From: Candidatus Eiseniibacteriota bacterium
Lineage (GTDB): Bacteria; Eisenbacteria; RBG-16-71-46
DNA length: 64,000 nt
NCBI GenBank assembly: GCA_963717505.1
Contig: OY970342.1
Coordinates: forward strand, 3,104,001 to 3,168,000
Reading direction: 5' to 3'
Positions 1 to 64,000 of this stretch are shown piece by piece. The notes under the pieces were generated by a model. It saw nothing but the letters and a program-made list of their open reading frames with translations. It was not told where the DNA came from and made no database searches. A program made the position numbers and the translations under genes. How positions within the stretch are numbered: position 1 is the first letter of the stretch; the number at the start of each line of letters is the position of its first letter.

Positions 1-595
1 TCTGCCGGGGGTCATCGACGTCGCCGGCTGCATGATCGGCACAACCGAAGACGCGCGACTGCTCGACGGCCGCCGTGTTCGCGACGGCGACGTGCTGCTC
101 GGGATCGGCGCCGAGGGGTTGCACACCAACGGCTTCTCCTTGGCGCGGCGGGTGCTCGCGGAGTCGCGACTGGGACTCGAAGATCCTCTGCCCGGCGGCT
201 CCGGATCGATCGCCGCAGCCTTGCTCGCACGGCATCGTCCATACGGCCGCTCGGTCCTGCCGCTGATCGAGCGGGGTCGGATCCGAGCCCTGGCGCACGT
301 CACCGGGGGCGGCATCGCCGGAAACCTGGTGCGCGTGTTGCCCGAGGGACTCGGCGCCCGGATCGACGGCCGCGCCTGGCCGCGTCCGGCGCTCTTCCGA
401 TGGTTGATCGAAGCCGGCGCGATCCCCGAGGACGACGCGCGCGCGAGCTTGAACCTCGGCATCGGACTGATCGCGGTCGTCGACCCCGAGGTCGCGACCG
501 AGGTGAGTGAGGCGCTGGCCGCGGCCGGCGAGACCGTGCACGCGATCGGCGGCATCGCGGCCGGACCGCGACGGGTGGAGTGGATGGAGCCATGA
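1..595 (+). CDS. purM: Phosphoribosylformylglycinamidine cyclo-ligase (AIR synthetase), 5'-truncated by the window edge
   Basis: Motifs GLHTNGFSLAR, LAHVTGGGIAGNLVRVLP and LNLGIG; the frame is open from the window start (IDVAGCMIG). Confidence 0.95.
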   Translation, partial: LPGVIDVAGCMIGTTEDARLLDGRRVRDGDVLLGIGAEGLHTNGFSLARRVLAESRLGLEDPLPGGSGSIAAALLARHRPYGRSVLPLIERGRIRALAHVTGGGIAGNLVRVLPEGLGARIDGRAWPRPALFRWLIEAGAIPEDDARASLNLGIGLIAVVDPEVATEVSEALAAAGETVHAIGGIAAGPRRVEWMEP

Positions 596-625
596 TCCCG
601 CGGCGTTCCCGCGGAGGGAGGAGGG

Positions 626-1687
626 GTGGAGGTGACGATGGAGCGTGGAACGCAGTTCGAGACAGCCCCCGAAGTCCTCGATCGATTGCTGGGTGAGTCC
701 CCGGCGTGGCGCGACGTGCTGGCGGCGCTGCCGCGGGTCGCCACCAGTGATCTGCCGGTCCTGATTCTGGGAGAGACCGGCACCGGGAAGGAGTTGGTGG
801 CGCGAGCCCTACACGATCTGAGCGGACGCTCGGCCCGTGGGTTCGTCGCGCACAACTGCGGGGCGACGCCCGACAGTCTGATCGAGAGCGAGCTGTTCGG
901 GCATTCGCGCGGCGCGTTCACCGGGGCGGTGACCGATCGCGGGGGGCTGTTCGAGGCTGCCGACCACGGCACACTGTTCCTGGACGAAATCGGTGATGCC
1001 AGCGCGCTCCTGCAGATGAAACTGCTGCGCGTGCTGCAGGAGGGCGAGGCGCGGCGGGTCGGCGAGATCAAGGTGCGACGGGTCGACGTGCGCGTCGTGT
1101 CGGCGACCCACCGCCGGCTCGAAGAAGGCATCGGGGGCGGGTCGTTCCGCGCCGACCTCTACTATCGGCTGAGCTCGGTGCGCATCGAGTTGCCGCCGCT
1201 GCGCGCGCGAGGCCAGGATGTGCTGGTGCTGGCGCGCGCGTTCCTGGCGCGGGCCGCCGGTCGCGCCGGCCTGCCGCCGCCCCGGCTCGAATCCGAACTC
1301 GCCGAGCGTTTGCTCGCGCATCCGTGGCCGGGGAACGTCCGCGAGCTGGCGAACGGGTGCGCGTATGCGGTGCGCGTCGCCGGTGCGGTCGACCGCGTCG
1401 GCCCCGAGCATTGGCCGCCGGCGGCACCGCTCGGAGCGGCGCGATCGGCGTTTGGCCTCCACGCCGAGACTCGGGCCCTCGAGGAGCGGCGGCTGCGCGA
1501 AGCACTCGACCGTGCCCGGGGCAACAAGTCGCGCGCGGCCCGAACGCTGGGTCTGTCGCGCCAGGGTCTGCTCAAGAAACTCCGGCGCTACGGGCTCGAA
1601 ACGGTCGATCCGATCGACGAGCTGGCGGGCGTGGCCGAGGGTGCGCCGGGGACGCCGGCCCTTGACGGTGCGGGAGGCGGTCCGTAA
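626..1687 (+). CDS. Sigma54-dependent enhancer-binding protein (AAA+ plus Fis-type HTH) with no N-terminal sensory domain
   Basis: Walker A GETGTGKE, ESELFGHSRGAFTGA, Walker B LFLDEIG, WPGNVREL, C-terminal GNKSRAARTLGLSR. Alternative ATG at 638 after GGAGGT. Confidence 0.93.
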   Translation: MEVTMERGTQFETAPEVLDRLLGESPAWRDVLAALPRVATSDLPVLILGETGTGKELVARALHDLSGRSARGFVAHNCGATPDSLIESELFGHSRGAFTGAVTDRGGLFEAADHGTLFLDEIGDASALLQMKLLRVLQEGEARRVGEIKVRRVDVRVVSATHRRLEEGIGGGSFRADLYYRLSSVRIELPPLRARGQDVLVLARAFLARAAGRAGLPPPRLESELAERLLAHPWPGNVRELANGCAYAVRVAGAVDRVGPEHWPPAAPLGAARSAFGLHAETRALEERRLREALDRARGNKSRAARTLGLSRQGLLKKLRRYGLETVDPIDELAGVAEGAPGTPALDGAGGGP

Positions 1688-1690
1688 TGT
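1662..1690 (+). promoter_or_regulatory. Putative sigma70 promoter TTGACG-N17-TAATGT
   Basis: Read directly. The -10 overlaps the TAA stop of the bEBP gene and is followed by SD AGGAGGA and ATG 1713. Confidence 0.7.
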
Positions 1691-1712
1691 GCGGCGCCTC
1701 TCAAGGAGGAGC

Positions 1713-2732
1713 ATGAGCGTGGCGCGCAAGAACCTTCGCGTCGGACTGGTCGGAGTCGGTGGCGCCGCCCAGGTGAATCACATCCCCGCCCTCAAGAAGG
1801 TAGAGGGCGTGGACCTCGTCGCCCTGGTCGATCGCGATCCCGAGAAGGCGCAGCGGGTCGCGCAGAAGTTCCAGATCGAGCGGGCCACCGATCGACTCGA
1901 CGATCTGCTCGAAGCCGACGACATCGACGCGATCGACATCTGCACCCCGAATTACCTGCACGCGCCGATGGCGATCGCGGCACTCGAGGCCGGCAAGCAC
2001 GTGCTGTGCGAGCGTCCCCTGGCACGCCGGGCCGACGAGGCCGAGGCGATGGTCAAGGCCGCGAAGAAGGCCGAACGCGTGCTGATGTGCGCGGTCCAGC
2101 ACCGATTCCGCCCCGATGCCCAATTGCTCAAGCGCTTCGTCGACAAAGGCGACCTGGGCGAGATCTTCTTCGCCAAGGCCGGTTGGCTGCGGCAGAAAAC
2201 CGATTGGGATTCGGATGCCTGGCGCAGCCAGAAACGCGAGTCGGGCGGCGGAGTCGTGCTCGACCTCGGCTTCCAGATGCTCGACCTCGCGCTGTGGACG
2301 CTCGGGCAGCCGGAAGTCGAAACGGTCAGCGCCAGCGTCCATCGCATGCGCAAGGACGAGGTCGAGGACAGCGCCACCACGCTGCTGCGGCTCGCCGGCG
2401 GCGCGACGCTGACGCTCGAGCTGACCTGGGGCCTGCTGATGGAGAAGGACTTCGCGTACCTGAACCTGTTCGGATCGGGGGGTGCGGCTCTGCTGAACCC
2501 GTTCCGGGTCCACAAGGCCATGCACGGGTCACTGGTCAACGTGACGCCGACCCTGGATCCCTCGCGCCACCAGTACAAGCTGTCGATCGAAGCGCAGATG
2601 TCCCACTTCGCCGACGTGCTGCGCAAAGGGGCCAAACCGATGGGCGCGGGCGACGAGATCGTGCCGGTGATGGCGCTGCTCGACGCGATCTATCGTTCGG
2701 CCGAGCAGGGAAAGGAAGTGCGGCTCGGCTGA
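1713..2732 (+). CDS. Gfo/Idh/MocA family NAD(P)-dependent oxidoreductase
   Basis: VGLVGVGG, ICTPNYLH, GKHVLCERP, SGGGVVLDLG; strong SD before ATG 1713. Confidence 0.92.
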   Translation: MSVARKNLRVGLVGVGGAAQVNHIPALKKVEGVDLVALVDRDPEKAQRVAQKFQIERATDRLDDLLEADDIDAIDICTPNYLHAPMAIAALEAGKHVLCERPLARRADEAEAMVKAAKKAERVLMCAVQHRFRPDAQLLKRFVDKGDLGEIFFAKAGWLRQKTDWDSDAWRSQKRESGGGVVLDLGFQMLDLALWTLGQPEVETVSASVHRMRKDEVEDSATTLLRLAGGATLTLELTWGLLMEKDFAYLNLFGSGGAALLNPFRVHKAMHGSLVNVTPTLDPSRHQYKLSIEAQMSHFADVLRKGAKPMGAGDEIVPVMALLDAIYRSAEQGKEVRLG

Positions 2733-2766
2733 ACGCAGTGCGACCTTTGCGGCGCTCGCCGCCGGG

Positions 2767-4239
2767 TTGCTCCTGGGGATCGCGTTCCTGCCCGGGCCCT
2801 GGGCGGGCTTGGCGTGGATCGCCTTCGTGCCTTTGCTCGCCGCCCTCGAGCGGCGTGTGCGCTCGGGCGGGCGCGCCTTCGGGCTCGGCTACCTGTTCGG
2901 CCTGGCGTTCTATCTGGTCGGCATCCACTGGATCGCGCTCCTGTCCGACGTCGCGATCACGGTGCCGTGGCTCAAGTACCCGGCGTGGCTGGCCGCGGCC
3001 GCGTACCTCGCGGTGTTCCCGGGTCTCGCGGCTGCGATCTCGGTGGCGCTGGCGCGCCGAACGCGCGTCTCGCTCGCGATCGTGTTCCCGTGCGTCTACC
3101 TCGCGGTCGAAGAGCTGCGCGCATCGGGCGAGTTGGGCTTTCCGTGGTTCCAGCCCGGCTACAGCCAGCACGCGTTCGTTGCGGTGCTGCAGCTCGCGAG
3201 TCTGGGCAGCGTGACGTTGGTGACCTTCTGGCTGCTGGCGGTGAACGCGCTGCTGTGGACCGCCTGGCGCGGGCCGGCTCGAGCGCGCGCCGCACTCGGC
3301 GCGGCATTGGTCTTTCTGTTGCCGTGGCTCTGGGGCTGGCGCGTGCTGGCGGCCGCTCTACCCGCCCAAGGACCGGCGGTCGCCCTGGTCCAGGGCAACA
3401 TCCCGGGTGCGATGAAGTGGTCGGGCCGGCACCAGGCGGAGATCTTCGAGGCCTACGCGACTCTGACGGCGCGCGCGGCGGCGGACTCGCTCCGGCCGGT
3501 GATCGCGATCTGGCCCGAGACGGCGACCGGCACCTATCTGCGGATGGACCCGATGTGGCATCGGGCCATGGATCGGCTGGCGGAGGTGACCGGCATTCCC
3601 GTGTTCGCCGGCTACCCCGACTACGAGTACCTGCCGCATGACGCGGTGCGCTACTACAACTCCGCCGGAACCTTCGGCGCCGGGGCGGCCGACACGCTGC
3701 GCTACGCCAAACGACACCTGGTGCCGTTCGGCGAACGCATGCCGTTTCAGGATTGGCTCCCGGCGATGGGCAAGGTCCGCCTGGGGCAGGCCGAGTGGAC
3801 CCCCGGTCGCGACGCGGTGCTGATCCCATCGGCCGCGGGACCGTTCGCGCCGCTCATCTGCTTCGAGTCCATCTTCCCCGACCTGGCGCGGCACGACGTG
3901 CGCGCCGGCGCCCGCTGGCTGGTGAACGTGACCAACGACGAGTGGTTCGGCAACAGTGCCGCGCTCTATCAGCACGCGGCGATGGCGGTGTTCCGCGCGG
4001 TCGAGAACCGCGTGCCCTTGGCGCGGTGCGCCAACACCGGGCTCACGCTCCTGGTCGACGCGCACGGCCGGATCCAGGGTTCGCTGCCGGTGTTCGCGCC
4101 CGGAGTTCGCGTCGGCCGACTGTCGGCGGCGGGTGCGCCGACGCCGTACTCGCGATTCGGGGATTGGCCGGGAGCCTTCGCCGGGCTCGCGGTCGCCGCC
4201 CTCGGTGTCGTTGCGCTGCGTCGCGTGCGCGCGCGTTGA
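2767..4239 (+). CDS. lnt: Apolipoprotein N-acyltransferase
   Basis: Multiple TM helices, GFPW, VQGNI, WPETA, KRHLVPFGE, ICFES, VNVTNDEWFG, RAVENR, RCANTG. Start codon uncertain. Confidence 0.95.
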   Translation: MLLGIAFLPGPWAGLAWIAFVPLLAALERRVRSGGRAFGLGYLFGLAFYLVGIHWIALLSDVAITVPWLKYPAWLAAAAYLAVFPGLAAAISVALARRTRVSLAIVFPCVYLAVEELRASGELGFPWFQPGYSQHAFVAVLQLASLGSVTLVTFWLLAVNALLWTAWRGPARARAALGAALVFLLPWLWGWRVLAAALPAQGPAVALVQGNIPGAMKWSGRHQAEIFEAYATLTARAAADSLRPVIAIWPETATGTYLRMDPMWHRAMDRLAEVTGIPVFAGYPDYEYLPHDAVRYYNSAGTFGAGAADTLRYAKRHLVPFGERMPFQDWLPAMGKVRLGQAEWTPGRDAVLIPSAAGPFAPLICFESIFPDLARHDVRAGARWLVNVTNDEWFGNSAALYQHAAMAVFRAVENRVPLARCANTGLTLLVDAHGRIQGSLPVFAPGVRVGRLSAAGAPTPYSRFGDWPGAFAGLAVAALGVVALRRVRAR

Positions 4240-4264
4240 CGGAACGTGGAACGCTGACTAACAT
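4236..4264 (+). promoter_or_regulatory. Putative sigma70 promoter TTGACG-N17-TAACAT for asd
   Basis: Read directly upstream of asd ATG 4333. Confidence 0.7.
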
Positions 4265-4332
4265 GCGGGCTTGACGCCCTTGACCTCCTCGTGCGGAGCC
4301 CATCGCGCGTGACTTCATCACCGGGTGAGCCC

Positions 4333-5346
4333 ATGACCTGTCGGGTCGCGATTCTGGGCGCGACCGGCCTGGTCGGGCGTACCCTGCTCGAGGTGCTCGA
4401 ACGCCGCGGCTTTCCCACCGCCGCCCCGCGCCTGCTCGCGAGCGAGCGCTCGGAGGGCCGGACGCTGAGATTTCGCGGCCGCGACCTGGCGGTCGAGCCG
4501 GTGGCCGAGGCCGCGTTCGATGGCATCGATCTGGCCTTGTTCGCCTCGGCCAACGAGATCAGCCGGACCTGGGCCGACCCGGCCCGCGCCGCCGGGGCTC
4601 GAGTCGTCGACAACAGCAGCGCGTTCCGCTACGACGATGGCGTCCCGCTGGTGGTGCCCGAGGTCAACGGATCGCTGCTGGAATCGCGACCGAACCTGGT
4701 CGCCAATCCCAACTGCTCGACGATCGCGATCGTCCTGCCGCTCGCGGCCCTGATGCCGATCGCTCGGCTCGAACGTCTGGTGATCGCCACCTACCAGTCG
4801 GTGTCGGGAGCCGGGGCGGAGTCGCTCGCCGAGCTGGAGCGTGGCGTGCGCGACGGTCTCGAGGGGCCGCCGCCGCCTCGCGCCGGAGGGTTGGCCCCGT
4901 TCGCGTTCAACGTGGTGCCGCAGATCGACCGGTTCGAAGACAACGGCTACAGCCGCGAGGAAATGAAGATCGTCTGGGAGTCGCGCAAGATTCTCGGCCT
5001 GCCCGAGTTGCCGGTGACCGCAACCGCGGTGCGGGTGCCGGTCCGGGTGGGACATGCCGCCGCGGTGTGGTCGTCGTGGAGTCGCGCGATCGACCCGGAC
5101 GAGGCGCGCGAACGCTGGAGCCGATTCCCGGGTCTCGAGGTGGTCGACGATCCGAAACAGCTTCGCTACCCGACGCCGCTCGGCGTGGCCGGACGCGATC
5201 CGGTCCAGGTCGGGCGCGCGCGCCGCGATCTCGCGGACCCGAGGGGACTCGTGTTCTTCGTGGCCTCGGACAATCTCCTGAAGGGCGCGGCTTTGAACGC
5301 GGTGCAAATCGCGGAGCGTTTGTGCCGGCAGGGAGTGGCGGCGTGA
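4333..5346 (+). CDS. asd: Aspartate-semialdehyde dehydrogenase
   Basis: GATGLVG, DNSSAFR, ANPNCST, YQSVSGAG, RVPVRVGH, DNLLKGAALNAVQIAE. Confidence 0.97.
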   Translation: MTCRVAILGATGLVGRTLLEVLERRGFPTAAPRLLASERSEGRTLRFRGRDLAVEPVAEAAFDGIDLALFASANEISRTWADPARAAGARVVDNSSAFRYDDGVPLVVPEVNGSLLESRPNLVANPNCSTIAIVLPLAALMPIARLERLVIATYQSVSGAGAESLAELERGVRDGLEGPPPPRAGGLAPFAFNVVPQIDRFEDNGYSREEMKIVWESRKILGLPELPVTATAVRVPVRVGHAAAVWSSWSRAIDPDEARERWSRFPGLEVVDDPKQLRYPTPLGVAGRDPVQVGRARRDLADPRGLVFFVASDNLLKGAALNAVQIAERLCRQGVAA

Positions 5347-6089
5347 CCTCGCAGACGCTCGCGGTTCCCGCACGTGGCGACGCGCTCGGAGCGTTGCTCC
5401 TCGGGACCCTGGCCGCGGCCATGGTCGCGAGCCGTCTCGAGGTGGCGCTCGGGTGTGTCCTGCTTGCGGTCGGACTGGCGTGGACCGCGGGCGCTCGGCG
5501 GCCCTCGGCGGCATGGTGGCAGGCGATGGGGTGGGGCATGGGGCTCGGGCTCGCGCTCAACCTCTATCTGGTCCCCGGTCGACCGCTGCCGCTGCCGGCC
5601 CTGTTCGGGCGCTCCGCGACCGCCGAGGGTCTGACCGCCGGAATCCTGGTCGGCCTGCGCGTGGCCGGCGCGTTGGTCGCGATGCAGGGTCTCAGGGCGG
5701 CGTGGCCGGGAGACCGGGCCGCCGATCATTTCGCGACGTGGCTCCGGCCGCTCGAACGCCTCCGGGTTCCGGTGCGCAGCCTGCGCGAGACGATGCGGCT
5801 GGCGTTGCGCATGATGCCGGCAGTCGCCGCCGAACACCGCCGAATCCGGCGACTGCAGGCCCAACGCGCCGGCGCTCCGCCGCGCGGACTCGCCGAACGC
5901 CTGGCGCGCGAACGCGCGGCGTGGATTCCGACTTTGATCGCGGCGATCGAGTCCGCCGACCGCCTGGCGCTCGCCCTGGAGGCGCGTCACTACCGCCTGC
6001 GACCGACGCCCGACGAGTTGCGGATCCCTGGCTGGGCGGCCGGTGTTTCGATCGCGATCGTGCTGGTTTCGCTGCTCACGCGGGGCTGA
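5343..6089 (+). CDS. Energy-coupling factor transmembrane component (EcfT/CbiQ-like), divergent
   Basis: TM helices, LRPLERLRVPV, LALRMMP, two XRX coupling motifs (QAQRAG, ALEARHY). GTG start overlaps the asd stop. Confidence 0.8.
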   Translation: MTSQTLAVPARGDALGALLLGTLAAAMVASRLEVALGCVLLAVGLAWTAGARRPSAAWWQAMGWGMGLGLALNLYLVPGRPLPLPALFGRSATAEGLTAGILVGLRVAGALVAMQGLRAAWPGDRAADHFATWLRPLERLRVPVRSLRETMRLALRMMPAVAAEHRRIRRLQAQRAGAPPRGLAERLARERAAWIPTLIAAIESADRLALALEARHYRLRPTPDELRIPGWAAGVSIAIVLVSLLTRG

Positions 6090-6974
6090 ATGAGGGTGAT
6101 TCGATTGCTCGTGGCCTACGACGGCACCGACTTCCATGGATGGCAGGCGCAACCCGGGCAGCGCACGGTTCAGGGCACGCTGGCCGAAGCGTTGGCGGGC
6201 GCTCTGGGCGAGACTCCGGGGCTTCACGCCGCCGGGCGGACCGATGCCGGAGTGCATGCGCGTGGCCAGGTGGTGTCGTTCGCGACCGGAAGCCGACTGC
6301 CGATTCGCGCCGTGGTCCCGCGCACCAATCGCGCCCTGCCGCGCGACGTCCGGGTGCGCGCGGCGTCCGAGGTTCCGGAAGACTTCCACGCTCGCTTCTC
6401 GGCGCGGGCGCGCCGCTATGCCTATCGATTGCTCGACGATGACGACGTCCTGCTCGGTCGCTTCGCCTGGCGTCCGCAGTACCGCGTCGAGCCCGATCGA
6501 CTGGAAGCCGCCGCACGGGCGCTCGAGGGCGAACACGACTTCTCGAGCTTCCGCGCTTCGGGGGGCTCGACGAGCTCGCCCCACTGTCGCGTGTATCGCG
6601 CGTCGTGGTCGCGGTGGGAGGGTGGCGTGCGATTCGACGTCGTGGCCGACCACTTCCTGTATCACATGGTGCGCACCGTGGTCGGAACTGCGCTCGCTGC
6701 GGCGCGAACCGCGGACCCAGGGACGGCCATGCGACGGGTGATCGAAGCGCGCGATCGGTCGGCCGCCGGCCCGACCGCGCCGGCCCAGGGCCTGACGCTC
6801 GAGGAAGTGTATTTTGGAGAACGCTCGGCAGGCTCGCTTGAACAACGCTCGACAGGCTCGCTTGGAGAACGCTCGGCAGGCTCGCTTGGAGAACGCTCGA
6901 CAGGCTCGCTTGGAGAACGCTCGACAGGCTCGCTTGGAGAACGCTCGACAGGCTCGCTCGGAGAACGCTCATGA
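6090..6974 (+). CDS. truA: tRNA pseudouridine(38-40) synthase with a repetitive C-terminal tail
   Basis: AYDGTDFHGWQ, AGRTDAGVHARGQV, FHARFSA, FLYHMVR, TAPAQGLTL. Confidence 0.97.
   Translation: MRVIRLLVAYDGTDFHGWQAQPGQRTVQGTLAEALAGALGETPGLHAAGRTDAGVHARGQVVSFATGSRLPIRAVVPRTNRALPRDVRVRAASEVPEDFHARFSARARRYAYRLLDDDDVLLGRFAWRPQYRVEPDRLEAAARALEGEHDFSSFRASGGSTSSPHCRVYRASWSRWEGGVRFDVVADHFLYHMVRTVVGTALAAARTADPGTAMRRVIEARDRSAAGPTAPAQGLTLEEVYFGERSAGSLEQRSTGSLGERSAGSLGERSTGSLGERSTGSLGERSTGSLGERS
6814..6970 (+). repeat. Tandem repeat of a 24-bp unit, 6 full copies plus a 13-bp partial copy (TTGGAGAACGCTCGACAGGCTCGC)
   Basis: Units start at 6814, 6838, 6862, 6886, 6910, 6934 and 6958 (partial). Encodes GERS[A/T]GSL repeats in truA. 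Confidence 0.97.
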
Positions 6975-8128
6975 ACTCGCCGTCGCTGCGCGCTACCATT
7001 GCCGGGGCGGCGTTCGGCGTGCTCGCCACGCTGGCCGCGATCGGCTGGCTGTCGCCCGGTGAGCGCAGCGGAACCGCGGACGCCGCGTCGTCCTCGATCG
7101 CCGGGAGTCGGCGGAGTGCAATCGTCACCGCGGCCGAGCGGGTCAGCCCGGCGGTGGTTTCGGTCAGCGTGGTCGCGACCCGAGTCGTTCGCACCGATCC
7201 CTTCGGCGGCGCCCTGCGCGACGAGTTCTGGGAGCACTTCTATCCGCCGATGGAGTACCGGGAGCGCTTTCCCGGACTCGGTTCCGGCGTGATCGTCGAC
7301 GCCGAAGGCACGATCCTGACCAACGAGCACGTGGTGCGCAACGCCGAGGAGATCACGGTGACTCTGTCGGACGGCCGGCAGCTGCCGGCGCGCCGGCTCG
7401 GATCGACGGCGACCTACGACCTGGCGGTGCTCAAGGTCGAGGGCAAGAAGCTCGCGGTGGCTCCACTCGGGGACAGCGACAAGCTGTACGTCGGCGAGTG
7501 GGCGATCGCGATCGGCAATCCGTTCGGCTACCTGCTCAACGACACGCAGCCGACGGTCACCGCCGGCGTGGTCAGCGCCACCCACCGGGACGTGAAGAGC
7601 GACGCGACCGAGAGCGGCGTGTACAAGGACATGATCCAGACCGACGCCGCCATCAATCCCGGGAACAGCGGCGGCCCGCTGGTCAACGGCGACGGCGAGG
7701 TGATCGGCATCAACACGTTCATCTTCACGCGCGGCGGCGGCTCGCTCGGCATCGGGTTCGCGATTCCCATCAACTTGGCGCGACGGATCCTCGACGAGAT
7801 CCGGACGTACGGCCGCGTGCGCGCCGCATGGCCCGGGTTCCAGGTGCAGCCGATCACTCCGTACCTGGCGCGCCGCCTGGGTTTCACCGACACCGAGGGC
7901 CTGGTGGTCACGCGCGTCGATCCCAACGGACCGGCGGCCGTGGCCGGAGTCAAGGCCGCCGACCGGCTGCGCAAGGTCAACGGCATCGTCATCCGTACGG
8001 TCGACGACGCGCAGAAGAGCATCTACGGCGCCAAGGTCGGCGATCGGTTGCGACTGCTGCTCGAGCGCGCGGGCAAGACGATCGAGGCCACGGTGATCCT
8101 GACCGAAGCCCCGGCGGACGACGCGTGA
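6971..8128 (+). CDS. htrA: HtrA/DegP-family serine protease with one PDZ domain
   Basis: N-terminal TM, GSGVIV, TNEHVV, DLAVLKV, IQTDAAINPGNSGGPL, C-terminal PDZ. Confidence 0.95.
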   Translation: MNSPSLRATIAGAAFGVLATLAAIGWLSPGERSGTADAASSSIAGSRRSAIVTAAERVSPAVVSVSVVATRVVRTDPFGGALRDEFWEHFYPPMEYRERFPGLGSGVIVDAEGTILTNEHVVRNAEEITVTLSDGRQLPARRLGSTATYDLAVLKVEGKKLAVAPLGDSDKLYVGEWAIAIGNPFGYLLNDTQPTVTAGVVSATHRDVKSDATESGVYKDMIQTDAAINPGNSGGPLVNGDGEVIGINTFIFTRGGGSLGIGFAIPINLARRILDEIRTYGRVRAAWPGFQVQPITPYLARRLGFTDTEGLVVTRVDPNGPAAVAGVKAADRLRKVNGIVIRTVDDAQKSIYGAKVGDRLRLLLERAGKTIEATVILTEAPADDA

Positions 8129-9420
8129 TCGCTCGCTACGTGCGCCCGCGGATGGGCGAAGTGTGGAGCGATGCCCGTCGACTCTCGCTCTGGCTCGAGG
8201 TCGAGCTGGCGGTGACCGCGGCGCGCGAGGCGCGCGGCGCGGTGCCGGTGGGGACGGTCGAGCAGGTGCGCGCCACGGCGATCATCGACGAAGCCCGCAT
8301 GCTCGAGATCGAAGGACGCGTGCACCACGACGTGATCGCGTTCTTGTCGATGATCGCCGAATCCGCCGGAGATCCGGCCCGTCACCTGCACGTGGGAATG
8401 ACGTCGAGCGACCTGGTCGACTCCGCACTCGCGTGCCAGATCGTGGCCGCAGGGGCGGTGCTGCGCGAAGAGCTGGTTCGGACGCGTCGCGCGGCCTGGT
8501 CGCTGGCGCAGGCGCATCGCCATACGCCGCGAGTCGGCCGTACGCACGGCGTGCACGCGGAGCCGACCACCTTCGGCCACACCTGCCTGGTGTGGAGCGA
8601 GGAGCTGGGACGCCAGCTTGAGCGCCTCGACGCGGCACTCGCCGGGTGCGCGGTCGGCAAGGTCTCGGGTGCGGTCGGCACGCTCGCCCATCTCGACGCG
8701 GGAATCGAGCGGGACGCTCTGGCGCGACTCGGCCTGGTTCCCGAGCCGGTGGCGAACCAGGTCGTCCAGCGCGACCGGCACGCCGCGCTGATGTGCACGC
8801 TGGCCGGTATCGCCGGCACGCTGGAGAAGATCGCGCTCGAAGTCCGGCATCTGCAGCGCACCGAGGTCCGGGAGGCCGAGGAGCCGTTCGTCGAGGGGCA
8901 GAAAGGCAGCTCGGCGATGCCGCACAAGCGGAATCCAGTGCGCAGCGAGCGAGTCTGCGGCCTGGCCCGACTGGTGCGCGGCCATGCGCACGCCGCCCTC
9001 GAGAACCAGGCGCTGTGGCACGAGCGCGACATCAGCCACTCGTCAGTCGAACGGGTGATCCTGCCCGATGCGTTTCAGGTGCTCGACTTCATGGCCGCGG
9101 AGACCGCCCAGATCCTCGAAGGCCTGCGGGTGCTGCCGGCGAACATGCGCCGCAATCTCGAAGCCGGCGGCGGCCTGGTGTTCTCACAGCGCGTCCTGCT
9201 CGCGTTGGTCGAGGCCGGACTCGCTCGCGACGAGGCCTATGCGATCGTCCAGCAGCACGCGCTGGCGGCGCTCGACGGCGGAACCAGTTTTCGCGAGGCG
9301 CTGGCGAGCGATCCGCGAGTGCGGAAGCTCGACGCCCGGCGATTGGAATCGTGCTTCGATCTCGCGCCCTACCTGAGCGGCATCGACCAGGTGTTCGCCC
9401 GGGCCGAGGCGCCCCAGTGA
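8125..9420 (+). CDS. purB: Adenylosuccinate lyase
   Basis: HHDVIAF, HVGMTSSD, GRTHGVHAEPTTFG, GSSAMPHKRNP, ERDISHSSVER. Confidence 0.97.
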   Translation: MIARYVRPRMGEVWSDARRLSLWLEVELAVTAAREARGAVPVGTVEQVRATAIIDEARMLEIEGRVHHDVIAFLSMIAESAGDPARHLHVGMTSSDLVDSALACQIVAAGAVLREELVRTRRAAWSLAQAHRHTPRVGRTHGVHAEPTTFGHTCLVWSEELGRQLERLDAALAGCAVGKVSGAVGTLAHLDAGIERDALARLGLVPEPVANQVVQRDRHAALMCTLAGIAGTLEKIALEVRHLQRTEVREAEEPFVEGQKGSSAMPHKRNPVRSERVCGLARLVRGHAHAALENQALWHERDISHSSVERVILPDAFQVLDFMAAETAQILEGLRVLPANMRRNLEAGGGLVFSQRVLLALVEAGLARDEAYAIVQQHALAALDGGTSFREALASDPRVRKLDARRLESCFDLAPYLSGIDQVFARAEAPQ

Positions 9421-9439
9421 TCGCGCCGGGGATTCCCTC

Positions 9440-11788
9440 ATGACGCTCGCACCCACGACACCGCTCGCCTACGCGGCAGAGGATCTGAACGATCCCGCCG
9501 CGGTGTCGCGGGGGTTGCGCGCACGCGGCGTGGCGCTCGACGCCGAGGAGGTCGTGTTGCTGCCGCGACTCCTGGGTCGCCCGCCGACCTGGGCCGAGGC
9601 GGTGTTGTTCGGGATCCTGTGGAGCGAGCACTGCTCGTACAAGTCGACGCGACATCTGTTGCGGCGCCTGCCGACCCGCGCCCCGCAGGTGCTCCTCGGA
9701 CCGGGCGAGGATGCCGGCGTCGTCGCGTTGCCGGTGCCGTGCGAAGACCTGGCGCTGGTCCTGGCGCACGAGAGCCACAACCATCCGAGTCAGGTGTTGC
9801 CGGTCGAGGGGGCGGCCACCGGCGTCGGCGGCATCGTGCGCGACGTCGTGTGCATGGGCGCCGAGGTCACCGGCGTGCTCGACGCGCTGCGTTTCGGCGA
9901 CCCGACGCGCGGCGTCAGGAGTCGCGACATCGTGCGCGGCGTGGTTCAGGGCATCGCGGACTACGGCAACGCGCTCGGTGTTCCCAACCTGGGCGGCGAT
10001 GCCTGGTTCGACGAGCGTTTCGGCGACAACTGCCTGGTCAACGTGATGGCGGTGGGCGTTGCGCCGCGCGACGGCATCCTGCGGAGTCGCGTTCCCGAGG
10101 GCCCGGGTCCGTGGGTGTTCGTGCTGGTCGGCAAACCGACCGACGAGAGCGGCTTCGGCGGCGCAGCCTTCGCGTCCGAGGACCTGACCGACGAGGACCG
10201 TCGCGAAGCGGTGCAGTTGCCGGATCCATTTCTCAAGCGGGTCCTGAACGTGGCGAATGCCGAGGCTTTCGCGCGCGTACGTGCGCGCGGCATACCGGCG
10301 GGGTTCAAGGATCTGGGGGCGGGTGGCGTGGCGTGCGCGACCAGCGAGCTGGCGGCCGCGGGTGGCCGCGGCGCGGTGATCGAACTCGAGCGTGCGCATC
10401 GCGTGGCGCGTCCGGTGCCACCCGAGGTGCTGCTGTGCGCCGAAACCCAGGAGCGTTATTGCTGGATCGTGCCCGAAGCGTTCGCCGACGAGCTGGTGAC
10501 GCTCTACGAGCGCGAGTTCGCGTTGGGTGACATCTATCCCGGCGCCGGGGCACGGGTGATCGGCCGGGTCACCGACCACGGGCGCTACCGTGTGGAGTGG
10601 GGTGGTGAGGCGATCGTCGACTGCCCGGTCGAGGCGATCACCGAGGGGCGTCGCGTCGATCGGCCCGCGCGCCGTCGGGCGCCGGCGCCGCCGCGCAAGC
10701 CGCGACGGGCCACGGTGTCGCCGCACGAAGCACTGCTGCGCCTGCTGTCGTCGCACAACGGCTGTTCGCGCGAGTATCTCTACCGCCACTACGACAGCGA
10801 GGTTCAAGGACGCACCTGGCTCAGGCCGGGCGAAGGCGATGCGGTCGTGTTCACGCCGGCGCGCGGACGTCCGCTCGGCGTCGCGCTGGCGATCGGCGGC
10901 AATCCGCACTGGTGCGAAGCCGACCCCGAGCTTGGGGCGCGGCACGCCGTCGCGGAGGCGGCGCGCAACGTGGCCTGCGTCGGTGGGCGACCGTGGGCGC
11001 TGACCGACTGCCTGAACTTCGGGAATCCCGAGGACCCGGAAGTCATGGGCGACTTCGAGGCGACGCTCGAAGGTCTCGCGGTCGCGGCCGAAGCACTCGG
11101 CCGGCTCGCAGCACCGGGTGCCCCCCTGCCGTTCGTGAGTGGGAACGTCAGCCTGTACAACCAGAGTCGCGATCGCGCAGTGCCGCCCTCGCCGATCGTG
11201 ATGTGCGCCGGGATGGTCCGCGACGCGGGGGCGGCGGTCGGCATCGGGCTGGAAACTCCCGGAACGTTCCTGGTGCTGGTCGGCGAGCCGCGCGACGAGA
11301 TCACGGGTTCGAGCTACCTGCGCGACGTCCTGGGCGAGACGCGCCGGACGGCTCCGCCGTCGCTCGACCTGGGGCGCGAAGCGCGACTCCAGGAACTGGC
11401 AGTGCTCGCGGCGGAGGGCGCCTGGGTTCAGGCCGCCCACGACATCTCGGACGGCGGCCTGCTGGTGACGGTCGCCGAGATGGCCTTGGCCGCCGCGGGT
11501 GACGTCGGCGCCGAATTGGATTTGGCGCCGCTCGAGGCCGCGACCGCACCGGCACTGTTCTCCGAGCGACAGGGCATCGTTTTCGCGGTGAACGTCGAGC
11601 GCGCCCCGCGGCTCTATCAGGCGGCTCGCGAGCGGTCGTTGCTCGCCTGGCCGATCGGCACGGTGATCAAGGGGCGGAGTCTGGGCGTCCAGACCGGCGA
11701 GGGCGAACGAATCCGCTGGTCGCTCGACGAGCTGGCCGCCGCCGCCGCCGCGCCGCTGCCGAAATTGTGGAACGAGGAGATCGAGTGA
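9440..11788 (+). CDS. purL: Phosphoribosylformylglycinamidine synthase, small PurL subunit
   Basis: WSEHCSYKS, ESHNHPS, GAATGVGGIVRD, DLGAGG, DCLNFGNP, VSGNVSLYN, HDISDGG. Confidence 0.97.
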   Translation: MTLAPTTPLAYAAEDLNDPAAVSRGLRARGVALDAEEVVLLPRLLGRPPTWAEAVLFGILWSEHCSYKSTRHLLRRLPTRAPQVLLGPGEDAGVVALPVPCEDLALVLAHESHNHPSQVLPVEGAATGVGGIVRDVVCMGAEVTGVLDALRFGDPTRGVRSRDIVRGVVQGIADYGNALGVPNLGGDAWFDERFGDNCLVNVMAVGVAPRDGILRSRVPEGPGPWVFVLVGKPTDESGFGGAAFASEDLTDEDRREAVQLPDPFLKRVLNVANAEAFARVRARGIPAGFKDLGAGGVACATSELAAAGGRGAVIELERAHRVARPVPPEVLLCAETQERYCWIVPEAFADELVTLYEREFALGDIYPGAGARVIGRVTDHGRYRVEWGGEAIVDCPVEAITEGRRVDRPARRRAPAPPRKPRRATVSPHEALLRLLSSHNGCSREYLYRHYDSEVQGRTWLRPGEGDAVVFTPARGRPLGVALAIGGNPHWCEADPELGARHAVAEAARNVACVGGRPWALTDCLNFGNPEDPEVMGDFEATLEGLAVAAEALGRLAAPGAPLPFVSGNVSLYNQSRDRAVPPSPIVMCAGMVRDAGAAVGIGLETPGTFLVLVGEPRDEITGSSYLRDVLGETRRTAPPSLDLGREARLQELAVLAAEGAWVQAAHDISDGGLLVTVAEMALAAAGDVGAELDLAPLEAATAPALFSERQGIVFAVNVERAPRLYQAARERSLLAWPIGTVIKGRSLGVQTGEGERIRWSLDELAAAAAAPLPKLWNEEIE

Positions 11789-12603
11789 TGAGCCGCCCCA
11801 AGATCGCGGTCATCCAGTTCCCCGGCGTCAACTGTGAAGCCGAGACCGTTCGCGCGGCCGAGCGTTGCGGGCTCGACGCCGAGGTGTTCCGCTGGACGCG
11901 CCCGGCCGCCGAGCTCGGCACCTACGCGGCCTATGTGTTGCCCGGCGGATTCTCCTATCAGGATCGTGTGCGCGCGGGTGCTATGGCCGCGAAGGATCCG
12001 CTGGTCGAGGTGCTCGCCGACCAGGCTCTTCGCGGCTGTCCGGTGCTCGGCATCTGTAATGGCGCACAAGTGCTGGTCGAGGCCGGCCTGGTTCCGGGCG
12101 GCGGGACCGTCGAGCTGGCGCTCGCGCGCAACCGGATGCCGGATCGCAGCGGCTACCATGCGCGGTGGATTCACGTGCGGGTCGAGACCTCGGCGTGCAT
12201 ATTCACGCGACACCTGACGCCGGGCGAGGTGCTGCCCTTGCCGGTCGCGCACGGCGAGGGTCGTTTCACCGGCGCCCCGGGACGGATGGCGTCACTTGCG
12301 GCCCGAGGACAGGTGGCACTTCGCTACACGACCTCGGAGGGTGGCGACGCGCGTGGATTCCCCGACAATCCGAACGGCGCCGAGGCCGATGCCGCCGCGG
12401 TGTGCAATGGCGCCGGCAACGTGCTGGCGATCATGCCGCATCCCGAGCGCGCCCAGGATCTGGGCGGGTTGTGGCGCGGCGCCACCGGCCGATGGGCCGA
12501 GGCCCGCCGGCGACTCGGGGCGGGGTTCGACGGCGCCAGCGATGCCGGCCCCGGGCTCGAGCTGTTCCGTGGGCTTGCCCGCCATCTCGAGGTGGGGGCA
12601 TGA
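11788..12603 (+). CDS. purQ: FGAM synthase glutaminase subunit
   Basis: FPGVNCE, LPGGFSYQD, LGICNGAQVL, AHGEG, NPNG, MPHPER. Confidence 0.96.
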   Translation: MSRPKIAVIQFPGVNCEAETVRAAERCGLDAEVFRWTRPAAELGTYAAYVLPGGFSYQDRVRAGAMAAKDPLVEVLADQALRGCPVLGICNGAQVLVEAGLVPGGGTVELALARNRMPDRSGYHARWIHVRVETSACIFTRHLTPGEVLPLPVAHGEGRFTGAPGRMASLAARGQVALRYTTSEGGDARGFPDNPNGAEADAAAVCNGAGNVLAIMPHPERAQDLGGLWRGATGRWAEARRRLGAGFDGASDAGPGLELFRGLARHLEVGA

Positions 12604-13208
12604 CCCTGGAGCGGAAACCGAGGGTTCCGCGGGTGCGAACCAGCCAGGCCTGGATCGAGCTCAAGGCCGACGATCCCGAGGCGGCATCGGCCCTGTGGGT
12701 GGCCCGCCACCGGCTTGCCGCAGGACGTGAGGTGACCGGGCTCAGGCGGTTCAGGCTCATCGAGTTGACCGGGACCTTGCCGACCCGGCCACGGGTCGAA
12801 AAGTTACTTCACGAATCCACACAGTTCTACAATCCTCATAAGGAGCGCTGCCACCTGCGCTCGAACCCGCGCGACCCGGTTCCGATCAAAGCCGAGGAGG
12901 ACCTGGTTCTGGTCACGGAACGAGGGGGTGAGCGCCGTACCGCAGCCGAGCGCTGGTGGCAGCACCAGACCGGGCGAGCGGTCGAAGTTCGGGAAGGGAT
13001 CGTCTGGGTCCTTTCGCTCGCGAGCCCGAGCAACGCCCAGAGGCGTTCACAGGTGGCCGAGCTGGCCGTGGTTCGCGACCGAGAGCATGGTTTGTTCTGC
13101 AATCCCCTGTGCCAGGATGCGCGCACGGAGCACGGCAAGCCGCCGCTGCCGTGGATCGGCGATGCGGCCGCACCCGAAGCGAAGGACGATGGGAAGGAGG
13201 AGCGGTGA
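12600..13208 (+). CDS. Divergent PurS-like protein of about 202 aa, apparently two fused PurS-like units
   Basis: Overlaps the purQ stop and the purF start. Has IELKADDPEA, FYNPHKE and LFCNPLCQD, resembling the PurS DP and NP motifs; about twice the usual PurS length. Confidence 0.6.
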   Translation: MTLERKPRVPRVRTSQAWIELKADDPEAASALWVARHRLAAGREVTGLRRFRLIELTGTLPTRPRVEKLLHESTQFYNPHKERCHLRSNPRDPVPIKAEEDLVLVTERGGERRTAAERWWQHQTGRAVEVREGIVWVLSLASPSNAQRRSQVAELAVVRDREHGLFCNPLCQDARTEHGKPPLPWIGDAAAPEAKDDGKEER

Positions 13209-14647
13209 ACGGCTGGACGCCCGACAAGACCTGGCGTGAGGAGTGCGGGGTGTTTGCGGCGGTCGGGGTGCCGCGCGCCGCCGAAGTCGTGTGCCTCGGA
13301 CTCCACGCGCTGCAGCATCGCGGCCAGGAGTCGGCCGGCATCGTCTCGTGTGACGCCTCAGGCGAGTTCCGTGCCGAGAAGGGCATCGGGCTCGTGTCCG
13401 AAGTGTTCGATGACGCCAAGATCGCCGGGCTGCGCGGCAACGTGGCGATCGGGCACAACCGCTACTCGACTACGGGCAGTCTGACCCGGGAGAACACGCA
13501 GCCGCTGATGGTGGTCTATCGCAACGGACCGCTGGCGCTCGGTCACAACGGCAACCTGGTGAATGCGCGCGAGCTGCGCGAGTCGCTCGAGGCCTCAGGC
13601 TCGATCTTCCAGACGACGCTCGACACCGAGATCTTCCTGCACCTGATGGCGCTGTCGGCGCACGACGACCCGGTCCAGGCGCTGATCGAGGCGGCGCGCC
13701 AGGTGCGCGGCGCCTACTCGCTCGTGGTGCTGACCCGCGACGCGGTGCTCGCGTTCCGCGATCCGTACGGCTTCCGCCCGCTGGTGCTCGGTCGCCTGGG
13801 CGACGGCTACGTCGTGGCCAGCGAAACCTGTGCGCTCGACCTGGTCGCCGCCGACTACGTGCGCGACATCGAGGCCGGCGAGCTGGTCCGCATCGATCCG
13901 CAAGGCGTGCGCTCGATCCGGGCGTTCCCGGCCGAGCCGGCGTTGCGCCAGTGCATCTTCGAGCACATCTATTTCTCGCGACCCGACAGCCGCGTTTTCG
14001 GGGTGACCGTCGACCGCGTGCGCCGCCGCATCGGGCATCGCCTGGCCGAGGAGCATCCGGTCGACGCCGATCTGGTGCTTTCGGTTCCCGACTCGAGCAA
14101 CTCGATCGCGCTCGGCTACAGCGAGGCCACCGGCATTCCGTTCGAGCTGGGCTTGATCCGCAATCACTACGTCGGGCGCACGTTCATCCAGCCCCAGCAG
14201 TCCGGGCGGGACTCGAGCGTGCGCGTCAAATTCAATCCGGTGCGCGAGGTGCTGGCCGGCAAGCGCATCGCTCTGGTCGACGACTCGATCGTTCGCGGCA
14301 CTACCAGCCGCAAGCTGGTGCGCATGCTCAAGAAGAACGGCGCGACCGAAGTGCACTTCCGGGTCGGTTCGCCGCCGGTGACCTACCCGTGCTTCTACGG
14401 CATCGACACGCCGAGTCGGCGCGAGTTGATCGCGGCGCTCAAGACCACCGACGAGATCCGCGACTTTCTCGGCGCCGATTCGCTCGGCTACCTGTCGCGC
14501 GAAGGCCTGCTCGCCTGTGAGCAGGAGAGCCAGAACTTCTGCCATGCTTGCTTCAGTGGCGAATACGCGGTTCCGGTCGATCCCACCGCCGGCAAGCTGG
14601 TGATGGAACAGATCCACGGGCCGAGGACCCCGGTTTCGAGCCGGTGA
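13205..14647 (+). CDS. purF: Amidophosphoribosyltransferase (propeptide and Fe-S type)
   Basis: WREE/CGVF, LQHRGQESAG, GHNRYST, VDDSIVRGTTS, PCFYGID, CHACF. Confidence 0.97.
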   Translation: MNGWTPDKTWREECGVFAAVGVPRAAEVVCLGLHALQHRGQESAGIVSCDASGEFRAEKGIGLVSEVFDDAKIAGLRGNVAIGHNRYSTTGSLTRENTQPLMVVYRNGPLALGHNGNLVNARELRESLEASGSIFQTTLDTEIFLHLMALSAHDDPVQALIEAARQVRGAYSLVVLTRDAVLAFRDPYGFRPLVLGRLGDGYVVASETCALDLVAADYVRDIEAGELVRIDPQGVRSIRAFPAEPALRQCIFEHIYFSRPDSRVFGVTVDRVRRRIGHRLAEEHPVDADLVLSVPDSSNSIALGYSEATGIPFELGLIRNHYVGRTFIQPQQSGRDSSVRVKFNPVREVLAGKRIALVDDSIVRGTTSRKLVRMLKKNGATEVHFRVGSPPVTYPCFYGIDTPSRRELIAALKTTDEIRDFLGADSLGYLSREGLLACEQESQNFCHACFSGEYAVPVDPTAGKLVMEQIHGPRTPVSSR

Positions 14648-14662
14648 GTCCGGCTCTACGGC

Positions 14663-14691
14663 TTGACCCGCGAGCCCGGCGTTCCTAGCGT
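14663..14691 (+). promoter_or_regulatory. Putative sigma70 promoter TTGACC-N17-TAGCGT for lysS-lolE-lolD
   Basis: Read directly in the purF-lysS intergenic region. Confidence 0.65.
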
Positions 14692-14730
14692 GCGTCGCTC
14701 GGGGTTGCCGCCGACCCGCCGGAGACCTTC

Positions 14731-16281
14731 ATGTCCCTCGACGAGCTGATCCGCCAGCGGCGCGAGAAGATCGCCCGTTGGCGGGCGATCGGTGTCGCGC
14801 CGTTCGCGTATTCCTACGATCCGACTCACCGGGCCGCCGAGCTCACGGCCCGCGGGGACGCCGTCACCCAGGAGCCGGGCGAGATCGTGCGCATCGCCGG
14901 CCGGGTGATGACCCTACGCGGTCACGGCAAGGCCGGGTTCGCGCACGTGCTCGACGGCACGGGGCGGATCCAGGTCTACTTCAAGGCCGAGATCCTTGGG
15001 ACGCAATTCGGCAGGTACGAATTGCTGGACGTCGGCGACTGGATCGGCGTCGAGGGACCGTTGTTCCGAACCCGCACCGGCGAGATCACCGTGCGCGCCG
15101 ACCGGATCGAGCTGCTGGCCAAGTCGCTGCGGCCCCTGCCCGAGAAGTGGCACGGCCTGCGCGATCCCGAGACTCGATACCGGCAGCGCTATGCCGACCT
15201 GTTCGTCAACCTCGAGGTGCGGGAAGTGTTCCGCCGGCGCGCGCGCATGATCTCCGCGCTGCGCTCCGGACTGGAACAGGACGGATTCCTCGAGGTCGAG
15301 ACCCCGGTCCTGCAACCGCTCTACGGCGGTGCCTTCGCGCGGCCGTTCGCGACCCGCCACCACGCCCTCGACATGGAGCTGTATCTCCGCATCTCGAACG
15401 AGCTCTACCTCAAGCGTTTGATCGTCGGCGGCTTCGAGCGCGTGTTCGAGTTCGCCCGCGACTTCAGGAACGAAGGCATGGACCGGACCCACAATCCCGA
15501 GTTCACGATGCTCGAGTTCTACGAGGCATTCGCCGACGTCGAAGGCATGATGCGGCGCACCGAGGCGCTGGTGGCGCGGACCGTAGCCCAGGCGAGCGGC
15601 GAGGGGCCGGTGCCCTATCAGGGCGCGACCCTCGACTTCTCGGCCCCCTTCCGGCGGCTGTCGATGCTCGACGCGGTCAGCGAGCGGGTCGGCGAGTCGG
15701 TGCACGACTTCGACCCGGCCCGCCTGCTGCGGCTTGCGGGACGCCACGGAGTCGCCCCTCCCCGGCACACGGCCCCGGGGGTCGCTCCGGCCCCGCCGTC
15801 GGGCGGCGCGCTGCTCGACGCCCTGTTCAGCGAGTTGATCCAGCCCGAGTTGATTCAGCCGACCTTCGTGATCGACTACCCGATCGAAACCTCGCCGCTC
15901 GCTCGCGAGCATCGCGAGCGCCCCGGCGTGGTCGAGCGATTCGAGTTGTTCGTCGCCGGCATGGAGCTGGCGAACGCCTTCTCGGAGCAAAACGACCCCG
16001 ACGCTCAACGCGCCGCGTTCGAGGCGCAGGCGGCGGCGCGAGCCCGCGGCGACGAAGAAGCCCAGCCAATGGACCTCGACTACGTCCGGGCCCTCGAGTA
16101 CGGCATGCCGCCGACCGGCGGTTGCGGCATCGGCATCGACCGCTTCGCCATGCTGCTCAGCGATCAGCGCTCGATCCGCGAAGTTTTGTTGTTCCCGCAC
16201 CTGCGACCCGAGGAGGGCCGCCCGATCGCCGACGACGCCGCCGCGGAGGCCGAAGCCGGGATCGAACCCGGCGCCCGATGA
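14731..16281 (+). CDS. lysS: Lysine--tRNA ligase (class II)
   Basis: PLPEKWHGL, RYRQRY, EVETP, FRNEG, HNPEFTMLEFY, ELANAFSE, YGMPPTGG.GIGIDR. Confidence 0.98.
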   Translation: MSLDELIRQRREKIARWRAIGVAPFAYSYDPTHRAAELTARGDAVTQEPGEIVRIAGRVMTLRGHGKAGFAHVLDGTGRIQVYFKAEILGTQFGRYELLDVGDWIGVEGPLFRTRTGEITVRADRIELLAKSLRPLPEKWHGLRDPETRYRQRYADLFVNLEVREVFRRRARMISALRSGLEQDGFLEVETPVLQPLYGGAFARPFATRHHALDMELYLRISNELYLKRLIVGGFERVFEFARDFRNEGMDRTHNPEFTMLEFYEAFADVEGMMRRTEALVARTVAQASGEGPVPYQGATLDFSAPFRRLSMLDAVSERVGESVHDFDPARLLRLAGRHGVAPPRHTAPGVAPAPPSGGALLDALFSELIQPELIQPTFVIDYPIETSPLAREHRERPGVVERFELFVAGMELANAFSEQNDPDAQRAAFEAQAAARARGDEEAQPMDLDYVRALEYGMPPTGGCGIGIDRFAMLLSDQRSIREVLLFPHLRPEEGRPIADDAAAEAEAGIEPGAR

Positions 16282-17516
16282 ACGTCTCCTTCTGGATCGC
16301 GGCCCGTTACCTGCGCACGCGACGCCACAATGGCTTCATCACCCTGCTCACCGGCATTTCGATCGGCGGCGTGGCGCTCGGGGTGACCGCGCTGCTCACC
16401 GTGCTCGCGGTGATGAACGGCTTCGAGAACGAGATCCAATCGCGGATCGCCGGCACCGATGCCCATGTCGTGTTGCTGGGGGCGGACGCCGCCGGCATCG
16501 CCGAGCCCGAGCCGGTAATCGAGCGGCTGCGAGCCGAGCCGGGCGTGGTCGGGGTGGCACCCTTCACCTACGTCAAGGCGATGGTGTTCCGCGAGGGCCT
16601 GACCGAGGGGATGGTGGTCAAAGGCGTGGACCTCGAGCGCGAACGCGAGGTCACGACCATCGGCCGAAACATCCAGCCGCCGCTCGACTCGATCCCGACC
16701 CATACGCCAGGAGGCCTGCCCGGCATCGTCCTGGGCTCCGAGCTGGCCGCCCGCCTGGGCGCCCGGGTCGGGCAGGCAGTGGTGCTGGCGACTCTGTCGG
16801 GGGCGCCGCAATCGGCGCTCGGCTTCGCGCCACGCCTCCGGCAGTTCGAGCTGGTGGGTGTGTTCACCTCGGGGCTCTACACCTACGACTCGAGTTTCGG
16901 ATTCATTTCGATCCCCGCCGCCCAGGAGTTCTTCCAGCTCGGATTCGGGGTGACCGGGATCGAGGTCCGGCTCGCCGACATGTTCGACGCGCCGCGCGCG
17001 GCGGGCGCTCTGCTGCGCGCCGCGGACCGGCGGGATCTCCGGGTCAACAACTGGATCGAGCTCAACCGAAACCTGTTCACCTGGATGAAGCTCGAGAAAA
17101 CGGTCATGTTCCTGATCCTGGCGCTGATCGTCCTGGTCGCGGCGTTCAACATCGTGAGCACGCTGTTCATGGTCGTGCTCGAGAAGCGGCGCGACATCGG
17201 CGTGCTCAAGAGCATGGGCGCGGACGCGCCGACCGTGCTGCGGATCTTCCTGGTCGAAGGACTGCTGATCGGCGGCATCGGGACCCTGCTCGGAGTGGTT
17301 CTGGGCGGCGTGCTGATCGCCGTCCTCCAGCGTTATCCTTTTGTCCGGTTACCGGGCGACGTCTACTTCATCGAGCGGCTCCCGGTGCGTCCCGAAGCCG
17401 GGGATTTCGCGGCGGTGATCGCGGCGGCGCTGGTGCTGTGCGCGGTCGCGGCCCTCTACCCGGCCTGGCGAGCCTCGCGGCTGGATCCGGTGGATGCGAT
17501 CCGCCGGCAGGCCTGA
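16278..17516 (+). CDS. lolE: Lipoprotein-releasing ABC transporter permease (LolC/E/F family)
   Basis: IAARYLR, VLAVMNGFE, VAAFNIVSTL.MVV.EKRRDIGVLKSMGA, YPAWRASRLDP; directly followed by lolD. Confidence 0.92.
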   Translation: MNVSFWIAARYLRTRRHNGFITLLTGISIGGVALGVTALLTVLAVMNGFENEIQSRIAGTDAHVVLLGADAAGIAEPEPVIERLRAEPGVVGVAPFTYVKAMVFREGLTEGMVVKGVDLEREREVTTIGRNIQPPLDSIPTHTPGGLPGIVLGSELAARLGARVGQAVVLATLSGAPQSALGFAPRLRQFELVGVFTSGLYTYDSSFGFISIPAAQEFFQLGFGVTGIEVRLADMFDAPRAAGALLRAADRRDLRVNNWIELNRNLFTWMKLEKTVMFLILALIVLVAAFNIVSTLFMVVLEKRRDIGVLKSMGADAPTVLRIFLVEGLLIGGIGTLLGVVLGGVLIAVLQRYPFVRLPGDVYFIERLPVRPEAGDFAAVIAAALVLCAVAALYPAWRASRLDPVDAIRRQA

Positions 17517-17540
17517 GCGCATCCAACGGAGCGGTCATCC

Positions 17541-18245
17541 ATGGCGATCCCGGAGCCGATAACCGAAGCGGGTCTGGCGCTGGAGGCGGTCGACGTGCGC
17601 AAGTCGTATCGCTCGCCGACCGGGGTTCTCGAGGTGCTGAGGGGAGTGGATCTGGCGGTGGCGCGCGGAACCGTGGTCGCGGTGCTGGGGGCCTCGGGCT
17701 CGGGGAAGAGCACGTTGTTGAACGTGCTCGGAACGCTCGACCGGCCCGACGGCGGCTCGGTGACCCTGCGGGGGCGGCGGGCGGATCGGATGAGCGATCG
17801 CGAGCTGGCGGCGTTCCGGGCGCGTTCGCTCGGCTTCGTCTTCCAGTTCCATCATCTGTTGCCGGAGTTCACGGCCGAGGAGAACGTCATGATGCCGCTG
17901 CTGATCGCCGGAACGCCGGCCGAGCCGGCGCGCGCCCGTGCGCGCTCGGTACTGGCCGCGGTCGGACTCGACCAGCGCTGGCTGCACCGTCCCAGCGAAT
18001 TGTCGGGGGGCGAGGCGCAGCGGGTGGCGGTGGCGCGCTCGTTGGTCGCCGAACCCGAGCTGGTCCTGGCCGACGAGCCCTCCGGCAACCTCGACCGTGA
18101 GGCCGCGGGGGTGCTTCACGAAACCATGATCCGGCTCGCGCGCGAGCGCGGGCAGACGTTTGTGGTCGTGACCCACAATGATAGGCTGGCCGCACTCGCG
18201 GACCGCGTGTTGATTCTCGAGGATGGCCGGATCCGACCGGCCTGA
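17541..18245 (+). CDS. lolD: Lipoprotein-releasing ABC transporter ATPase
   Basis: [44 protein letters not shown]. Confidence 0.92.
   Translation: MAIPEPITEAGLALEAVDVRKSYRSPTGVLEVLRGVDLAVARGTVVAVLGASGSGKSTLLNVLGTLDRPDGGSVTLRGRRADRMSDRELAAFRARSLGFVFQFHHLLPEFTAEENVMMPLLIAGTPAEPARARARSVLAAVGLDQRWLHRPSELSGGEAQRVAVARSLVAEPELVLADEPSGNLDREAAGVLHETMIRLARERGQTFVVVTHNDRLAALADRVLILEDGRIRPA
18160..18187 (+). promoter_or_regulatory. Possible internal promoter for mcsA-mcsB-clpC (TTGTGG-N16, extended -10 TGaTAGGCT)
   Basis: Lies in the lolD 3' end, built from rare codons (AAT GAT AGG), about 70 nt before the mcsA ATG. Confidence 0.4.
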
Positions 18246-18260
18246 GGAGACGTCCCGGCC

Positions 18261-18782
18261 ATGGTGTGTCAGGTGTGTGGCAAGAACCCGGCGACGGTGC
18301 ACTACACCGAATTCCATCACAACAAGATGTCGGAGATGCACGTGTGCAGCACGTGCGCCGAGGAGCGCGGGGTGAAGAACATCAAGGACAAACTCGACCT
18401 GACCCACGTCCTCGCCGACATGAACGACGGCATGACCCGCAACGACGAGGAGCGCGTCGGCGCCGTCCAGTGCCCGCGTTGCGGCACGAAGTATTCGCAG
18501 TTCAAGGAGACCGGACGGCTGGGCTGCGCGGCGTGCTACACCGCGTTCCAGTTCCAGCTGCGGCCGCTGTTGCGGCGGATCCACGGCGACACCCGGCATC
18601 GGGGCAAGACCCCGACCCGCGACGGCGAGGGGGCGTCCCGCTCGCGCCAGATCCACCGGCTGCACGACGAGCTGCAGCGTGCGGTCGAGCGCGAGGAGTT
18701 CGAGCACGCGGCCTCGATCCGCGACCAGATCCGGCAGCTCGAGTCCGAGATCAAGGCCGGCGGCGCGGCGGATCCGAAATGA
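18261..18782 (+). CDS. mcsA: Protein-arginine kinase activator
   Basis: Four CxxC motifs (CQVC, CSTC, CPRC, CAAC) and a C-terminal UVR domain (EEFEHAASIRDQI). Confidence 0.93.
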   Translation: MVCQVCGKNPATVHYTEFHHNKMSEMHVCSTCAEERGVKNIKDKLDLTHVLADMNDGMTRNDEERVGAVQCPRCGTKYSQFKETGRLGCAACYTAFQFQLRPLLRRIHGDTRHRGKTPTRDGEGASRSRQIHRLHDELQRAVEREEFEHAASIRDQIRQLESEIKAGGAADPK

Positions 18783-19873
18783 GCGAGACCCCGAATTCGT
18801 TCCTCGACGCGATGCTGAACCGGCCGAGTCCGTGGCTGTCCGGCGAAGGGCCGTTCTCCGAGATGGTGCTGTCGACCCGGATCCGGTTGGCGCGCAACCT
18901 GGAGAGCGTGCCGTTCACGCATCGCGCGCGTGAAGAGCAATTGCAGGGCGTGCTGGTCAGCGTGTCGAACGCGGCCCAGCGCTCGTCGGCGCTGCGCGAC
19001 GGCCTGTTCGTGCGCATGGCGGATCTGAGTCCGGTCGAGCGGCAGACGCTGGTCGAGCGCCGTCTGGTCAGCCACGAGCTGGGCGATGCCAGCCGGCCGC
19101 GCGGCATCGTGATCGGTAGCCTCGAACGACTGGCGCTGATGATCAACGAGGAGGACCACCTCAGGCTCCAGGCGATGACCCCCGGATTCCAGCTGGCCGA
19201 GGCCTGGGGGATGGCCGACGCCGCGGACGACGAGTTGGACGGCGCGCTCGACTTCGCCTTCTCGGACGAGATCGGCTACCTGACGGCCTGCCCGACCAAC
19301 GTCGGCACCGGGCTCCGGGCCTCGGTGCTGATCCATCTTCCCGGTCTGGTCCTGCTCGACGAGATCCAGAAGGTGCTGAAGAGCATCATGCAGGTCGGAC
19401 TGAACGTGCGCGGATTGTACGGCGAGCACAGCGAGGTCATGGGCAATCTGTTCCAGGTGTCGAATCAGACGACGCTCGGACGCAGCGAGCACGACGCCAT
19501 CGACAGCCTCGATCGCGTCACCCGCCAGATCATCGAGACCGAGGAACGCGCGCGCGAGCGGATGATGCGCGACGCGCGCGTGCAGATCGAGGACAAGGTC
19601 TGGCGCGCCTACGGCACGCTCCGTCATTGCCGGTCGATTCACACCAAGGAAGTCATCAACCTGTGTTCCGCGGTGCGGTTGGGCGTGGCGCTGGGGGTTC
19701 CGGGCTTGTGTCCGCTGCCGGTGGTCAACGAGCTGATGGTGGCGACGCAGCCGGCGCACCTGCAGCGGCGGTTCGGCCCCGACCTGACCCCGCCCGAGCG
19801 CAGCGTGTATCGGGCCCAGGTGGTGCGCGAGCGACTCGCGGCCGCCGAGCGCGAGATGGATTCGGATTCCTGA
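18779..19873 (+). CDS. mcsB: Protein-arginine kinase
   Basis: STRIRLARN, MINEEDHLRLQ, YLTACPTNVGTGLRAS, VRGLYGE, QVSNQTTLG. Confidence 0.96.
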   Translation: MSETPNSFLDAMLNRPSPWLSGEGPFSEMVLSTRIRLARNLESVPFTHRAREEQLQGVLVSVSNAAQRSSALRDGLFVRMADLSPVERQTLVERRLVSHELGDASRPRGIVIGSLERLALMINEEDHLRLQAMTPGFQLAEAWGMADAADDELDGALDFAFSDEIGYLTACPTNVGTGLRASVLIHLPGLVLLDEIQKVLKSIMQVGLNVRGLYGEHSEVMGNLFQVSNQTTLGRSEHDAIDSLDRVTRQIIETEERARERMMRDARVQIEDKVWRAYGTLRHCRSIHTKEVINLCSAVRLGVALGVPGLCPLPVVNELMVATQPAHLQRRFGPDLTPPERSVYRAQVVRERLAAAEREMDSDS

Positions 19874-19937
19874 CACGAACATCGGGGAGTGCCGCGCCGC
19901 CCGAGCGGGCGAACGCGGCGTTCCAGTGAGGGACGAC

Positions 19938-22427
<2,490 letters not shown>

Positions 22428-22434
22428 CGCGCTG

Positions 22435-24876
22435 TTGCTGCTCGCGGCCCTCGCCCTCCCGGCGGGGGCCGGAGCGCAGCCGTCCCCGGCCGATTCGCTC
22501 GCGCGGCCGGGTGCCGCACCGGTTTCGCCCGACACGCTGGCGGTCCCCGAGGTCGAGGTCCAGGCGGCACCGGCCCGGGTGCGACGCGTCGGCGAGATCT
22601 CGGTCGAAGGCAACACCTGGACCGATCGCGAGCGAATCGTGCGCACCTTCGACGTTCCCAGCGGGGCCCGCTTCACCGACGAAGCACTGCGGCGCGGGCT
22701 GCGCAAGCTGTTCGCCCTCGGCCTGTTCGCCGACGCCTGGGTCGAGACCCGCGATCGTGGGGAACTGGTCGACCTGGTCCTGCACGTGCTCGAGCGTGCC
22801 CGGATCGGCAAGATCACGTTCACCGGGCAGAAGGCTCGCGACGCCGAGGATCTCGAAGGACGCCTGATCCTCAAGGTCGGCGACCCCTATCACCCGACCC
22901 AGCTCCAGACCCAGATCGACTCGCTGAAGCGCTACTACCGCGAGGAAGGCTATCCACGCGCCGAGTTCGAGGCCAAGGCCGACACGCTGCCCGATCGCCG
23001 CCTCGAGGTGACGTTCCAGGTGCGCGAAGGCGAACGCGTGCGCATCGAGCGAATCGAGATCGAAGGCGCCAAGGCGTTCGATGTCGATGCGGCGCGCAAG
23101 AAGATGAAGAACAAACCGCGCAGCATGTTCGGCGGCGGCGAGCCGAAGGACGAAGAGATCAACGCCGACATCGCGTCGCTCGAGGCCTTCTATCACAACC
23201 GCGGTTACCGAGACATGCGCGTGCTCGGTTACGAGTTCCGGCCGGGATCGCGCCCGGATCGGCAGATCCTGGTGTTCAAGATCGAGGAAGGCCGCCCGTA
23301 CAAGTTCGGCGAGGTGCGCTGGTCCGGCAACCGCTCGGTCGGTCCGGCGGCACTCGACCGGGTGTGGCGCAACTCGCCGAGCCGGGTGGTCTACGACCAG
23401 TCCCGGATCGACCAGGTGCGCAGCGAAGCCTTCGCGATGTACGCCGAGGAAGGGTATCTGTACCTCGACATCGACGCGCGTGAATCGGTCCGCGATTCCG
23501 ACAAGGTCGACGTCACCTTCGTGATCACCGAGGGCCGGCCGTCGCAGATCCGCTACATCAACATCAACGGCAACAAAGGCACCCGCGAGCACGTCATCCG
23601 CCGCGAGATGGTGATTCACGAAGGCGACCGCTTCCGTCGCTCGACCCTGGTGCGCACCCAGGGCGACATCTTCCGCCTCGGCCTGTTCGAGGACGTGCAG
23701 ATCGATTTCTCACCGGCCGACAGCTCCGACGTCGACATCGTGCTCAAGGTCAAGGAAAAGCAGGTCGGAACCGCCTCGGCGGGCGCCGGCTTCACCGGCG
23801 AGACCGGACTCACCGGGTTCCTCGAGCTCGGCCACAACAATGTCCTGGGCAACAATCAGTCGCTGAACCTGCACCTCGAACGCGGCGGCCGGCGCCAGGA
23901 CTACGTGCTGAGTTTCACCGAGCCCTGGTTCCGCGGGACGCCGACGTTGCTCGGTTTCTCGCTGTTCAACTCCGAACGCGAACGCGACCTCTACATCGAG
24001 AAACGCATCGGCGGTTCGGGGCGCATCGGGCGGCCGCTGCCGTGGCCCGATTACTCACGCGGCTCGATCGCCTACCGGCTCGAGCGCGTCGAAATCGACG
24101 CGCTGACCAACACGTTGACCGCGCAGGACAGCGTGGCGCTCCAAGGACTGCCGCTGGGTGAGCGGGTGCTGACCAGCAGCGTGACGCTCGGGTTCACACG
24201 CAACAGCGCCAACCACCCTCAGTATCCGACCGGCGGGACGCGGCTCATCCTCGAGAGCGAGCTGGCCGGTGGCATATTCGGCGGTTCGGTCTGGTTCAAC
24301 AAGAACCGCCTGGATGGCCGCATGTACTTTCCCTCGCCGCTCCGCGGGGTCAGCACCATGCTGCGGGCGCGCCTCGGCGTTCTGAGTCCCTACGTCGGTC
24401 AAACCACGCCGGTGCCGGAGTACGAGCGCTTCCGTCTGGGCGGCGGCACGACGCTCGATCCCCTACGCGGCTACGACGACTACCTGGTGGTGCCCGAGAA
24501 GTTCATCCGCGCGGTGCACGACACGCTGGACAAGAATGCGCCCTACGACAGCGTCAGCACGGCGGTGGTGCGCTACCCGGGCGGCCGGTTCATGTCGGTG
24601 TATACGGTCGAGCAGCAGTTCCCGATCGTCCATCCGTTGCATGCGGTGCTGTTCTTCGACGCCGGCAATACCTGGGACCTGGGGCACGAAGTCCGGCCAT
24701 TCGACCTCAACATGTCGGCGGGGATAGGATTCCGGCTCGAGATCCCGCTGCTCGGCAACATCGGCTTCGACTACGGCTACGGGTTCGATCGCATCGAGTA
24801 CAACAACCTGACCGGCACGTTCGTGAAACGGCCACGGTGGAAGGGGCATTTCCTGCTCGGGAACTTCGGCTTCTGA
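22435..24876 (+). CDS. bamA: Outer membrane protein assembly factor BamA
   Basis: Signal peptide (LALPAGAGA), POTRA repeats, FTEPWF, LRGYDD, FFDAGN, C-terminal Phe. Start uncertain; TTG 22435 is the nearest in-frame start. Confidence 0.93.
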   Translation: MLLAALALPAGAGAQPSPADSLARPGAAPVSPDTLAVPEVEVQAAPARVRRVGEISVEGNTWTDRERIVRTFDVPSGARFTDEALRRGLRKLFALGLFADAWVETRDRGELVDLVLHVLERARIGKITFTGQKARDAEDLEGRLILKVGDPYHPTQLQTQIDSLKRYYREEGYPRAEFEAKADTLPDRRLEVTFQVREGERVRIERIEIEGAKAFDVDAARKKMKNKPRSMFGGGEPKDEEINADIASLEAFYHNRGYRDMRVLGYEFRPGSRPDRQILVFKIEEGRPYKFGEVRWSGNRSVGPAALDRVWRNSPSRVVYDQSRIDQVRSEAFAMYAEEGYLYLDIDARESVRDSDKVDVTFVITEGRPSQIRYININGNKGTREHVIRREMVIHEGDRFRRSTLVRTQGDIFRLGLFEDVQIDFSPADSSDVDIVLKVKEKQVGTASAGAGFTGETGLTGFLELGHNNVLGNNQSLNLHLERGGRRQDYVLSFTEPWFRGTPTLLGFSLFNSERERDLYIEKRIGGSGRIGRPLPWPDYSRGSIAYRLERVEIDALTNTLTAQDSVALQGLPLGERVLTSSVTLGFTRNSANHPQYPTGGTRLILESELAGGIFGGSVWFNKNRLDGRMYFPSPLRGVSTMLRARLGVLSPYVGQTTPVPEYERFRLGGGTTLDPLRGYDDYLVVPEKFIRAVHDTLDKNAPYDSVSTAVVRYPGGRFMSVYTVEQQFPIVHPLHAVLFFDAGNTWDLGHEVRPFDLNMSAGIGFRLEIPLLGNIGFDYGYGFDRIEYNNLTGTFVKRPRWKGHFLLGNFGF

Positions 24877-25454
24877 TGAGAAACCCGGAAACCGGAGGGA
24901 TCCGCGCGCGCGCGCCCGGCCGGAGCGCGCGGGCCGGGCTGGTGCTGGTGTGGCTGGGCGTGCTGGTCCCGGCGGCACACGCTCAGGTGCGCATCGGCTA
25001 TATTGACTCCGCCCGGATCTTCCAGGAGTACGACGCGGCCAAGGAAGCGCAGGCGCGCTTCGACCGTCAGGTCACGGGCTGGCGGGACGAAGCCGCCGAG
25101 AAGCAGAAGGTGGTCGAGACGCTGCGTGCCGAGGTGCGCGACCAGTCGCCGATCCTGTCGACGCTCAAGCGTCAGGAGAAGGAGCAGGCGCTGCAGCGGG
25201 CGGTCGGCGAGTACGAGAAGTTCATTCAGGAGATCTGGGGACCGCAGGGTCGGGCCGCCCAGGAGAACGAACGGGCCACGGCGGAAGTCGTGGCGCAGAT
25301 CCGCTCGGCGGTCGAGAAGATCGCCAGCGAACAGAACCTCGACTTGGTGCTCGATGCCGCGAGCGGCTATCTCATCTACGCGAACAAGTCCCTCGACTTC
25401 ACGCTCGCGGTTCTGGAAGAACTGAAGACGCGCTCCCCGGCGACGAGTCCGTAG
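24876..25454 (+). CDS. skp: Periplasmic chaperone Skp/OmpH
   Basis: Signal peptide, RIGYIDSARIF, coiled coil, LDLVLD...IYAN..LDFT; lies between bamA and lpxD. Confidence 0.92.
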   Translation: MRNPETGGIRARAPGRSARAGLVLVWLGVLVPAAHAQVRIGYIDSARIFQEYDAAKEAQARFDRQVTGWRDEAAEKQKVVETLRAEVRDQSPILSTLKRQEKEQALQRAVGEYEKFIQEIWGPQGRAAQENERATAEVVAQIRSAVEKIASEQNLDLVLDAASGYLIYANKSLDFTLAVLEELKTRSPATSP

Positions 25455-25490
25455 GACATGGGTCCTGGAGACCGACCGGAGAAGGAACTC

Positions 25491-26540
25491 ATGACGAAAC
25501 ACACCCTGGCCGAAATCGCGGAACTGCTCGGCGGGACCGTGGTCGGCGATCCGGCCACCGAGATTCGCGGGGTGGCCGGGATTCGCGAGGCGATGCCCGG
25601 GGACATCACGTTCCTGGCCAACGCCCGCTACGAGCCGCACCTGCTCGAGACCCGGGCGTCGGCGGTGATCTGCTCGCGCGAAACGCGCGAGGCGCCGATA
25701 CCGATCCTGCACGTCGACAACCCCTATCTCGCCTTCCAGCGGGTGGTGCGCGAGTTCCGGCCGGATCCGGTGCGCGCCGAGCCCGGGGTGCATCCCACGG
25801 CGGCGGTCGCCCTTGACGCGGTGCTCGGCGCCGGCGTTTCGATCGGACCCTGGTGCGTGATCGGCGCCGGGGCGCGAATCGGGGAGGGCTCGATCCTCAT
25901 GGCCGGCTGCGCCATCGGGCCGGGGAGCGTGGTCGGGAACGACACGTTGCTCTATCCCAATGTCACGGTGCGCGAGGAGTGCACGATCGGGAGCCGTTGC
26001 ATCCTCCACCCGGGCGTGGTGATCGGCAGCGACGGATTCGGATTCGCGCTCGACGCGGGTCGCTACCACAAGGTGCCGCAGGTCGGAACGGTCGAGATCG
26101 GCGACGACGTCGAGATCGGTTCGAACTCCACGATCGATCGGGCGACCACCGACGCCACCCGGATTGGCGACGGCACCAAGATCGACAATCTGGTCCAGAT
26201 CGGACACAACGTGCAGATCGGCAAACACTGCATCATCGTCGCGCAGGTCGGGATCGCGGGCAGCACGCGACTCGAGGACTATGTGACGGTGGCGGGGCAG
26301 GCCGGTCTGGTCGGGCACATCACGATCGGACAGGGGGCGATCATCGGCGCCAAGGCCGGTGTGTCGCGGTCGGTGCCGGCGAGTGCGGTGGTTTCGGGCT
26401 ATCCGGCGATGTCGCACGGATTGTTCAAGCGGGTCCACGCCATGCTGCAGCGGCTGCCCGACCTGTTCCAGCGCACCAAGGAGCTCGAGCGCCGCGTCGC
26501 TGAGATCGAACACGCTCCCGAGCGGGAACAAGTGCCGTGA
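25491..26540 (+). CDS. lpxD: UDP-3-O-acylglucosamine N-acyltransferase
   Basis: ITFLAN, hexapeptide repeats, GSDGFGF, KVPQVG, KIDNLVQIGHN. Confidence 0.97.
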   Translation: MTKHTLAEIAELLGGTVVGDPATEIRGVAGIREAMPGDITFLANARYEPHLLETRASAVICSRETREAPIPILHVDNPYLAFQRVVREFRPDPVRAEPGVHPTAAVALDAVLGAGVSIGPWCVIGAGARIGEGSILMAGCAIGPGSVVGNDTLLYPNVTVREECTIGSRCILHPGVVIGSDGFGFALDAGRYHKVPQVGTVEIGDDVEIGSNSTIDRATTDATRIGDGTKIDNLVQIGHNVQIGKHCIIVAQVGIAGSTRLEDYVTVAGQAGLVGHITIGQGAIIGAKAGVSRSVPASAVVSGYPAMSHGLFKRVHAMLQRLPDLFQRTKELERRVAEIEHAPEREQVP

Positions 26541-27859
26541 AGCGAGCGAACCAACGCACCATCCAACACGAGACCAGCTTCTCTGGAGTCGGGCTCCACA
26601 CCGGCGAAGCCGGCCGCGTCACGTTTCGACCTGCGCCCGAAGACACCGGGCTGCTGTTCGTGCGCGCCGACCTGCCGGGCGCACCGGGGGTCCAGGTGCG
26701 AGCCGAGAACGCGCGCTTCGACCCCAAGGCCGGCCGGCGGACGATCCTCGAGCAGGACGGGGTCCAGGTCCATACCATGGAGCACCTGCTCGCCGCGGTC
26801 GGCGGGCTCGGGATCGACAATCTGATCATCGAGACCAGCACCATGGAGATTCCGGAACCGGCCGACGGCAGCGCGGCGCCGATCGCTCAGGTACTGCTCG
26901 AGGCCGGGATCGTCGAGCAAGAGCGGGCGCCCCGGCACATCAAGATCTCGAAGCCGGTGCGCTGGGCCTCGAACGGGGCCGAGATCTCCGCGACGCCGTT
27001 CGATGGGCTCCGGCTGACCTACCGGATCGAGTACCCGAATCCGCTGATCGGGACGCAGGTTCTGACGCTCGACGTGAATCGAGAAACGTTCCTGCGCGAC
27101 ATCGCCCCGGCGCGCACGTTCGTCCTCGAACGGGACCTCGACGCACTGCGCCGGGCCGGTTGGATCAAGGGCGGGCGGATCGAGAGCGCGGTGGTGGTCG
27201 GGGACGGCGCGATCCGGAATCCCGAGCCGCTGCGGTTCGACGACGAGTTCGTCCGTCACAAGCTGCTGGACCTGCTCGGCGACCTGACGCTGCTCGGCGG
27301 GCCGCTGATCGGACACGTCAGCGCCGTGCGCACCGGACACGAGGGACACGTGGCGTTCGTCCGCCAGCTGCGCTCGTCGCTGCCCATGCCGGGGCGGCGG
27401 GCGGGAGCGCCGCCGGACGAGTGGGACATCAGCGCGATCCAGGACCTGTTGCCGCACCGCTACCCGTTCCTCCTGGTCGATCGCATCACGCACCTCGAAG
27501 AAGGCAAGTGGATCGAGGGCATCAAGAACGTCACGATCAACGAGCCGTTCTTCGTAGGACACTTTCCGGGGCATCCGATCATGCCGGCGGTGTTGATCGT
27601 CGAAGCCATGGCCCAGGTCGGCGGACTGTTGCTGCTGAACTCGGTCGACGACCCGAGCGAGAACCTCATGTACTTCATGGGCATCGACGGCGCCCGCTTT
27701 CGCCGACCGGTCACCCCGGGAGACCAGCTGCGCTTCCACGTGACGTTGCTGCGGCTGAAGGGCGGCAGGGCGAAGATGCGCGGCGAAGTCTTCGTGGACG
27801 GACAGCGCGTCGCCGAAGCCGAGCTGATGGCCACCGTGGTTCCGCGGCGGCAGGCGTGA
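26537..27859 (+). CDS. lpxC: Bifunctional LpxC-FabZ fusion
   Basis: GVGLHTG, TMEHLLAA, IAPARTF, RHKLLDLLGDL, then LPHRYPFLLVD, GHFPGHPIMPAVLIVEAMAQ. Confidence 0.96.
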   Translation: MKRANQRTIQHETSFSGVGLHTGEAGRVTFRPAPEDTGLLFVRADLPGAPGVQVRAENARFDPKAGRRTILEQDGVQVHTMEHLLAAVGGLGIDNLIIETSTMEIPEPADGSAAPIAQVLLEAGIVEQERAPRHIKISKPVRWASNGAEISATPFDGLRLTYRIEYPNPLIGTQVLTLDVNRETFLRDIAPARTFVLERDLDALRRAGWIKGGRIESAVVVGDGAIRNPEPLRFDDEFVRHKLLDLLGDLTLLGGPLIGHVSAVRTGHEGHVAFVRQLRSSLPMPGRRAGAPPDEWDISAIQDLLPHRYPFLLVDRITHLEEGKWIEGIKNVTINEPFFVGHFPGHPIMPAVLIVEAMAQVGGLLLLNSVDDPSENLMYFMGIDGARFRRPVTPGDQLRFHVTLLRLKGGRAKMRGEVFVDGQRVAEAELMATVVPRRQA

Positions 27860-27879
27860 GCGCGGCGGAGCCCGCGACC

Positions 27880-28659
27880 ATGGAGGCGCCGCAAGTTCAT
27901 CCGGCCGCGTTCGTCGATCCGGCAGCACGTCTCGCGCCCGGCGTGGTGGTCGAGCCGGGGGCGATCGTCGGCCCGCACGTTCAGGTCGGCGCCGGGACCC
28001 GCATCGGCAGCTATGCGAACGTCTCAGGATGGACGCGACTCGGCGAGCATTGTCGGGTTCATCATTGCGCGGTGGTCGGGGGGCCACCCCAGGACCTCAA
28101 GTACAAAGGCGGCGAGTCGTACCTCGAAGTCGGCGACCACACCATTCTGCGGGAGTTCTCGAGCGTGCACCTGGCGGCCGAGCCCGGGAACATCACGCGG
28201 ATCGGCAGCCATTGCCTGGTCATGGCCTACGCGCACGTCGCCCATGACTGCCAGGTCGGCAATCACGTGATCCTGTCCAACGTGGTCCAGCTCGCGGGCT
28301 TCGTGACCATCGAAGACTGGGCGATCCTCGGCGGCATGGCGGGGGTCCATCAGTTCACGCGCATCGGGTGCCACGCGATGGTCGGCGGCGCCTCGCGTGT
28401 CGCGCAGGACGTGGCGCCCTACGTCAAGCTGGCCGGCAATCCGCCGCGGCCGGTGGGCCTCAACGCGATTGGGCTCGAGCGCCGTGGGATCTCGGCGGAG
28501 GCGATCGCGGCGCTCGAAGTCGCCTACAAGCTGCTCTTCCGCCGCAATCTGCCCGTCGTCGAGGCGGTGGCGCGCATTCGATCCGAGCTGCCGGCGCTGC
28601 CCGAAGTCGAGCACCTGGCCCGCTTCGCCGAGACGTCGGCGCGCGGGCTGACACGCTGA
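27880..28659 (+). CDS. lpxA: Acyl-ACP--UDP-N-acetylglucosamine O-acyltransferase
   Basis: VHPAAFV, PQDLKY, MAYAHVAHDC, VHQF, QDVAPY, GLNAIGLERRG. Alternative GTG start at 27856. Confidence 0.96.
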   Translation: MEAPQVHPAAFVDPAARLAPGVVVEPGAIVGPHVQVGAGTRIGSYANVSGWTRLGEHCRVHHCAVVGGPPQDLKYKGGESYLEVGDHTILREFSSVHLAAEPGNITRIGSHCLVMAYAHVAHDCQVGNHVILSNVVQLAGFVTIEDWAILGGMAGVHQFTRIGCHAMVGGASRVAQDVAPYVKLAGNPPRPVGLNAIGLERRGISAEAIAALEVAYKLLFRRNLPVVEAVARIRSELPALPEVEHLARFAETSARGLTR

Positions 28660-28669
28660 GGAACGCGTC

Positions 28670-29668
28670 GTGAAACCGGTGCGGGTCGGCGTTTGGGGGG
28701 TCGGCGTCTGGGGTGAGAAGCACGCTCGGGTCTATCGGGCGCTCCCCGGGGCCGAGCTGGTCGGCGTCCATGACCAGGATGTCTCGCGCGCCCGGAAGGT
28801 GGCCGACGAGCATGGCGCCCGGGCGTTCGAGCGGGCCGAGGATCTGCTCGCAGAGTGCGAGGCGGTTTCGATTGCGGTGCCGACCATCGCCCACCGCGAG
28901 GCGGTCGAACGCGCCGCCGCCGCCGGTTGCCACGCGCTGGTCGAGAAGCCGATGGCGTTCGCGGTCGCCGACGCCGACGCGATGATCGCCGCCGCGACCC
29001 GCGCCGGCATCACGCTCCAGGTCGGCCAGGTCGAGCGCTTCAATCCGGCGTTGCTTGCGGCGCGTCCATTCCTGCGCGGCATCAAGTTCATCGAAGGCCA
29101 TCGCATGGCGGCGTTCCAGCCGCGTTCCCTCGACATCGACGTGGTGTTCGACCTGATGATCCACGACCTGGACATCGTGCTCCATCTGGTCGGTCAGAGT
29201 CCGACGGCGCTTTCGGCGGTCGGGGTCGCGGTGCTGTCGAGCAACGAGGACATCGCCAATGCCCGCCTCGAGTTCGCGGACGGCTGCGTCGCCAACCTGA
29301 CGGCGAGCCGGGTCTCGGTCGAGCGGTTGCGCCGCATCCGGTTCTTCCAGGGCGACGCCTATGTCTCGGTCGACCTGTTCGAGAAGTCGGGCGAAGCGTT
29401 CGTGATCAGCGACCCGAGGTCGTTCCGACCCGGTGCGGTGAATCCTCTGGAGCTGATGGCCAAGATCCGGCGGACCAAGATCGAGCCCAGCCCCGGTGAG
29501 CCCCTGTCCCTGCAGCTCGAGGCCTTCCTGTCCTCGTTGCGTGGCGAGGGCGCCGGGGCGGCTTCGGCCCGCGCCGGTCGCGATGCGCTCGAAATCGCCG
29601 AGCGCGTGCGATCGGCGATGAAGCAGCGCGCCGATCAGTGGAACCTGAATCCGCTCGGCGCTTCCTGA
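28670..29668 (+). CDS. Gfo/Idh/MocA oxidoreductase, GnnA-like (possible UDP-GlcNAc 3-dehydrogenase)
   Basis: GVGVWG, LVEKPMA, QVGQVERFNPA, DVVFDLMIHDLD, DIANARL, LTASRVS; lies between lpxA and lpxB. Confidence 0.8.
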   Translation: MKPVRVGVWGVGVWGEKHARVYRALPGAELVGVHDQDVSRARKVADEHGARAFERAEDLLAECEAVSIAVPTIAHREAVERAAAAGCHALVEKPMAFAVADADAMIAAATRAGITLQVGQVERFNPALLAARPFLRGIKFIEGHRMAAFQPRSLDIDVVFDLMIHDLDIVLHLVGQSPTALSAVGVAVLSSNEDIANARLEFADGCVANLTASRVSVERLRRIRFFQGDAYVSVDLFEKSGEAFVISDPRSFRPGAVNPLELMAKIRRTKIEPSPGEPLSLQLEAFLSSLRGEGAGAASARAGRDALEIAERVRSAMKQRADQWNLNPLGAS

Positions 29669-30810
29669 TCGTCGCCGGCGAGGCCTCGGGCGACCGGCAT
29701 GCGGCGCGGGTCGTCGCCGAGCTGCGCCGGCTGGGACCGATCGACGTGCGCGGGATCGCCGGACCGGCGCTGCGCGCGGCCGGCGTCACCGCGATCGGAG
29801 CCAGTGACGATCTGGCGGTGGTCGGATTCACCGGCGTGGTGGCGCGACTGCCGCGCATCGTCGGATTGATCGCCAAGCTCAAACGGCTGGCGCAGGACTT
29901 TCGCCCGCAGGTCGCGATCCTGGTCGACAGCCCGGGATTCAATTTTCGGATCGGTCCCGAACTCCACCGCCGCGGCGTGCGCGTGCTCTACTACATCGCA
30001 CCCCAGGTCTGGGCGTGGCACGCGGAGCGTGCCGCGGAGATGGCGCGCTGGGTGGATCGGCTGGCGGTCGTGTTTCCGTTCGAGGAGGAATTGTTTCGCG
30101 CGGCCGGAGTCGAGACCTCGTTCGTCGGCCACCCGCTGCTCGAAGAAGCACCGGCGGCGGCAGGGGAAAACCTGCACGCCCAGCTCGGCGTGCCGGCGTC
30201 GACCCGACTGATCGGGCTCCTGCCGGGCAGCCGCCCGGGGGAGCTGCGCGCGCACCTGGGAACCATGGTCGAGGCGGCGCGCCGTCTGGCGGCCTCGCGC
30301 CCCGACGTGCTCGGTGTGGTCGCGCTGGCGCCGGGCCTCGAGTCGCAGGTGCCGGCCACACTGCTCACCGGCAAGGGTCCGGTGCGGGCGCTCAGTGGAA
30401 TCACGCGATTGCTGCAAAGGGCCGCCACCTGTTGCGCCGTCGCGTCGGGGACGGCGACCCTCGAGACCGCGATTGCCGGCACACCGCTGGTCGTGGTCTA
30501 TCGGACCGGGGGGATCAACTATGCGATCGCTCGACGCGTGGTGCGGCTCGATCGGATTGGTCTGCCGAACATCGTCGCGGGCGCCGACGTGGCGCCCGAG
30601 CTGATTCAGGATCAGTTCACGCCGGACCGGCTGGCCGCGGTGCTCGGGCGCTGGCTCGACGACCCGACGGCATGCGCGGAGGCGCGCCGCGGACTCGAGC
30701 GCGTGCGCGGGCGTCTCGGCGAGTCGGGAGCCGCACGCCGGGTCGCGGGCCTGGCGTGGGATCTGGCGACCGGTACCCCCGCCGCACCCGAGATCGCGGG
30801 GGCTTCGTGA
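29638..30810 (+). CDS. lpxB: Lipid A disaccharide synthase
   Basis: VAGEASGD, VDSPGFN, YYIAPQVWAW, FPFE, LLPGSR, SGTATLE. Confidence 0.97.
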   Translation: MEPESARRFLIVAGEASGDRHAARVVAELRRLGPIDVRGIAGPALRAAGVTAIGASDDLAVVGFTGVVARLPRIVGLIAKLKRLAQDFRPQVAILVDSPGFNFRIGPELHRRGVRVLYYIAPQVWAWHAERAAEMARWVDRLAVVFPFEEELFRAAGVETSFVGHPLLEEAPAAAGENLHAQLGVPASTRLIGLLPGSRPGELRAHLGTMVEAARRLAASRPDVLGVVALAPGLESQVPATLLTGKGPVRALSGITRLLQRAATCCAVASGTATLETAIAGTPLVVVYRTGGINYAIARRVVRLDRIGLPNIVAGADVAPELIQDQFTPDRLAAVLGRWLDDPTACAEARRGLERVRGRLGESGAARRVAGLAWDLATGTPAAPEIAGAS

Positions 30811-31496
30811 GTGCGCGGGGCGTGCCCTGGTGGATGCCGGTGGCCGCGACCGCAGCGACCTGGGTTCTGCGAATGTTGGCGGCGACCTGGCGCGTGGACC
30901 GATCGGGCATGCGCGAGGGCGACGCGGCAGTTGCGGCCGGCCAGCCGTGCCTGTTTGCGTTCTGGCACGCGCGCATGCTGCCGCTCGTGATCACCCATCG
31001 TGGCCGGGGTGGCGCCGTGCTGGTGAGCCGCCATCGCGACGGCGAGTGGATCAGTCAGGTGTTGCAACGTCTCGGTTTCCTGGTGGCGCGCGGATCGAGC
31101 ACGCGCGGAGGCGGCGCGGGGGCGTTGCAGATGCTCGAGTCGGCGCGCGCCGGACGAATCCTCGGGATCACCCCGGACGGTCCGCGCGGCCCGCGCGAGC
31201 GCGTCAAGCCCGGGACCGTCTACCTGGCGAGCCGATCGGGGTTGCCGGTGGTGCCGGTCGCGACTGCATCGCGCCGCACCTGGGTGCTCGATTCCTGGGA
31301 CCGATTCCGGGTTCCCAAGCCGTTCGCACAGGTGATCGTGACTTATGGTCCCGCGATCCGCGTGCCGCCCGAGCTCGACGAGACGATGGCCGAGCGATTT
31401 CGATCCGAGATCGAACGTGCGATCACGGAGCTGACCTCGACCACCGCGCGCCGGGCGGGAGAGGTTTGCGCGGCCTCCGGTTCGGGGGCGGCATGA
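30807..31496 (+). CDS. DUF374 / LpxJ-like lysophospholipid acyltransferase
   Basis: FWH, VSRHRDGE, RGSSTRGG, ITPDGPRGP, SWDRFRVPKPF; upstream of waaA. Confidence 0.85.
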   Translation: MSARGVPWWMPVAATAATWVLRMLAATWRVDRSGMREGDAAVAAGQPCLFAFWHARMLPLVITHRGRGGAVLVSRHRDGEWISQVLQRLGFLVARGSSTRGGGAGALQMLESARAGRILGITPDGPRGPRERVKPGTVYLASRSGLPVVPVATASRRTWVLDSWDRFRVPKPFAQVIVTYGPAIRVPPELDETMAERFRSEIERAITELTSTTARRAGEVCAASGSGAA

Positions 31497-32794
31497 GCCT
31501 GGCGTGGAGTGCCTACCGCGTGGTGGCGCCGCTGCTCGGGATGCTGGCGCCGGTGGCACGTCCGTTCGCCATGCCCTCGGAGCGAGAGCGCTGGAAGGAG
31601 CGCATGGGACTCGGACCGTCGATCGGCGGCTGCGATGTCTGGATCCACGCGGCCTCGCTTGGCGAAACGCTCGGCGTGCGCCCCTTGGTCGATGCGCTCG
31701 GACGGCTGGCCCCGGAAGCCACGATGTTCCTGACGGCGATGACCCTGGCGGGCCGCGAACGGCTGACCTCGATCGATCCCGGTGCAGCCTTGGCGCCGAT
31801 GGACGCCCCGCAGATCGTGCGGCGTTTCTTCGATCGCGTAACACCCCGTCGGGTCATCCTGCTCGAAACCGAATTGTGGCCGCACTGGTTGATCGAGGCG
31901 GATCGACGTTCGGTGCCGGTGGTGGTGGCCAGCGCGCGGCTCTCGGAGCGCTCGTGCCGGCGCTACCTGAGGTTCGGCGGCGAGTTCCGCGAGCTGGTCG
32001 CGCGGCTGGCGAACGTCCAGTGCCAGACCGAAGCCGATGCCGACCGGTGGCGCCGCCTGGGGGCGCTCGCCTCGCGGGTCGAAGTCAGCGGCAACCTCAA
32101 GGACGATGCTCTGCCGCAACCCGCCGCCAGCCGGCCCGGTGCCAGGCTCGGCCTGGGACTCGATCCGCGCCGGCCGCTGCTGGTGCTCGGGAGCCTGCGA
32201 CCGGGCGAGGGCTCGATCCTGGCGCGCGCCTGGTTGCGATTGCCGGAAGCGTTGCGGGTGACCTGGCAGGTGGTCGCGGTCGCTCGACATGCGCGCGCGG
32301 CGGGCGAAATCCGCCGCGAACTGCGCGAACGCGGAATCGAGACCCAGGCCGTCGGGTCGGCCACCGCGGGGCGGCCGAGTGCGGCCGCGCGACAGTGGCT
32401 GTGGGAGGAACGCCCTGGCGTGCTCGCGTCCTACTATTCCGCCGCCGACGTCGCGTTCGTCGGCGGCAGCCTGGTGCCGCTCGGGGGCCACAATCCGCTG
32501 GAGCCGGCAGCCTGCGGGGTGCCGGTGATCATGGGACCGCACCATGCGACCCAGCGCGACGCGGTTCAGGCGTTGCGCAGCCACGGCGCGCTGATCGTCG
32601 AGTCCACCGATCGTGGGGTGACCGAGGCACTGGGTCGTTGGCTCGCTGACGAACCGGCTCGTGGCAGCGCCGGCCGTGCAGCACTGGCGGTCGCCTCGGC
32701 CCGGCGCGGCACCGCCCAGCGGGTGGCCGGTCATTTGGTCGCGCGGCGGTTGTGGCCGCCCCGCGAGGAGAAATCGGAGGTGGCCCGGCGATGA
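31493..32794 (+). CDS. waaA: Kdo transferase
   Basis: WIHAASLGE, ETELWP, SGNLKDD, FVGGSLVPLGGHNPLEPA. Confidence 0.94.
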   Translation: MSLAWSAYRVVAPLLGMLAPVARPFAMPSERERWKERMGLGPSIGGCDVWIHAASLGETLGVRPLVDALGRLAPEATMFLTAMTLAGRERLTSIDPGAALAPMDAPQIVRRFFDRVTPRRVILLETELWPHWLIEADRRSVPVVVASARLSERSCRRYLRFGGEFRELVARLANVQCQTEADADRWRRLGALASRVEVSGNLKDDALPQPAASRPGARLGLGLDPRRPLLVLGSLRPGEGSILARAWLRLPEALRVTWQVVAVARHARAAGEIRRELRERGIETQAVGSATAGRPSAAARQWLWEERPGVLASYYSAADVAFVGGSLVPLGGHNPLEPAACGVPVIMGPHHATQRDAVQALRSHGALIVESTDRGVTEALGRWLADEPARGSAGRAALAVASARRGTAQRVAGHLVARRLWPPREEKSEVARR

Positions 32795-33750
32795 CGGCGC
32801 TGATGCGATGGGCGGCCGACGCCTACGGCGTGGCCTGGGATCTGCGCCGGCGATGGTACGCCGCAGGCCTCAAGACGCCGCGGCGCGTCGATGCGCGCGT
32901 CGTCAGCATCGGCAATTTGACCGCGGGCGGCACCGGGAAGACCACGCTGGCACTCGACCTCGCGCGGCGCTGGCGCGCGGCCGGCGCGAATCCGGCCATC
33001 GTCTGCCGTCGCTATCGTCCGGGACCTTCGGGGCTCGGCGACGAGGAGCTGATGTTTCGCCGAGCGTTGGGTGACGAGACGGTGTTCGCCGGACGCAGCA
33101 AGCTGCGGCTGGCGGCGGCGGCGGTGGGCGCGGGACATCGTGAGATCCTGGTCGACGACGGTTTCTCGCACTGGCCGCTCGAGCGCGATCTGGATCTGGT
33201 ACTGATCGACGCGCGGGACCCCTGGGGCGGTGGTGCGCTGCTGCCGGCCGGGCGCCTGCGCGAACCGCACCGAGCACTCCAGCGTGCGGACCTGATCGTG
33301 GTCAGCCGGTTGGATCCCGGCGAGGACCCCGAAGTTCTGATCGACGCGCTGCGCCGCTACGCACCCGCCGCCGAGTTCGCGGCGGGGCGGCATCGGGTCG
33401 CGGGCGTGCGACCGCTGGGCGCAGGCGAAGTGAACTCCGAGGCGCGCGCGCTTCGCTACCGTCTGGTGACGGCGACCGGTTCGCCGGCGGCGGTCGAGCG
33501 CAGCGCCCGCGAAGCCGGCCTCGATCTTGCGGGTGTCGCGGTCTATCGCGATCATCACTGGTTCGCAGCGGGCGAGATCGAACACGAGCGGCGCGCGGCG
33601 GATGCCGCTGGAGCGCGCATCCTGCTCACCGGCAAGGATGCGGTGCGCTGGCCGGCAGCGTTCGCTTCCGGGGTCTGGGTGCTCGAGGTCGAATGGCAGT
33701 GGGTCCGTGGCGGCGAACGGGTCGTCGATCGAGTGCGAGGCGTGGCGTGA
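32791..33750 (+). CDS. lpxK: Tetraacyldisaccharide 4'-kinase
   Basis: SIGNLTAGGTGKT, GDE, VDDGFSH, LLPAGRLREP, DHH, TGKDAVR. Confidence 0.92.
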   Translation: MTALMRWAADAYGVAWDLRRRWYAAGLKTPRRVDARVVSIGNLTAGGTGKTTLALDLARRWRAAGANPAIVCRRYRPGPSGLGDEELMFRRALGDETVFAGRSKLRLAAAAVGAGHREILVDDGFSHWPLERDLDLVLIDARDPWGGGALLPAGRLREPHRALQRADLIVVSRLDPGEDPEVLIDALRRYAPAAEFAAGRHRVAGVRPLGAGEVNSEARALRYRLVTATGSPAAVERSAREAGLDLAGVAVYRDHHWFAAGEIEHERRAADAAGARILLTGKDAVRWPAAFASGVWVLEVEWQWVRGGERVVDRVRGVA

Positions 33751-35414
33751 AGCGACCGCGCGCCACACGTTCGGGCCTGGGGAGCGCCGACACCGACGTG
33801 CTCGTGCTCGGCAGCGGCATCGCGGGCCTGAGCCTGGCGCTCGCCGCGGCGGCGTTCGCCGACGTCCTGATCCTGACCAAACGGCGGGCTCAGGACGCGA
33901 ACACCAACATGGCGCAGGGCGGGATTGCGGCCGTGTTCGGCGGCGACGACAGCGACGACCGCCACGTGCGCGACACGCTGCGCTGCGGAGCCGGGTTGTG
34001 CGACCCGGACGTGGTGCGCGACGTGGTGCACCAGGGGCCGGAGCGCGTCCGTGAGCTGGCCGCACTCGGGGTCGCCTTCAGCCGCGGTCGCGGCGGATTC
34101 GAACTCGGGCGGGAAGGCGGACATTCGCGGCGTCGCATCGTCCACGCCGGCGACCTGACCGGGCAGGAGATCGAGCGCGCGCTGATCGCCCAGGTGCGCG
34201 CGCATCCCCGCATTCGCATGTTCGAGGACCAGCTGGCGGTCGATCTGATCCTCGAGTCGCGCCTGTCGCGGAGGCCGCGCGGTCGCGCACGCGAACGCTG
34301 CTGGGGCGCCTACATCCTGGACCGGCCGAGCGGCCGCATCCGGCCGGTGCGCGCCCGGGCGACGGTGCTCGCCACCGGGGGCTGCGGCAAGGTCTACCTG
34401 TACACCAGCAACCCGGACATCGCGACCGGCGACGGACTGGCGATGGCCTACCGGGCCGGCGCCTCGGTCGCCAATCTCGAGTTCATGCAGTTCCATCCGA
34501 CGTGCCTGCATCACCCGCGCGCCAAGTCGTTCCTGCTGTCCGAGGCGCTGCGCGGCGAAGGCGCGGTCCTGCGCACCATGGACGGGACGCGGTTCATGTC
34601 GCGTTACCACCGCGACGGCGAGTTGGCGCCACGCGACGTCGTCGCCCGGGCCATCGACCGGGAGCTCAAGCGCCGCGGCGAACCCTACGTGCTGCTCGAT
34701 ATCACGCACCGGCCGGCCGCTCAGGTGCGCGCGCGTTTCCCGAATCTGGTGCGTTCGCTGAAGAGTTTCGATTTTGACCTGACGCGTGAACCAGTGCCGG
34801 TGGTGCCGGCGGCGCACTACATGTGCGGCGGTGTGCGCGCAACGCTGGCGGGCGAGACCGACCTCGCCGGGCTGCTGGCGCTGGGCGAGGTCGCGTGCAC
34901 CGGGCTCCACGGCGCCAATCGCCTGGCGAGCAATTCCCTGCTCGAGGCGGTGGTCTCGGCGCACGAAGCCGCCGAGCTGCTGCGCCGGCGCCTGCCCGAG
35001 GTTCCGCGGCCGCCGGCCGTCGATCCGTGGCGGGCGCACGGCATGCGGCCGCCCCAGGAGCAGGTCGTGTTCGATCACAACTGGGACGCGGTGCGGCGCG
35101 TGCTCTGGGACCTGGTCGGCATCGTGCGCACCGACGAGCGTCTGGCGTTCGCCGCCCGGCGCCTGGAGCTGCTCTCGGACGAGATCGAGCGTGACTACGT
35201 TCGCTTGCGCCTGCATCCCGACCTGATCGAGCTACGCAACATCGCGCTGGTCGGCACGCTGATCGTGCGCTCGGCGGCGCGCCGCCGGGAGAGCCGCGGG
35301 CTCCACTACAACCTCGACCACCCGCGCCGCTCGCCCGCCGGCGCCCAGCCCACGGTGCTTCGCGGGGGGGGCCGCCGCGCCGCGGTTGCCCGACGGTCCG
35401 CGGCCGACCTATAG
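33747..35414 (+). CDS. nadB: L-aspartate oxidase
   Basis: GSGIAGL, AQGGIAAV, REGGHS..RIVH, QFHPT, SEALRGEG, ELAPRD, GLHGANRLASNSLLE, ESRGLH. Confidence 0.96.
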   Translation: MKRPRATRSGLGSADTDVLVLGSGIAGLSLALAAAAFADVLILTKRRAQDANTNMAQGGIAAVFGGDDSDDRHVRDTLRCGAGLCDPDVVRDVVHQGPERVRELAALGVAFSRGRGGFELGREGGHSRRRIVHAGDLTGQEIERALIAQVRAHPRIRMFEDQLAVDLILESRLSRRPRGRARERCWGAYILDRPSGRIRPVRARATVLATGGCGKVYLYTSNPDIATGDGLAMAYRAGASVANLEFMQFHPTCLHHPRAKSFLLSEALRGEGAVLRTMDGTRFMSRYHRDGELAPRDVVARAIDRELKRRGEPYVLLDITHRPAAQVRARFPNLVRSLKSFDFDLTREPVPVVPAAHYMCGGVRATLAGETDLAGLLALGEVACTGLHGANRLASNSLLEAVVSAHEAAELLRRRLPEVPRPPAVDPWRAHGMRPPQEQVVFDHNWDAVRRVLWDLVGIVRTDERLAFAARRLELLSDEIERDYVRLRLHPDLIELRNIALVGTLIVRSAARRRESRGLHYNLDHPRRSPAGAQPTVLRGGGRRAAVARRSAADL

Positions 35415-35446
35415 TCGTTGCGCGGCACGTCCGCCGCACCCCCGCC

Positions 35447-35848
35447 ATGAGTTCTTCGGAGACCAACTTCTGGGACATCGTGGATGCGCTGCGTGAGCGC
35501 GATCCGCGTTACCGACGCGAAGCCTACGGCTTCGTGGTCGGGGCCCTCGGCCTGACCGTCCAGTCGCTGCCCCAGGAACGCAGGTCCGATCCGGTGCGCC
35601 GACACTTGACGGGGGGCGAGCTGTTGGCCGGGGTCATTCGGCTCGCGCGCCGCGAGTTCGGTGCGATGGCGCCCACGGTCTTTCGGGAATGGGGCGTGCG
35701 CGAGGGCGAGGACATCGGGCGCATCGTGTTCCAGCTGGTCGAGGCCGGTCAGCTGAGCGCACGACCCGAGGACACGCTCGAGGATTTTCGGGGCGGCCCC
35801 GACCTGCCCCGGGCCCTGGGCGAAACCAACGCGTCTGCGCGCCACTGA
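35447..35848 (+). CDS. Conserved hypothetical protein (Minf_1886-like family)
   Basis: DPRYRREAYGFV, RHLTGGELL, FGAMAPTVFREWGV, DIGRIVFQLV, EDTLEDF. Confidence 0.7.
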   Translation: MSSSETNFWDIVDALRERDPRYRREAYGFVVGALGLTVQSLPQERRSDPVRRHLTGGELLAGVIRLARREFGAMAPTVFREWGVREGEDIGRIVFQLVEAGQLSARPEDTLEDFRGGPDLPRALGETNASARH

Positions 35849-35850
35849 TC

Positions 35851-37701
35851 GTGCGCGTCTACTTTCGTTTGCTCGAGACGCTCAAGCCGTACCGCGCCCG
35901 TCTGGCGGTCGCGATCGGTTGCATGGTGCTCTACAGCCTGAGCAGTGCGGTGTCGCTCGGACTGGTCGCGCCGTTCATGAAGGTCCTGTTCGAGCGGCCC
36001 GAGATCCGCGTGGTCGCGGGCCAGGTCGAGCCCGGGGCCGCGGTCGCGGATCCGGGACCGTCGCGCCTGGTCGGCTGGCCGGGACCGCTGAGGCGGTGGG
36101 CGGAGGGCGCGTTCCTCTCCGCGCGCCCGCTGGTGGCGCTCGAGCGGCTGTGCGTGTTCATCCTGGTGGCACTGCTCCTCAAGAATCTCGCCGACTACCT
36201 GCAGGCCTACCTCATGGTCTCGGTGGAACAGGCCGCGATTCGCGACCTGCGCAGCCGACTGTTCCGGCACCTGCTCCGCCTGCCGCTCGCCTACTTCCAC
36301 GGGCGGCGCAGCGGGGTGCTGGTGTCGCGCGTGACCAACGACGTCGAGTACCTGCGCGCCGCGCTGGCCAGCGGGGTCGGCAACCTGATCAAGGACTCGC
36401 TGACGCTGGCCGGGAGCGTGACCTGGATCGTGCTCGCCTCGTGGAAGATGGCGCTCCTGTCGGCGCTGGTCCTGCCCCCCGCGGCCTGGGCGCTGGTGGT
36501 GATCGGACGCAAGATGCGCAAGCGCTCGGGCACCGCCCAGGAGCGCATGGGCGACCTGACCAGCATCCTGCAGGAGGCGATCGGGGGGGCTCGCATCGTC
36601 AAGGCGTTCGGGATGGAGGAGCGCGAAGCGTCGCGCTTCGACGCGATCAACCAGCGTTTCTATCGGGCGTTCGTGCGGCTGCGTCGGGTTTCCGCCGCCG
36701 CCCGTCCGGTGAGCGAGTACCTGATCGTCCTGGTCGCGGTCACCATGTTGTGGATCGGCGGCCGCGAGATCTTCGTCAACCACAGTCTCGAGCCGCAGCA
36801 GTTCGTGCTGTTCGTGACCGCGTTGCTCTCGACGATCTCGCCGATCAAGAGCCTGGCCGAGGTGCACACCAACGTGCAGCAAGGCATGGCGGCGGCGGAC
36901 CGCGTGTTCGCGGTGCTCGATACGCCGCCGACCATCGTCGACCGGCCGGGGGCGAGAGCGCTGCCGCCGTTCCGGGACGTGATTCGCTATGAGGACGTGT
37001 CGTTCGCGTACGGCAGCAATCCGCCGGTGCTGCACGGCATCTCCTTCGAAATCCGCCGGGGCGAGATCGTGGCCCTGGTCGGGAGCAGCGGGGCGGGGAA
37101 GAGCACCGCCATGGACCTGCTCGCCCGCTTCCACGACCCGACCGGCGGGCGCATCACGGTCGACGGCGCCGACCTGCGCGACGTCACCGTCGCCTCGCTG
37201 CGCGATCAGCTCGGGATCGTGACCCAGGAGACGATCCTGTTCCACGACACCGTGCGCAACAACATCGCCTACGGCCGGCCCGACGCCGACGAAGCGGCGA
37301 TCCACGCCGCGGCCGAGGCGGCCAACGCCCACGACTTCATCGTGCGCATGACGGAAGGCTACGACACGGTGATCGGCGATCGCGGCGTGCGGATGTCGGG
37401 TGGTGAACGGCAGCGATTGGCGATTGCGCGCGCCCTACTGCGCAACCCGCCGGTCCTGTTGCTCGACGAGGCGACGTCGTCGCTCGACCTCGAGAGCGAG
37501 CGTCTGGTTCAGGAAGCACTCGAGCGGCTGATGCGCGACCGTACGGTGCTGGTCATCGCCCACCGGCTGACCACCGTTCAGCACGCGGATCGCATCATCG
37601 TGCTCGAGCGCGGGCAGGTCGCCGCCAGCGGCACTCATCCGCAGCTGCTCGAGCAAGACGGACTCTACCGGCGGCTCCACGAGCTCCAGTTCGTCGCGTG
37701 A
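35851..37701 (+). CDS. msbA: MsbA-like ABC exporter (candidate lipid A-core flippase)
   Basis: TM domain (SRVTND, IVKAF) plus NBD (GSSGAGKST, MSGGERQR, LDEATS, IAHRL), in an LPS context. Confidence 0.82.
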   Translation: MRVYFRLLETLKPYRARLAVAIGCMVLYSLSSAVSLGLVAPFMKVLFERPEIRVVAGQVEPGAAVADPGPSRLVGWPGPLRRWAEGAFLSARPLVALERLCVFILVALLLKNLADYLQAYLMVSVEQAAIRDLRSRLFRHLLRLPLAYFHGRRSGVLVSRVTNDVEYLRAALASGVGNLIKDSLTLAGSVTWIVLASWKMALLSALVLPPAAWALVVIGRKMRKRSGTAQERMGDLTSILQEAIGGARIVKAFGMEEREASRFDAINQRFYRAFVRLRRVSAAARPVSEYLIVLVAVTMLWIGGREIFVNHSLEPQQFVLFVTALLSTISPIKSLAEVHTNVQQGMAAADRVFAVLDTPPTIVDRPGARALPPFRDVIRYEDVSFAYGSNPPVLHGISFEIRRGEIVALVGSSGAGKSTAMDLLARFHDPTGGRITVDGADLRDVTVASLRDQLGIVTQETILFHDTVRNNIAYGRPDADEAAIHAAAEAANAHDFIVRMTEGYDTVIGDRGVRMSGGERQRLAIARALLRNPPVLLLDEATSSLDLESERLVQEALERLMRDRTVLVIAHRLTTVQHADRIIVLERGQVAASGTHPQLLEQDGLYRRLHELQFVA

Positions 37702-37723
37702 CCGCGGCCGCCGCAGACCCGGC

Positions 37724-38818
37724 ATGAGCGGGAGGCGCATGGTCGCGGTGCCGCCCGGAGGGTTCCGGCGCATCGCGGTGCTCCGGCTGTCGTCGCTCGG
37801 GGATGTGATCCTGGCGCTGCCGGTAGTCCACGCCCTGGCGAGGGCCTACCCCGAAGCCCGCCTCAGCTTTTGGGTCAAAGAGGAGTTCGGCGACGTCGTC
37901 CGCCACGACCCGCTAGTCGCGCACGTTCGGTCGCTCGAGCGCGACGCGCGACGGATCGAGGATCTGGTGTCGATGAGCGCCGAGCTCGAGGACGTGGACC
38001 TGATCGTCGACCTCCATGGCAGCGCCCGGACCGCGGTTCTGACCTGGCGCCAGCGGGCGCCGGTGCTGCGCGCGCCGCGCTATCGGATGCGACGTGCGCG
38101 GTGGGTGCATGCGCGCTGGAGCCGCCCGGCCCCGGTGCCGCGGACCCTCGAGCGATATGCCGCGGCCCTGGCTCCGATCGGCCTCCGAGTCGAGGGCGAT
38201 CCGCGGATGACCGCCGGCGATGAGGCCGAGCGGTGGGCGGACGAGTGGCTGGCAGGCTGGGGGCCTGGAACGGCTCCGCGGACCGCGACCGGCTCGTCGT
38301 CGGGGGCCGGGCCGTCGCCGATTGCGCTCTGCCCGGGTGCTCATCATGCGACCAAGCGCTGGCCCGAGGCCCACTGGCTCTCGCTCCACGACCAACTGCT
38401 CGAACGAGGTCACGCGCTGCTCTACCTGGTGACCGCCGCCGAGCGCGAGAGCTTCCCCGAGCTGGCGGCGCGCGTGGCGCGCGACGATCGCGCCCGGTGG
38501 CTCGAAGCCTCGATCCCGAAGGTCGCCGCACTCCTGTCGCGTTGCGGCGGCGCGGTGTCGTCCGACAGCGGGCTCATGCACCTGGCGGCCGCGCGCGGCT
38601 GTCGCGTGGTCGCGCTGTTCGGCAGCACGTCCCCGGTTCTCGGTTTCGCGCCGGCGGGAACCGGACACGTCGTGCTGTGTCGGAACGAGCCGTGCCAGCC
38701 GTGCACGCTCCACGGCCGGGCCAGCTGCCCCAAGAAACACTTTCGCTGCATGAACCTGCTGACGCCGGAACCGGTTCTCGAGGCCCTGGCCGCGATCGGA
38801 TCACGAGCCGCCCCGTGA
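37724..38818 (+). CDS. Glycosyltransferase family 9 (heptosyltransferase-like)
   Basis: RLSSLGDVIL, VDLHG, PGAHHATKRWP, SSDSGLMHLAAA, ALFGST, PCQPC. Confidence 0.92.
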   Translation: MSGRRMVAVPPGGFRRIAVLRLSSLGDVILALPVVHALARAYPEARLSFWVKEEFGDVVRHDPLVAHVRSLERDARRIEDLVSMSAELEDVDLIVDLHGSARTAVLTWRQRAPVLRAPRYRMRRARWVHARWSRPAPVPRTLERYAAALAPIGLRVEGDPRMTAGDEAERWADEWLAGWGPGTAPRTATGSSSGAGPSPIALCPGAHHATKRWPEAHWLSLHDQLLERGHALLYLVTAAERESFPELAARVARDDRARWLEASIPKVAALLSRCGGAVSSDSGLMHLAAARGCRVVALFGSTSPVLGFAPAGTGHVVLCRNEPCQPCTLHGRASCPKKHFRCMNLLTPEPVLEALAAIGSRAAP

Positions 38819-38850
38819 TCCAGGGCAGGAATCGATCGGGCCGGCGCGCC

Positions 38851-38880
38851 TTGTCCACAGCGAAGACCGGCTCCTATACT
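38851..38880 (+). promoter_or_regulatory. Putative sigma70 promoter TTGTCC-N18-TATACT for proS
   Basis: Read directly. The -35 overlaps TTGTCCACA. Confidence 0.6.
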
Positions 38881-38930
38881 GCTGCACTTCGCCGCGACTC
38901 GTCCGTGCGCGCGTACTTCCGGGAGCCCTC

Positions 38931-40379
38931 GTGACCACCGAATCAAAAGACGACGTTCGCTTCGTCGAAGAGCTGACCGACCAGACGGATGACTTCGGGC
39001 GCTGGTACACCGAGGTCGTGCGCAAGGCCCAGCTCGCCGACTACACCCCGGTGCGCGGGTGCATGGTGATTCGTCCCTACGGCTTCGGGCTGTGGGAGAA
39101 CATGCAGGCCGCACTCGATCGGAGAATCAAGGAGACCGGCCACCAGAACGCCTATTTTCCGATGCTGATCCCCGAGTCGCTGCTCCAGCTCGAGGCCGAC
39201 CACGTCGAGGGCTTCGCTCCCCAGGTCGCATGGGTGACCCATGGCGGCAACGAGAAACTCGAGGAGCGCCTGGCCATCCGCCCGACCAGCGAGGCGATCA
39301 TCGGACACATGTATTCGCGCTGGATCGAGTCGTATCGCGACTTGCCGGTGCTGATCAATCAGTGGGCGAACGTCATGCGCTGGGAGAAGGTGACCCGGCT
39401 GTTCCTGCGCACCGCCGAGTTCCTGTGGCAGGAGGGACACACCGCTCACGCCACCGCCCAGGAATGCCAGGAGGAAGTCCTGCGCATGCTGGAGGTCTAC
39501 CGCGAATTCGTCGAAACCGAGCTGGCAATTCCGGTCTACGCGGGGCGGAAGAGCGCGGCCGAGAAGTTCGCTGGCGCCGAGATGACCTATTCGATCGAGG
39601 CACTGATGCGCGACGGACGCGCACTCCAGGCGGGGACGTCGCACAACCTCGGACAGCACTTCGCCAAGGTGTTCGACATCACCTATCAGGACGAAGCCGG
39701 CAAACGGCAGCACGTGTGGCAGACGTCGTGGGGGGTTTCGACCCGTCTGATCGGTGCCCTGATCATGACCCACGGAGACGACCAGGGGCTCAAACTGCCG
39801 CCGCGGGTGGCGCCGGTCCAGGCCGTGCTGGTCCCGATCTGGCGCAAGGACGCCGAGCGCGCCGCAGTGCTCGAGTTCGTGGCCCGGGTGCGCGAAACTC
39901 TGGCCGGCCGCGTTCGCCTGCACATCGACGACCGCGACCAGTATTCGCCCGGATGGAAGTACAACGAGTACGAATTGCGCGGGGTGCCGGTTCGGCTCGA
40001 GGTCGGCCCGCGCGATGTGGCCCAACAGTCGGTGATGTCGGTGCGCAGGGATACGCGCGCCAAGGAGCCGATCCCGATCGCGCAGCTGGCCGAGCGGCTG
40101 CCGGTAATCCTCGACGAGATCCAGCGCGATCTGTTCGCCGCCGCGCAGCGTTTCCGCGCCGAGAACACCGTGCTCGCGCGCACGCCGGCCGAGCTCGAAG
40201 CGCACTTCGCCGAACGGCGCGGGTTCGTGGCGCTGCCGTGGGCCGATGACGCCGCGCTCGAGGCGACGATCAAGGAGAAGACCGGAGCGACGCTGCGCTG
40301 CGTGCCGGTCGATCCGGCCGTCCAGGAGGCCCTGGCCCCCCAGGGCGGTCCGGTGGCGCTCTTCGCTCGCGCGTACTGA
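38931..40379 (+). CDS. proS: Proline--tRNA ligase, archaeal/eukaryote-like type (no editing insertion)
   Basis: GCMVIRPYG, HVEGFAP, IRPTSE, FLRTAEFLWQEGHT, QAGTSH, SWGVSTR, C-terminal FARAY. Confidence 0.97.
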   Translation: MTTESKDDVRFVEELTDQTDDFGRWYTEVVRKAQLADYTPVRGCMVIRPYGFGLWENMQAALDRRIKETGHQNAYFPMLIPESLLQLEADHVEGFAPQVAWVTHGGNEKLEERLAIRPTSEAIIGHMYSRWIESYRDLPVLINQWANVMRWEKVTRLFLRTAEFLWQEGHTAHATAQECQEEVLRMLEVYREFVETELAIPVYAGRKSAAEKFAGAEMTYSIEALMRDGRALQAGTSHNLGQHFAKVFDITYQDEAGKRQHVWQTSWGVSTRLIGALIMTHGDDQGLKLPPRVAPVQAVLVPIWRKDAERAAVLEFVARVRETLAGRVRLHIDDRDQYSPGWKYNEYELRGVPVRLEVGPRDVAQQSVMSVRRDTRAKEPIPIAQLAERLPVILDEIQRDLFAAAQRFRAENTVLARTPAELEAHFAERRGFVALPWADDAALEATIKEKTGATLRCVPVDPAVQEALAPQGGPVALFARAY

Positions 40380-40398
40380 CGCCGGCCGCGGCGGGCCC

Positions 40399-41439
40399 AT
40401 GACGCTTTCCCGCATCGTGGTCCGGCTCCCGAACTGGCTCGGGGATCTGTTGATGTCGCGACCGGCGTTGCATGCCCTGAGGGTCCGGTATCCACGCGCC
40501 GAGTTGCGGGCGTTGACCACGCCCGGGCTGGCGACACTCGCGGCGTGGGAGGCGGGGTGGAGCACGGTGGACGGGTGGCCGGCGCCGAGCGGTGATCGCG
40601 AGGAGTGCGTGCAGACGCTGAGGCGATGGCAGCCCGACGCGGCCCTGGTGCTGCCGCCTTCCTTTTCGAGCGCCTGGTGGATGCGGCGCACCCGGGCCCG
40701 CATCCGGGTGGGCTATCGCGGCGAAGGCCGCGCGCTGTTGTTGACCCGTGCGCCGCGCAGGGTGGCGCGGGGGTCGCTGCACCTGGCGGCCGAGTACCTG
40801 AATCTGGTGCGGTGGCTGGCCGGTGACGTCCCGCCCTCGAATTGCCCGGATGAGGGATCGGAACTGAGCCAGGCGATAGCGGCGCTTCCATCTCTGCGCG
40901 TGCCCGAGCGCGGCAGAGAACGCGCGGCAGAGTTGCTCGAGGCGCGCGGTGTGCGCGGACGGTTCGCGGTGATCGGGCCCGGAGCGATCTACGGCCCAGC
41001 CAAGCGCTGGCGGCCCGAGCGATTTGCGACCGTCGGACGCGGATTGGCGGCGGCGGGAATGCGGATTCTCGCCTGCGGCGTGCGCGCCGAACAGGACGCC
41101 TGCCTCGAGGTCGCGCGCGGAGTCGAAGGCGCCTTTTCGCTGGCGGGTGAAACCGACCTCGAGACCCAGGCGGCGTTGTGCGCTTCCGCCGCGCTCGTAG
41201 TCAGCAACGATTCCGGGCTCGGACATCTGGCCGCGGCCACCGGGGTTCCGACCCTGTCGATCTTCGGCTCGACCAGCAGCGCGTGGACCGCGCCGATCGG
41301 CCCGCGCGTTCGGATCGTCCAGGACGCTCCGGTGTGCGCTCCGTGCTTCCAGCGCACCTGCGAGATCGGGTATCGCTGCCTTGAAGCGGTGTCTGCCGAA
41401 CGCGTGCTGGCCGCCTGCCGGGAACTGTTGGCCGCGTGA
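40399..41439 (+). CDS. waaF: LPS heptosyltransferase II (GT9)
   Basis: RLPNWLGD, PGAIYGPAKRW, LAGETDL, SNDSGLGHLAAA, CAPCFQRTC. Confidence 0.85.
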   Translation: MTLSRIVVRLPNWLGDLLMSRPALHALRVRYPRAELRALTTPGLATLAAWEAGWSTVDGWPAPSGDREECVQTLRRWQPDAALVLPPSFSSAWWMRRTRARIRVGYRGEGRALLLTRAPRRVARGSLHLAAEYLNLVRWLAGDVPPSNCPDEGSELSQAIAALPSLRVPERGRERAAELLEARGVRGRFAVIGPGAIYGPAKRWRPERFATVGRGLAAAGMRILACGVRAEQDACLEVARGVEGAFSLAGETDLETQAALCASAALVVSNDSGLGHLAAATGVPTLSIFGSTSSAWTAPIGPRVRIVQDAPVCAPCFQRTCEIGYRCLEAVSAERVLAACRELLAA

Positions 41440-42488
41440 GGGTGCTCGTTCACGGGGACTCGCTCGCGGGAGCACCGCGCATGCGTGCGGCGGCGCATGG
41501 GCTCGCGCAGCGAGGCCACCGCACGTGGTGGCTCGGTCCCGGAGCCGATCAGGCACCCGAAGTCGAACCGGTTCGCGATCTGGCCACGGTGGTGCGCGCG
41601 CATCAACCGGTTGACCTGGTGATCGGAGACGTGTCCCAGCCGTGGCCGACCGCGTGGACCGCCTGGCGGCTGGGGGCCCGGTTGCGCGTGCTGAGCCTGG
41701 AGGGTGCACCCGCGGCGCGCTTTTCGTGGTGGCTGCGATGGGGGCTCGAGAGCGTGAAGACCACGACGATCGGGCCGGCGGGATCCCCGGGATTCGAATG
41801 GCCCGGAGCGCGGCCGCCGGACGCCGCATGGTCGACGGAGCCCGTGCCGAACCCGCCGGATGCTGCGCATCCCGATACCGAGGCGCTCGAGCGCGCCGGT
41901 GAGCGCGGGCTGGCGCTCGACGTCGGCGGTCCGCGCGCCGCCGCGTTTCTCGACCGCGACGGGACGCTGGTCCTCGAGAAGCACCACCTGTCGGATCCGC
42001 GCGAGCTGGAGCTGGTCCCAGGCGCCGTGCCCGGCTTGGCGCTGCTGCACGCGGCCGGGTATGCGCTGATCGTGGTCTCGAATCAATCCGGGGTCGGGCG
42101 TGGCTACTTCACGCTCGCTCGCGCCCACGAGGTCATGGCCCGGCTCAGGCGCGCGCTACGCGTGCACGGGGTGGAGCTCGATGCGGTGTATCTCTGTCCG
42201 CATGCCCCCGACGCCGGGTGCGCCTGCCGCAAGCCGGGCCGGGCGCTCTTCGATGCGGCCGCACGCAACATGAACCTCGTGCTTCGTCGATCGGCGATGT
42301 TCGGCGACAAGCTGATCGACGTCGAGGCCGGTCACGCCGCCGGCGGGTTCGGCGTCCTGGTGCGCACCGGGTACGGCGGAGCCGAGGAAGCGCGTGCCGG
42401 CGAGCTCGCACGGCCGCCGGACCGAATCGCGAACGATCTCGAGAGCGCGGCGGCCTGGTTCGTCGAGCGGGGCGCGGCCCGCGAATAG
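41436..42488 (+). CDS. gmhB: D-glycero-D-manno-heptose 1,7-bisphosphate phosphatase (GmhB) fused to an extra N-terminal domain
   Basis: C-terminal half has FLDRDGT, VSNQSG, CPH...CACRKPG and GDKLIDVEAG; about 165 additional N-terminal residues. Confidence 0.85.
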   Translation: MRVLVHGDSLAGAPRMRAAAHGLAQRGHRTWWLGPGADQAPEVEPVRDLATVVRAHQPVDLVIGDVSQPWPTAWTAWRLGARLRVLSLEGAPAARFSWWLRWGLESVKTTTIGPAGSPGFEWPGARPPDAAWSTEPVPNPPDAAHPDTEALERAGERGLALDVGGPRAAAFLDRDGTLVLEKHHLSDPRELELVPGAVPGLALLHAAGYALIVVSNQSGVGRGYFTLARAHEVMARLRRALRVHGVELDAVYLCPHAPDAGCACRKPGRALFDAAARNMNLVLRRSAMFGDKLIDVEAGHAAGGFGVLVRTGYGGAEEARAGELARPPDRIANDLESAAAWFVERGAARE

Positions 42489-42498
42489 CGGCGGGGCT

Positions 42499-43596
42499 CT
42501 AGTGGTGTCGCTCGAGTCGAACTTCGTACTCGCTGGAGCCGCCCGGGAAGTCGTAGTAGATGTCGTGTCCGGGGACCCGGAGCCACTCCGGTCGCACCCA
42601 GCGGTCGGCGGCCAGGTCCTCGATCCGGGCCGGATAGGTCCCGTGCTCGAGACGGTAGAGATCGAGCGCGTAGCGCAGGTCTCTCAGCTGTGCGGCGACG
42701 AACACGTCGTCGGCCGAGATCGCGGTTGCGCGCCGGAGCCCGAAGCCGATCAGGGCCAGGATCATGATGCCCAGGGCCATGACTCCGGTCACGGCCATCT
42801 CGCTGGCGAACGACCGCTGAACCGGCCGACGCACGGGAACCACGGTCGGGGCGACCCGGACCTCGGCCTGCTCCGGCTCCGGGCCGACATCGCGTCGCCC
42901 GACGACCTCGACCCATTCCATCCTCATGAGGCGATCGATGGCTTCCAGCGTCTCGTAACGCGTGAGCGGAACCTGGGCGACGATCTCGTCGAGGGTCGTG
43001 CGCCCGTCGATCAGGCCGAACAGGTCGCGCTCTTCGTCGGTGAGTGGCTCGGTCGGGTCGGGGAGATCGCGAACGCCCAGGAGCAGCTGCGAGTCGTTGA
43101 GCTGTTCGCCGAAACGCTGCTGCTCGTCGATCCGGCGCGCCGCCTCGATCAGGGCGCCCTCGACTGCGATTTGGACCCGCGCCGGCTGCTCCCAGATCCG
43201 GCGCGATTCGAAGCGATAGGTGCCATCGGTCCACGGCACCGCGAGCGTCACGCGATCGAGGATCTGGCGGTGCAGCAGGTTCTCGAAGTCCTCGGCGTCG
43301 ACGTAGCGTCCGTTGACCAGGATGTCCTCGAGGTCGCGACCGGTCTCCTGCTGCAGCGTCTCGATGCCGCGTCGCTGGTCGGCGGACAGCCGCTGGACCT
43401 TGATCAGGAACTCGAGCAGCGGGTCGCCCGGAGCGAGGCCCGGATCGCGGGTCGAGACGATGCGGCCATCGATCACGTAGATGAGCACGCGCTGCTGGCC
43501 GCGCTCGAGGATCAGGCAGCCGCTCTTCTGCTGCGTGCCGAGCAGCTGGAGGATCTCGCTGGTCGAGAAGTCCGACAGGCTGCCTTGGAGTGCCAT
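42499..43596 (-). CDS. DUF4388 (PatA_N-like) protein with a TM helix and a pseudopilin-like C-terminal domain
   Basis: Starts MALQGSLSDFSTSEILQLLGTQQKSGCL; has WTDGTYRF, IEAARRIDE, LIDGRTTLDEI, a TM helix, then ALDLYRLEHGTYP. SD GAGG upstream. Confidence 0.85.
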   Translation of the reverse strand: MALQGSLSDFSTSEILQLLGTQQKSGCLILERGQQRVLIYVIDGRIVSTRDPGLAPGDPLLEFLIKVQRLSADQRRGIETLQQETGRDLEDILVNGRYVDAEDFENLLHRQILDRVTLAVPWTDGTYRFESRRIWEQPARVQIAVEGALIEAARRIDEQQRFGEQLNDSQLLLGVRDLPDPTEPLTDEERDLFGLIDGRTTLDEIVAQVPLTRYETLEAIDRLMRMEWVEVVGRRDVGPEPEQAEVRVAPTVVPVRRPVQRSFASEMAVTGVMALGIMILALIGFGLRRATAISADDVFVAAQLRDLRYALDLYRLEHGTYPARIEDLAADRWVRPEWLRVPGHDIYYDFPGGSSEYEVRLERHH

Positions 43597-43604
43597 GGAG
43601 CCTC

Positions 43605-45653
43605 TCATGCGGCCTGCCCGACCGAACGCGATGGCCGCGAGCGACGCACCGCCTCCAGGCTTCGCTCGATTTCAGCCCGTTCCCGCCGGGCTTCGCCGAA
43701 GTATCCGAGAATCGACAACGCATAGACCCCGGCCCACGGCAACACGAGCAGCATGAGGCCGGCGCTGCCATGCGGGTACTGGATCCGGGGCTCGTACGAG
43801 AACGGCATGGCGACTCCGGCGGCGAACGTGGCCAGTGCCGCGGTCGCGATCCACAGGCCGAGTGCCCGGAACGTCCGGCGATGGAGGATCAGGCCCAGGC
43901 CGGGGACGGTGGCGGCGAGGGCCGCGCGCCAAACGCGGCGGCGCCGCTGCAGATCGCGCTGCCGGTCGAGCAGCAGGACCTGGATGAACTCGGACGAACC
44001 GGACCGCGATGCCGCCTCGAAGCACTCGCGGCACAGCGGAATCTCGCGGCGGCGCCGCGCGCAGCGGCGGCAGATGACGCGCTGGCAATTGCCGCACAGC
44101 CTCACCGGCATCTTGCGATGGGCCACGAATCCGACCGCGAAGCCGGAGATCGCCGTGACCACGGCCAGGATGCTGAACGGCCACCCGGAGCACTCGATGC
44201 GCGTGCGCCACGCGGGCGGGATCGCGAGCAGTGCGCCCTGCGGGGCCCGATAGCCTTCGAGTGCGGCGCGCAGGCGCATCGGCGCCAGCCAGACGTCGGC
44301 CGGCATCATCGCCTGGCGCGAGCGAAGTGCCCCCGGGTTCATGAGCTCGAAGTCGAGGGCGGTGGCCCGAGCCATCGCTTCCTCGGCCGCCGCGAATTCA
44401 TATCGGTCGGTCAACAGCCGGGCGCGGTTGTAGTGGGGGGCGCCGCTCATCGGATTCGATTGCGAGGCACGAGTCAGCGCATCGAGTGCCTCGTCCGATC
44501 GTCCGAGCAGGCCGAGGACGTTCCCCAGGTTGTTGAGCACGCGATCATCATCGGGCCATGCGGCGAGGGCCTGACGATAGGCCGCTTCGGCACCTTCGAG
44601 ATCGCCGCCCCGCCTCAGCACCCAACCCTGGGCGAAGTGGACGAAGCCGTTGTCGGGGTTGGAGTCGGCCGCCTGGGTGAGGCGAGCCGCAAGCTGCGGC
44701 GAATAGGGTTCGTTCTGCACTCGCAGCACGCCGAACAATGGCTCTCGATCTTCGCGCAGCGGGCTGCCGAGCCGATCGAATTCGCGGATGCACCAGGGCA
44801 TGGCGCCCAGCGATACCGCGAGCAGGATGAACACCGTTCGCTCGCCCCAGCGCAACAGCGGCCACAGCAATCCGAGGAACGCGATCGCCGGCAGGGCGGG
44901 TCCGAGCCCGAGTGCGAAGGGAACGCAGAACACCACCCAGGACCAGAAGATGGCACTGCGCCGGGAGACGCGCTCCGCGAGCATCTCCTGCCAGCGATGG
45001 CGAAGCTCCTGGCCGCGGACCAATGCGATCAGCAGCGCGGTCGCGATCAAACCGAGCAGGACCGCCTGCAGGAACGCGAACAGGCTGTTGGCTTTGAGCG
45101 CGAGCTGAACCGAGAAACTCTGACGCGCGATGTCGACCATCGAGCCAAAATGGGCGATGGCTGGGCCCGGTTCGCGCAGGAGCATCCACATGCCGAGCGT
45201 CATACGCGGATCGATGAACGTCGGGTCGAGCGCGGCGGCGCCGCGTACCAGACGCAACGCTTCGTCGTGCGAGCCCGCCTGTTGGGCCATGATCCCGCGG
45301 CGATAGAAGATGCGCGCCGCGTCGGGGAGCGCCGGGAGCTGCATGCGCTGTTTGTAGTCCAGCCATTCGTCGAGATCGTGGAGTTGCGGGGGCGGGGTCG
45401 GATCGGGAGGAATCCACGCGACCAGAGACTCGGCGGGCGCCGGCATGGCCTCGGTGGGGGTCTCGACCTCGGTGGGTGCACCGTCTGGTGTTACGAATGA
45501 GATTCCGGTGTCGGGTGGGGCGGATTCGGCGCGTGCGTGCGAGATGCCCACCAGGCAGACGAACGCCGCGGAAAGCCCCAAAACGGCGGATCGGGACGCG
45601 AATGCGGCCGAGCTCCGCGCGCGGGTGCGCCTGGTTTTCCGGAATGGGTACAC
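43605..45653 (-). CDS. Polytopic membrane protein with TPR repeats and a Cys-rich zinc finger
   Basis: Signal peptide, TPR motifs ([16 protein letters not shown]), about 8 TM segments, CGNC-x4-CRRC-x9-CREC. Confidence 0.8.
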
Positions 45654-45668
45654 GAGAAGTGCAACCCC

Positions 45669-45698
45669 TTGACAGTGCGTGCGCTACGCTTCTAGGGT
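45669..45698 (+). promoter_or_regulatory. Putative sigma70 promoter TTGACA-N18-TAGGGT for asnS
   Basis: In the divergent intergenic region. Confidence 0.6.
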
Positions 45699-45790
45699 GC
45701 GGTGTTTCCCATTCCGTTATCGGCTCGCGGACGCAGCGCCTGAGCAGCGTTTTCCGGCCGATCTTGCGGCCTCGGAGGGCCTTCTCGAGC

Positions 45791-47104
<1,314 letters not shown>

Positions 47105-47148
47105 ACGCCGCGCGATTCGGCGATGCCGACTGGGAACCTTGCAAGCGC

Positions 47149-47177
47149 TTGACAGCACCGGAGCCGGTCCCTACCGT
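47149..47177 (+). promoter_or_regulatory. Putative sigma70 promoter P1, TTGACA-N17-TACCGT
   Basis: Read directly upstream of GTG 47223. Confidence 0.6.
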
Positions 47178-47222
47178 CGTCGGACTTCTGTGGCCAGCGA
47201 ACCGGACCGGAGCGGGAGCGGG

Positions 47223-48218
47223 GTGATTGACAGCACGCGATCGGGGTTTCTAGACTCGACTCGCTTCGTTTTCCGGGAAGCCATTGGGCATCTTGGCGTT
47301 GGGGCATGTGGCGTTGCCGCGCTCTGCCTCGTCGGCTGTGCTCCCGAGCCGACCCCGCGTCCCGTGGAAGACTCGATCACCAGCGGGCGTATTCGTGTCG
47401 TGTCCGCAGCAGAGGCGTTCGACGTCGTGCAACGGGTGGCGGAGGACTTCATGAGCCGTTATCCCGAGGCCATGATTTCCGTGGATCGCAGGACCTCCAG
47501 ACAGGCAGTTCAGGCACTGTTCGCAGCGGAATGCGATCTGGCGATCCTGAGCCGCGAGTTGGACCCGGACGAACGGCGCGCGGCGACGGAGGGTGGGCTG
47601 GAAGTGGAAGGGTACCGATTCGCCCGGGGCGGGCTGGTGTTTCTGGTTCACGAAACCAACCCGGTTCAGAATCTGGCTCTCGAAGATGTGCGGCGCATCT
47701 ACCGTGGTGAATGGCGGGACTGGCAGGAGACCGGGGGGGGCCGGGGCCGAATCGTACCGGTGATCCAGGAGTTGAATTCCGACGTGACCGAGGCCTTTCT
47801 CGAGCGGGTGATGATGGGCGAGCCGATTCGCGCGGCGGTGCGGACCGTGCCGTCGGACTCGGCGGCGGTGGCGGCCGTGCAGGCGGATGCCGGCGCGATC
47901 GCATTCGTGGGTCTTGCTGCACCGCGAGGCACCACTCGGGCGCTCCGCCTGGCGAACCTGCGAGGACTGCCCTACGTGTTGCCCGATCCCGAAGCGATCC
48001 ACGGCGACCAGTACCCGCTGAGCCTCGCGTTCTACGCCTACACTCGGGCCGAAGGCGCTCGGCTGGCGAATGGCTTCATCACGCACCTGACCAGCATGGA
48101 GGGGCAGCGCCTGGTTCGGGACCTGGCGCTGGTGCCGGCCAATGTTCCGGTGCGTTTCGTGCGTCGCTCCCCCATGCTGAGCACTCATTCGAGAGGAGAC
48201 TCGACAAACACGCCATGA
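47223..48218 (+). CDS. PstS-like (PBP_like_2) substrate-binding lipoprotein
   Basis: Lipobox LVG/C, LAILSRELD, FLVHETNPVQNL...VRRIYRGE..DW, YPL, GFITHLTSMEGQRLV. Start at GTG 47223 after GGAG is uncertain. Confidence 0.8.
   Translation: MIDSTRSGFLDSTRFVFREAIGHLGVGACGVAALCLVGCAPEPTPRPVEDSITSGRIRVVSAAEAFDVVQRVAEDFMSRYPEAMISVDRRTSRQAVQALFAAECDLAILSRELDPDERRAATEGGLEVEGYRFARGGLVFLVHETNPVQNLALEDVRRIYRGEWRDWQETGGGRGRIVPVIQELNSDVTEAFLERVMMGEPIRAAVRTVPSDSAAVAAVQADAGAIAFVGLAAPRGTTRALRLANLRGLPYVLPDPEAIHGDQYPLSLAFYAYTRAEGARLANGFITHLTSMEGQRLVRDLALVPANVPVRFVRRSPMLSTHSRGDSTNTP
47227..47256 (+). promoter_or_regulatory. Putative sigma70 promoter P2, TTGACA-N18-TAGACT
   Basis: Shares TTGACAGCAC with P1, 78 bp downstream. 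Confidence 0.6.
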
Positions 48219-49993
48219 AGAACCTGAACGGCATTCGACGAATCTCGCGCCTCGGCGCGGTCGCATGCGTGCTGGCCGTGGCCGTGACGCCCGTCGCCTG
48301 GGCGGACGACATCAAGGACGGCAACCGCGCCCTGCAGGAGGGGCGGCTGGACGATGCGTTGCAGCTATTCGAGAAGGCCGCGAATCAGGGGCTGGCCGAA
48401 GGGCGTTCCGGAGTGGGCAAGGTCTGGCTGCGGAGGCGCCAGTATCCCAAGGCGATCGAATCCTTCAAGCTGACCCAGAAGATGGATCCCAATCTGGCGT
48501 GGGGATACTACGGGGAAGGCGAGGCGCTCAAGCGCCTGGAGCGCTGCCCGGATGCGTTGCCGCTGCTCCAGCGCGCCACCGACATCGACCGCAAGTTCCC
48601 CGAGGCGCAGCTGGCGCTGGGCGAGTGCCTGGTGTCCGCCGGAAAGCACACCCAGGCGGTCGAGGCGCTGAACAAAGGCCTCAACTGGGGCCCGAAATGG
48701 CGGCCGCGATTCCTGGTCGCCCTGGGCGATGCCGAACTGGCGCGCGACTCGCTGCGCGACGCCGGCATCTGGTACACGAAGGCGCGCGAGGAAGCGCCCG
48801 AGGATCCGGCACCCCGGCGCGCGCTCGGCGACTTCTACATGGCGCGCGGCACCTTTGTTTTGGCGGTGCCCGAATACCAGGCGGCGATCGAGAAGGACAG
48901 CACCGACATCGACCTCCGATTCCGGCTCGGCCGGGCGCTGTTCTACGCCGAGCGCTACAACGAAGCGCTCGCCGCCTACCAGGATGTCGTGGCCCGGGAC
49001 CCCGAGTTCGCTCCCGGTCAGCTGGCGCTCGGCGACCTCTATTTCCGCTCCGCACAGGCCGACCCGCGCCGCTATGCGGACGCTCGGCCCTACCTCGAGA
49101 AGTACGTCCAGATGCGGCCGGACGATGGCAAAGGGTGGAGTCTGCTGGGTCGCGTCCTCTACCACCTCAAGGAGACCGACAAGGCGCTGGAAGCCATGAA
49201 TCGGGGCGAGGCGCTCGGTGACAAGTCAAAGGACATGTACCGGTCGCGGTTCCGTGTCTACGTGGACAAGAAGGAGTACGACAAGGCGATCGCGGACTAC
49301 GAGCGGGCCGACCCGGAGCCGGACGACCAGCTGCGCATGGCCCAGGTGCTGGTCATCCAGAAGCAGCCGGCCCGTGCGGAGTCGCTGTACCGGTCGATGA
49401 TCGCGACCGATTCGACCTCGCGCCACGCGAAATTCGCCCTCAACGAGCTGGGCAAGATGAGGTTTCGCGAGAAGGACTACGAAGGGGCGATCGCCTACTT
49501 CCAGCGACGAATCGCGCTTGACCCCCAGAACGACGAGGCTTACTACTATATAGGCTTGTCACACAAAGAGATGAAGCGATACCCGGAGGCATTGACCGCC
49601 CTGCGTCAGGCATCGAGCCTGGCGCCGGACAAGGTGGACCGGCGCTTCTGGCTCGGAATCATGTACGCGCAGGTGGACTCGATTCCGCAGGCGCGGCGGG
49701 AGTTCATCCAGGTCACGCAACAGGATTCGCTCGGGAGCAACAAGACCACCGGCGTCGCGTTCCGGCAACTGGGGTTCTACCTCTTGCTCGACAAGGAATA
49801 CGCGGAGGCGGTGCGAATGCTGGATCGGGCGGTCACCATCGATCCCAAGGACGTGCAGGCGTGGGTCTGGCACGGCCAGGGCTGGCAGAATTCGGGGAAC
49901 CGTGCCAAGGCCTGTGAGTCGTACAAACGCGCGCTCGAACTGGATCCGGCCCAGCCGGACGCATTGAACGGCAAGAAGGTGCTCGGCTGTTAG
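48215..49993 (+). CDS. Exported multi-TPR protein of about 590 aa
   Basis: ATG overlaps the upstream stop; signal peptide ending AWA/DD; continuous TPR-like repeats to the C-terminus. Confidence 0.9.
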   Translation: MKNLNGIRRISRLGAVACVLAVAVTPVAWADDIKDGNRALQEGRLDDALQLFEKAANQGLAEGRSGVGKVWLRRRQYPKAIESFKLTQKMDPNLAWGYYGEGEALKRLERCPDALPLLQRATDIDRKFPEAQLALGECLVSAGKHTQAVEALNKGLNWGPKWRPRFLVALGDAELARDSLRDAGIWYTKAREEAPEDPAPRRALGDFYMARGTFVLAVPEYQAAIEKDSTDIDLRFRLGRALFYAERYNEALAAYQDVVARDPEFAPGQLALGDLYFRSAQADPRRYADARPYLEKYVQMRPDDGKGWSLLGRVLYHLKETDKALEAMNRGEALGDKSKDMYRSRFRVYVDKKEYDKAIADYERADPEPDDQLRMAQVLVIQKQPARAESLYRSMIATDSTSRHAKFALNELGKMRFREKDYEGAIAYFQRRIALDPQNDEAYYYIGLSHKEMKRYPEALTALRQASSLAPDKVDRRFWLGIMYAQVDSIPQARREFIQVTQQDSLGSNKTTGVAFRQLGFYLLLDKEYAEAVRMLDRAVTIDPKDVQAWVWHGQGWQNSGNRAKACESYKRALELDPAQPDALNGKKVLGC

Positions 49994-50015
49994 CCGGGGG
50001 GAAGAGGACGCCACT

Positions 50016-50363
50016 ATGAAGCAACGCCAGGTGGGCAACATCGCCGTGCTGACCCCCAAGGGGTATCTGGCCGGCGGCGACGAGACCGACGAACTCGAAC
50101 AGGCGATCAAGGCGCTCGGCGAGGGCGGCAACCGGAATCTCGTGATCAACCTGAGCGAAACGCAGCACCTGAACTCGACCGCGCTCGGCGTGCTCATCTC
50201 GGCGCACTCGAACTACGTCAAGCGCGGCGGACAGGTGAAATTGTGCAACGTCGACAAGCGGATCGAGAACATCTTCGTGATCACCAAGCTGTCGATGGTG
50301 TTCGACGTCTATCCGACGGAAGAGCAGGCGATGGCCAGTTTCGCCGAGCGCGAGTCGGTCTGA
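50016..50363 (+). CDS. STAS domain protein (anti-sigma-factor antagonist-like) 1
   Basis: PKGYL.GGDETDEL, VINLS...LNSTALGVL, KLC, IFVITKL..VFDVY.TEEQA. Confidence 0.9.
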   Translation: MKQRQVGNIAVLTPKGYLAGGDETDELEQAIKALGEGGNRNLVINLSETQHLNSTALGVLISAHSNYVKRGGQVKLCNVDKRIENIFVITKLSMVFDVYPTEEQAMASFAERESV

Positions 50364-50392
50364 CGGTCCCTCAGGAAACGGAGACAGGCGCA

Positions 50393-50734
50393 ATGGCGAT
50401 TCGACGCCGGCAGGTGCAGTCGATCGTGGTGCTGTACCCGAAGGGCAGCTACTTCGGGGGCGACGAAACCGATGAGCTGCAAAAGGCCATCATGGACGAG
50501 GCGACCGGCGGCAACCGGCACCTGGTGCTGAACATGTCGGAGTGCACCGCGCTCAATTCGACCGCGATCGGGGCGATCATGCGCGGGTACACGAACTACA
50601 AGGGCCGATCGGGGGAAATCAAGTTGTGCGGCTTGGGCAAGCGGCTGCACGACCTATTCGTCATGACCAAGTTGATCATGGTGTTCGATCATCACGACAC
50701 GGAGGAGCAGGCGATCGCGGCTTTTGCCGCGTGA
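50393..50734 (+). CDS. STAS domain protein (anti-sigma-factor antagonist-like) 2
   Basis: PKGSYFGGDETDEL, VLNMS...LNSTAIGAI, LFVMTKLIMVFD..DTEEQA; paralog of the preceding gene. Confidence 0.9.
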   Translation: MAIRRRQVQSIVVLYPKGSYFGGDETDELQKAIMDEATGGNRHLVLNMSECTALNSTAIGAIMRGYTNYKGRSGEIKLCGLGKRLHDLFVMTKLIMVFDHHDTEEQAIAAFAA

Positions 50735-50790
50735 CCATGACCCCCGGCTCCGCGTGACCCGCGGCCCGGGATCAGGAGGAACTTAGGAAC

Positions 50791-51531
50791 ATGAATCGTT
50801 TCATCGTCCCCATCGGCTTCGTGCTTGCGGCGGTCATCTCGTTCGCCATCTGGTTCAATCTGCCGGCTCTAGGTGATTTCGGCGAGCAGATGTTCCAAGG
50901 CGGACCCCTGGTCGCGGCGCTCATCATGCTGACCATCCTGCAGACGTCGTTCATCTTCGAGCGCCTGTGGAGCCTGCGCAAAGCGCAGGGCCGCGGACCG
51001 CTGCCGCAGTTCCTCAACAACGTCCGTAAGCGCCTCCACGCCGGCGACGTCGAAGGCGCGATCAAGGCGTGTGCGCAGCAGCGCGGTTCCGCGGCCAACG
51101 TGATTCGCGCCGGCCTCGAACGCTACATGTCGCTGCGTGCCGAAGGTGCCCCGAAGGAGAAGATCGTGGCCGAAACCCAGGCCGCGATTCAGGAGGCCAA
51201 CGGCCTGGAAGTGCCGCTGCTCGAGCGCAACCTGATCGCTCTGTCGACCATCGCTTCGATCGCCACCATGGTCGGTCTGCTCGGAACGGTCATCGGGATG
51301 ATCCGTTCGTTCGCCGCCCTGGGCCACACCGGCGCCGTCGACGCGAGCAAGTTGGCGATCGGTATCTCCGAGGCGCTGATCAACACCGCCGGCGGATTGT
51401 TCGTGGCGATCGCCGGCATCGTCGCCTACAACGTGTTCGTGACCCGGGTCGACGGCTTCAACTACATGATGGACGAGGCCTCGTACGAAGCCGTGCAGCT
51501 GCTGGCGGCGTCGGCGTCCGAGCGCGGCTAA
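50791..51531 (+). CDS. exbB: MotA/TolQ/ExbB proton channel protein
   Basis: QGG, IFERL, LSTIASIATMVGLLGTVIGMI, GISEALINTAGG; strong SD AGGAGG. Confidence 0.93.
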   Translation: MNRFIVPIGFVLAAVISFAIWFNLPALGDFGEQMFQGGPLVAALIMLTILQTSFIFERLWSLRKAQGRGPLPQFLNNVRKRLHAGDVEGAIKACAQQRGSAANVIRAGLERYMSLRAEGAPKEKIVAETQAAIQEANGLEVPLLERNLIALSTIASIATMVGLLGTVIGMIRSFAALGHTGAVDASKLAIGISEALINTAGGLFVAIAGIVAYNVFVTRVDGFNYMMDEASYEAVQLLAASASERG

Positions 51532-51543
51532 GGGAGCCGGGAA

Positions 51544-52035
51544 ATGCTCAAGAAGAAACGCCGCATCGGGATCGCGATCGACATGACGCCGATGGTCGAT
51601 GTCGCGTTCCTGTTGCTCATCTTCTTCATGTGCACGACGCAGTTCAAGCCACCGGAGAAGGACAAGATCACGCTGCCAGAGTCGAACTCCGAGGCGAAAT
51701 CACCCGAGTCGGACATCATCACGATCGCGGTCACCCCGCGAAAGCCGGAATATGGCAACCAGTCCGGGGTGACGGTGATCTACCGCCGGGGCGGGGAGGA
51801 AGTCCATCAGGCGATCGCCGCCGACCAGGTGCGCGACGTCATGGCCAGCGTGCTGTCCACGGCGCGGGCGTCGAATCCTGCGGCGCGAATCATCGTCAAG
51901 ATGGACAAGGACGCGCCGTATGGGGTGATGGCGGACCTGATGCCGGCCCTGCAGGCGGCCAAGGCATCGCGTTTCAACGTGCAGACGGACCTCGAAGGCA
52001 AAGGCGGCATGTTCGGCGCCAAGCCGGAGCACTGA
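51544..52035 (+). CDS. exbD: ExbD/TolR family protein 1
   Basis: IDMTPMVDVAFLLLIFFM (essential Asp present), KMDKDAPYG. Confidence 0.92.
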   Translation: MLKKKRRIGIAIDMTPMVDVAFLLLIFFMCTTQFKPPEKDKITLPESNSEAKSPESDIITIAVTPRKPEYGNQSGVTVIYRRGGEEVHQAIAADQVRDVMASVLSTARASNPAARIIVKMDKDAPYGVMADLMPALQAAKASRFNVQTDLEGKGGMFGAKPEH

Positions 52036-52056
52036 ACAGCGAGGAGGTGAGCAGTC

Positions 52057-52557
52057 ATGGGGATGGTCGACACCCCCGATCGCGGCGGTAAGAAGAAAAA
52101 GGGCAGAGGGTTTTCGCGCCCCAAGCGCAGGGTGGGCGTCCGCATCGACATGACGCCGATGGTCGACGTGGCGTTCCTGCTGCTCATCTTCTTCATGGTA
52201 ACCACGGTGTTTCGCACGCCTCAGGCGCTCGAGATCAACTTGCCGCCGGATGAGGACGTCAAGATCGAGGTCGCAGAGTCCAAGGTGCTGAGTCTGTGGG
52301 TGCTCGGCGCGGATCGCATCTACTGGAAGCGCGGGGGCAAGGACGTGCCCTGGGCGCGCACGGATGCCAAGACGCTGCCCAAGGTTCTGGCGCCCTTCAA
52401 GGGCAACAAGGACCTGGTGGTCGTGATCAAGATCGATCGCGACGCCAGCTTCAACAACATGGTGGACATCATCGACGAACTCGATCTCGCGAGCCTCAAT
52501 CGATTCTCCCTGGCGACCCTGACCCCGGAAGAGCGTGGGGAGGTGGCTTCTCTGTGA
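52057..52557 (+). CDS. exbD: ExbD/TolR family protein 2
   Basis: IDMTPMVDVAFLLLIFFM, KIDRDASFNNMVDIIDEL. Confidence 0.92.
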   Translation: MGMVDTPDRGGKKKKGRGFSRPKRRVGVRIDMTPMVDVAFLLLIFFMVTTVFRTPQALEINLPPDEDVKIEVAESKVLSLWVLGADRIYWKRGGKDVPWARTDAKTLPKVLAPFKGNKDLVVVIKIDRDASFNNMVDIIDELDLASLNRFSLATLTPEERGEVASL

Positions 52558-53264
52558 GTGCTCGCGGCTGGCTGTTCTACTTCATGCCCTACGGGGCACC
52601 CGAGCTCAAAGAGGTCGGGCGGAAGTACATGGTGCGCGCGGTCCTGGTGGCGTCGGCCGCGTGGATTCTCTTGTTCCTGATGTCGCTCGGGACGAATGCG
52701 TTCCTGCGTAGCCGGCCGCGGGAGACCAGCGTGATCGTCGTTCCCTACCGCGAGATCGCAGCTCCGCCGCCGCTGACCCAGGATGCGCCGCCGCCGCAGG
52801 TGGCGATCGCGCAGCCGGTCGCGCCACCGACCGTGGGTGTCGCGGTCCCGGTGCCCGACGCCGAAGCGCCGCCCGAGCAGACGATTGCCTCGCAGGAGGA
52901 GATCGCGGCTTCGACGCCGGGCGTCGAGTCCACCGGGGACATCGTCGTGGCCCCGCCCTCCGAAGACGAGTTGCCGGCGTTCGGCGAGTACGTCTACGTC
53001 GAAGAGCTTCCGGAAGCGGTGACCAAGGTGAACCCGAGCTACCCGGACATCGCGCGTGAAGCCGGGGTCGACGGCGTCGTCCTGGTCCAGGCGTTGGTCG
53101 GCAAGGACGGCAAGGTCAAGGACACCCGCATCGTGAAATCGATCCCGATGCTCGACAATTCCGCGGCGGACGCAGTCAAGCAGTGGGTGTTCAAGCCGGC
53201 GCTGTCGAACAACAAGCCGGTTGCCGTGTGGGTGGCCGTGCCGGTGCGCTTCAGCCTCCACTAG
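52554..53264 (+). CDS. tonB: Energy transducer TonB
   Basis: YGAPELK, TM helix, Pro-rich linker, TonB_C (YPDIAREAGVDG...WVFKPA...PVRF). Confidence 0.92.
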   Translation: MSARGWLFYFMPYGAPELKEVGRKYMVRAVLVASAAWILLFLMSLGTNAFLRSRPRETSVIVVPYREIAAPPPLTQDAPPPQVAIAQPVAPPTVGVAVPVPDAEAPPEQTIASQEEIAASTPGVESTGDIVVAPPSEDELPAFGEYVYVEELPEAVTKVNPSYPDIAREAGVDGVVLVQALVGKDGKVKDTRIVKSIPMLDNSAADAVKQWVFKPALSNNKPVAVWVAVPVRFSLH

Positions 53265-53316
53265 AATCGCGCGGTTCCGCGCTCGGGGATGGAAATCCCG
53301 CGCCGGTCTGGCCGCG

Positions 53317-53346
53317 TTGACGCGTCTTCCCGCGTTTCCCTACCCT
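53317..53346 (+). promoter_or_regulatory. Putative sigma70 promoter TTGACG-N18-TACCCT for the Yip1 gene
   Basis: Intergenic, after short GC hairpins downstream of tonB. Confidence 0.55.
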
Positions 53347-53406
53347 CGGCGCGCGAGTGCCTGCAGCGTTCCGCGCGCTTGCACCCCGTCCATTGGAGGT
53401 TCCCCC

Positions 53407-54153
53407 GTGATTTCGCCCGAAGCTGCGGTTCCCCCGGCCGCTCCGCCGGAGTTGTCCCCATGGTCGCGGTTCGTCGCCGTCTTCGTCCGGCCGGCTTCCG
53501 CCTGGGGTGGGCTCGACAAACCTCAGTGGTGGTACCCGATGCTCGTGACTCTGGCGCTCAGTCTCGGTTCGGTGGCCGTGCTTCACGATCGCGCCCTGAT
53601 GCCGATGCTGATCAGCCAGTGGGAGGAGGCGGTTGACGAGGGACGCATGCCACCCGAGCAGCTCGAGCGCATGGAATCGTTCTTCTCCGATGGGGGTGGC
53701 CGGATCGTCAACCTGAGCACCCAGGCGGTCGCGATCCCGTTGATCCTGATCATCACCGCAATCCTGCTCAGCTTCATCTGCGGTTTCCTGCTGGGCCACA
53801 AGCTGTCCTTCCGGCTGGCGCTCGAGGTGGCCTGTTGGTCGTCATTGATCAGCATTCCGTCGATCGTCCTGACGACGGTGATCGCCTGGCAGCGCGAGAC
53901 CATGGAGGGCATTCACCTCGGCTTCGGGGCCCTGCTGTCCGGCGCCGAGCCCAGCCGGATGACCAGCGCGATCGCCAGCACGCTCGACGCGTTCGGCCCG
54001 CTGGCGCTGTGGCAGGTTGCCGTGATGATCCTGGGAGCGAGCACCCTGTCGGGCGCGCCACGGGCCAAGACCGCCTGGGCGGTCGGGGGCGTGTACCTGG
54101 TCGTGATCGCTGGACTTGGCGCGTTGGGCGCCGCATTCGGCCGCGCGGGCTGA
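53407..54153 (+). CDS. Yip1-family (YknW-like) membrane protein
   Basis: SRFVAVFVRPASAW, PQWWYP, about 5 TM helices; SD GGAGG before GTG 53407; upstream of tolC-macAB. Confidence 0.78.
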   Translation: MISPEAAVPPAAPPELSPWSRFVAVFVRPASAWGGLDKPQWWYPMLVTLALSLGSVAVLHDRALMPMLISQWEEAVDEGRMPPEQLERMESFFSDGGGRIVNLSTQAVAIPLILIITAILLSFICGFLLGHKLSFRLALEVACWSSLISIPSIVLTTVIAWQRETMEGIHLGFGALLSGAEPSRMTSAIASTLDAFGPLALWQVAVMILGASTLSGAPRAKTAWAVGGVYLVVIAGLGALGAAFGRAG

Positions 54154-54154
54154 T

Positions 54155-54180
54155 GGAAACCTTTCGAGACAAGGGCCGTA
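54155..54180 (+). promoter_or_regulatory. Putative ECF (sigmaW-like) promoter GGAAAC-N16-CGTA
   Basis: GGAAACCTTT...CGTA, about 50 nt before tolC ATG 54228; matches the TGAAAC-N16-CGTA consensus with one mismatch. Confidence 0.6.
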
Positions 54181-54227
54181 GTGCACGTGGTTCCACCGCC
54201 GGTCGGGGAACGTTTCATGGAGGATGC

Positions 54228-55565
54228 ATGAGCAGGAGTCATTGGACGCTGGCAGCAATGGTGGTGGTGCTGGCGACCGCGAGCGCGACCGCGGAAGCCC
54301 AGTTGTTGACCGTCGACCGAGCCGTCGAGATCGGTCGCGAACGCAGCTCGCTCACCGTGCAGGGCAAGGCCGGGGTGGTCGACGCCCAGGCGGGGCTCTA
54401 CGGCGCCTACTCGGGCATCCTGCCGCGCCTCTCCGCCGGCATCAGCCGCTCCGGGCAATGGACCGACAACCGCACCGGCAGCGAGCAGTTCGGCGGCGTC
54501 ACGCTGCCATCGGTCACGTTCGACGCCGAGGACTACTCGACCAACCCCGGGGTCACGGGCTCCTGGGCGATCCTCGATCTGGCGGCGATCTCGAACTTCT
54601 CGGCGGCGCGCAACAACCTCCGCGCCGCTCGGGACCGTGAGACCGCGACGCTCAACGATCTGACCTTCCAGGTGCGCGCCCAGTTCTACGAAGTCGTGCG
54701 CGCGGTCCAGCTGGCGCGGGTCAACGCCGAAGCCGTGCGTTTGGCGCGCGACGACGAGCGGCGCGTGCGCGCCCTGTTCGAGGTCGGTTCGGTGTCGAAG
54801 AGCGACCTGCTCGCCGCCCAGGTGCGAACCGCCCAAAGCGAGCTCGACTCGATCACCGCTCGGCACGCGATCACGACGACGCGGAACGACCTCGCGATCC
54901 TGATCGGTATGGAAGCGTCCGAGCTGGGCGAGGTCGACACGCTGCTGGCCTTCGCGCAGCAGACCTACGACGAAGCCGCGATTCTGGCCGAAGCCGAGCA
55001 GAATCGACCCGACATCATCGCGGCCGAGTCCGACATGACCGCGGCCGGAGCCGCGGTCAATGCCGCGCGATTCAATTACCTGCCCTACGTGACGGTCTCG
55101 GGGAGCGCCGCCTTCTCGCCCAAGTCCAGCTCGGCGCTGACCATCAATGACACGACGACCGTGAGTCGCAACGAAACCGACCAGGTTTTGCGCGGCACCG
55201 TGGCACTGAACTGGGACTTCTTCGATGGTCTGGCGGCCGAAGCGCAGCGGGCTCAGGCCAAGGCGCGGCAGATGCGGGCGCGAGACACGCGCGACGCACT
55301 GCGGCGCAACCTGGCGGCCGACGTGCGCGAGTCGCTGCTGCTCTACCAGGAGGCGACCGAAGCCCTGCGACTGGCCGAACGGGCCATGGAGTCGGCGGTC
55401 GAGAACAACAACCTGAACCAGCAGAAATACAACGTCGGCTCGTCGACGATTCTGGAGTTGATCAATGCGCAGGTGCAGCTGCAACAGGCCAGCAGCCAGA
55501 GGGTGACCGCATTGGCGGTGATCAAGGTCGCCGAAGCCCGCATCGAGCGGGTCCGCGGACGCTGA
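54228..55565 (+). CDS. tolC: TolC-family outer membrane efflux protein
   Basis: Signal peptide and two OEP repeats (LFEVGSVSKSDLLAAQ, KYNVGSSTILELINAQ). Confidence 0.92.
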   Translation: MSRSHWTLAAMVVVLATASATAEAQLLTVDRAVEIGRERSSLTVQGKAGVVDAQAGLYGAYSGILPRLSAGISRSGQWTDNRTGSEQFGGVTLPSVTFDAEDYSTNPGVTGSWAILDLAAISNFSAARNNLRAARDRETATLNDLTFQVRAQFYEVVRAVQLARVNAEAVRLARDDERRVRALFEVGSVSKSDLLAAQVRTAQSELDSITARHAITTTRNDLAILIGMEASELGEVDTLLAFAQQTYDEAAILAEAEQNRPDIIAAESDMTAAGAAVNAARFNYLPYVTVSGSAAFSPKSSSALTINDTTTVSRNETDQVLRGTVALNWDFFDGLAAEAQRAQAKARQMRARDTRDALRRNLAADVRESLLLYQEATEALRLAERAMESAVENNNLNQQKYNVGSSTILELINAQVQLQQASSQRVTALAVIKVAEARIERVRGR

Positions 55566-55598
55566 CGACCGCCGAGCTCGGGAAGGAGCACGCAGCGA

Positions 55599-56885
55599 AT
55601 GAAGCGCAAGTGGCTGTGGTTCGTCATTGGAGGCGTGGTCGTGCTCGCGCTGGTGGGGGTCAACGTCGTGCGCGGCGCCAAGGGGCGGGCCGAGTCCGTT
55701 CAGCTGGCGAAGGTGCGATCCGAGACCGTGACTTCGACGGTTCGCGCTCCGGGCAAGATCGAACCGCGCACCCAGGTCAAGGTCAGCGCTGACATCCCGG
55801 GGAAGATCGTGCGCCTGGCGGTCAAGGAAGGCGACACCGTACGCCGCGGCCAGCTCATGCTCCAGCTCGACGACACGCAGTACCGCGCCGCGCTCGAGCA
55901 GAGCCGCGCGGGTCTGGCGTCGGCGGAAGGCCGCCTGCGCGAGGCGACCACGGCGCTCAAGGTGTCGTCCTCGAACCTGACGCGCCAGAAAGCGCTCTAC
56001 GAGCAGAAGCTGCTGTCGGACGCCGAGTGGGACATCGCCATGCGCAATCACGAGTCCGCCGAGGTCGCGGTCAATACCGCGAACGAGGAAGTGGCTCGGA
56101 CCCGCGCGATGGTGACCGCCGCGGCGGACAACGTCAGCAAGATGCCGATTCCTGGCGCCGTTCGACGGTGTGGTCAGCGCGCTCAACGTCGAGGCCGGCG
56201 AGATCGTGATCACCGGGACCATGAACAATCCCGGCACCCAGATCCTCACGGTGTCCGACCTCTCGCGCATGCTGGTGCGCGCCGATGTCGACGAAACCGA
56301 CGTGGTCGACATGACCGTCGGCCAGAAGGCCAAGATCACGGTCGACGCGCTGCCCGACACGTCGTTCGGCGGCATGGTGCTCGAGATCGGCAACACCGCG
56401 AAGCGCTCGGCGACCTCGAGCATCGAGGGGCAGACCAACTTCGAAGTCAAAGTCGGCTTCGACGAGAACGTGCCCGCGATCCGGCCCGGGATGACGGCCG
56501 ACGTCGAGATCGAGACCGCGACCCGACGCGCAAGACGCTGGCGGTGCCGATCCAGGCGGTGGTGGTGCGCACCGACCGCGACCTGGAGCGTGCCGAGAAG
56601 CGCAAGAGCGGGGCGAAGAAGCCGCGCAAGGGGGACGCGATCGCCGCCGACGAGGACACGGTCGGACGCAAGGCCAAGGAGATCACCGGGGTCTTCGTGG
56701 TCAAGGACGGCGTGGCGACGTTCGTCCCGGTGCGCACCGGAATCGCGGGCGAGACGATGCTGGAGGTGTTCGGCGAGGTTCAGGCCGGCAACGAGATCGT
56801 CTCGGGACCCTACAAGGCGCTGCGCGACCTCAAGCCGGGCACCAAGGTCAAGGCCGAGACCGTGAAGCGCGCGGAGCGGCGCTGA
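55599..56885 (+). CDS. MacA-like periplasmic adaptor; middle section out of frame (indels near 56142 and 56531)
   Basis: Both ends are in ORF 55599. APFDGVVS, VDETD, VDALPD and IRPGMTA are in the +1 frame (ORF 56170). Confidence 0.88.
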   Translation: MKRKWLWFVIGGVVVLALVGVNVVRGAKGRAESVQLAKVRSETVTSTVRAPGKIEPRTQVKVSADIPGKIVRLAVKEGDTVRRGQLMLQLDDTQYRAALEQSRAGLASAEGRLREATTALKVSSSNLTRQKALYEQKLLSDAEWDIAMRNHESAEVAVNTANEEVARTRAMVTAAADNVSKMPIPGAVRRCGQRAQRRGRRDRDHRDHEQSRHPDPHGVRPLAHAGARRCRRNRRGRHDRRPEGQDHGRRAARHVVRRHGARDRQHREALGDLEHRGADQLRSQSRLRRERARDPARDDGRRRDRDRDPTRKTLAVPIQAVVVRTDRDLERAEKRKSGAKKPRKGDAIAADEDTVGRKAKEITGVFVVKDGVATFVPVRTGIAGETMLEVFGEVQAGNEIVSGPYKALRDLKPGTKVKAETVKRAERR

Positions 56886-57597
56886 TGCTGATCCAGCTCC
56901 GCGAGTTGCACGCGGATCTACGAGATGGGGGCGGAGAAGGTCCACGCCCTGGCCGGCGTCGACCTCGACATCGCCGAGAACGAGTACGTGGCGATCATGG
57001 GGCCGTCGGGCTCCGGGAAGTCGACGCTGATGAACATCATCGGCTGCCTCGATACGCCGTCGAGCGGCAGCTACAAGCTCAAGGACACCGAGATCGGCAA
57101 GCTGAGCGACGACGAGCTGGCGCGCATCCGCAATCAGGAGATCGGTTTCGTGTTCCAGACGTTCAACCTGCTGCCACGCGCCGACGCGCTGCACAACGTC
57201 GAGCTGCCCCTGGTCTACGCCGGGCGTCAAGCACGAGGAGCGGCGCAAGCGCGCGCGCGAGGCCCTGGAGCTGGTCGGCCTCGGCGACCGCATGAAGCAC
57301 CGGCCCAACGAGCTGTCGGGCGGGCAGCGCCAGCGCGTGGCGATCGCCCGCGCGCTGGTCAACCGGCCGAGCATCATCCTGGCCGACGAACCGACCGGGA
57401 ATCTCGACTCCTCGACCGGCGAGGAGATCATGGCGTCCTTCGCGCGCATCTGGAGCCAGGGCAACACGGTCATCCTGGTGACCCACGAGGCCGACATCGC
57501 GGCGCATGCCCGCCGCGTGGTGCGCATGCGCGACGGCAAGATCGAGAGCGACGTGTCCAGTACCTCGAGCACCGTCCCCGCGGCGCCGGCGTCGTGA
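56885..57597 (+). CDS. MacB-type ABC ATPase; split by two +1 indels (near 56909 and 57223)
   Basis: MLIQLREL, then GPSGSGKST and [10 protein letters not shown], then [13 protein letters not shown] and DEPTGNLD, in three successive frames. Confidence 0.9.
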
Positions 57598-58811
57598 ACC
57601 TCCGCGAGAGCGCCGGCATCGCCCTGGGTGCGATCCGGGCCAACAAGCTGCGCTCGTTCCTGACGCTGCTCGGCACCATCATCGGCGTCGCGTCGGTGAT
57701 CGCCGTGGTCTCGTTCGTCGAAGGCCTGAACCGCTTCGTCGCCGACAAGGTGCTCCAGGCCGGCTCGAACGTCTTCTACGTCGACAAATGGGGCTTCATC
57801 ACCAGCCAGGAAGCCTGGGAGGAGGCGCAGAAGCGCCCCGACGTCACGATCGACGACGCCGACGCGCTGCGTCGCGGAGTCAGCCACGCGGCCCTGGTGG
57901 TCGCGATGGCCGATCAGCGCGAGACGGTTCGTTACCGCACCAAGACGCATGAACGGCGTCAGCGTCTCCGGTCGCAGCGCGGATACGAGATCATCGACGA
58001 TCTGACCATCGCCGACGGGCGGCATCTGAGCGATCTCGACGATCGCCGCCGGCGGATGGTGTGCGTCATCGGTCCGGAGATCGCGGAAGAGCTGTTCCCG
58101 GGTCTCGATCCCATGGGCCGGGTGATCCGGGTCGGCGCCCAGTCGTTCCAGGTGATCGGCGTGACGCAGAAGAAGGGCAAGCTGCTCGGCCAGAACCGCG
58201 ATCGCTTCGTCGCGATCCCGATCCGAACGTTCGTCAAACACAAGCAGGAGCGGGCGTCGGTGACCGTGGCGATCAAGAGTGTCGACCAGGCCACGCTGCC
58301 GACGGCACAGCACGAAGCGCGCAACGTGCTGCGCGGCCGGCGTCACCTGGCGCCGGGGCGGCCCGACAACTTCGGCATCCAGACCTCCGAGACCTGGATG
58401 CAGTTCTACCACAACCTGACCGGCGGCATCTTCTTCGTGTCCATCGGCGTCGCCGCGATCTCGCTGGTGGTCGGCGGCATCGTGATCATGAACATCATGC
58501 TGGTCTCGGTGACCGAGCGGACGCGCGAGATCGGCGTGCGCAAGGCGCTGGGCGCGCGCCGGCGCGACATCCTGATCCAGTTCCTGATCGAGGCGACGAC
58601 CTTGTCGCTGGCCGGGGGCATCAGCGGCATCGTGCTCGGCGGAGGGCTGGCGCTGCTGGTCGGCGCCGTGAGCCCGCTGCCGGCGGCAATCAGCATGCCG
58701 GCGGTGATCATGGGCATCTTCATGTCGTGCGGGATCGGATTGTTCTTCGGCTCGTACCCGGCCTGGCGCGCCGCGCGCCTCGATCCCATCGAAGCGCTGC
58801 GCTACGAGTAG
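57594..58811 (+). CDS. MacB/FtsX-type ABC permease 1
   Basis: [57 protein letters not shown]; a short out-of-frame patch near 57948-57980. Confidence 0.92.
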
Positions 58812-58814
58812 GCC

Positions 58815-60084
58815 GTGAGTCTCCACTGGATCGCGAGAATTCCTGGCGATGGCCAGCACCGCACTGGTCGCCAACCGGCTGCGGTCGGCGCTCGCCCTGC
58901 TCGGGATCGTCATCGGCGTCGGCACGGTCATCGGCATGGTCGCGCTGATCAACGGCTTCCAGCGCTCGTTCCAGCAGAGCATCCAGTCGATCGGCCAGAA
59001 CACCATCTTCATCCGGCGCATCCGCCCCGGCGTCATCATCAACGGGCAGATCCCGGACAGCCTGAGGCAGCGCAAGGCGTTCACCATGGACGACGCGCGC
59101 GCGATCCTCGACCACTGCCCGGCGGTGCTCGCGGTGTCGCCGTTCAAGTTCCCGTACCAGGACCTGCGTCTGCGCCACCACGACAAGCTGACCAAGGTCA
59201 CCTTCGTGTTCGGCACCAACGAAGACTACATGCGCACCCACGGCTACGAGCTGGCGCGCGGGCGGTTCTTCACCGGCGAGGAGGTCCAGCGTCGCGCCAA
59301 CGTCGTGGTCCTGGGCAAGGACACCCGCGACGCCCTGTTCGGCAACCGCGACCCGATCGGCGAGCGCGTGCACATCGGCAACATTCCCTTCACCGTGGTC
59401 GGCGAGGCCGAGGAGAAGGGCCGGATCCTGGGCAACAACTTCGACGAAGTCGCGATCGTGCCGTACGCGACCGTCGACAAGTACTTCCCGGCGCCCGACG
59501 ACGCGCCGCCCTGGTTCCCGAAACGCGGGGAGCTGTTCCTGGACGCGATCGCGGTTTCGCCCGAGATGGACGAGGAGGCTCAGCGCCAGATCATCGACGT
59601 CCTGCGCATCCGGCGGCACCTGCCGAGCCACAAGAACAACGACTTCGTCGTGTTCTCGGACGACGCCTTCCTCCAGCTCTACCAGACCGTGACCGGGGGA
59701 ATCGTGCTGCTCATGACCCTGATCTCGTCGGTGGCGCTGGTGGTCGGCGGCATCGGCGTCATGAACATCATGCTGGTCGCGGTCACCGAGCGGACGCGTG
59801 AGATCGGCGTGCGCAAGGCGTTGGGTGCCCCGCGAAGGGCGATCCTCGCCCAGTTCCTGATCGAGGCCGTGCTGCTGACCGCCGCCGGCGGCGTGGTCGG
59901 CATCCTGCTCGGTGCCGGCGTGTCGTGGCTGGTGCGCCTGGCCACACCGCTGCCCTCTTACGTGTCGCCGTGGTCGGTGATCACCGCGCTCCTGTTCTCG
60001 GCGGGGGTGGGAATGTTCTTCGGCATCTACCCCGCGATGCGTGCGTCGCGTCTCGACCCGGTGGACTCGCTCCGGTACGAGTGA
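58815..60084 (+). CDS. MacB/FtsX-type ABC permease 2 (GTG 58815 is out of frame with the ORF from 58849)
   Basis: [50 protein letters not shown]. Confidence 0.92.
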
Positions 60085-60117
60085 CCGTGGACGGTCCCCC
60101 GGCGGCTTGCGCCGGGC

Positions 60118-60126
60118 TGGTATAGT
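60118..60126 (+). promoter_or_regulatory. Extended -10 element TGgTATAGT for uvrA
   Basis: 10 nt upstream of ATG 60137, implying a nearly leaderless transcript. Confidence 0.45.
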
Positions 60127-60136
60127 CGCCCGTCCC

Positions 60137-63080
<2,944 letters not shown>

Positions 63081-63131
63081 TGCCGCGGTAGCCCGACCGC
63101 GAACGTTCCGACACGCCGACCTCGGAGTGAC

Positions 63132-64000
63132 ATGAATCCCGGTACCCCCGCCGTGACCGCGATGCCGCGCACTGCCACGTCGGCGCCTCCGCGCACGATG
63201 CGCGCGGTGGTCAAGACCGGCTCGAGCCCCGGTGCGGAAATCCGCGAGGTGCCGACACCGGCGGCCGGCCCGGGCGAGTTGCTCCTGCGAGTGTTGCGCG
63301 CGGGCGTGTGCGGCACCGACCTGCACATCGTCAATTGGGACCGATGGTCCCAGGGACGCATACGCCCGCCGGTCACGCTCGGCCACGAATTCGTCGGCGA
63401 GATCGTCGCGTGGGGTCCGGGAGTTACCGGATTCACCCCCGGCGAGCGGGTCTCGTGCGAGAGCCACATCGTGTGCGGCGTCTGCGTCGCATGCCGAACC
63501 GGCAACGGGCATGTCTGCGAGCAGACGCGCATCCTGGGAGTGGACGTCAACGGCGGCTTCGCCGAGTACGTCGCCGTGCCGGCGGTCAATGCCTGGCGCG
63601 CGCCAGCGAACGTTTCACTCGAGGTTGCGGCGGTCATGGAGCCGCTCGGCAACGCGGTGCACACCGCGTTCGCCGGGCCCCTGTCCGCGTGCAACATCCT
63701 GGTCACCGGTTGCGGTCCGATCGGCCTGTTCGCGGTCGGGGTCGCGCGCGCGGCGGGTGCCAGCCGGGTATTCGCCAGCGACATCTCACCCTATCGCCTG
63801 GATCTCGCCCGCCGCATGAAGGCGGACGCGGTCCTGGACGCGGGCCGCGAGAACGTCGTCGAGCGGGTGCGCGAGCTGACCGGGGGCGAAGGGGTCGATG
63901 GGGTGTTGGAGATGTCCGGGCACCCGCAGGCGCTGCGCGATGGGCTCGCGGCCTTGCGCAACGGCGGGCGGCTGTCGCTGCTCGGCCTGCCGACCGAACC
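63132..64000 (+). CDS. tdh: L-threonine 3-dehydrogenase, 3'-truncated by the window edge
   Basis: Translated by hand from ATG 63132 (SD GGAG): GVCGTDLHIVNWDRW, LGHEFVG, ESHIVCGVCVAC..G.GHVC, EPLGNAVHT, GCGPIG, LEMSG. Confidence 0.9.
   Translation, partial: MNPGTPAVTAMPRTATSAPPRTMRAVVKTGSSPGAEIREVPTPAAGPGELLLRVLRAGVCGTDLHIVNWDRWSQGRIRPPVTLGHEFVGEIVAWGPGVTGFTPGERVSCESHIVCGVCVACRTGNGHVCEQTRILGVDVNGGFAEYVAVPAVNAWRAPANVSLEVAAVMEPLGNAVHTAFAGPLSACNILVTGCGPIGLFAVGVARAAGASRVFASDISPYRLDLARRMKADAVLDAGRENVVERVRELTGGEGVDGVLEMSGHPQALRDGLAALRNGGRLSLLGLPTE

Follow-up and report, generated by a model that had tools for sequence, protein, structure and literature searches.

The closest described relatives of the operon reported here are TonB loci of Bacteroidota. 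In P. gingivalis the essential TonB (PG0785) is encoded in a homologous seven-gene locus with two exbD genes, and it falls into one group with TonB3 of B. fragilis and TonB4 of B. thetaiotaomicron, linked by the authors to SusC/D transport (10.1101/2025.11.18.689179). In R. anatipestifer the gene after tonB2 is PstS-like (PMC4446302). The features shared with the Bacteroidota locus are one ExbB, two distinct ExbDs, a TonB and a PstS-family gene, and the parts of these publications that deal with the loci describe them without a STAS gene (PMC4446302; 10.1101/2025.11.18.689179). In the Eisenbacteria operon, in contrast, the PstS-like and TPR genes open the block instead of closing it, and one or two STAS genes are placed immediately upstream of exbB.

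The STAS proteins themselves resemble those of the RsbV-RsbW and SpoIIAA-SpoIIAB switches, being single-domain proteins with a phosphorylatable serine and a gene-context link to a small HATPase_c_2 kinase and to PP2C phosphatases. However, no sigma factor is present in the cassettes examined, the STAS genes are embedded in a membrane-motor operon and the kinase gene lies 1.46 Mb away. Partner switches that do not control a sigma factor include Bordetella BtrU/BtrV/BtrW (type III secretion), Pseudomonas HsbR/HsbA and Vibrio SypE/SypA; like the arrangement proposed here they are STAS phospho-switches with a machine or an enzyme as output, and to our knowledge none is joined to a proton motor of the Ton, Tol or Mot type. 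MlaB is another small STAS protein whose gene accompanies those of an envelope transport machine: as the STAS subunit of the lipid transporter MlaFEDB, it binds the ABC ATPase and acts on its machine from the cytoplasmic side, whereas the Ton operon has no ATPase, its machine is proton-driven and its phospho-serine is invariant. Finally, Tol-Pal shares with the operon a motor of the MotA/ExbB family and a periplasmic TPR protein (YbgF/CpoB), but the anchor protein here carries a TonB_C rather than a TolA domain, and the genome has a separate, complete tolQ-tolR-tolA-tolB-pal-ybgF cluster of the canonical kind elsewhere.

The operon is found in a Candidatus Eisenbacteria MAG, from an uncultured soil bacterium, within a stretch of 64,000 nucleotides (positions 3104001-3168000, hereafter the window; features are numbered from its first letter). 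Domains were assigned by Pfam and NCBIfam profile matches, which recovered all eight of the co-oriented, tightly spaced genes of the original prediction with the domains claimed for them. The features are as follows.

47149 to 47177, + strand: P1, promoter-like element (TTGACA, 17 nt, TACCGT) in the spacer between asnS and the first gene
47227 to 47256, + strand: P2, promoter-like element (TTGACA, 18 nt, TAGACT)
47223 to 48218 (start uncertain), + strand: PstS-fold (PBP_like_2) lipoprotein with a degenerate phosphate site (PF12849, E 1.9e-28)
48215 to 49993, + strand: exported TPR-repeat protein, 592 aa (many TPR families match, best E 3.9e-48)
50016 to 50363, + strand: STAS1, single-domain cytoplasmic protein of RsbV/SpoIIAA type, Ser54 (PF01740, E 1.4e-14)
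50393 to 50734, + strand: STAS2, tandem paralogue of STAS1 (PF01740, E 2.5e-10)
50791 to 51531, + strand: ExbB, MotA/TolQ/ExbB proton-channel subunit (PF01618, E 4.1e-29)
51544 to 52035, + strand: ExbD1, with an Asp in the membrane segment (PF02472, E 1.6e-24)
52057 to 52557, + strand: ExbD2 (PF02472, E 2e-24)
52554 to 53264, + strand: TonB, with membrane anchor, Pro-rich linker and TonB_C domain (PF03544, E 2e-23)

From these coordinates the intergenic gaps, from the first gene to TonB, are -4, 22, 29, 56, 12, 21 and -4 nt. The window was also said to be free of receptor, Pst permease and kinase genes, and this holds: none of the genome's 20 PF00593, 21 HATPase_c_2 or 15 SpoIIE matches falls inside it, the other two of the 3 PBP_like_2 matches fall outside it, and there is no TonB-dependent receptor gene in or beside the operon.

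The promoter-like elements form a single conserved pair upstream of the first gene, and P1 is a putative promoter. When the pattern TTGAC[AT]-N16-19-TAnnnT was scored in 360 nt around the start of the first gene, 59 of the 70 orthologous loci had at least one copy and 47 had two or more, compared with 0/70 coding controls of the same size; on the + strand inside the operon (47301-53300) it is absent. P2 is the sole sigma-70-like match within 45500-55000, and its DNA is conserved in orthologues, including loci where it precedes the start codon. As P2 overlaps the start of the first gene, the lipoprotein start codon is uncertain, the candidates being GTG 47190, GTG 47223 or a codon further downstream.

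ExbB is 52-88% identical to 61 aligned orthologues, and its top NCBIfam match is TolQ, although the TolQ and TolR scores of the operon's motor proteins are far under the cut-offs. ExbD2 has 35% identity to ExbD1 and a longer, basic N-terminal cytoplasmic tail. STAS1 exceeds the TIGR00377 cut-off (55.7 against 53.45 bits) and aligns with RsbV (6m36) and SpoIIAA (1th8) across the phospho-serine motif; Ser54, the residue aligned with their phospho-serine, is invariant in 63/63 sequences. STAS2 retains the serine and is 54.5% identical to STAS1, but evolves faster than STAS1 and has a long branch in the tree. STAS1 and ExbB are equally conserved (mean column identities of 72% and 73%, respectively).

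A Ton-block STAS is present in 147 of 151 Eisenbacteria genomes, and of the four genomes without it, all three that were searched for the ExbB orthologue have none at E 1e-30 either. The STAS gene stands immediately upstream of exbB in 17/20 loci from eight families of Eisenbacteria and in 74/80 loci of a collection-wide contig scan, 43 of these 80 having two STAS matches. The same position was found in 30/30 loci of the G151 phylum, in 5/5 of the G155 phylum and in 5/15 of the G153 phylum, where the other 10 inspected loci are non-Ton paralogues. This placement is thus kept across four phyla with GC contents of 28-72%, and its recurrence is far beyond chance. The original prediction had made the STAS-motor coupling depend on synteny in related genomes; the STAS genes are syntenic there, and therefore on this point it stands.

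A Bacteroidota block of similar content, described in that prediction as lacking STAS genes, is recognisable in the seven-gene locus with two ExbDs in section 26 of the preprint (10.1101/2025.11.18.689179). The absence of STAS applies to most of the phylum, but 34 of 301 sampled Bacteroidota genomes carry a Ton-type STAS. One MAG labelled Bacteroidota (L121) has the order STAS-ExbB-ExbD-ExbD-TonB-PBP, and it is on gene content together with this MAG that a probable orthology with the TonB3-type locus is based. The clade uniting all Ton-type STAS proteins has modest support (88/71).

Gene context also connects these STAS proteins to a kinase. In two families whose Ton block is without STAS (L139 and L140) the STAS gene adjoins an RsbW-like kinase gene, as it does at L123, and at L085 it adjoins a GAF-PP2C gene; the STAS proteins of all four loci nest within the Ton-STAS groups in the tree. 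An orthologue of the kinase is found in 144 of 151 Eisenbacteria genomes. In the host it is an orphan gene (G000:C1:1696048-1696491), at the distance from the Ton operon given above, in the context dksA..rluD-kinase-ruvX-mltG, and in genome G153 the dksA..rluD/ruvX-mltG context contains a full STAS-kinase-GAF/PP2C cassette.

We consider the locus, with moderate confidence, to be a housekeeping Ton energiser of the FCB type that is linked to a partner switch working by Ser phosphorylation. The gene content, its conservation, the conserved serine and the STAS-kinase context link are the observations behind this reading. The ExbB channel and a mixed ExbD1/ExbD2 pair would use the proton motive force to move TonB, and TonB would open TonB-dependent transporters whose genes lie elsewhere in the genome; that TonB serves such distant receptors is suggested by what is known of the family and by analogy with the Bacteroidota homologue. 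The operon would further supply the cytoplasm with one or two STAS proteins that carry the invariant phosphorylatable serine, most likely as substrates and antagonists of the RsbW-like Ser kinase and of PP2C phosphatases, and therefore the motor would be coupled to a partner-switching circuit. Either the unphosphorylated or the phosphorylated STAS may bind the cytoplasmic face of ExbB/ExbD and gate the motor, or expression of the Ton operon may deliver STAS to the kinase circuit. The earlier proposal that STAS couples the motor to a phospho-switch is backed by gene context as far as STAS and kinase are concerned; that STAS is phosphorylated, that it touches the motor and which way control runs are inferred.

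A less probable but still plausible alternative is that STAS acts as a regulator at the level of transcription only, an antagonist of the anti-anti-sigma type, expressed with the operon, that titrates the RsbW-like kinase without touching the motor, so that the kinase releases a partner such as a sigma factor or other regulator. An RsbV/SpoIIAA-type protein with a phospho-serine, tied by gene context to this kinase and to PP2C, would suit such a role, but no sigma-factor gene adjoins the kinase in the host genome or in the G153 cassette. A search for STAS-ExbB fusions gave none, a single STAS-GAF-PAS protein being the only longer relative, and this too is in keeping with regulation alone. In the host genome groES-groEL is followed by a gene for a closely related paralogue of the Ton STAS, which suggests that paralogues in different operons feed one circuit and suits a reporter of operon expression no less than a motor subunit. 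However, 0/7 secondary paralogue loci in other genomes are beside groEL, and both the exact position before exbB across four phyla and conservation at the level of ExbB exceed what mere co-expression needs.

The original prediction went further and made the operon a dedicated envelope machine whose TonB has the TPR and PstS-like proteins as its targets in place of TonB-dependent transporters. The PstS-like and TPR genes are indeed conserved in the block, and in Eisenbacteria as well as the G153 and G155 phyla the TPR gene precedes STAS, but at least one locus of the G151 phylum (L084) has the STAS-exbB pair with neither TPR nor PBP gene upstream. The lipoprotein (lipobox LVGC, Cys codon 47337-47339) scores 106.6 bits against TIGR02136 (cut-off 206.6), and its phosphate-site motifs are lost: among 63 orthologues compared the GSDT Thr is retained in one and the GRE Arg in two, while the former phosphate-site columns now hold a conserved site of their own (R 47/63, E 51/63, D 44/63), which would suit a dedicated machine. 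Loss of the phosphate site agrees with the prediction, and the genome has a separate canonical Pst cluster (porin-pstS-pstS-pstC-pstA-pstB-phoU). The TPR protein begins with a hydrophobic signal-like segment. In the reading preferred here, both proteins would be envelope accessories of the Ton unit, and may form a periplasmic scaffold, by analogy with YbgF/CpoB of Tol-Pal.

The absence of a receptor gene from the window, taken as a sign of a dedicated machine, is no argument for one, since 20 receptor-barrel matches lie elsewhere in the genome. The genome has five MotA/ExbB loci, and two other ExbB-ExbD-TonB clusters in it (L003 and L005), not the operon's TonB, could serve the receptors; yet the operon's TonB is the top TonB_C match among the genome's 9, and the Bacteroidota locus of the same content encodes, according to its authors, a receptor-uptake TonB (preprint 10.1101/2025.11.18.689179). 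A TonB acting on the TPR and PstS-like proteins instead of receptors is thus unsupported, and a dedicated machine improbable. Nor is a receptor-less machine required, with the receptor barrels, tolQRAB-pal-ybgF and pstSSCAB-phoU all elsewhere in the genome.

That STAS is instead a constitutive, never-phosphorylated structural subunit, stabilising or assembling ExbB/ExbD in the manner of MlaB, is very unlikely: its fixed position in a structural operon, its ExbB-like conservation and the precedent of a STAS subunit in a membrane transporter agree with this, but the phospho-serine is invariant, STAS is relocated beside a kinase or phosphatase gene in four loci, and the kinase is conserved across the Eisenbacteria phylum.

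A full-text literature search for STAS paired with a proton motor of the Ton, Tol or Mot type found no paper. The presence of switch proteins within a motor operon hints that Ton motors may be phospho-regulated from the cytoplasm.

The operon lies in a window of GC-rich base composition (0.63-0.73) at positions 3104001-3168000 of the single 4.16-Mb contig of this genome (G000), with asnS (+) upstream and, on the 3' side, genes for a membrane protein resembling Yip1/YknW and for TolC-like and MacA/MacB-like proteins. Gene calls were made from open reading frames and start positions, and domains were assigned with Pfam and NCBIfam. The eight genes are spaced, in order along the operon, by -4, 22, 29, 56, 12, 21 and -4 nt. 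STAS1 and STAS2 share 54.5% identity, and ExbD1 and ExbD2 share 35%.

Features of the operon, in window coordinates
47149-47177, +, promoter-like element (TTGACA, 17-18 nt, TAnnnT)
47227-47256, +, promoter-like element (TTGACA, 17-18 nt, TAnnnT)
end at 48218, +, PBP_like_2 (PstS-fold) lipoprotein, lipobox LVGC (Pfam)
48215-49993, +, TPR protein, 592 aa, signal-like N-terminus (Pfam)
50016-50363, +, STAS1, single-domain (PF01740)
50393-50734, +, STAS2, single-domain (PF01740)
50791-51531, +, ExbB (PF01618, E 4.1e-29)
51544-52035, +, ExbD1 (PF02472)
52057-52557, +, ExbD2, basic N-terminal tail (PF02472)
52554-53264, +, TonB (PF03544, E 2e-23)

Of 70 orthologous loci, 59 have one or more copies of the promoter-like pattern within the 360 nt surrounding the first gene start, and 47 have two or more; all 70 size-matched coding controls lack it. 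It is absent from the + strand of the window between 47301 and 53300. A promoter pair at the head and none inside the operon would fit a single transcription unit of eight genes. The element at 47227-47256 is conserved even in orthologues where it precedes the start codon; part of the apparent N-terminal peptide conservation in the first gene thus reflects a DNA signal, and the true start of this gene is uncertain.

The motor genes have all the features of a Ton system that were tested. ExbB belongs to the MotA/TolQ/ExbB channel family (PF01618, E 4.1e-29), scoring under the cut-offs of the NCBIfam exbB and tolQ equivalog models. Both ExbD proteins match PF02472 and carry an Asp in the motif PMVDVAFLLL, which we take to be equivalent to Asp25 of E. 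coli ExbD. TonB has an N-terminal anchor, a Pro-rich stretch, a TonB_C domain (PF03544, E 2e-23) and the YP motif in the form SYPD. The operon does not qualify as a Tol-Pal system, since Pfam finds no TolA, TolB or Pal partner in it, and a complete tolQ-tolR-tolA(TonB_2)-tolB(PD40)-pal(OmpA)-ybgF cluster lies elsewhere in the genome (locus L004).

The original prediction put weight on a window devoid of receptor, Tol, Pst and kinase genes, an emphasis that does not hold at the scale of the genome, where all of these occur. A genome-wide search, as had been proposed for receptors and tolB-pal, gives 20 TonB-dependent receptor barrel matches (PF00593) in addition to the L004 cluster, together with five MotA/ExbB loci and nine TonB_C matches, of which the operon TonB is the best. 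The most parsimonious and most likely reading of the locus is an FCB-type housekeeping Ton energiser, in which ExbB with the ExbD1/ExbD2 pair would drive TonB, and TonB would serve receptors encoded elsewhere in the genome. Two further ExbB-ExbD(-ExbD)-TonB clusters (L003 at 3.648-3.655 Mb and L005 at 2.496-2.505 Mb of G000) are headed by very large TPR proteins of 1048 aa and of 1576 aa plus 312 aa, and one of these clusters also encodes a FlgD_ig protein.

The lipoprotein that opens the operon shares the fold family of PstS (PF12849), but differs from PstS in score, ligand residues and linkage. Its TIGR02136 score is 106.6 bits against a cut-off of 206.6, and the genome's pstC, pstA, pstB and phoU sit with two other pstS genes in a porin-pstS-pstS-pstC-pstA-pstB-phoU cluster at 1.169-1.174 Mb. 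When the protein was aligned to C. perfringens PstS (4gd5, 4q8r) and to both PstS copies of this genome, four motifs common to the solved structures and these copies were found to be altered. Among 63 Ton-linked orthologues the Thr of GSDT is retained in one, the Arg of GRE in two, and the S, G and T of SGT in 34, 15 and 2 respectively; the Ser of GGGS is kept in 57 and the Arg of ASR in 62. We presume that GSDT, GRE, SGT and the other motifs map onto the ligand numbering of E. coli PstS. The phosphate ligands of the latter are given in a passage of PMC6549937 as Thr10, Ser38, Asp56, Arg135 and Ser139-Gly140-Thr141. At former phosphate-site columns the orthologues have conserved residues of their own (R in 47/63, E in 51/63 and D in 44/63). 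The protein, with its phosphate-site motifs altered and its own residues in their place, is therefore not a phosphate carrier for the distant PstCAB. The original prediction would have been weakened by a full phosphate site serving a pstCAB elsewhere, and no such site is kept. As the phosphate site is gone, the annotation 'PstS' in FCB-type Ton loci is misleading. The operon protein and its orthologues also have a conserved extra C-terminal segment (VPVRFVRRSPML-like, window 48140-48218) that is absent from the genome's canonical PstS copies and may be a docking strand.

Several features of the flanking DNA were recorded. The stretch 53407-58811, with a Yip1 protein (weak YknW-family match) followed by TolC-like, MacA-like and MacB-like genes, looks like a YknWXYZ/MacAB-type export module, and is found 3' of the Ton operon in most Eisenbacteria loci. 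The Yip1 gene was considered as a part of the Ton system, as it follows TonB in most Eisenbacteria loci, yet it was assigned to the export module because of its weak YknW match and its position before the TolC/MacA/MacB-like genes. Within 55599-58811 the macA-like and macB-like genes each need a one-base frame shift and a later shift back, and the +1 frame is where the ABC signature and the Walker B region of macB, as well as the central part of macA, are read. This pattern and a genome completeness of 86.7% despite the single contig suggest assembly indel errors, not genuine pseudogenes. Upstream of asnS, on the opposite strand (42499-45653, -), are genes for a 369-aa DUF4388 protein and for a membrane protein of 682 aa that contains TPR repeats.

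The STAS genes are a constant part of the block within the phylum. An orthologue of STAS1 is present in 147 of 151 sampled Eisenbacteria genomes (E 1e-10), a tally that takes in G015, an unpublished genome. Of the four genomes without STAS1, three were searched for an ExbB orthologue and all three also lack it (E 1e-30), which points to assembly gaps and not to loss of STAS alone. In 17 of 20 loci compared from eight families, STAS lies directly before exbB in the order PBP-TPR-STAS(-STAS)-ExbB-ExbD-ExbD-TonB; in one (L050) it follows tonB and in two (L046 of genome G062 and L047 of G107) it is located elsewhere. A collection-wide scan with the STAS alignment, from which 80 loci were kept of 192 confirmed relatives, placed STAS directly before exbB in 74 and after tonB in one; two further loci end at a contig edge and three lack ExbB. 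Two STAS matches were found in 43 of the 80. This synteny bears out the original view of the STAS genes as members of the block. Furthermore, STAS1 is conserved to the same degree as the motor protein ExbB, with a mean column identity of 72% (63 sequences) against 73% for ExbB (62 sequences, mostly from the same loci).

Two further observations came from these surveys. In one family (L042, L043, L045, L124, L125, L134) a second ExbB-ExbD-ExbD-TonB module stands in tandem without a STAS of its own. Eisenbacteria-like operon or STAS contigs also appear under unrelated labels (L077, L110, L111, L120, L129, L135 and L136, labelled among Komeilibacteria, Limnocylindria, Usitatibacter, Binatia, Acidobacteriota, Saccharimonadaceae and Verrucomicrobiia), and are likely mis-binned or mislabelled. 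Saccharimonadaceae, Limnocylindria, Usitatibacter, Binatia, Verrucomicrobiia and Acidobacteriota were left out of the phylum count, as the content and GC of their loci resemble those of Eisenbacteria. L077 (Komeilibacteria label, GC 0.46, no ExbB in the locus) was likewise left out.

Outside Eisenbacteria, five loci served as starting points, with labels including Ignavibacteria, Bacteroidota, Latescibacterota and Krumholzibacteriia. In the phylum of genome G151, a Ton-type STAS was found in 34 of 301 sampled genomes (E 1e-30), and the 30 loci retrieved, with a GC content from 0.28 to 0.60, all have it immediately before exbB. The phylum of G155 has it in five of 20 genomes, all five with TPR-STAS-ExbB. 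Matches occur in 39 of 101 genomes of the G153 phylum, where five of 15 inspected loci have TPR-STAS-ExbB; in the other ten the STAS is a different paralogue, and ExbB is not encoded nearby. The domains of representative loci (L084, L101, L107, L131) were confirmed with Pfam. We conclude that the STAS-exbB association is old and extends over four or more GTDB phyla. A Ton-type STAS is absent from most of the G151 phylum, in agreement with the original prediction, which described a Bacteroidota block without STAS genes. A Bacteroidota locus with two ExbD genes and a PstS-like gene is on record in a passage of PMC4446302. A preprint on P. gingivalis (10.1101/2025.11.18.689179) places the essential TonB in that locus, and groups it with B. 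fragilis and B. thetaiotaomicron TonBs said to interplay with SusC/SusD complexes.

STAS1 has the hallmarks of an RsbV/SpoIIAA-type antagonist, namely a single STAS domain and a conserved phosphorylatable Ser. It scores 55.7 bits with TIGR00377 (cut-off 53.45; STAS2, at 41.7 bits, falls under it) and aligns to RsbV (6m36) and SpoIIAA (1th8, 1auz) across the phospho-Ser motif, where the Ser (Ser54 of STAS1) is invariant in 17/17 and 63/63 aligned sequences. The genome-wide domain search gave no HATPase_c_2 or SpoIIE match within the window; over the whole genome it gave 15 SpoIIE-type matches and several RsbW-like kinases, and three of the genome's six STAS genes adjoin a kinase or a kinase-phosphatase fusion.

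The loci with relocated STAS genes would be the decisive context for a phospho-switch. G062 and G107 have an intact Ton block in which no STAS gene separates the TPR gene from exbB (L139, L140), and their single Ton-type STAS gene adjoins a small HATPase_c_2 (RsbW-like) kinase. L123 has the same STAS and RsbW-like kinase pair, and in L085 a GAF-SpoIIE phosphatase directly precedes STAS. In a maximum-likelihood tree the relocated proteins nest among the Ton-linked STAS of their own lineage, and the kinase-cassette STAS of the G153 phylum form a separate clade; support is 83/94 for the Eisenbacteria group and only 88/71 for the group uniting all Ton-type STAS. The best match of these kinases in G000 is an orphan 147-aa gene (1696048-1696491, 40-44% identity), with an orthologue in 144 of 151 Eisenbacteria genomes. 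It lies in the order dksA..rluD-kinase-ruvX-mltG (L141:2048-2491), and the equivalent neighbourhood in G153 (L208) reads dksA-lspA-rluD-STAS-kinase-GAF/SpoIIE-ruvX-mltG. As Eisenbacteria keep the kinase but no cassette STAS, the Ton-operon STAS would be its obvious substrate. RsbV/SpoIIAA circuits control sigma factors, but the kinase has no sigma-factor gene beside it either in L141 or in L208, which holds the widespread STAS-kinase-GAF/PP2C cassette in G153; a distant target is possible.

We argue that the motor is probably coupled functionally to a partner-switching circuit, on the grounds that STAS carries an invariant Ser, is linked both to a conserved kinase and to PP2C phosphatases, and keeps a constant position ahead of exbB. 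The coupling could take either of two forms. STAS may act on the motor from its cytoplasmic side, in line with its strict adjacency to exbB across four phyla and its ExbB-like conservation. Alternatively, STAS may only report expression of the operon to the kinase circuit. Such a reporter is consistent with the close paralogue after groES-groEL in G000, and with a search for longer STAS relatives that found no STAS-ExbB fusion (weak evidence), the sole longer relative being a 280-aa STAS-GAF-PAS protein on a 1-kb contig. A more specific proposal makes the Ton-type STAS a phospho-regulated clutch or brake that docks either at the ExbB pentamer, on its cytoplasmic face, or at the N-terminal tail of ExbD2, which is basic; we hold this as tentative and less probable than not. 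A predicted 1:1 complex of ExbB and STAS1 scored zero, which we count neither for nor against binding; the native assembly is ExbB5-ExbD2.

The third Ton-type STAS paralogue (G000:C1:1139324-1140139; L001:8325-8816, -) is 45-46% identical to STAS1 and STAS2. It is flanked by groES-groEL, which immediately precede it, and by a metallophosphoesterase gene, which follows. A conserved groESL-STAS pair was rejected, as GroEL is near none of seven secondary STAS loci in other genomes and the phosphoesterase near one of the seven.

To our knowledge, Ton systems are regarded as energisers that run constitutively and are controlled solely at transcription, and we know of no described cytoplasmic protein partner of ExbB/ExbD. 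Full-text literature searches combining STAS domain with ExbB, or anti-sigma factor antagonist with ExbD and TonB, returned transcriptome papers naming the terms separately and no STAS-Ton paper. A search on exbB, exbD, tonB, pstS and TPR combined returned nothing related, and one on Eisenbacteria and TonB returned passing mentions.

Collectively, we rate the locus as combining a Ton system with a probable partner switch, both kinds of component being known. If the clutch proposal is true, a Ser kinase/phosphatase pair would switch outer-membrane active transport on and off post-translationally. STAS would in that case be the first protein to regulate a Ton-type proton motor from the cytoplasm, and it could be the partner long sought for the cytoplasmic domain of ExbB. 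A STAS protein fixed before exbB in four phyla and linked to a kinase and phosphatases gives a concrete entry point for testing whether outer-membrane uptake is controlled post-translationally, and partner switching would thereby be extended to a new kind of output.
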